DNA of 62,546 nucleotides, the filler included, from Collodictyon triciliatum (taxonomy: Eukaryota): the NCBI GenBank assembly GCA_043381765.1. It is 7 parts of 7 records of this genome, joined end to end, with 100 filler letters (N's around TTAATTAATTAA, not from the genome) between each part and the next. Parts side by side here need not be neighbours in the genome. Positions count along the whole stretch, not along the records: positions 40,014 to 49,911 come from JBHJMP010002859.1; 6 more parts are not named here. One strand, 5' to 3'. Shown piece by piece: positions 1-62,546 of the stretch (position 1 is its first letter; every line of letters starts with the position of its first letter). The notes beneath the pieces are model-generated. The model was not told the DNA's origin and searched no databases. It saw only the letters and a program-made list of their open reading frames with translations. The position numbers and the translations under genes are program-made.

Positions 1-17600: not shown

Positions 17601-18029
17601 TGCGAGTGTCGAGTCTCCTCTTGCGCACTGTACCCTTTCAAAGGTGTCTATGAACAGCTCTTTAAATTATGTAGTGAATGGGAGTCAGATAGTGTTGTTA
17701 CGCATGAATAACCGGAAAGCAGTGTCTCTCCAAGACCCTTTCTTCTCTTTATCTTATTTGTATATGTATATATAACTTGTTTGTTTCTTCCATCTCAATC
17801 CATGCAACATATTTCATTCTAATTTATATCTTATGCATATGATTATCAAATAACATACCAGAAGGAATCTTCCCCAATAGTGATGGAGCAGCTCAAAGAC
17901 CAAGAGCCCCGCAAGCGCGCTCGAATTCGATGGTTCTTGGCTTACACACTCATCAGGAATCCTGCACTTTCCAAACTTCGAAAACATGCTTTGCTCAAAC
18001 ACCCTCAGATAATCACAAACTCTCATTGA
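12652..18029 (+). CDS. Signal peptide + MRH-like (M6P-receptor/ATG27-type) domain + STRA6-like multipass membrane protein
   Basis: N-term hydrophobic signal; C...YLYDFHSL...IYANLC...C...STTFIISC...CTYELYFKTEKAC (MRH pattern). STRA6-like motifs: YEDDVTTLLK, ASLYVGIQVGYTFIGY, YDQGHCAYIGMLLLENNHNNPI, RARIRWFLAYTLIRNPALSKLRK. Confidence 0.82.
13068..13143. repeat. (TATC)n intronic microsatellite
   Basis: Direct observation. Confidence 0.95.
14582..14674. repeat. (ATT)n intronic microsatellite
   Basis: Direct observation. Confidence 0.95.
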
Positions 18030-18937
18030 TTTAAAAAAATAAGGAAAAAGGAAAACACGGTGTTCTAAATTTGTAATATACATTTGTTAAAAAAAAAAAA
18101 AAAACATAAGTTTATATGATATTATAACATATAATGGGGTAAGTATGGTTTGACATGTGTTTTGACAGAAACGAAACTCTCATGCTGCAAAACTATGTGA
18201 CCAGAAGCTCACTGTTCGAACCATTAGGAAATGGTACGTTTGTCAAACGTGATATTAGTGTGGCATATACCAATTCTCCTCTTCTGCGAGAGAACTTTGC
18301 AAACGACATACCGATGATAGTGGTGTCAGAGAGACGGAGATCAATGGTGGTGTGAATGCAGAGAGAATCACAAGCGTGTTGTGGATGCGTGACGTTTCTA
18401 AGGCCGATAGAGAGAAACACAATTCTACACTTACCAACAGAAGGGATTGAGCGTGGGAATTCACAAGATGGCACATGGGTGTCTTGTGTGGTTAGCAAGC
18501 ATAAGAACTTGAATCTACTTTCCGAAAATGAAAGTAAAAAGTCCGTGATGTTAAATATGGAAAATGCAGTACTTGAAATTGAGCCATATAGTAATATATT
18601 ATCATTTGTATGTAGATTCCACATTATGCAATTAGGTCGGTTGTTCTGAGACTGTTTTGGTAGTGGGAAAGTCCGGAGGCGAATTACAGATGGGTTTGGT
18701 ATATAAACCCTTTGGACTCACCGTTTGGCTTTCTCTGGCGGCAATATCGGATGACTCTCATGCGTTGGCCATGTCATCCATTCGACTGTTACACCTTCTC
18801 TAAAACTAGCATCAGATTCAGTTTTATTCTAATGCTTTGCCTCTGTTATCTGCAAGTCTTTTATTTTAATATATAGTTCTGTTCTTGTAAAACTGATTGC
18901 ATTGGCTTCCTTGCTATTGCTTAACAGAAAGTTGGAA

Positions 18938-19577
18938 ATGGGAAAGCGCAAATCCAGCAGGAAGCCTGTCGATAGAAAGAAGCAGCAAGCCAAGTATCAC
19001 ATCGTACCCACGACCTTCAATTGTGTGCTTTGCAGCAACGAGGGTTCTGTCCAGATTGAAATGTTTGTCTTCTCCAAAAGTTTTTTTTATCCCCGCTCTT
19101 TCAAATAGATTTTATTTTACATTCTCTTGCATCATGCTCAGGGACAAACGGCACAACAAGGCTCTGTTATACTGCAAGGTCTGTTCTGAAAAGTGGGAGA
19201 CAAAGCTAAAGAGTAAGTGAACAGACTATAGGCTTCCTCATTTCCATCCACACATATTTACAAATTTGATGATTTTTTTTTTTGTACTTATGAAAGACTC
19301 CAACATCTGTATCTTAGTATATGATTTTCTTTCTCATTAGTTCTTTTACCTTTTTGCCCCTCTTTTATATAATTTTTCTTACTTTCTCATCTCATCTTAC
19401 TATTGTATCGCAATTCAGGGTATATACTGAAAAGAAAAAGAAAAAGAAAATAATCTTGCTAGCCATAAATATCTCCACCTTACGGTCATAGGCTTTTCAG
19501 AACCGGTGGACATCTACACAGAATGGACGGACGCGTGTGTGGATGTCCTCAAAAAGGCGGAGGAGGAGCGGCCATAA
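18938..19577 (+). CDS. ELOF1: Transcription elongation factor 1 homolog (Elf1 zinc ribbon), 3 exons
   Basis: MGKRKSSRKP...PTTFNCVLCSNEGSV|...CKVCSEKWET|...SEPVDIYTEWTDAC. Confidence 0.95.
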
Positions 19578-19735
19578 AGTCTGCCGATATCCAGTCTTCT
19601 GCGCTGCCAGAAGGCGCCCTGCGTTCCCACAGCAGTTATTGAATAAAACCAATAAAAAAAATAATGAATTATAAAAAATAATTCGAAATGGGAGTGATAA
19701 TAAAATTAAACCAAATCAAAAAACACAGCACACCA

Positions 19736-19908
19736 CAACAAAAACAAAAACAAAAACAAAAACAAAAACAAAAACAAAAACAAAAACAAAAACAAAAACA
19801 AAAACAAAAAATAAAAAAACAAACAAAAACAAACAAAAACAAAAACAAACAAAAACAAAAACACAAAAACACAAAAACACAAAAACACAAAAACACAAAA
19901 ACACAAAA
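19736..19908. repeat. (CAAAAA)n / (CACAAAAA)n repeat at scaffold end
   Basis: Direct observation. Confidence 0.9.
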
Positions 19909-20008
19909 NNNNNNNNNNNNNNNNNNNNNNNNNNNNNNNNNNNNNNNNNNNNTTAATTAATTAANNNNNNNNNNNNNNNNNNNNNNNNNNNNNNNNNNNN
20001 NNNNNNNN

Positions 20009-20240
20009 GTGTTTATTATTGTGTTTATTATTGTGTTTATTATTGTGTTTATTATTGTGTTTATTATTGTGTTTATTATTGTGTTTATTATTGTTGTGTT
20101 TATTGTTGTGTTTATTGTTGTGTTTATTGTTGTGTTTATTGTTGTGTTTGTTATTGTTGTGTTTGTTATTGTTGTGTTTGTTATTGTTGTGTTTGTTATT
20201 GTTGTGTTTGTTATTGTTGTGTTTGTTATTGTTGTGTTTA
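20009..20240. repeat. 12/15-bp (TTGTGTTTATTA-type) tandem repeat at scaffold start
   Basis: Direct observation. Confidence 0.9.
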
Positions 20241-21187
20241 TTTTTGTTATCGGGGCTTTGGTATTTCATGAAGATAAAGGTGAGTGGATGAGAGCTTATT
20301 GCATGGTAGGATGAATACCGACCGATGGAACAAATCTTCCATGCGCAAAGTGAGCAGCTTGATCACGACGAACTCGGCCCTCAAATGGAGCATGATGAAC
20401 AGGTTTATTGCCTTTGCACAACTGTAGTCTAGTTGTACATCTTACGTACTCAACAACTATAAGATATCAAATATTTCAAGAAACCCAATTTCTCGTCTCT
20501 TGTTATACACCTTCTTATGCACGTATTATGGACATATTCATATTTCCTAAGCTCTGGATGAATTGCATTNNNNNNNNNNNNNNNNNNNNNNNNNNNNNNN
20601 NNNNNNNNNNNNNNNNNNNNNNNNNNNNNNNNNNNNNNNNNNNNNNNNNNNNNNNNNNNNNNNNNNNNNNNNNNNNNNNNNNNNNNNNNNNNNNNNNNNN
20701 NNNNNNNNNNNNNNNNNNNNNNNNNNNNNNNNNNNNNNNNNNNNNNNNNNNNNNNNNNNNNNNNNNNNNNNNNNNNNNNNNNNNNNNNNNNNNNNNNNNN
20801 NNNNNNNNNNNNNNNNNNNNNNNNNNNNNNNNNNNNNNNNNNNNNNNNNNNNNNNNNNNNNNNNNNNNNNNNNNNNNNNNNNNNNNNNNNNNNNNNNNNN
20901 NNNNNNNNNNNNNNNNNNNNNNNNNNNNNNNNNNNNNNNNNNNNNNNNNNNNNNNNNNNNNNNNNNNNNNNNNNNNNNNNNNNNNNNNNNNNNNNNNNNN
21001 NNNNNNNNNNNNNNNNNNNNNNNNNNNNNNNNNNNNNNNNNNNNNNNNNNNNNNNNNNNNNNNNNNNNNNNNNNNNNNNNNNNNNNNNNNNNNNNNNNNN
21101 NNNNNNNNNNNNNNNNNNNNNNNNNNNNNNNNNNNNNNNNNNNAGTTATGCCATTTGTACCCCATGTTAAAGTTGGCTGCATTTTAG

Positions 21188-21978
21188 ATTGCAATATATG
21201 GTTACTCCTTCTGCACTGCGGCTCGCAAAGCCTTCTTTTTGCTTCTCTCCAACGCGTTGCGAGTTGCGGCGGTCACAATGGTTGGCGACTTCCTGATATT
21301 TGTCGGGAAAGTAAGAGCACGCAAATAATGCCGAATCTGTTTCGATAATCTTTTTTTTTTAGTGTCTTTATATACGAAGTACAAACATACGTGCAAAAAA
21401 AAGGGGGAAAGTGAATTTAATCATCGATGTTTTATTACGTACTTAAGTTGGCCATTTCTGCTGCAACAACCTACGTTTGTCTGATGATAATGCAACGCGA
21501 AGACAACTTGCAGTATTGGGTCGTGCCTCTCGTGGTTTGTGTCATTCGCAGAGTTTCATCTAGTTCTATCGTCATTTAATGTTTTTTTAAAAGGGGTTTG
21601 ATTAATCTGATTGCTATTTCCCCCACATCGTTTCCACAGCTCTGTGCGATTATTTCATATATCGTGGCTTCTTACTTCCTTGCGTTGTACGAAATGGCCG
21701 TGGACACGATTCTCCTATGCTTCTGTGAAGACATGAAGGTTAGTCTCTCTGCTTGACCGCATCGCTTGATTGTTTGGTTGATAATCTCTGTCTGGAGTGT
21801 CAAAGTGGACTCAGTCGCCCCCATGTCTCACAGAGAAGCAACTGGTATTTGTTTTCACTTCCCTCTCTATTCTTTTCCTCTGCGATACTCTCTCTCTCTC
21901 TCTCTCACTCATTAGCGCAATGACGGCTCGCCAGCCAAGCCGTACTACATGACCGACAGTCTGAAGCAGTACATATAA
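21188..21978 (+). CDS. Choline transporter-like protein (CTL/SLC44 family), last four exons only
   Basis: IAIYGYSFCTAARKAFFLLLSNALRVAAVTMVGDFLIFVGK; YEMAVDTILLCFCED; NDGSPAKPYYMTDSL. The upstream part lies in an N gap. Confidence 0.92.
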
Positions 21979-22563
21979 TCGATGAAACGCGCGGTTTTGT
22001 TGCGGCGGAGAGAAAGAGCGCATGAGAATGAATAGGCGATGTCCCCACNNNNNNNNNNNNNNNNNNNNNNNNNNNNNNNNNNNNNNNNNNNNNNNNNNNN
22101 NNNNNNNNNNNNNNNNNNNNNNNNNNNNNNNNNNNNNNNNNNNNNNNNNNNNNNNNNNNNNNNNNNNNNNNNNNNNNNNNNNNNNNNNNNNNNNNNNNNN
22201 NNNNNNNNNNNNNNNNNNNNNNNNNNNNNNNNNNNNNNNNNNNNNNNNNNNNNNNNNNNNNNNNNNNNNNNNNNNNNNNNNNNNNNNNNNNNNNNNNNNN
22301 NNNNNNNNNNNNNNNNNNNNNNNNNNNNNNNNNNNNNNNNNNNNNNNNNNNNNNNNNNNNNNNNNNNNNNNNNNNNNNNNNNNNNNNNNNNNNNNNNNNN
22401 NNNNNNNNNNNNNNNNNNNNNNNNNNNNNNNNNNNNNNNNNNNNNNNNNNNNNNNNNNNNNNNNNNNNNNNNNNNNNNNNNNNNNNNNNNNNNNNNNNNN
22501 NNNNNNNNNNNNNNNNNNNNNNNNNNNNNNNNNNNNNNNNNNNNNNNNNNNNNNNNNNNNNNN

Positions 22564-25500
22564 AAGAACTTGCTGCTATGGAACCCATCGACCGCGCCAG
22601 AATTCGTGACAGAGTTTCTATCATGGCCAAACATTTCAGTCCATGTGATGCTCCACTTTTTCTTAAGATCTATTGTCATTATGAAAGGATTATCAAGATG
22701 TATCATGACAAACCTTGTTATTATTTATTCTTAAAAACAGCTTTTGAGGGATTCTAATGTTATTTATAAACATCCCAGCTGGAAATGAGGAGGTTGTTCA
22801 GGGCCACATCGAAAGACTTTTCCAGGGCTGCCAAATTAATCCCGAAGAAGCATTTGATGATGTATACGAGCAAATTGTTCGTAAGAAACTTATTCTTTTT
22901 CTATTTGCTTTTGTTTTTGTGATTTATTTAAAAGAGTAAAGTGAATTTTTATAGGATTGAGTACAAGTTATCCTTTCATATTTCTCCATTTATTAACCTA
23001 TTTTTATTATTTACTTGGTGGTAGGTCAACCTGGCTCCCTTGACCACGCTGAATTGGACAAGTATTACTCCCAAGCTGCAGAGTCTTCGAGTGATTGGAT
23101 AAAGGTGAGTTCTTTAATTGAAAATGAATAAATATTCATTTATGCGAGGTCATTAACTCCCGATTTTGATGGTGGACTAAACACTCATTTTTTTTATTTG
23201 AATTTTTTTTAACAGCAATTTGAGTCAGCCAGTACACCCCACGGGGACCCAACAATTCAAGAATTTATCGACTTTATGAAAAGCTCAGAAGATCCAAAGT
23301 ATGTCTTTTGTCTACATCACTTTTGTTTACTTGGACTTGGCCCATTTTCCATTTAAGTAAGCATTTAAAAATCCTGTTCGCTTACAAATACATATCAGAT
23401 TCAGAAATTCCAAATTCCTTGACTTTCTGGGTTTCATGAACCAGGGCAATCTTGACCCTGAAGCTGAGGTAATGCACAGAAAAACATCCATTTTTAAGAG
23501 TGGCGCACCTAACGGGCTACACTTGCTTTTGTCCACAAACCAACCCTTACATCACCGTCAATCAAAGTATATGGTGTCATTTACCAGAAATTGTCTCCTT
23601 GAAACATGTGTATCAGATCGATGGGCGGCAGCGCGAATACGAATTCCAGTATCCTGTTTTGAATCGCTACCTCGACCACCCGGAACCCCTGGACGAAGGA
23701 ATTAGGCTTTTTGAGAATGGGATGCTTCCCGAAGCTGTCGAGGCATTTGAAGCTGAGGTCGTAATTTACACGGCGCCTCTCGAATGATTGCATTGAGTAT
23801 AGAAACATAATGGAATATGAGTGATAGTTGGATTATAACAGTTCTCTCACGCATGCATTTTCACATGTTCAGGTGAAAAACCAACCAGAAAATTCTGAAG
23901 GCTGGATGCGCCTTGGTCTTGCTCATGCAGAAAACGATGAAGATGACAAGTAAGTCATTAAAATGGGGCAAATCAATTATGCAGGGGTTTTTTAAAAAAA
24001 AAAAACCTTTTTTTTTTGATTCGAAGATATACGGGCTTAAAATGAATAAGATGAGTAAAGGATTAAACCTATATTGTCTAAGGGCCATTGCAGCTTTGGA
24101 GCGGTCTATCGCATGTGATTCGACCAACCTGCAGGCGTATATTGGAATGGCTGTCAGTTATGCCAATCTTCTGCAGTACAGCCAATCAATCAACGTACTT
24201 CGTCAGTGGATAAAATCACACACCTTGTACGGCGGAATCGAACCCCCGGCAGTGGATGCAGAGGGCTTTGACTTGAATCCCCATCAACAAGTATTTGTAC
24301 CTAATTTGATTGTCTGCTTTCATTTCTTTAGCGGGAGTCGTTTTCTCAAGAAGTGTCTCGAAATCATGACAGGTTGTGCACATGTTCCAAGAGGCTGCTC
24401 GGCTGTCTCCGGAGGATCCCGATATCTTTGTGAGTCCAACTCACCAGCTCGCAACCTATTATTCTATTATTCTAGTTTTCTAGTTTTCTAGTTTTCTATT
24501 GTTCTATTATTCTAGTTTTTTATTGTTCTATTGTTCTATTGTTCTATTGTTCTATTGTTCTATTGTTCTATTGTTCTATTGTTCTATTGTTCTATTGTTC
24601 TATTGTTCTATTGTTCTATTGTTCTATTGTTCTATTGTTCTATTGTTCTATTACCCTGTTATCCTGTTATCCTGTTATCCTGTTATCCTGTTATCCTGTT
24701 ATCCTGTTATCCTGTTATCCTGTTATCCTGTTATCCTGTTATCCTGTTATCCTGTTATCCTGTTATCCTATTATGCTGTTATGCTGTTATGCTGTTATGC
24801 TGTTATGCTGTTATGCTATTATTTTTTTTTCCTTTATTCGATGCTGTTATGCTATTATGCTATTATGCTATTATGCTATTATGCTATTATGCTATTATGC
24901 TATTATGCTATTATGCTATTATGCTATTATGCTATTATGCTATTATCCGTCGATGCGTACTGCTATTTTATCGCGCACAGACCCATTCATCGTTGATGTC
25001 TCACCGTATCGTCTCCCTTGCATCCTTTCGCCATTCATCTCCCTGTATGTCTGCCTGGCGGGCAGATTGCACTCGGTGTTCTCTTCAACCTGAGCGCGGA
25101 CTACGACAATGCCATCGAGGCATTCCGACACGCCCTTGAGCTCCGCCCGGATGACTACACCTTGTGGAACAAACTCGGCGCGACGCAGGCAAACTCCAAT
25201 CGCAGTGCAGACGCTGTCGATTCATACAAGCACTGTCTCGAAATCAAACCGACGTATGTGCGCGGGTGGACAAACATGGGTTTGCCTCATATTTCTATCT
25301 TTTTGCATCCTCTCCAGTTGTGTCGACTTAGTGGTGGTCATTACCTGGCGATACCGATTTCCCCAACCCAATTTTTTTGGCCATCGTTGGAATACCAAGA
25401 AAAAATATGAGGAAAAAAAAAGAGCAAGATATAGGATATTTAGACAGAAGAATGGATAACCCTCGGTCGGCAGAGAACATTTGCGTGCATTGCGAACCGA

Positions 25501-25723
25501 GCATAACGCGCTTCTAATATGGAATGTAGGCATCAGCCACATGGACCAGGGCAACTACGAAGAGGCTGCAATCTACTATCTCGGCGCACTTGCCGCAAAC
25601 GACCGTGCACGTCATATTTGGGGCTACCTTTCGTCTCTCTTCATGATGATGAACCGCCCGGACTTGGTCGACAAATGCCGCGAGCAGAACGTCGATTTGT
25701 TCCGGAACGAGTTTGAGTTTTAG
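22564..25723 (+). CDS. PEX5: Peroxisomal targeting signal 1 receptor PEX5, 5' truncated by gap
   Basis: WxxxF (DWIK|QF); PEX7-binding-like [13 protein letters not shown]; TPRs: [66 protein letters not shown]; ends FRNEFEF*. Confidence 0.96.
24463..24946. repeat. Compound array of related 8-bp satellites in a PEX5 intron
   Basis: Successive blocks (TCTAGTTT)n, (TTGTTCTA)n, (TGTTATCC)n, (TGTTATGC)n, (TATTATGC)n. Confidence 0.95.
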
Positions 25724-26103
25724 AACCGTGTTTTGTCTCTCCTCTGTCTCCTTCCATGCGCAACGATTAAAGAAACATAAAAAGATATATAAAAAATTAA
25801 TTAGAGGCAGCAGATGTGGCTGTTGCTTGACTTCTTGCAACTTTATCCATCGTAATTTTAGTACCGCATATTTAATGCGGTATAGAGTGTACTGTTTAGC
25901 CTGCAGCCCACAATCGCAACGCATTTTCATAAACGCGTTATGGGCACCATCACATTTTTTTAATCTGCTGTGGTAAACATCCAAACTCTCAGCGCTGCTT
26001 CGATCAAAGAGGACTGTGATTTCCACAGGCTCAAGAACGTTTCAATGGCTTCAGTGTTGACGACTCACCGTACGAATCTGCCTGAATCTGCGTAATAGAT
26101 ACG

Positions 26104-29100
26104 ATGGCGACGCCAACTCAGGAAATTGGTTTGGTTCTCGCAGCCACCTCCGCGATGTTGGCATACTTTGTCTCAAGAAACAAACGCCAGTTTGATCCCT
26201 CACAGCTTCCTCCGCCGTCGTATGTTTGATCTCTTTTTCTTTTATCTGTTCTTTTTCTTTTCTATTTTCTTTTTTCCTTTTTCCTTTTTCCTTTTTCTTT
26301 TCTATTTTCTTTTTTCTATTTTCTATTTTCTTTTTTCTATTTTCTTTTTTCCTTTTTCCTTTTTCCTTTTTCTTTTCTATTTTCTATTTTCTATTTTCTA
26401 TTTTCTTTTTTCTATTTTCTTTTTTCTATTTTCTTTTTTCTTTCTGTGCTCTAAGTATTCGCTTTCTGGAACTAGATCGGAAGCTGCTGACGTCTTTGAT
26501 TCGGACCACACAGCCACTGGGTCGATGTTGATTCCGCCTCCTTCTAAAGTACACAATCTATTCGGCAACTTATCCGTTCCATCCTCACTTTGTATTCGAC
26601 TATTATATATCATCATTATAGAAAAAATGAAGTGATAGTACTTGGAGAAACACATATTCCAATTTGACAGAACCAGTCTACAGCCATATTTTTTAATAAC
26701 ACATTTTTAATGCATTGGGCCAATATACATCGATACTGGCATCATAATCCAAAAAAAAATCCAGGTAGAGATGGCCTACGCTCACGAACTGAATACCAGC
26801 ATTAGTCTGATGACACAAGGAAGAGTGGATGATGCCTTTTTGTCCTCTACTCTCTACAAAAAGAACATGAATGTCAAGTTTGAGGTGAGTCCTCCCATCC
26901 ACCAGCGCATGAATGTTCTGAAATATTTGTCGATGTATACCTGTATGAACTTTTCCACCCATTATTTACGCTCTTTTATTTTGGCTTTCTTGTTTTTCTT
27001 CTATTTCTTGTTTTTGTTTTTGTTTTTGTTTTTGTTTTTGTTTTTGTTTTTGTTTTTGTTTTTGTTTTTGTTTTTCTTGTCATTCTGTATGAAATAGCTT
27101 TTGACGCCTGAAGTCAAGATTTTGCTCGCTCAGTGGTTCATCGCTGTTCACGGCTCTTTGCTCTCTTTCCCAACATCTTTTCCCGAAAGAAATCGCATTC
27201 CAGACAGCGGCCAAGTTGGAATCCCTGAACTGACTCGAGCTCGCAACATTCTGAGCGCAACATTTCCGTATTCTCTTTCTGATGTAGGCTTCAATTGTCT
27301 TATGAACAAATGAAAATAATGCGTGCTCTGCACGAAGAAACATCACCATGTTATGAACACTGTCGATAAAGAAAGAAAAATGAACTTTTAACCTCTACAA
27401 AAAAAAAAAAAAAAAAAAAAAAAAAAACATATCTAATATGGCTGTCTTTCCTCTAGCGTCGTGAAAGAATTCGGACTTTGTTGGAAATCAACTGGAAGTT
27501 ACAGGATGTCCCAGAAATGAAGAAGCACTATGATGTTATGAAGCGCTACACCAGCTGCACAATTGGCGAAGAGCTCTTTATGTTTGTCACCGCAGCACAT
27601 ATAGGCCGCTTTGATGTAATTTTTTGTCGGATTTGTGCCACTAGAATATCGCACCTTTTGAGCTTTTCGAATTGTGTCTATTCTTACCCAATAAATATGC
27701 TTTTTTTTATCTCATTTTATTTTGTTAGGAACTAATCCAACTTGGAGGGAAACTGAACAAGAAGAATCCCGCATTGTTTGAAAACATTTCGAAAGGATCA
27801 GCCAATCTGCCGGCTGTATTCAACTACTCTACAGCATTCGAGGTCGATAGTTTCAAAGATTACATATGCAGACTTCAATTATAGGATTTTGCTTGTCTTT
27901 TTCTCTTAATCTCCCATTTTCTCTTTATGTTTCTTTTTTATTAGCACGATGTGTATATATGTGTGTGATTGTGTTGGATAAATAGTTCGGAAAGTTGACA
28001 GATTGACACATTCTTAAGGTTGCCTCAGCAAAATCAGACACCTTATTGAAGATCTCCTTCAACACGGCAAAGTCCATCATTAATGTGAAAGGAGTCAAAA
28101 TGGTTTTCAAGACTCTCAACAGCAAGGATAGAAAATCTGTGCGCTCGACGTGCGTTTTCCCCCATATTTGTCTGTTTATCCTTTCAAAAAAAAAGCCTAC
28201 TGATCATTTGTTTCACACCTTCTATCTATCTATAGAATACGCACCTTTGCTCGCGAAGTGATGGAATATCCGATTGCTGAGTCCATCCCCATTCGCCGAT
28301 CTGGTGCACTTGCGCGAATAGCCGTTGGACTTCACGACCCACAAACGTCTCTTCATGGATTCATGAATGACAACTACATGATTTTATGTGGCATTGAGGA
28401 GATTGTCGAATCAAACCGGGTATCCATTCAAACTGTACTATTCTCTCTTCACAATTACATATCATACCATTTTCATCCCCATGACAAACACAATGGTAAA
28501 CTTGCTCTCTACAGAAAATCAAAACGACAGAGACACTCGAGCTTGTGCGCGACGCAGTGCAGCGTCAGTATTGGCGTGGAGTGAGCACGTTTGAAAAGGA
28601 AAAGGTTTCTGGAAATGTTCGCGCGTCGGAGGAGCAGTTTGTGACGTTCGATGTTGAGTTCCTCATCGACATGAACGACGGCACTTTTGTAGCAGAGTCC
28701 GTTCCGGAGGGTCAAAAAGGTTCGCAGTCTGTAAAGCCGACTTCATCGTTGGACTTTGCCTCAATGGAAACGACCTCGCCGGATGCATTAGTAAAGGTAT
28801 ATTTTAGTTCAAAAAATTGCATATGATTTTTTCTTCTTTTTTTTCTTTTTTTATTTTTTTTATTTTTTAATTTTTTATTTTTTAATTTTTATTTTTTATT
28901 TTTTAATTTTTATTTTTTAATTTTTAATTTTTAATTTTTAATTTTTTAATTTTATTTTTATATTTGTTGTTTACGTTTCATCTACACAAAGAAATACTCA
29001 CAACTTACCAGGTCTCTCAGTTCAGTACGACGGTGAATCACCTGATTGACTCCAACAATCATGTCGTTCCTCTTGACCCGCTCGTCATTTCAAAGAAGCG

Positions 29101-29351
29101 CATCGCCGAGGTGAGCAAGATGGCTGCGCAATCGGTATGTCCTCTCTTATTTGATTTTGATTGATTATGAATATGATTTGCTCATTCTTGTTCCTCATTC
29201 TTCTTTGTAGTTTTATTTTGTTGCAGAGGGATTCGTGGTTTAGTGCATTTGTCTTTGCTTTTTGTGTTTTCATTTCCCGCTTCACACATAATTTTTCTAC
29301 CAGGCACCAGCCACACCGGAAACCAAATCAAAAGGGAAGAAACATCAATAA
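26104..29351 (+). CDS. Hypothetical multi-exon protein with N-terminal hydrophobic anchor; no family recognised
   Basis: About 11 exons splice in frame with GT-AG, from MATPTQEIGLVLAATSAMLAYFVSRNKR to APATPETKSKGKKHQ*. Confidence 0.7.
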
Positions 29352-29809
29352 ATCGTATCATCAATCAATCAACCAACCAAACAGACATTCAATCAACCTG
29401 ATAATAAACCCATCGGAAAAAAAGAAGAGAAACACGACCTGTGGCTAAGGAAGGAAAATCTATGTGGCTTTATTGTCCGTTCTCGGTTGGTTTGTCAGAG
29501 ACACTTTGTGCCTGCGTGTGTTCAATCACCTCCACAGTAAAGTTTTTATTTGTAAAAATACAAATATCTGCTGCAATCGTCATTGCCTTCCGTGCAATCT
29601 GCGCACATCAGACACGATGAGATGGGGGATTGTGTAAATGAATTGTGAAGCTGCTTCTTGCACTATGCATCACACAAGCACTGTGTGTGCCACACGAAAA
29701 GGAGAAAGAAAAACCTGCTCCGCGTCCAAGTCAGAACTCTCGGCAAGTGCGCGTGCGGCTGCCAAAGCGTACATCCCACCTGAACCCGTGGCTAAGAGGA
29801 AAGACTGTG

Positions 29810-29912
29810 TTTTCTCTTCTTTTTCTCTTCTTTTTCTCTTCTTTTTCTCTTCTTTTTCTCTTCTTTTTCTCTTCTTTTTCTCTTCTTTTTCTCTTCTTTT
29901 TCTCTTCTTTTT
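29810..29912. repeat. (CTCTTCTTTTT)n repeat at scaffold end
   Basis: Direct observation. Confidence 0.9.
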
Positions 29913-30012
29913 NNNNNNNNNNNNNNNNNNNNNNNNNNNNNNNNNNNNNNNNNNNNTTAATTAATTAANNNNNNNNNNNNNNNNNNNNNNNNNNNNNNNN
30001 NNNNNNNNNNNN

Positions 30013-30150
30013 AAGAAAACATATAAAAAAACAAAACATAAAAAAAACAAAACATAAAAAAAACAAAACATAAAAAAACAAAACATAAAAAAACAAAACA
30101 TAAAAAAACAAAACATAAAAAAACAAAACATAAAAAAACAAAACATAAAA
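30013..30150. repeat. (AAAAAAACAAAACAT)n repeat at scaffold start
   Basis: Direct observation. Confidence 0.9.
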
Positions 30151-30173
30151 CAGCCAAGTAACAAAGTTAACTA

Positions 30174-32023
<1,850 letters not shown>

Positions 32024-33102
32024 AGAGAACTCTATGCGACAGCCGATGTGCATAACCATAATTGTGTAGATTACTTGTTATCCGTGCCGTGCATCGAGAA
32101 TGCAGGAAGGCTTTCTTTTTCAAGAAAATAATCCAAGCGGGTAAAGGGAGAGAGAGCTGTATAGGAGAAAAAGCAAAGCCATATTGATGAAGAAAAAAAA
32201 ATGAGGCAAAGCCTCGTGCTCGCTCTGTAATAAAGCCGATGTCCCTTTTTATCAAAATCTCAGGAGACCTTGGTTGTGTTGGTGATGAGTTGTGATGGGT
32301 GTGGTTGTGCGCTTCGTTGTCTCCGCCTTGTCTGTGGTGGTGATATATTGATAGCCTTTTGTGGATGTTGCTTGTGTGACGAGCTGCCTCTTTCTGCCCT
32401 TACATCTAAAAACAAGATTCAGGCCGCTGTGCCAGAAAAGGATATCATTCCAAACTTTTCAATAAGAATGTCCAGTTCGGGAGCGTATAACAAAACATAT
32501 CCTTCTTAAAGTGAGCCACGCAGAGAATTCATGAATTATTAGTATAAATGGGTTTGAAAGATGAATTTTTTTGTCCCTATATTTCTGTGATTCGTGAATG
32601 TTGTGGAAAAGTGGGTTGTGGAAGACCCAAACCTTCCTGGATATTGCCCATATATAGATTAAATTCCAATACAGGCTGTGTTTTTTTTCTTTAGGAAGCT
32701 TTTTTTCCCCTCTATTGGCCTTTCGCCCAGCAGATTTTGAAGGATTTCTCATTTTGCTTCCGTCTGAATTCTTGTGTGGTGATTGATTCTTTTTTGTGGT
32801 ATTATTTATTTTCATTTTTTCTCGTCCCTTGCATCGTGTTTGCGTTTGGTCATGTGTTCGTTTCAGAAACAAGCTATTGCATTTGAACTCTAGCTGGGAC
32901 GCATTATATAAAGTCTTTTCCTTTTCCTCAGGCGCTTTTTTTTTTATTATTATTTATTTTCCCATTCTTTCCTCCATCACCCATTTTCGCTCTTGCAAGT
33001 CCTTTTTTTTTTCCCCCTCGTTTTTCTTTTTTCGATTCTCCAATTCGGATGTTGGAAAGTGCAAAACAAAACCGCGGCATTGGGTAAAGCAAGTCTGTGT
33101 CG

Positions 33103-34693
33103 ATGAACCCAAATGCGTTTCCGGATATTTTCGTTGGCGATGTCGTCTCGCCACGCTTCATGGCTCGAGTGGCCGGTGCGGCCGAAACGTGGTTGTGTGT
33201 ATGTGGAAAGGAGAACCAGGCGTTTGTGCTGGTGTGTCCATATAAATTCAATATGTAGAAAACATATGGCTCCAAAATGTTGGCAGAGCAGAGCGAATCA
33301 CACCATGCAACAACCATCGCAGAAACAAAAGAAAAATAGGGGCAGAAACAAAATGAATCCCCACCAAGGAATCACAGAAAATACAATCAGAGCATCACCA
33401 CACCAAACACACAAACCTAACCGCATCAGTAGGCCCCGTGACAATCAACACCATGCAATGACACACTGATTCACAAACACATGCAACAAAAAACTAAAAA
33501 CAAAAACTATACAAAAAAAAAACAACCCGTGTTTAGCATCAGCAGCAACGCAGCACAACCCGCTGTGTGAACCGAAGAAAGACTCGCGCACGCAACCCGC
33601 CTCTCCTTACCCTGCCTGCAAGCACAAAGAATGAGCCTCAGACTCCGTCCGCTGTCACCGATTCTGCCGGCATTCCAACCGTCTCCTCCAGAAACACCCA
33701 CCCATCATCTGCTTCCTTCCATCCCACTCCTGAGACTCCCACAGTCCTGCCTGCCGCAGTCTTGCCTGCCACAGCCGTTTGTTTCTGTGCATACACATAT
33801 ACAAATACAAACTCAGACTCTAACAAAACTCGAACCCGAACTCTAACATCCATCTGTATTCCTCATTTCTGCCCTTTTCTAACACAAGCACAAAAATCAG
33901 GGTTATGTTTGCGACTGCTTTGCCATTTTCTCAGATGCCACCATTGCCAGAATCACGGCCACACTCACAGCCACAGCCACAGCCACAACCACACTCACCT
34001 CCTCTGATGACCGTGGCACAAACCGTGCCATTGAATCAGGTCGCAGCCACAGCAAACTCGACTGATAAAACCCCTGCAAAGTCAAAGTCATCCAAAGCTG
34101 GCAAGACGTAAGTGTATCAACACCGCTTTTTTTCTTCTTTTTTTTACTCTGGGCCGGACAATACTTATCTTGTTATTACTTGCTTTCAACCATCTTTTGC
34201 ATTATTTCTCTCCCTCTCCCTATCTTTTTTTTTTCATACTTGGTAGGTAGATTGTTGTTCGATGTATTTGTTATTTTATTGGTAAAAAGATGCGGAAGAT
34301 GATAATAATATTAATAATATTCTACCATTCCAGACGCAAGACAAAGTCGTATACGCCAATCAACGCATACATCGCATTCACGATTGTGCAGCGCGCCAAA
34401 GTGAGGCAGGAAAATACCTATGCAACAAACCAGCAGATTCTCCAGATTCTTGGCGAGATCTGGCGCGGTGTTCCCTCGTCTGAGAAGCAAAAGTAATCTC
34501 CACCACTTTCTCTTGAGCACAAGGGAAATATGCCCATGTTCTCTCGTCTTTAATGCTTGTGTAAATGCAAAGTTGTGCAGTCATGACTCAAATGTGGTCA
34601 GTCTGTATTCATCCACTCTCTTTTGCACACGCCAGGTACACTCGTTTGGCTGAGCAGCTCAACCAGGAGCGCGGCTTCACGGACTACACTTAA
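33103..34693 (+). CDS. Single C-terminal HMG-box protein with Pro/Thr/Gln-rich N-terminus; start uncertain
   Basis: Exons 34333-34493 and 34636-34693 give RKTKSYTPINAYIAFTIVQRAKVRQENTYATNQQILQILGEIWRGVPSSEKQKYTRLAEQL. Confidence 0.8.
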
Positions 34694-35610
34694 AAAAGCC
34701 CCGCCTCAATTCGCCTTCTCTCGCTCCCAAGCAACAAGTCGAATGAAGCAGACGAGAAAGAAAATGAAAAGAAGCAAAAACTCCACAGCCAGTGATGAAC
34801 ATGATTCAATATGTGCCGCCTTCGTATCCAACCTTTCGCCTATCTCCTTAATTCTTCCATGCTAACGAAGCCGTCCTCCCTAACCTATTTTTGTTTTTTG
34901 ATTTGTTTTTCTTTTCTTCCAGCCGACTCAAACCACAACGTTGGTGTGGTCCAGCCGGTCGCTCCTTCAAAATTCAAAATTAAATGGCCTTTTTTTTCTT
35001 CCATCAAATAAAATACACGCAAAACAACCCCAAAACCACTCCCCTTCTAGTATAGTGAAAAATACACTGAAAAATGGCCGTGGGAATTCACGCAAAATAG
35101 TGCTAGGCACTCGCTTTTTTTTTTCCAGCCCCCCTGAATCCCCTAAATCCCTGCATCGCATCACATCGCATCGCATCGCACCCACCCGCAATCCATGCCT
35201 TAAACGCACTGCCCCTGACAGACCCGCCCCACCTTCCCGCCAAGCCTTTCTGGTTGGTTTCTGGCCACCCGACAAGCGCTTCCATTCCACCCGTTTTCCA
35301 ATCCAACAGCTCATACCAACCAGCCTGTTTGCTGAAGCTATTGCTATTTCTGGATTTCAGAGGGCGGAGTGTGCATGAGTGCTGCTCAGATTTTTGGGTT
35401 GTTGGCGCCTCGAATCATTTTATTGCAAGGTGGTTGTGAGTCAAGAGAGAGGGATGGATGAATGGATGGGCTTGTGAAGGACCGCCGTTGGCGTCTTGTC
35501 AGGGCACCATGGGACTTTGAATGCAAGGTCAAGTTGGTGATGGAAAGATGGAGGAGGAGGAAAGAGCAGGAGTCAAAGTGGTGCCAACATCAGTGCCAGG
35601 CAGAACATGT

Positions 35611-36252
35611 CTACTTGGGGCAGCCGACTTGCAAGACAAGATGCGTTGGAGACGAGATGGCTGGGGTTGGGTGTGAGGGATGCTTCGTTGGCAGCTTTGG
35701 AGGAGCCAATTGATCCGCAGCCGGAGCCTTGATGAAGGCAGGCATGAGGTAGGCACTCGAGCCAACAGCCGAAACGGCGGTGGAGGTCACCGGCTTCTTG
35801 GCCTTTGGAGGGATGATGGCAGGAACGGGCGGGTCTGCCTTTTGAGCGGATGCAAGAAGCCGTGCCTCCAGTTCCTGCACAGAGATGGGTTGTTGGGGAC
35901 GCGGGCGAGTGGTTGGGTTTGAGCTTGAAGTTGAGTTTGCAATCATGTCTGGGGTTGAGGTTGAGATTGAGATTGGCATGGCCGTGTGCGAGGAGACGGA
36001 GGAGACAGAGGAAGCATCGGAGATTGGAGATGAAGCAGCCTGTTCGGAGTCGCGTGTGGGTGTGCTGCTGCGTGATGGGGTTTGTGTGCCGGATGATGAG
36101 GGTGTTGGGGAGTTGCAGGTGGCGTTGACGGGCGAATGTGCGCTTTGGAGCGGAGTCTCGGTAAAGATGGTCTTTTGTGCGACAGGTGCGGGAGACGAGA
36201 CGCGGGCGTGTGTGTTGCGGGCCAGTTGTTGCGGAGTCAGAAGGAAGTTCAT
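35611..36252 (-). CDS. Intronless S/T/P-rich protein with possible PNRC/Edc1-type motif
   Basis: 213-aa ORF, ACC-ATG start context, higher GC than flanks; contains AYLMPAFIKAPAADQLAPP. Confidence 0.6.
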   Translation of the reverse strand: MNFLLTPQQLARNTHARVSSPAPVAQKTIFTETPLQSAHSPVNATCNSPTPSSSGTQTPSRSSTPTRDSEQAASSPISDASSVSSVSSHTAMPISISTSTPDMIANSTSSSNPTTRPRPQQPISVQELEARLLASAQKADPPVPAIIPPKAKKPVTSTAVSAVGSSAYLMPAFIKAPAADQLAPPKLPTKHPSHPTPAISSPTHLVLQVGCPK

Positions 36253-38236
36253 GGTGTTTGCTTGCTTGGGTTGTGTGGTGTGGTGGATTGTACAGGGGAT
36301 TTGTGAATTCTTTTCTTCTCTAACTTTCTACAGGTGAATCTGTGTGTGGGATAGAGGAGAAGAGATTCATATAATTTCTTTTGCTTCGATTGACAGGGAG
36401 CTATGTTAAGATAAGCGACTAAGCTGTTCTCTTTGTCTTTCATAGCCATCCTCTACGAGTCAAATGTAGGAGACATAGCTGAGTCATCATTCGTTTTCTC
36501 TTTTTCTTTTTTCTTTTTGAAGGTATATGAATACCTTGCTATTAGATTGATAATAGAATGTGAAGAATGATCGGTGGAAGAGGTGGATGCTTGTGTATAC
36601 AAGGGTAGTCTCTGTTGGGTGAAAAGAAAACGTCTGTGATGGGGCGAGCGTGTTAGTGGTGACCAGTTGATTATATAGGAGGCTTTCATAAATAGCCCTG
36701 GAATGAAGAGCCGAGTAGATCATATTTTTTTAAGAACAAACTGGGAGTTTTTGAATATTGGTTTTTATTTTGAAAAAATTATTCTGAGAATGAACAGGAA
36801 ATGGTTGGGATAATAATTGAGAGTAAAACAAGCTGATCGAATATTCCGTACACTTACCAGTAATTCCAAAGCGAAGGGTGAATGAATCAGGGTGGGGTTG
36901 CGGGATACTACTTGTTGTTTGTTCGGACACGAGGGTTTCAGGTTGATGATTTTGCGATGCCCGGTATTGTCGTGTTATGTCGAAAAATGGGCCTGATTGC
37001 GGGACTGTGGCTGCTTCTACAGAAAAAAAATGATAGGGCTAGCCTAGAGTTTGGGCCAAGCCGGATATTGATACAAGGTAAGTTGAAGAGAACAAAAAAG
37101 AGTGTGTCTGGAAAATGACTTTTTTTTTTTCACAGGGTATAAAGAAACGGGAAGTAAGGATTCGGGGCTTTCAAATACACGAAAATCACATGGTTTGGGC
37201 GATGTTGGGCGCTTTCAAAAAGTTGATACTACGACTGTTTTGACGATTGTCGAGTCAGCAGCGAATGGATCGAAAAAGAAAAAAAAGCGTTTACGCAAAA
37301 GTAAAAGGAAAAGAGAGTTGCGATGGACATTGGGGTCGCCATTACTGAAAATGCCGCGGTTTATTCTGGCAGATTATTGTCTCCCGTGCTTATGTCTTAC
37401 CGCCTTTCAGCTGCGATCATGTCCTCATTCTGCTTCTTGGCCTTCTGCTGTGAAACGCAGTCTCTGCCGGCGTGATTCAAATGCGAGCAGATCGGTTGGG
37501 AATAAGGGAGCGAGATCGTTTGTGTCGTGTCCTTTTGCGGGTTGAGTCTTGAGTCCAAGGTCTGTATATTTTCACTTGTTTTGTAGATATTCCAGGAAAG
37601 CGGGTTGTCAACAAAATGGATATGTGGAATAAGCACCCATAACAAGATCTGTGTGAAAACTGGAGAATACGTAGAATTTGACCATTTTCGCAGATTATCA
37701 ATGAAATGTTCAGTACTATGATGCGCTAATCTCCGGTATGATTGGTACATATATTACGAGCATATAGACAGCAAGTAGCACATAAGAAGCGCTCGTAGCA
37801 ATGTTAGCCAATAAATGAGTTTGCTTTTTGTTTGTTCGCTTTGTTTGGGCTTTGTTTCTGGTAGCAGAGGAACTCGACAGCAGGGGAAAACTTTCCTTGA
37901 ATTTTTCTTTGATGGATTGCGTGGCATTTTCTAAATCGGCTTGAGATTCGTTGCAAGTGTCTTTGCTTTGAGATTGTTTTGTAACAGACCTGGCCGAGAC
38001 AAGACAAGAGAGACAGGACAAGACAGGAGAAGTTGGTTGGATGAGATGGCGAGAGAAGATGATGCGAGGAGGATGGTCGGGTTTATTTCTCTGGGGCAGC
38101 AAGATGAGCTCTGCGATGCGTCAGTAATGAGATGGATGGGATGATGGTATGAAGAACTATGCTACTATTATGCTTTGTGTCTGGATATTCGAAAAGAAAA
38201 GAAAAGAAAGCAAAGTGAAGAGAAAAAAAGAGACGG

Positions 38237-38728
38237 CTACAGATGAGCGTTTGTGGCAGATGCGCTTGTGTTGGAGAGGGTGAGCAGCCAGTGGGCCGCA
38301 TTTGTGGCAGGATTTGTGGCAGCGTCTGTGGCAGAGGCAGGAGGACACGCGTCATTGTCATCGTCATTGTCATCGTCTGAGGGCAAGGGTGGGGCGAGGA
38401 CAACGTCAAGATAATTGAATGGGCGAGGAATGTACTCGGACGCAGAGGCGGAGAAGTCTGCGCGAGCCAGAGGCGAGGGCGCAACAGGCGAGGGGAAAGG
38501 GAGTGTGGCAGAGAAGGGGGCAGAGAGTGCAGTCGATGCTCGATGCAGCTTGGACTTGAGATGCTCGGTGCGGGCCTGCTCCGAATAGCCGCGCCAGGTT
38601 GGGCATGTTTGGCATCGGAAGGTGATGCGGTGGCGCTGCGGGTTGCGTTTGCAGACGTTCAGATGCAATCGGCGGTTGCGCTTGGAAGACAGCTCCTTTG
38701 TGCAGTGTGGGCACATGACTTTGTCCAT
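38237..38728 (-). CDS. Intronless two-zinc-finger protein (C2HC + C2H2) with low-complexity tail
   Basis: CPHC-x12-H-x3-C and CQTC-x13-H-x5-H (EHLKSKLH, U1/matrin-like). Confidence 0.8.
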   Translation of the reverse strand: MDKVMCPHCTKELSSKRNRRLHLNVCKRNPQRHRITFRCQTCPTWRGYSEQARTEHLKSKLHRASTALSAPFSATLPFPSPVAPSPLARADFSASASEYIPRPFNYLDVVLAPPLPSDDDNDDDNDACPPASATDAATNPATNAAHWLLTLSNTSASATNAHL

Positions 38729-40099
38729 GCTGCTTGGCGCCTCGCGTTTCTTTTTGTCGGGCTGTAATGTTTGGTTTTAATTGGGTCAGTCTACTTATTT
38801 TTATTTTTTTTTTGTTTTTGCAAGAATGATCGTCCTCCTCAATCTCAGCCCCTGGCCTCGCGCTCAGACTAATCGATCAGCCTCTTGTGTAGGACGAGAA
38901 TGAGGACACAAGCGCGGTTGTGTTGCGCTTCCCTGTTTGCACTGGTGTGTGGGCTTTGAAATGCTTGGGGACTGGTGGCGTTGGACTTTATACGGCGGTG
39001 CGAAGCATGTTGTCTTAACCCTCTTTTGTTGCCAAACATTTTGATTTTGTGCTTGTGCCGGGAAACGGTCGAGACCCGAATAATTATGTTTTTGTGTGCG
39101 CGAGTAAAAACCCTTTAGCTATGTGAGCTTTTCTGTGTATTTCTGAGCGGGGGTGGAAATGGGAATTGAAGTGTTCCGTTCAAAAAGGTGTTTTTTTCTT
39201 TATGCCATTTGGTTTATTGGTATTTATATGCTGAGTTTTCATATTGATTTTTTTGTGTGTGTTCATCAGGGAATTGTTCGTTTTTTTTTTCGATTCGCAC
39301 AAAGAGAATATTTTCGGAAGCGAATCCTATTTGTTTTGCAAAGAAATTAAATGCAAAAAAAAAAAAGAATCAAATCAGAGGAATTTAAAATTGCTAGAAT
39401 TCACTTTCAAAAAAATCTGCAACCTGTTTTTTTTTTTTTGCGGATTCAAATTTAACAAAAGCAAAAAACAAAAGATTGGCGGTTTTTCTTGCGATTATTA
39501 CAAAATCAACGTACTTTCACAGTAAATTTGGTGCAAGCACAAAACATTTTCCAAATTTGCTTGCTCGTCTCAAACCGGATTCGGATGTGTCAGAACAAAT
39601 GCGAATTATATTCCACTTGCGGATACAGATCACCGATTTCGCTTGTGGTCGATTTTTCCCTTTTGGTATGTGGCCAAAGTTATGAGCAGTACTAGTGTGG
39701 AACCTCTGTATCAGAGGGTACAGCGAGTGATTGACCCGCCTTTGAATCTGCCCCGGTCATACTTCAACCCGACTTGCCCTTGGACATTGCTACATCCCAT
39801 TCTTGTGCTTCATCTCCTCACCTTTCTTACAAATACAAAATCACCCATTTCTCTGTTATCTGCTGTGATGCATTTTGTCATCGCTGACCAATCCATGTGC
39901 CTCTCACTTCTCTNNNNNNNNNNNNNNNNNNNNNNNNNNNNNNNNNNNNNNNNNNNNTTAATTAATTAANNNNNNNNNNNNNNNNNNNNNNNNNNNNNNN
40001 NNNNNNNNNNNNNCGAGCAGCTCATTCTCGCAGCTTTGCTCTCTCCTCAGAAATGAAACCGACCCAACTTCCCCTTGATGACATGACTTATTGGAATAG

Positions 40100-43000
40100 C
40101 CTATCACTCTCTATTATCCGTCGTCGCCGATGCTCTATTCGACGCTTTCCCACATCCTACTCAACTACGGAGTTCAGACCCAACTATCCCTATCGCCTGT
40201 GGCTAATGCTGTGGAGTCTACCTATGACGTAATTACACAACCCCAATATATTCCATTTCAATATTAGCTATTCACAATGCGCAAATAAAATTTAACCTTT
40301 CGATCGTGGATGATGTCGTTTTAAGTAAAGTAAAATAAGAAATAATATGCACATGCTTCATTAACGCCTCTTAAATTCCCAAGGTTCTGTTGGCTGTTGC
40401 TGCCAAACAATACTCTCTTGGAATCTCAGATTTCGCGACAACCCTTCGCAGTGAGTGGGGCCAACGCGCGAGACTAATCACAAAATCACAAACGTGAGTT
40501 TCTCGAGATTGAAATGATCATGGGGAATGAGATGTGCTATTATCGAATATTTTTTTTATATCCAACGTATACGCCCTACGATTTGCACGATTGAATGCCC
40601 CATATTGAGTTTGATAATATTTCAACATGGATTCACCAGGGCTGTGTCCGTTTCGGCACAGACCTTGAATAATGCGGTGAATGCTGGTCCAACAACTTTA
40701 ATCAACTTCATCGATATATCAAATTCTGACGCAGGTATGGTTCTTTTAAAAAAAAAACCTTATGATTTGATTGCAATGACCAAAATAAATACATTTGTTC
40801 TTAAAAGCAATCTTAATGGTTGCGTACTGTCACCCACTCACAAAAACCTACTTTATAATACCGAAAGGGTCCTCCTGGCCATGGGCATACTACTCCTGTA
40901 TCACAATCGATACATCTGCGCAAGGTTATTGTTCGTACCGTGGTCAACTTATCTCATTCATGGATTGGGCCCTTTCAAACCCGCAAGCCACTTCCAGTGC
41001 GCTGACCTATGGTTTCTCTCCCCTGAGTTTTAATTTGCAAGTAAACGCGCCTCTTATTTTTCTTCCTCTCGTAATTAGCATCATGTGCGTTTGTGAGAAC
41101 TGGCTTTAAACAAAGGAAAATTTCACACTCAACAAAATAGTGGAGCCTTTATTCAATTTCTCGTTCGTATAGAGTAACGTACTCATCGCGATAGAATCTT
41201 TCTTGTGTGACGGGAAGCCTGTTGTCACCGATCAGGCTGTCACTATCCAGGGAAGCGGTATCTTTTTCATGTTTATATGTTTCCTCCACTTATTACTAAT
41301 TGCCTTATCGAAAATGAAATGAGCTCGTGGGTGTCTCATTGCAAGAAGCTTCCTTTCCTGAATCAAACTCAGGTTACGCATCATTTATAAACTCGTAGGG
41401 GCCACTTTCCCCGCAACTTTCTACACTGAAGCGTGCAACTTATATCGCTTTGTGAATCCCAATTATATATTCTACTCTGTAAGTCCAGTACTTTGGCAAA
41501 TAGTTGATATGTTTCTAAAACATTCACAATATTTTTTATGAATTGTATGGAATAGTTTATATTTATCATATACCGAAACAACATTAGCCTGTTGGTTCTG
41601 GTCAAGGAATCAAGGATATCACGGCTTCGATTGCCGATTTTGCCGGAACCGATGCCCCGCTCACACCTGCTGAAGAAGAAAAAGGAAAGGTATTTAGAAG
41701 TCTACAGATTTTTTTTTTTTTTTTGCGAATATACCTCTCTTTGGGTTTCGCACGCACTTCATAAGTGCTCTCATTTTCTAGGTATTAAGAGAATATAATT
41801 ATCCTTTGATAGGATTTATCCACATTCCCAATCGTTGCTGGGGCAATTGTTATGGTCTACAACATACCAGGGGTATCAAACAATCCTGGTCTCCCTCGGC
41901 TGATTATTAGTCGTGAAGTTCTCGCCAATATATATTTAGGAGTCGTTGACACCTGGAACCACGCTGAAATAGTCAATTTGAATCCATCTCTACAGGGACT
42001 TTTACCTGACAAAAAAATTATTGTTGCTCAGAGACTAGATTCGAGTGGGACAACTTACATATTTTCTACGGCACTGAGCAGTTTCAGTTCGGCATTTGCA
42101 ACGTTTGTCTTTCAATCGAACCTAATTTCTGTTTGATATTAAATCTCACTGCTCACAACAGCAACCAAAATGGAAACCCCCCTCTCTTTTTTTTTAATTG
42201 TGCATAATATCTTTTGTTTTCGATAGTGCCGTTGGACCTAACAAAGTAATGAACCTTCCGATCGAGGCTACTCGTGTTCGAAAGGGAAGTGGCAATGCCG
42301 GTGTTCTTGCTGCTGTGGCTAGCAATGATTTCTGTATTGGTTATGTCGTACTCGGAGATGCGATGGGGAGTGCAATGGGAGGTGCTCTTCCCTACGCCGA
42401 ATTAATTAACAAGTCAGTAAAATAAAAGAATGTCAAATAATTTACAAATTATTTTGCTCTTATTATCAATCCTTATTACAAATAAGTAGACCTTTTCATC
42501 TTTAGATGTCATGTGTTTCAATCAAAGAATATGGACAGACATAACTACGAAATTAACTATTGTAATCGCAACATTCCCAGCATCAAATTTAAATTCTTTG
42601 TTGTGTGATTAAAAGGGCCGGAGCTACTGTGAGTGCCACACAGAGAACAATCCAAGCCGCGATTGACGCTTTTCCTGACGCTCCGTTGGTTAGTTATGCC
42701 ATCAAATAAAACACCTGCCTCTGTGACCTTTGCCCTATCAGTACTGATTGAGATACAATATTAAACTTTCTAGGTTTATGACATTGTGGATGCTCCTGGA
42801 GAATTTAGTTACCCAATCACAGGATTTACCTACGTCCTGATGCGAAATTCAACTGGTTCTTGCAATAAAATAAGACCAATATTGGACTTTTTGTTATGGT
42901 AACATTTAATGTTGGAAAGCGATTATATTCTATTTAAATTCGCATCATGCAAGTGTTTCTACAGTCAAAAAAAAATTCTAGTTTAAACGTGTGTGTTGAA

Positions 43001-46000
43001 AAAAATTTATAGACATTAGTGAGTTTAAAAGATTGACAAAACACATATATTGAATTAATTTGTAAATAATTTGTTAGGATGTTGAGCTCCCAGACCTCGT
43101 TGGAGACAGCTGGGGAGCTGGGGTTTGCCATTTTACCATCCCAGAAGTCTGCTGAGGTCCGAGCGCTTTTGAACAAGGTTTACCTTTTCTCAATCATTGC
43201 ATGTGAGTGAGAAGTCTTTGAGTGCCAACATATATAGGTAGTAACGATTCTGTATGGAAACTTAGATATTGTGTGATGGTATTCCTGCCATCCAAAACTG
43301 CGAGGCGGGTCAGAGATTTAATTCGGAGACATCCAGTTGTGAGGCTTGCCCGCCAGGGACCAAAGCAGTGGTGAGGGAATTGTATGCATCTCCAATTGTA
43401 TATTCAGTTGCCATCAATATTCAGTGTTGAAAGAATTACGGCCCACCAATTTGTATTGCTTAATCTTTTGATGTGAATCCCTACGTCGCCTATAGGGCCT
43501 TGATGCACCCTGTGAATTGTGCTCGCCTGGTACATTTTCAAAAGCTAAATCGACGTCTTGCACTCGATGTCCCTTCGGCACCTACACAAACTCAAGGTAA
43601 TTACGGCATTTTATTTCACATCACGTCCCAAAGAGATAAAATAATCATGAACCGAGTAATGATTAACCAAAATTAAAATGTCTAGTGGTTCAGCTGTGTG
43701 CACTAGTTGCCCATTCAACTCAGTAACATACATTACTGGTGGGAAATCCATCATGGACTGCGTTTGCACAAACATGACATTGCCCTCTGATACTTCGGTT
43801 TGGATATGCACATCTATTATTGACACACTTTGCAACCACACATTTTATTATGAACGATATGCCATTATTTCTACATCCAACTATTTACGCATTCCCCTAA
43901 AATGAATTTTCTAGCTTCTTGAAGGCGTTAACTCAACCCTTGAATGTGTACCTGCTGGCGTTGGCGATGTAATTCAGATAATTCATACCTTCAATAAATT
44001 CATACAATCGAGTCACATCCATGGTGTGTTAAATGTATGTTTGATTCATCTAGACTGGCGTATGTGCTATACTCAACGTTGACGCCGATGGAAACCCGAT
44101 GCCAGGATATTGGCTTAATTCGAAAAGTGAAGCAGTCCCATGTTTCCCTTCGTATGTAAGTCGCATTTTAACCTACGGTAAAGTAACGTTAGTTCCCACA
44201 GCATCTTGTTGGTCAAAGGCTCATATCAGAAAATGTGTAGGTTTGTTTGGGAGGGGAACAAAATTTGTGCAAAGATGGCTTTGCAGGAGAGGCCTGCTCT
44301 GAATGTGATACAGATTATGCTAGGGTGCGTCTCACACATATTTCCCAGTCCCATTCTTTTCATGACGATTTTAACAGTTTACCCGCTATTAAATCCCATA
44401 GAAAGTTTCTGATTGGTTTTAATATTCAGGTAGGCCAAGACTGCATCAAGTGCGGTGGCTCGTCTGCGTTTGGTGCCATCATCATCTTTCTCGTGAGTTG
44501 TGCATTTTGCTATTTTTGTTCAAGGTGCCAAGTCCACACCCTGGAAGCGACCTTGAATTTCCTTCAGTTTGCCTCGGTTCTCTCCATCATGCGAGTGCAA
44601 TGGACTGACGAGTGAGTTTATGAGACTGATTCATTTATCTTCCCCATGCAAAGTTAATGAAAAGTAATGGCTCAGAACACTCTTTTGCTAATACCACCTC
44701 AAAGCCTCCTGTCGGTCCTGTACAACTCTCTCCCGGCAAACTGGATTGTGTATCTTTTTGGTTCAAGATGCGATGCCGACTTTGAGTATGTGAATAAAGA
44801 CTTTTGAAGTATATGTGCTCTTGTTACGAACAAATGGGCATTATTGACTCTTATTCTTCATCATGCAGCTATTTCTTCGGATTCGTCACACGCATTCTTC
44901 TGCCGTTCCTTAGCATCGGTTTCTTTTCTACTTTATTCTTGCTGTACATACCTCTGAGAGCTTTGTTGCTCTTGATTCTGCCTCCAGATTCTTCATTGCG
45001 GGACACTCTGGAGAGGAATTTCGCTAGCAAGGTTAGTCGTGTAGTTTAGCTTTAAAGCTTCGTACAATAATTCTTCACTCCGGTTGTGACCTTTATAATA
45101 ATATCAATATTGAAGGTGTTACTATCTTCTCATCACGTGGTCTCCACCGTATTAATTCAAGCTATCTTCTATTCCAACGAGGTGTGTGTTACGCTTTGAG
45201 ATATTTTTTTATGATTTTTGTAAGAATCGCCATTATCCCTGCCTTTCTCATAAGAAAACAAATAAACCACATGTCCAACCCTCTAATTCATCCGCACCGT
45301 TTGCAAATTTACAGGCGAGTTTTGAGTATTTTAAGTGCATTGGTGGAACAGAACAAGATGTCCTTCGTGCTGATGCATCTGTCTCTTGTAAAAAAGGGTC
45401 ATGGGACGAGTAAGCCTGATTGTTCTATCCCAACCCTGACTTATCCCCATTGGATTATATCTCACTCATCTGCTTGTCTCCTCTTTAAGACTGTTAACAT
45501 GCACTTTAATCAGCTTGAGACCCATCGCTATTCTCGGAATTATTCTCCACATGGTTGTCGTTCCTGTGTCCATCATTCGTGTAGCATACAAAGGAACTCT
45601 TGCTAAAGTATCTGACCACGAGTTTGCAAATCGCTATGGCCTCCTTATGTCCAGATTCAAGTGACCGCTCTTTCATCAAGCATATTTTGCTATATTTTGT
45701 GTGGCATAAAGGAGTTTGGCTGTTGATAACTCATCACATATTAAACCACTTATCCCAGGCACTCTCATATTTGGTGGGAAGGCTTCGTGGCTGTCCGCAG
45801 AGTCTTGGTCTATGTTCTGATTGTTTACTTAGGGGACGACCCGCACAAGTGCGTGGCGGTTGTGTCCTCGATTCTGTTGCTCTCTCTTGTTTTCCAGCTG
45901 CAGCAGAAGCCATTCGCAACAGTGAGAGTTCATGTTTTAAAAAAAAATTAAAGAACCAGAAGGATAATAAAAAAAAAAATAAGCGTGTATAATTCAATCA

Positions 46001-46675
46001 CTTATCTGTTATTTTTTTATTTTCTCCGCTGTTGCTTTTCGTAGTCCACAGCGGCCTTTGTGGAGAACTTCCTTTTGGTTTGCAATTACGGACTGCTACA
46101 AGCGGTCTTGATGCAGCAACACCGCGAAGAATCGTCCTCTTCAAGCACAAGCTCTGCTGGATTGGCCATCTTTTCTATCGCCATCGTTGTGGGAGGTATG
46201 GCGTCTAATCAGTATTTCAAAAATCTATTTTCATATTTTGTTTGTCTATTTCATGCTTCCACATTATTTTGTTGCATTTTATCCTTGCTGCAACATCCTC
46301 ATGTGAAGACTTTGCTGATGTTTTGGGCAGGTGTCATCAACTTCTGCGAGATACTTGCTCATCTTGTCCCATCCCAAGCAATGACGCTGAAAGACCCCGT
46401 CGCCTTTGTGAGTTGACAAATTCAAACATCAAGACTGGTTAATGACAGTTATGATATATCGCAATACGAGATAACGGATTTTCATCTTCCTTGCGATAGA
46501 TTGCTCCGCCCTGGTTGCTTGGCGCTGGTGACTTGGTCGAGAAGCAAAAGCAAGGTACGCTTTCATTTTTTTCTTTTTATTCATGACAGTGAAACAAGCC
46601 CTACTTCGATATGTTCTCTGTCTTGACCATTTATCCAAATCGCACACATAACTAGGCCATGGGCGAGTCCGCTAA
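40100..46675 (+). CDS. Tandem PstS-like periplasmic-binding domains + Cys-rich stalk + ~9-TM TRP-like membrane domain; 5' truncated at scaffold start
   Basis: More than 25 GT-AG exons splice in frame: IQGS|GATFP, PVGSGQG, DFAGTD, RLDSSGTT, SYPITGFTY; CEACPPG/CSPGTF/CPFGTY/CTSCP; PGYW; NFLQFAS; RYGLLMSRFK|HSHIWWE..RR; QKPF. Confidence 0.85.
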
Positions 46676-47150
46676 AGAAAGGTGCTGTCTGTTCCTAGCC
46701 CCATCTCTCTCGATAGGAACGCTTCAACTGAAAAAAAGATACCCTTCTTCTTCTCTTATATCTAGCCATTTACACAATCGCGGAAAAAAAAAAGGGAGAA
46801 ATTAAGGAAAAGGATGAACAAGAAACCAGCCCTCTCTTTCTCTTTCTTTCCCACCCCACTTCTGTATATACTGATTAAAGAAAATATCGAATGAAAACGT
46901 AGTGAAAAATATCATCCCATTGAATTCGAATATTGGTGTGGTGCTTGCTGAAAAGATAAGGGATAGAGAAAAACTGCATGGTGTTGAGGTGTCAACGAAA
47001 TCGCTATTCAGGATTTATCTCAACTCAAAGCTCTTCGTCTTTCACAGACTGAATACCAAAAGAATGGGGAACGATATACCCATCGACAGTGGAACCTTTC
47101 TGATGGAGACACATCGAACAGGTGATTGGTTTTGTAACTCTGCCGCATTC

Positions 47151-49701
47151 TTAGGCCTTGGGTGTTCGTCGGGCGACACTGCGCAAATGAAGACGAATAT
47201 GGGATGTGAATTAGTATGTCTCTTAGGATTTGATTGAATTATTTTCTCGTCACACTGTTCAACATTATGAAGGGGGAAAAAACGTCAGCTTCTTCTCGCT
47301 TTTCCCATATGTTGTGTGAAAAGTTTGGCCGCTATCTCTCTTCATTCACACAAAGAAATATTTGTCTATTCTCAGTCTGTTTCTAATGTAAATATTACGA
47401 AGAGGACGTATCCTTGAGGTATCCTGGCGTGTCTCCTTTCTATAGTCACAGCCATGGATTAAGATAAATCGATATTTTCCCGTTTTTCTTTTTAGCGTTG
47501 ATTTTCATCGAAAATATGTATGTATAGATATAAAGGCGTAGAAAAATCGAAATCTCTGGTATTTCTTTGTCATAAGTTCGACTACATGTGTGAACCATAC
47601 CGCAGTCGCATTGTCCAATCCTGAGGCTCCCTTCCTCGCAGCCCTGCTACTGGGGAGAGATTCACGGTCTCGGCTGTGTTGCGAATATTGAGAGGCTGTA
47701 TCTGTGTGTGACTTCCCGCTCTGGTTTGACTTTGGGGAGACGCTACTGGGGACCTTGAAGCCGGTCGAGGATTTGCTCTGTGACTCAGTGGATAACTTTG
47801 CAGCTGTTGCTTTGGCTCGCAAGATAGACGAGCGGGTCTGTGTGGGCTGCGGTGCAATCCGACTCGCTCGAGAGTTGGCCCGTGATACCTCGCTAGTCTC
47901 GCTGGGTTCATATTTGCTCCTTGAAGTCACAGGCACACTATATCGACCATGGTCCTCGTGCTGTTCTTCGGTTTGACGCGACGAATGAAGCCCGTACTTT
48001 ATCAAATGCTCTTCGCTGTCCTCTCCTATCAAGAAAAGAAGGGGGAAGAAACATTAACATTCGAAAGTTTTTTTTTCCTTTATTCGATTCAAAGTATTAA
48101 CATTCGAAAGTTGATATCGACAGTGTCCCTTGGATTAAGACATATATGAACGTATTTACAGTCACATATACGATTTTTATTCTTGGAAAAATTACTATTG
48201 TCGTAGAATGTGGCTTTCGTAATGAAAATCAATATGCAGAAGAGTTAACCTGAAAGGTCGAGATAATATTGTCTACTGGTTTGGGTGTTGATGGCTGGAA
48301 TGTCCTTCGTCTGCTCAGCATCTGATTTCTTTTGTGACAACTCACATAACCTCGACTCAATTGTTTCGATGGAATGCGCGAGCTCGTCGACTTTGGTTCG
48401 CAGGGTTCGTTGTAGGATGGCCTCTCGTTTGCGTGCGACTTCATCCTGTGACTCATCTTTTGTGCCTTCAGCAACATCAGATTCGCCGTAGGTTGGTGTA
48501 CTTTGTGAAGGGGAATTAACTTTGCCTTCCAGGTCTCCAGTTGAGTCTCTGGGCTCGTCGTGGACACGTAAGGTTGCCAGTTTGAAGTTCCTGGACGCTC
48601 CTCTAGGTGGGAGGCCTTCTTTGTAGAAAGAAGGTACAAAAGTGTATTATGTATTGCAGAAAGGTCTTTGAATCGAATAAAGGAAAAAAAATGTATTGCA
48701 GAAAGGCATGGTTCTATCGTCTACGTTTATCATACTGTGGAGGTATTTCAATCATTTGTCGAATTTATCCATTTATCTTTGGTTACGTTTTCAGAGAGGC
48801 ATACCATTTGTATTATTTGTATCGGCCATAAATGACGCTGTCTGTGAGAAATCTGTGGCCGCGTTAGCAGTAATCGAGGTTGATGTCGAAGTTGTGGCGA
48901 TTGTTTGCATATTTGTTGAGGCTATCTTCGCTTCGTTCCTTCGAGAGGAAAGTAAAAGGCAATTTTTTTTGTTAGTATATTCAATACTGCAAGTAATATA
49001 TTTTAATTTCCTCGCTTTAAATCGAAGAAAAAGGGAAAATGCGTATAATTGCTTCCAATAGCTAGTTGAAAGGTAGTAGAAATCATAAAAAGAGAAAGAA
49101 AGAGAATTACTGCTTGGATTTGTCTTCCGGTTGCGTTGGCTTGGCGAAAAAGAAAATGAATGGTCAAAACTGATTGATAGGTTGTATGTATTTTATAAAA
49201 GAAAGCTAATTGATTCCATAATAACCTAATATGTAATGTTGTAGCTTTTGAAAGACATAAACCAAAACAATAGAAAGTCACAAAAGGCGATGAGAGAATG
49301 TATTCAAAGTTTTTTATGAACACCTTGGATTCACCAGAAGTAGTAATTTTAGCGGTTGGTGGCATAATCATAATCGGTTGTGTGTACGACCCGTGGTATC
49401 CCCCTGGGTGGTTAAATGATTTTAATTACATGGTTTGAAATCAACAGTGAAGCACATCGTCAAAAGAATAGATCCTAGAGCGATATGGCATCATATGGTA
49501 AACTTAAGGTAAGAACTGAGGAATGAAACGGTTTTGTTGCAAATACAACCCTTTGATTGTATGGAAAGAAAATAGAGTCGAAATTTAATATAAAGAAACC
49601 ATACTTGTCACACTCAACGATCGGTAAATATTTGTTTGTGGAGGTGCGGTATTAATATGTTGAATGGCATTAGGTGGAAGCATAACACATGGTTCCACCC
49701 T
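47151..49701 (-). CDS. Low-complexity Ser-rich protein with short coiled coil; 5' truncated
   Basis: Exons include EVARKREAILQRTLRTKVDELAHSIETIESRL, the 47584-48030 ORF, KGDTPGYLKDTSSS and VARRTPKA*. Confidence 0.6.
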
Positions 49702-49812
49702 TTCAGATATAAAATGCACAGCTCATAGTTAACAATTGCTATTCAATAAAAATAAATGTAAACATGTATGTATTCTTTCTCTTTTTTTTTGAGGATATGA
49801 TAGTGGTAACCT

Positions 49813-49911
49813 GATGTGTGATGTGTGATGTGTGATGTGTGATGTGTGATGTGTGATGTGTGATGTGTGATGTGTGATGTGTGATGTGTGATGTGTGATG
49901 TGTGATGTGTG
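49813..49911. repeat. (GATGTGT)n microsatellite at scaffold end
   Basis: Direct observation. Confidence 0.95.
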
Positions 49912-50811
49912 NNNNNNNNNNNNNNNNNNNNNNNNNNNNNNNNNNNNNNNNNNNNTTAATTAATTAANNNNNNNNNNNNNNNNNNNNNNNNNNNNNNNNN
50001 NNNNNNNNNNNTTTCACCATCCTTTTCGACACCTTGCGCCATCAAAGCAGTATTCCCTCTACTACATCCAATCAATACCACCCGTCCCTTTTTTTTTTCT
50101 CATACTCGTGGGACACTATCACGCGTCCCCAAAAGAAATCCATGCGTCTCTTTTAAAACCACAAGAACACCTCTCTTTTCCCTTTTTCCCTTGCTTTTTA
50201 TATTTATCCCTGTTTTTCTTTTTTCTTTCTCCCACACATCCCCACCTACTTTGGAACTACTTGCCTGATGGTTGAATGAAAGATTTTTGAGACGGCCTCG
50301 ACAACAATCCTCAAAATGAAAATGTCTGCCCCTGGGAAATGATACCTTAAAAAGAAGTTATGTGAATACATTTCTGAGCGTCCAGTAATAGAAAGCGCCG
50401 CAAATTATTCGGCAGGCTTCCAACGACAAATGGTTGTGACGCAAGAATCAAAAGTCGACCAGATCGCCACGAAGACCAGGGAACCGAAGCGATCTCAACG
50501 CAAAAGACAGGGATTATCGTGTGGCACTCTTTTTTTTCTCTTTTTGCTCGATCTGCCCGTACTCGCTACCAGATCAAATCGAGAACGAAATCGACCCATG
50601 AAAATTTTTTGTCTTGTGTTTGCTCAGGATCTGTAAAAAAAAAAAAAAAAGGGAGCTTTTTTCAAAGTCATTTTCTACGCGTTTAATCTTGGGCGTTGTT
50701 GAACAATAAACGTTGTATTATCTCCCTAGTTGAGGTGCATTATCTCATTTTCGCCCACACCCACTTGTCTTTTCCTCCTGTGAGTTGAAAAAAGTTTTTG
50801 TATTAAGGGCT

Positions 50812-53800
50812 ATGGACTCGCAGCTGCGGAGTGTGTTAGGCTTCTTCCACCGAGGCACGACAACTCTTACCCCGACAGAGAAATCGCCCGTATGGTCTCT
50901 TCATTCCCTGAACTTTTTTTTTTTTTTTACTGCTTCGTCACTTTTTCTTCTCCATGATTTTATATTTAAAATAAAACCCAAACGTCTTTTTCAGGTTGAT
51001 GAATTCCTCAAAACATGCCTCGACTTATGCCAGCGAGACTACGAGATCGATGCTATCTCCAACAAAGAGCTATCATTCTGCCCGACATACCCTGACGTGA
51101 TAATTCTTCTGAACAAGGTCATGCCTACCCAAAATAAAAAAAATACGTCTCAGCTAAATTAATTAACATCTCATCGCAGTTTTTTACAGGAAAAATTCAG
51201 AACAAATCAGGTATCAAAAATATCTGATTTTAATGAACAAAACATATGCTACCTTAATCCCCAAACGTGTTATTGAATGTAAAATTTCCATGCGCAACTT
51301 AAAAATAAAAAATGAATGATGTTCAATATAACTGACCCTTTTATTGGCCTACTAAGGGTAATATTTAGTTTTATTATTTCTCTTGTTTTTCTGTTATTTT
51401 TAATTTGCTTCGGTCCTATGGAAAGATCGTCGTGAATAGTCTTGAAAATGAATCAAAGTGTCTGATTTTAGGACATGCAGATAACAGCGATGGGCTTGAT
51501 TGGAAAGGTATCGCCCAAGTGATTGAATCCTGTAAAGATGCTCGCGTTCGAAGCAGGTTTCCTGTACCTGTCATTTTGTGGAGAAACAAACTTGTTTGCA
51601 GGTCTAGCACTCTGTCTCGTGGTGCCGAAATGGTTTTTCGAGGACCAAAAGAAAAGACGAAGGAATTAATATCGGATGTGTGAGTATAAACAAGCAGAAA
51701 TTCCATCAATAATTTTATTTATTTTTACTTTTGACAAACAATTTAAATTTTGAAGAAAATCTCGCTTAGTTATGGGTTTTGTTTGGACCACGAGACAAAC
51801 CCTTTGGGATTTATTGACAAGATGAGAACACAGGACATTCAACTTTTGAAGCAAATGAATATAGTCCACATTTGCGACTTGATGGTGGAGGATAAAAAGT
51901 CCTAGTAAATTTACATACAAATTAAATAACATGGCGGTGTGTCAGTTTATTGTTGTTCTATTAATTCATACCATCTCTCTAGCTATGGACTTAGTGTTTG
52001 TTCTTCAGAGAAGGCAGACAATCGAGGGCGATATAGGCTGGCGAATTTCAAGCTCAGTGCCATTCCATACCCTGGTTGTTGTTGTTGTTTTTTTTTTCAT
52101 ACAGTTCAAATATCATATGAATATGATGCCATAACGTGTCTTCTGATGAACATCTGGCTAATGCTGGTATTGCCACACTATTTGATATCCAATGTAATAG
52201 GTGTCGAATTCTTTTCAAAGTTTAAAGAGAGCAATTACGATGGTATGTGCACTTAGAAGAAGTTCAATTAATAAAATGTATTAGCGCCACTGTATTGCAA
52301 AAATGGTACATATGAATAATGTTCAAACCATTTATTTATTTATTTATTGTAAAAATAAGACTCGCTGCAAAGACACATTTATTCACTGATTTAAATAAAA
52401 TAAAAAAAACTATTATGAGCACAGTTAGGAATTTATTTTTCGATTGGAAACTTTCAGGAGCTGATGCACAGATAAAGATTGCTAAAACAGGAGATGTACT
52501 TACTGATTGGAACACCTACAAGGATTGGGACATTATCAAACTTACTCAAAAATATTTACAATACATATTCCAGGTAATCGGCTTCGGCCTAGGCATTATT
52601 ATTTTATTTTATATTATATTTTTCCTTAATATTTTCTTAGTTTTATATTTTGAACTTTAAAGTGTATGATTGATGGGGATAGCAAATCTGGGGTACTGAT
52701 TCACTGCATATCAGGTTGGTGGAGTTTTTTTTTTTTATTCATTTTTATTATTGAAAGAATACTATCTTTTTTGCGTCTCTTGCAACGTAATGAACGGATT
52801 CAGTACTTTATATTTTTATTTCACACCATTTCTAGTACTCGATTTAACGTGTTCAAGTTAGGGTGGGATAGAACACCGCTATTTGTATCATTGATTCGAA
52901 TTCTGCTTTGGGCAGAGGGAGAGTGTCATCCATCCCTACAAACCGATGAAATGTTGTATCTGACGCTCACATACGACTGGTTTTTATTCTGGTTTGTGAG
53001 GAAACCTTGCGGATTACTGTATAGAAATGATGCAGACTTCTTGGTTACTAACATACCTATAGGCCTAAATTCTTTCCAAAACATGTCATATGTATATACC
53101 CAGTCATCAATTTGCGGCACGATTTGCTAAAGGAGAAGAAATCATGTATTTTTGCTTTCGAATACTGCGCGAGCTTCTTTCGGACGAATATTCTCTGTGT
53201 CTGCAAGTGGAACAACTGAAGAAATTTGCGGAGCAGAATGCAGTGTCAGACGAAACGAGACAGGACGAGTTTTCGATGTATGAAAATCATACAATGCATA
53301 TTTTACCCCATCCAGATTGTTTTCAATGCCCCTTTTAATCTCCAACCATATAGGAGTCCGACAACACCCCAAGATTCTGTTGTGAGATTATTTTTTTTGA
53401 TTTTTGAGTAAAAGTTTACACCAGTTTAACCAATACAAATGAACTTGTACGTTCACTATTTATGCAATTACAAACATCTTAACGTCCACTCTGATTGACA
53501 GACATATTGCGCAATATTATCAGCCGACCAAACCCAAAGTCAAGGTGAGGAAAAACCTGCCTTTGAGACACAAGACGGCCCGAGAGAAAATCCTAATCTT
53601 ATTTCTGTACCAAGTGTGCGTCATTTACTCCTTAACGCTTCATTGACGCATTTGTTTTCATCACAATTTAGACTATTACGTGAACTTTCTGCTTCCATTT
53701 TTTATACATCGCCAATGATTATTTGTAATTTTAAGACCTATTATCTAATTATTATTTTAAACATGTCGCTCTAGTCTATCGCAAGCGCAATTCAATCAGA

Positions 53801-53874
53801 TTGTACAAAATCGGTACCGATGTTAAAAAGGCACAGCAGGGAAGTAAGAAGTTGCGATAATATTACGAAAACCT

Positions 53875-53933
<59 letters not shown>

Positions 53934-54391
53934 CACTTGTAATTGCATTCATATTCTTTCCACACATTTTTTTTTCTTTACCACTCAAGGCGGACAAGCA
54001 CACACCAGAGAGCTCGCACGGGAGCTGGGAAATGGTTGGGCAATATTTCAACAAGTACCGGGCCCAGTTGCCTTTCACAAACTTTTCAGACACAGTGCCT
54101 CCTGGGGCAGACTGTTGCTCTGCAGAACAAGCGGGGAGCAGTCCCATACCACGAGACAGCAGCTTTGAGCAGGTCTTTGCAGAAGATGCGCAGAGGGACA
54201 CGATACTTTTGAGCCCGCACACGGCTGCTCTATTTTCCACACAGACCCCAACAGAGCGCTCGGAGATGTTGCAACAAAGACGCGAGCGAATCCAGGCAAT
54301 ATCGCACAGATTCGAAGCACTGTACGGCGAGGTGATACTTGGGAGTGAGCAGCAGCCATCCTCTTGGAGTGTCCTTTCATGGCTCCAGTGA
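50812..54391 (+). CDS. MTMR14: Myotubularin-related PI3P phosphatase MTMR14 (Jumpy)
   Basis: ARVRSRFPVPVILWRNKLVCRSSTL; ICDLMVEDK; VCSSEK; IPYPG|VEFF; catalytic HCISG|WDRTPLF; YDWFLF|HQFAAR..GEEIMYFCF. Confidence 0.95.
53880..53933. repeat. (ATT)n intronic microsatellite
   Basis: Direct observation. Confidence 0.95.
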
Positions 54392-54630
54392 AACCCGGCT
54401 CAAGGAGACTTCCATACACAATAAAGCAAGCAAATCATACAGTGCTGATTGAAATGCAGTTGACCTGTCTTTTTTTGTCTTTTTGTCTTTTTTTTTTCTG
54501 CTTTACTGGCGCAGTCGTGGAATATAAACGAGTCCTAAGCGCGCCGTCTGTTGTGGATTCGTTCGCTGCAGCGTGCCGCCAACTCGAGTCTGAAGATGAG
54601 ATTGAGAGCAGGGTTGTCAACTGTCAAACT

Positions 54631-54689
<59 letters not shown>

Positions 54690-54796
54690 CTTTTTTNNNN
54701 NNNNNNNNNNNNNNNNNNNNNNNNNNNNNNNNNNNNNNNNTTAATTAATTAANNNNNNNNNNNNNNNNNNNNNNNNNNNNNNNNNNNNNNNNNNNN

Positions 54797-54842
<46 letters not shown>
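54797..54842. repeat. (CA)n microsatellite at scaffold start
   Basis: Direct observation. Confidence 0.95.
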
Positions 54843-54844
<2 letters not shown>

Positions 54845-54879
54845 TCGTTCATACTTTACATATTTTGTATTCAAATTAG

Positions 54880-57574
54880 CCCTCCAGCCTTGGTGCGTTC
54901 ATTTTCAAGGGCAAAAATAAAGCCCCTTGTTCAACCAGAGGATCAAGTCGATAAAAATACTGGGAGATGTGGATTGGTCAATCTAGGAAATACATGTTAC
55001 ATGAATTCAGTCCTTCAGGTGCTTTGGTATGATGCTCTATAGGTTCAGAGCACAAAGCTTTCTCTCCTTTTTTTTTTCTTCTCTGCCTATATGTATTGAT
55101 AAACTTCACATCATCTTTAGGCATCATTATTGTCTTTCTATAAGAAAATAATTCATATAGCCGTCATTTGGAGTCACTAGTAACTTTTTTTTTTTTTTTG
55201 CAGCCACTCGGATACTTTACGCGAGTTCCTTTTTCGCCATAAAATCGATGTTAATTCCATTCATGGGACAGAGAAAGAGAGTAATATACACTCTAGCCCC
55301 ACGGAAGCTCCAGCCAGTCCCTCTTTAGCATCTTCGAGAAAGCCGAGGTCTCGCGTCACAAAGAAAACTTCTCTTGTAATTCCAACAGAGATTCACAAGC
55401 AGTATGTTTCTCAAAACGATTGTGATAAAATAACTGACATTCTTTCTGCCATCTTTCTTGAGCCATTTTTCTCCCATTTGTTCGGTTTCGAGTAATTCTT
55501 CCGCTTAATCTGATATTTTGTAACCATTAATATTATTATCATCAAGTCCAGTTAGCCATAACTTTTCAAAACAATATGACATATCGACAGGCTTCTTACG
55601 TATGAACTAAGAGGTGTATTTCACGCTATGTGGTATGGAAAAACATCTTCTTTTGCTCCAGAGTCATTCTTAGCTGCAATATGGGCACTAATTCCTGCGT
55701 TTCGCGGCTATTCTCAGCAGGTTTAATGTGAATTAACTTCGACAGAACCATACATTTATGAATCCATATGCAGCTAAATATATTTAGAGATATGAAACAA
55801 TTATTCACTTTGAGAACCCTACGAAGGATGCTCAAGAGTTTCTTCACTATGTGCTGGATAGGCTGCAATCCGAAGGTGTCGAGACAGTATTTCCTTTACA
55901 AAAGATTGATTTATCGCCAGAGGACAAAAATGCTGGATATATCATGCGACAGATATTCTGCGGAAAATTGTGCAGTGTGGTAACATTCATGATTCTTATC
56001 CCAAATATGTGCCCTAGTTCTAAAAAAGATAAACAAACAAATGAATTTTTTTTAAAAAAAAAATACATTAGAATCAAATGCATTAACTAATTCAAGGTAA
56101 TCTGCATCACATTGATGCATTTGTGAGGCTTTTTTTTTCATAAAAATGCATGTATAGGTTACATGCTCCAGCTGTAAAAATAATTCATCTAAAGAGGAGA
56201 CCTTTTTTGGTAAATGATACAAACCTACCTAGCACACTGCAAAATACTAGTATTTTCTTTATTGTTTTGGTCTTGCATTGATTGACGGTTGATTTCCCTC
56301 ATTGTCTATTTTTACAGACTTGTCAGTCCCTATGCCAGAAGAGTTTTCCTCCGCCAATAAACGAAAACGACCAAATATTGGAGAATGCAGTCTCGCCGGT
56401 AACGCATTTAAATTCGTCTTTTAATTTATTATGTTAAAGAGAGCTTTAAAATCGATCTTTAAATTAATTAAGCTGGAATCATCGCTACTGCAAATGTAAC
56501 TTTTTTTTTGTTTTGTTTGTTTGTTTGTTTGACAGATTGCCTAAAGCTATTCACCGAAACAGAAGAACTCTCTGGTTCCAACAAGTATTATTGTGAAAAA
56601 TGCAGTGGATATCAAGATGCATCCAAGAAAATAATTTTATCGTCTCTTCCAAAGGTTGATATAGCACCATGGCTTATTTTTTTTTCATTATTATATGCTT
56701 CATCATTTTATTCCAGTTTTTCTATCTCTTAAGACCACAACACTTATTAAAATGATCCTCCAGAATTTTTGTCTCCATATTAAAAGATTTGGTGGATATG
56801 GGGTTAGGCGCTCAAAAATTGGTATGCATCAAACTGTAGTGCGCAAAATAAATCTTATCATGAAGCAAGCAAAAAAATATATATTTTCCTAACAATGATA
56901 GAAAGGTTGAGAAAGAGCACATAGCGATGCCACTAACTTTACATCCAATTGATGCTGCTCGATAAACTATACAATTTATATGACGTACTTTAAAATAATG
57001 TAGACACTTGGATAAAATTCCCTCTACGCGGATTGGATTTTAAACTCTTCAGCTCAGCAAAAATGAATACAATATACGATTGTTATGGGGTTGTTTGTCA
57101 TTCTGGTTCAGGGTATAGATATGGCTCAATTATGTATTCATGTTTACCATGTGTGGATGTATCGTCTTTGAAAGCTATGTTAAAACCACTTGTTTCAATT
57201 TTCTGACCTACACTCTCACAATAGACTGGGTTCTGGCCATTACACCTCATACGTCTATAACCACCCATCAAGTACCTTATCTATTTTCAATTAACAGGAC
57301 TTTAGCTGTATTATCGCCTTTATTTGCTACACCATATCCAAACGATACGGTCATATTTATTTTCATTCGTGTAACGGATTTAGATGAATGGCTTTTTTTC
57401 AACGATAAGACTGTGAAGAATGTCACTGAAGAGCAAGTCGTGACCGCGCAGGCCTACATCCTATTTTATCGGCGACGCCCGACATATAGTGCTACTTCTG
57501 TTTCCAATATTCTGGACATCTTGAAGCAAGAGGAGTTGGAAACAATCCGACGAGGGTTCCAGGCGGTTGAGTGA
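54880..57574 (+). CDS. Ubiquitin-specific protease (peptidase C19; USP3/44/49-like), 5' truncated
   Basis: Cys box GLVNLGNTCYMNSVLQ; GYSQQ|DAQEF; CSSC...YYCEKC; LHIKRF; His box VVCHSG..GSGHYTSY; WLFFND; QAYILFYRR. Confidence 0.95.
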
Positions 57575-58100
57575 TGCGGGGTAGGGCATTAGTCAGAAGA
57601 ATAATGATTTTAAACTTATAAAAGCTGCGGGAGGATAAGGACAGGGATATAAATGCCAGCGATGAATGAGGAATTTTAATAAATAAATCGTCTAATTTAC
57701 GAATAATGAAATGCGTGCTTAAAGACAAACACACGCTTCTTTTTCTTCTTCTTCACAGTATCTCAAAGCTTACTCGACAAGACAAAGATATGATGACCCT
57801 ATTTCCATTCATCAACACAGATTGTAAGAACCCAAAAATCCATTTCTATAAGTTACAAATATCAGCCCATGATTATATTCTCTCTTTTTTTCAGGAAAAA
57901 GGCCTTAATGATGTGGGAGTTAGATTTAATCTTAAATGCAGTGCATAAAAAAAAATTCCTTTTTTTCCTCTCTTCGGAAAGGATTTTTATGAAGCCACTA
58001 CGGCGACATCGACGATTCTGTGGTTGATGTTTGAAACTTTTTGGGGGAAGAATATGTCATGTTGCATGTGGTGTGATTCGGTGGTCTCTTTGCGTAGAAA

Positions 58101-58896
58101 TCAGAGAGAAAACACTCTCTCCACAAAGGCTTTGTAGTTGATAGTCGAGCTGTTTCCAGGTGCTGTAGCCTCGATGAACGGCTGAATATTGGCTCTGTAG
58201 AGCGGGTCTTGGAAGGCTTCGTTGCTGCTTAGAATGAATTCCATGTCGGACAATGGTATGCGCCCGTCGTTGCACTTGTCAAAGATAAGAAAAAGCTCGA
58301 GAACCGCCTCTTTGGCTGCGACACGAAGAAGGTATGAAACAATCTGCGTTTGGGACCATGGGAAAAGAGGAACTTCAACACTAACTCTGAAAAAAAAAAC
58401 ATGCAGATATTACACATATATGTAAAGGGAGGAGATGTAGAGGTACACAAAAGAAAAAGAAAAAAAAAGAAACAAAACATATTCCGTACCGATAGGAATG
58501 TCGGCAGGTAAATCTCAGTGTCTGTTGTTGCATTTGATGCATTTTTGGCTGCAGTCAAGGTTGCATCCTTGAAGACTACGGATGCGGCAGTCAGGGCCTC
58601 TTTGAGCTTCGGCTCTGGCAGAGTCAGCGCCCCCTTTGAAGACTTGTTGAAGAAGTCAGTGTATGCAATGACCTCATCTGGGCTAAGGATATCCTCCTAT
58701 ACTCACGAAATCCAGTCAGTGTGCCGTTTCCTCATCGTCATTATGATTGTCATCGTTACCATCAAGTATTTGTATGTATTTGAGCAGCCTCTGGTAAGTG
58801 AGTCAGTCCTCGAGCAAGAGACACTCGGAAATAAAAAATAAGGCTGTCATTAAAAGAAAAAAGAAGAAGCCAAGAGGCACTCACCCATTGAACCAT
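58101..58896 (-). CDS. Degenerate calmodulin/myosin-light-chain-like four-EF-hand protein; may extend further 5'
   Basis: MVQW|EDILSPDEVIAYTDFF...EIYLPTFLS|IVS...ELFLIFDKCNDGRIPLSDMEFIL...STINYKAFVERVFSL*. Confidence 0.7.
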
Positions 58897-60443
58897 TTTA
58901 TATCCTTGTAATATTATGGCCTTTGCTGCTGCCCTTGCGTCTTTCGATCCTTTCGAAGGAGTCTAATAAAACATGTGTTTGTTTTATATATATAAAAAAG
59001 AGTAAAAATATTATCAAAAAGAAAAGGGAGCAGAATAACAGCTTCGTTGGAAGAGACTCTTTTGTGACACACAGGCCAGACGCAAGTATGTGCCTTGTCT
59101 CTTTCTCATTCAACTATGCTGCAAACTAAACACCCCAAAAATACTTGTTTCCCGAGCCACTTCGCCCAAAGTCAGCCCGCGACCGATTGGCGATCCAGCT
59201 TTTGCTCTGCTTGAAAGTTTGACACTTTGTCTTATCTGTCGATTCAGAGACCCTTTGGCTGATTCTCTTTGTACAAAAACGACAGACAAACGTTGGTTGA
59301 ACCTTCTTCCCCGGCCGATTCAGAGAATGGCACCAAAAAAACAAACAAATAGAAAACAATAATACAAATGATGTTGATAATAATAAATGTTGTTTCGGTG
59401 CCCTAACAAAAAAAAATATTGCGATATATAAAGATGATGTTATATTTATCTATATAGTTCGATAAATATAATATCAATAGAAAGAAAAAAAAAACGAAAA
59501 AATACGCATATATAGCGTGGGGTGCTTCCTTTCCCCCAAGGCAGATAGCAAACTGTCACTTGATGCCAGTACAGAAAAATGGTACGAGCTACCAAAAGAA
59601 ATCAGATAATGTGAATCAGAAAAGGGAGCGCAGTCAGTGATGGGTTGTCTCTGGCCACAGGGATGGGTAGGAAAGTTTCGATGACGCAAGAGCCAGGAAG
59701 ACGAGGACAAGAATGCACAAAGCGGAGCGGGATGTTAATTCACACGCGATTCAGGGCAGACTTGGAGCTGGCTTTTCAGTTCCAGGAATCATCCATGCGC
59801 CTAGGTTTGACTTTGGCACTGGCGAGAGGTTTTGGTGCTGCACGCCATGAACATTTGATGTTTCCCCCATTTATTCGATTCAAAGCCCTGAACATTTGAT
59901 ATGAACCCATGTTATCTATGTTTAAGTTACTGTTGTGGAGGCTGCAATCCGGAATGGTTGATGAGGGTGTTGAGCATCGAAAGAGTCGCGCGTCGGAGTG
60001 TATTTGTCGCTCACCCTCAAGTTTGTGGCATTTCGTCAAATGTTTCTGTAGATAATTACTTTGCACAGCAGAATTGATAATCTTCACATAACTGCGAAAA
60101 TAAATAAATAAAAATATGGCGGTGCCAAAGCAAAGCCCTGTCATTGGAATTTGCATGCGGTTATTAAGGTTTCTCTCTCCTTTCATCCCAAATAATTAAA
60201 ATATTGGAATCCTTTTGCCTTTCATTTACTGCCGACAAATATGATGCATAGTTCTGCCTCACCACATCGCATCTATGCACATGAACACATATACACATAA
60301 ACACATGAAGTCAGAGAATTGAGTTGACGAATTCTTTGGTCTCGTCAGTATCGCAAGCATTTACTACTTCCCAGCGTCCGAGTCATTTTATGAAGCATTC
60401 TGGTCGTTCAGGTATGGACTCAAAAGTTTGCCTATTCCCGAAG

Positions 60444-62282
60444 TTACATGCGTGAAAATGGCGTTTGGGTCATAGCATTGAAAAGGTCGTCAGAGATGAG
60501 CATTGCCGAATTCCACAGGGCCACTTGGTTAAGCGAATCAGTCACCGGGTGGTCTCGGGCATACAACAAAGATGTTTTGATACCCTGGAAATGAGCAATA
60601 AAAATGCAAAATTAATAGGCACATCAATCTATTATTCAAGTAAAAAAGTGTCATTCTTATATTCAGCAGATTTTTAGAGAAAAAGAATGATAAAATTGAT
60701 TGTGGCATGTTTTACAGATGCTAATAAGTTATGTGATATTGTGTATGGTTCATTTTCAAAAGCCTTAGTAAGGTGCATGTGGTTAAATGATGAGGAAAAG
60801 GCACAGTGATTGCGAGAGCGGACTTGGATGCAATCAACTTGGCCACAGCTGCTGCGTGACTCATCATTGTTTCTTTGTTCTCAAAGACTTGGTTTACAAG
60901 ACCTATGGTATTAATGTAGAAAAAGCCGATTATTAAAGTTTGAGAGAGCATGGTGTCAGATTTTCAATCTATTTTCTAGTTTTTACATCAGCGATTTTTT
61001 CACTCACCAATTTTTTCTGCCTCAACAGCGTCAAACTTTCGGCCAGTGTAACATAGTTCGTATGTCTTCCCAGACGGGATTACTTTTGGGAGGCGCTGAA
61101 GAGTACCTATGAAACACATAAACGCGCAGATGCACCATCATACATACAAATTCCTAGTAATAAATGATGAATTCAAAATGTAGAGGTATGAACCAATCAT
61201 TTGGGACAGACCAACGTCTGCGGTAATGGCCAAGTCGATCTCCTTAACAGAAAAGAAGGCGTCCTTTGAAAATATACAATATTTTAATATGTAATTCAAT
61301 GACGATATAAGATGACAGTCTTATTTCTGAGACTATTGATATATACATTTAAAAAAGCATCCCCTAATGCAATTTGAATACTACATATCTAAAAGTAAAT
61401 TTGTTTCCTGTACATCTTGACATACTTCGAAACATTCCTCATCACCCCTCAAGTTGAATTGTATACCTTGCTACAAAATCTGAAGCAACAAGCAGTTATC
61501 ATGTCGATTCCACCTCCGTAGCAAGCTCCGTGAATTGCGGCAATCACCTATGGTGGAATTTTGAAAGAGCACACGAGTCAAGATATATGTCCTTTTTTTT
61601 TTTTTTATCAGTAAATGAGGTTGACTTGCGTAATGATAAAGGCTTGAGATATTCAAGAATAAAGATACTTTTTCAAAATTTTATGTTGAAAATAGAAACA
61701 AACTGGCTTCTTGCATCTTTCTATCGCAGTGAAGGCATCCTTTGATGTCCAATTTAATATATTTGAATTTGAAGGAGTTGATAAAGTGTCAAGTGCTAGT
61801 TAATCGTCAATTTCTCATGTATAGTAGTGACAAACTCACCACTTTTTTTTTTTTAAAAAAAAAAAAATTCGAAAGCCTAATATCAAAGGCAAAGTTGTAA
61901 TTACCTGCATTGTTGTGATGAGACGATAGAGGGCCAGGCGTTTCTTTCCTTCGCATGTTTCATCTCCAAAATTCAAGGGGGAATCATCCAAGCTCAATCC
62001 TGTGTAAGGTCAGATGATTCATCTTAATCTTAAATGCTCCGGAATTGTCTATCTTTTTGGTTTCTTTTCAAGAAAATGGGCTTTAATCTCGCTTTAATTT
62101 ATAAAGCATATTGAATGTCTGTGGGGTTTTGCTAGTTTGAAAAAAAAAAACAATCACAAGAAATTCAATACGTTGGCAAGTTATGCTATAAGATATGCAA
62201 ACCTGCAGTAAAGTTTTTTCCTTCTCCACTAAGGACAATTACCTTGACCGCAGGTTCTTGGCCGGCCCAATCAAACACCTCT
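60444..62282 (-). CDS. ECH1: Peroxisomal delta(3,5)-delta(2,4)-dienoyl-CoA isomerase (crotonase family); 5' end not identified within the window
   Basis: VIVLSGEGKNFTAG; DAFTAIERCKKP|VIAAIHGACYGGGIDMITAC; FSVKEIDLAITADVG|TLQRLPKVI; LLYARDHPV..SL..VALWN; PTS1 -SRM*. Confidence 0.93.
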
Positions 62283-62425
62283 CTTATAACCGAGTGCGCA
62301 ATTAACATCATAATTGTGAAAAGTCAACATTATGGCATCACATAAAGTAGGGCCAGCCTCAAAACGAAGAATAAATAGGAAAATAAAAACAATTCTTTTA
62401 TTCCTTAGAATTATGCAAGATGATG

Positions 62426-62546
62426 GATACAGATACAGATACAGATACAGATACAGATACAGATACAGATACAGATACAGATACAGATACAGATACAGAT
62501 ACAGATACAGATACAGATACAGATACAGATAAAGATAAAGATACAG
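62426..62546. repeat. (GATACA)n microsatellite
   Basis: Direct observation. Confidence 0.95.

Follow-up and report, generated by a model that had tools for sequence, protein, structure and literature searches.

The DNA analysed here, a stretch of 62,546 nucleotides from Collodictyon triciliatum (the window), carries on its plus strand at 40100-46675 a single gene whose 29 exons in the window give, in the spliced model, 1,101 amino acids and one terminal stop. All 28 introns are bounded by GT..AG, with a median length of ~105 nt, and 17 of them are directly confirmed by spliced, polyadenylated RNA contigs from runs X1, X4 and X7: 15 as joints within contigs, and two (40229-40383 and 42103-42226) from adjacent pieces. 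For three more (40494-40639, 40735-40867 and 42413-42615) the RNA support consists of loose ends of 9–24 nt, seven were placed by record-length arithmetic alone, and the intron at 42689-42773, for which no RNA is in view, was placed by collinearity with a protein of Diphylleia rotans. The RNA gaps lie at 40250-40479 and 42550-42779 in X1, and in X4 they take in the greater part of the 5' half. RNA also set the acceptor of exon 24, whose first base is 45514. The original prediction of one in-frame spliced gene at this position is borne out, and so is its end, 46675 being the last base of the stop codon (46673-46675). It had also proposed an RNA check of the transcript: contigs from two runs, with poly(A), place the PstS, stalk and membrane exons on one mRNA rather than two. 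One spliced contig (X1 record 2) spans the stalk together with the end of the second PstS domain on one side and the opening membrane exons on the other, and X1 record 3 overlaps it by ~30 nt and reaches the poly(A) tail. The X1 and X4 contigs both stop at 46897 and then run into A's, which defines a 3' UTR at 46676-46897 (plus strand). In the X1 contig one nucleotide is deleted at 41638, within a T run and at a depth of 7, which would break the frame if real. Among the 27 listed RNA variants relative to the window, 14 are synonymous and 13 non-synonymous, a split that suggests constraint on the gene. The flagellate, a freshwater heterotroph, expresses this nuclear gene, which encodes a large membrane protein predicted to lie at the cell surface. 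No paralogue was found elsewhere in the window, and four ORFs downstream on the same piece (47505-49425, minus strand) have no Pfam match.

The predicted start fared less well than the end, as position 40100 is an acceptor inside the first PstS-like domain and the start of the gene lies farther 5'. Because the piece begins at 40014, directly after an N44-TTAATTAATTAA-N44 linker between assembly pieces (39914-40013), the gene is cut at the piece boundary and ~170 aa are missing, of which the linker hides ~80–100 aa of the first domain. Identical linkers are spaced roughly 10 kb apart along the window. On the preceding piece, an ORF on the plus strand at 39640-39913 that runs into the linker may be a 5' exon, encoding the signal-peptide region and the start of the first domain. 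It resembles residues 9–65 of the Diphylleia isoform P0219 weakly, with a Smith-Waterman score of 46 against 27 +/- 4.5 for shuffles (2 of 1000 shuffles reach 46); a tblastn search over the whole window gave no better than E 9.9, and there is no in-frame ATG upstream of the matched stretch. As the N-terminus lies outside the window, the protein's own signal peptide is not seen here, and it is P0219 that begins with a hydrophobic, signal-peptide-like segment.

The PstS fold proposed for the ectodomain is present, although as two PstS-like domains rather than one, the first of them degenerate. Against a custom profile built from 206 bacterial PstS proteins and E. coli PstS, the partial domain 1 scores 44.3 bits (i-E 5.8e-16) and domain 2 scores 316 bits (1.6e-98). 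Domain 1, of which the C-terminal two thirds are in the window (exons 1–5, 40100-41232, plus strand), has RNA joints in X7 record 15 and X1 record 1 and is 54% identical to its Diphylleia counterpart. In the latter, D137, S139 and G140 of E. coli PstS are replaced by N, E and T and only T141 is kept, so that one of the four aligned ligand positions is retained, the other five being unaligned; the window stretch YYPSSPML aligns by tblastn to this ligand region. By these alignments domain 1 is degenerate and has lost its phosphate ligands. When its motif alignment was used to scan metagenomes, 122 pattern matches were returned and none was a relative.

Domain 2 (exons 5–12, 41233-43265, plus strand) is of a different quality. 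Its exon at 41813-42136 matches Pfam PBP_like_2 (PF12849) with 36.7 bits (5.3e-9, cut-off 27) and one of its exons matches PstS chains in the PDB at 1e-12 to 1e-14, while the 26-aa exon with GATFP has no PDB match. The phosphate ligands of E. coli PstS, which we take to be T10, F11, S38, D56, R135, S139, G140 and T141 together with D137, are conserved at all nine positions in domain 2 of both the window protein and Diphylleia. By residue alignment they fall here, on the plus strand, at T200/F201 (41404-41409), S228 (41597-41599), D246 (41651-41653) and R332-L-D-S-S-G-T338 (42032-42052), and the four motifs in which the original prediction had located them (GATFP, GSG, AGTD and RLDSSGTT) all map to this domain. 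PMC5381212 gives eight ligand residues and a key Asp for PstS in general terms; the Asp confers its anion selectivity, and in solved PstS the site fully encloses free orthophosphate. From its residues, domain 2 has a complete predicted orthophosphate site and may bind orthophosphate.

The nearest known relative of domain 2 by likeness is bacterial PstS itself (E. coli PstS, PDB 1ixh; PF12849), to which it aligns over its full length and at 9/9 positions, the selectivity Asp included. Bacterial PstS works with PstC, PstA and PstB as a subunit of an ABC importer. Whereas that subunit is free or lipid-anchored, the PstS of the window gene has been duplicated (with a degenerate first copy), split by spliceosomal introns, and fused in one eukaryotic polypeptide with a stalk and multipass domain. 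Tandem PstS domains also occur in the bacterial proteins P0099 (675 aa) and P0135 (719 aa), but there both copies are full PstS domains (348–422 bits) and neither a stalk nor a membrane domain follows.

The closest relative of the whole gene that we found is the orthologue in Diphylleia rotans, another member of the CRuMs, which has a complete domain 1 and the signal peptide-like N-terminus. Its isoform P0219 matches PBP_like_2 with 124.5 bits in two stretches, and P0001 matches PDB 1ixh at 9e-50, with domain 2 aligned over the full length of PstS. The order of domains is the same in the two species up to the point at which the Diphylleia isoforms stop. All three end at or before the second transmembrane segment (TM2), and the TM1–TM2 region is 23% identical between the species in a tblastn HSP; these short isoforms may reflect a retained intron or be a real form that is merely anchored. 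The orthologue, 56% identical in domain 2, and the 28 spliced introns uphold the earlier view of a host gene rather than bacterial contamination. That the gene is instead an artefact, whether a chimeric assembly, contaminating bacterial DNA fused to the membrane gene of a eukaryote, or a dead gene, might be argued from a window made of pieces joined by linkers and from the 42% identity of domain 2 to the best bacterial PstS. However, introns lie inside the PstS domains and are absent from independent RNA contigs, which continue into the membrane exons; the domain order recurs in a second species, and the frame is open across 1,101 codons, all of which makes an artefact extremely unlikely.

Domain 2 is followed by a Cys-rich stalk of ~200 aa (exon 13 to the start of exon 19, 43266-44459, plus strand) made up of CxxCPxG or Ephrin_rec_like/TNFR repeats and then a laminin-EGF-like juxtamembrane module, with splice joints present in both X1 and X4. 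The expected CxxCPxG repeats are there as four units of the CxxC(P/S)xG type, and the suggested search with Ephrin_rec_like (PF07699) gave 28.4 bits for the exon at 43496-43594, above the cut-off of 23.1, and 21.9 bits for the next exon; Diphylleia P0001 reaches 41.7 bits. Matches below cut-off were to TNFR_ELAPOR1_6th, NCD3G (21 bits vs 38.9), EGF_laminin and DUF7630. From its sequence the stalk is a Cys-rich module of extracellular type.

The NCD3G similarity, which recurs in the Diphylleia stalk at E 0.025–0.036, raises the possibility of a divergent class C-like GPCR acting through G proteins, as CaSR and mGluR do, since those receptors too combine a flytrap with a Cys-rich spacer and a multipass membrane part. 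In addition, a putative Glutamate-family GPCR from a chytrid (SPPG_06488; PMC3251606) has a head of the same Pfam family, PBP_like_2. Yet the NCD3G match falls well short of its cut-off and shares its stretch with the stronger Ephrin_rec_like match, no exon matches 7tm_3 (PF00003), and the membrane part has 9–11 hydrophobic segments in ~350 aa rather than seven in ~250 aa. Thus of the two marks of class C, NCD3G (PF07562) above cut-off and a 7tm_3 core, neither was found. Class C receptors are moreover dimers of single heads, whereas the window gene has two tandem heads per chain on an Ephrin_rec_like/TNFR stalk. We consider a heptahelical receptor of this kind very unlikely.

The membrane domain itself (exons 19–27, 44460-46362, plus strand; aa 713–1062), every joint of which is seen in RNA, has 9–11 hydrophobic segments by hydropathy. 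Its Kyte-Doolittle profile has six strong and five weaker peaks, compatible with the 'about 9' segments first proposed, and it includes a two-Cys loop (aa 865–898) and a basic loop with RYGLL...WWE...RR. The full pattern that had been taken to indicate a TRP-like protein is indeed in this region, RYGLL..F....WWE....RR at 45632-45660 plus 45759-45801 and QKPF at 45901-45912. The arrangement of helices after an ectodomain is the layout expected of PF06011-type proteins, which have an extracytosolic N-terminus and then helices, and the sizes are similar, the PF06011 profile having 426 positions and the membrane part here ~350–390 aa. About 9–10 transmembrane helices are typical of the family. In the ESM Atlas the nearest named cluster to exon 25 is PF06011 TRP (13% of its members), with 144 shared features and a score of 0.84 where the tool draws its line at 0.9; all ten best named matches fall in one family, as also happens with a third of shuffled proteins. 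The nine membrane exons in the right frame, each just 22–60 aa, matched neither PF06011 nor any other membrane family in Pfam at E <= 10 or E <= 1. A word search with the exon at 45491-45658, eight residues of that query being intronic, found no match, and exons 24 and 25 in the right frame gave zinc-finger and cyclin noise or no match in the PDB. We treat PF06011/TRP membership as a lead from the Atlas neighbour.

If that lead is followed, the comparison is with the fungal PF06011 proteins (Flc1-3, S. pombe Pkd2, Trp1322 and Trp663, and A. nidulans TrpR), which PMC8618638 links to Ca2+ homeostasis. Like the window protein they have a large N-terminal extracytosolic domain and then a multipass domain of similar size, and exon 25 has its Atlas neighbour among this family. 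Their head, however, is an ML-like lipid-binding domain, where the window gene has a PstS head, a short tail and no HMM match.

Taking these features together, we tentatively favour an extracellular orthophosphate receptor in which the flytrap of domain 2 signals through the stalk to an output in the membrane domain, a reading to which we give somewhat less than even confidence. The chain would run from a signal peptide (seen in Diphylleia only) through PstS-like domain 1, PstS domain 2, the stalk and the membrane domain to a 39-aa cytosolic tail. This tail, with the stop codon, lies at 46363-46675 (plus strand; X1 and X4 both show the last intron, 46555-46655), and is as short as had been proposed, with no kinase or cyclase match; exon-level profile scans found no catalytic domain in the tail or the loops. 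We infer that the ectodomain faces outward and binds phosphate. Phosphate would then shut the flytrap of domain 2, and the movement would be relayed by the rigid stalk, perhaps with help from pseudo-domain 1, to the membrane domain. The latter would respond by forming a TRP-like (PF06011-type) cation pathway or through a partner to which it couples. As the tail bears no enzyme, the output would have to come from the membrane domain itself. In its most specific form, which we hold to be possible but doubtful, the protein would be a phosphate-gated receptor-channel at the cell surface, whose bacterial-type PstS flytrap, probably gained by gene transfer and then doubled into one active and one pseudo copy, would be linked by the rigid Cys-rich stalk to a TRP-like domain that conducts cations; an ion pathway would open or close directly in response to external orthophosphate, and behaviour or phosphate homeostasis would be controlled in this way in a deep-branching eukaryote.

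The same intact site in domain 2 could also serve phosphate scavenging, with the protein as a membrane-tethered, high-affinity trap that hands phosphate to its own membrane domain or to a partner transporter. The model for such a trap would be the lipid-anchored PstS of Gram-positive bacteria, with phosphate enriched at the surface before it is passed on. Bacterial PstS is after all a transport subunit, tandem versions of it exist (P0099 and P0135), the Diphylleia isoforms that stop around TM2 suggest that a merely anchored form may exist, and profile scans found no signalling domain. On the other hand, no membrane exon matched an ABC permease, PHO4/PiT or MFS, a rigid stalk of ~200 aa would hold the site far from the membrane and so better suits signalling than hand-over, and an anchor needs no elaborate domain of 9–11 helices. 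On balance scavenging seems rather unlikely.

A further alternative comes from the cysteine repeat modular proteins (CRMPs) of apicomplexans and ciliates, compared here by description, whose layout of a variable head, EGF-receptor-like Cys repeats, 5–9 transmembrane segments and a cytosolic C-terminus, as given in PMC9670195, is that of the window protein; the same source has them proposed as sensors. A contact or prey sensor of this type, whose head would detect phosphate released by prey or polymers phosphorylated at a surface, and whose stalk and multipass domain would trigger exocytosis or phagocytosis as has been proposed for CRMPs, would suit the Diphyllatea, described as heterotrophic protists in PMC11603278. 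The likeness is one of architecture alone, though: known CRMP heads are MAR and Kringle domains rather than PstS, and the conserved site is one that in solved PstS encloses free orthophosphate (PMC5381212), which argues against polymer ligands. We regard such a sensor as distinctly unlikely.

Returning to the orthophosphate receptor, its general theme of a binding protein heading a receptor is already known, the nearest precedent being the putative chytrid GPCR with its PBP_like_2 head, and what is new is a PstS head with this stalk and membrane combination; a literature search did not find the architecture as a characterised family. Ionotropic glutamate receptors and plant GLRs combine, in one polypeptide, a membrane pore and the bacterial-type binding protein that gates it. 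In those proteins, however, the binding domain is interrupted by the pore, a topology not seen in the window gene, and the class of binding protein and the ligand are others. The gene indicates that the design of binding protein plus membrane module arose again, in the little-studied CRuMs lineage, with a PstS-type head and a membrane domain that is neither 7TM nor iGluR. If it does encode a phosphate-gated receptor-channel, this would be the third time, after the iGluRs and class C GPCRs, that a receptor independently gained its head from a periplasmic binding protein. Such a channel would also be the first receptor in any eukaryote to be dedicated to extracellular orthophosphate and to have a defined site of high selectivity; the sensing of external orthophosphate by eukaryotes, as distinct from that of internal phosphate status, is so far only loosely defined. 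The candidate is directly testable: with a ligand site legible in the sequence and no enzyme in the output domain, it lends itself to binding and electrophysiology assays, which should give a clear answer. Even if the protein is only a tethered scavenger, a bacterial-type transport subunit would still have been domesticated, intronised and duplicated in a eukaryote.

Stop-to-stop ORFs on the plus strand include short coding pieces with PstS-like, Cys-rich or hydrophobic translations. When the largest PstS exon was used as query in a word search, the matches included, among bacterial PstS, a 732-aa eukaryotic transcript protein (P0001) that is collinear with window 40641-44792 (tblastn). Introns were chosen by collinearity from all GT..AG candidates with an open frame, with RNA used for correction. 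The final model comprises 29 exons at 40100-46675 (+), 3,306 nt in all or 1,101 codons, the only stop being at the end; all 28 introns are GT..AG and are 80-203 nt long.

P0001 belongs to a cluster from Diphylleia rotans (EukProt) that also includes a 976-aa isoform, P0219, which starts with a signal-peptide-like segment followed by a complete first PstS-like domain. As exon 1 of the window gene (40100-40228) aligns with P0219 residues 167-210, in the middle of that domain, the gene here lacks ~170 N-terminal residues. The preceding piece of the window ends in an ORF at 39526-39912 (+) that aligns with P0219 residues 9-65 with a score of 46 (shuffles 27 +/- 4.5, with 2 of 1000 reaching 46), and there is no in-frame ATG before the matched stretch; this likeness weakly suggests that the neighbouring pieces may adjoin in the genome, with a gap between them. 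At the other end, all three Diphylleia isoforms stop at or before the point matching the window's exon 20/21 border: P0001 and P0219 have in common an unusual C-terminus that begins there and P0220 stops earlier, within the stalk, which may reflect either intron retention or short forms that are real.

Nine public sequencing runs contain part of the stretch, each as a small share of the sampled words, and four were examined in detail: X7, a lake metatranscriptome; X2, a freshwater metagenome; and X1 and X4, both labelled 'RNA? (a guess)'. X1 and X4 contigs skip introns exactly, end at 46897 followed by A runs, and carry loose ends that we take to resemble a template-switch cDNA primer, and for these reasons both runs were treated as cDNA. 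X2 contigs are DNA and span exon-intron borders (e.g. 40662-40812 and 43787-43937); this run may be the window's own source sample and so was not counted as independent. At least 15 RNA joints equal introns of the model, 14 as first predicted and one after its acceptor was shifted from 45489 to 45513. Introns 40229-40383 and 42103-42226 are confirmed by pieces of single contigs (X7 record 15 and X1 record 1, respectively), introns 40494-40639, 40735-40867 and 42413-42615 are supported by loose ends of 9-24 nt, seven have as their sole support record lengths that match summed exon lengths, and for 42689-42773 no RNA was seen. The 1,099-nt record 2 of X1 covers the final 18 nt of exon 11 (PstS domain 2), crosses the stalk and reaches exon 21, in the membrane domain, and record 3 overlaps it by ~30 nt and continues as far as the poly(A) site. 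PstS and membrane domain thus share one transcript, as originally predicted, and do not come from separate ones, and that the fusion is an artefact is barely conceivable. The X1 RNA contig is missing 12 nt at 42364, which removes 4 aa in frame from a short repeat not present in Diphylleia or in E. coli PstS either, and it is also 1 nt short within a run of T at 41638 (depth 7), perhaps through an error or a difference between strains.

A profile made from 206 bacterial PstS matches and E. coli PstS finds two domains in each protein, scoring 107 and 318 bits in P0219 and 44 (partial) and 316 bits in the window model. P0001 aligns with residues 4-306 of E. coli PstS (1ixh) at 9e-50. Solved PstS structures are described as holding phosphate by eight residues, with selectivity arising from one key Asp (PMC5381212, in the text available). 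The original prediction of an intact phosphate site is upheld for domain 2, where the profile alignment shows T10, F11, S38, D56, R135, D137, S139, G140 and T141 (E. coli numbering) conserved in both species, in agreement with single-exon searches against PDB chains. In Diphylleia domain 1, D137 is replaced by N, S139 by E and G140 by T and the N-terminal ligand region fails to align; the stretch of the window that matches this domain has diverged just as far. Identity between the two species is 56% for domain 2 and 54% for domain 1, as against 26% between domains 1 and 2 and 42% between domain 2 and the best bacterial PstS, and both domains finish with a similar Cys-Asp-Gly-x-Pro linker. Two bacterial metagenome proteins among the matches, P0099 (675 aa) and P0135 (719 aa), each have two full-scoring domains, so bacteria do have tandem PstS, from which the eukaryotic pair could derive. 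The evidence establishes an expressed gene with this order of domains and an intact site; its function is inferred. The protein might be a tethered scavenger, which we think unlikely; we tentatively favour, at somewhat less than an even chance, a surface receptor for orthophosphate whose output would be the membrane domain itself.

The Cys-rich repeats and roughly nine hydrophobic segments noted from the sequence alone are both borne out. The stalk has four CxxC(P/S)xG units, and its exon 43496-43594 exceeds the Ephrin_rec_like cut-off (28.4 bits vs 23.1), with the next exon at 21.9 bits; matches to TNFR-type, NCD3G, laminin-EGF and DUF7630 in the stalk all fall under the cut-off, and the Diphylleia protein gives the same domain picture. 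A juxtamembrane Cys module (window 44241-44324 (+); P0001 residues 581-621) gives weak, repeated sub-threshold DUF7630 matches (E 0.04-0.12) in both species, possibly a clue to a wider family. Residues 713-1062 contain six strong hydrophobic segments (>=1.6) and five weaker ones (Kyte-Doolittle, 19-aa window). By parity, given an outside N-terminus, the two-Cys loop (aa 865-898) would lie outside and the basic loop with RYGLL...WWE...RR (aa 922-961) inside, a predicted topology consistent with 9 or 11 helices and with a 39-aa tail in the cytosol. Pfam scans of nine membrane exons, each taken singly, gave no family of note, and a PDB search with two of the membrane exons gave noise or nothing. 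For exon 25, ESM Atlas returned three unnamed clusters at 0.94-0.96; of the named clusters the closest, at 0.84, carries PF06011 TRP in 13% of its members and is graded by the tool as a lead only; fungal PF06011 proteins have been linked to Ca2+ homeostasis (PMC8618638, in the text available). The layout of head, Cys repeats and multipass domain is common to the CRMPs, which the accessible part of one paper presents as proposed sensors (PMC9670195), and a CRMP-like contact sensor is a further reading, though a quite doubtful one.

PBP_like_2 and Ephrin_rec_like occur together in P0001 alone, both among 98 matches to the PstS exon and among the 120 matches listed for the P0001 query (7,999 candidates of 402-1,281 aa scored, 959 at E <= 0.001). 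The remaining matches are ordinary PstS, a few of them named (Anaerolineae, Acidimicrobiales, Gaiellaceae); as bacterial PstS crowds both searches, distant fused relatives could be missed. A full-text literature search of main texts, supplements aside, turned up no account of a protein that joins PstS, a stalk and a multipass domain. The nearest precedent is a putative Glutamate-family GPCR of Spizellomyces that bears a PBP_like_2 domain (PMC3251606, in the portion seen), and it is improbable that the protein here is itself a divergent class C-like receptor. It varies the known theme of receptors headed by a binding protein and is not a new kind of system.

The window is a concatenation rather than a contiguous sequence, split into ~9.9-kb pieces by identical linkers (N44-TTAATTAATTAA-N44) at 9906-10005, 19909-20008, 29913-30012, 39914-40013, 49912-50011 and 54697-54796, so that genes at piece ends are cut; the gene under study lies on piece 40014-49911, and the composition is 39-44% G+C. 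Downstream of the gene, on the opposite strand, four ORFs of 133-182 aa at 47505-49425 (-), one of them serine-rich, have no Pfam match. The ORF at 136-1113 (+), on another piece, encodes a Folliculin domain (Pfam 5.6e-17) and represents an ordinary eukaryotic gene.
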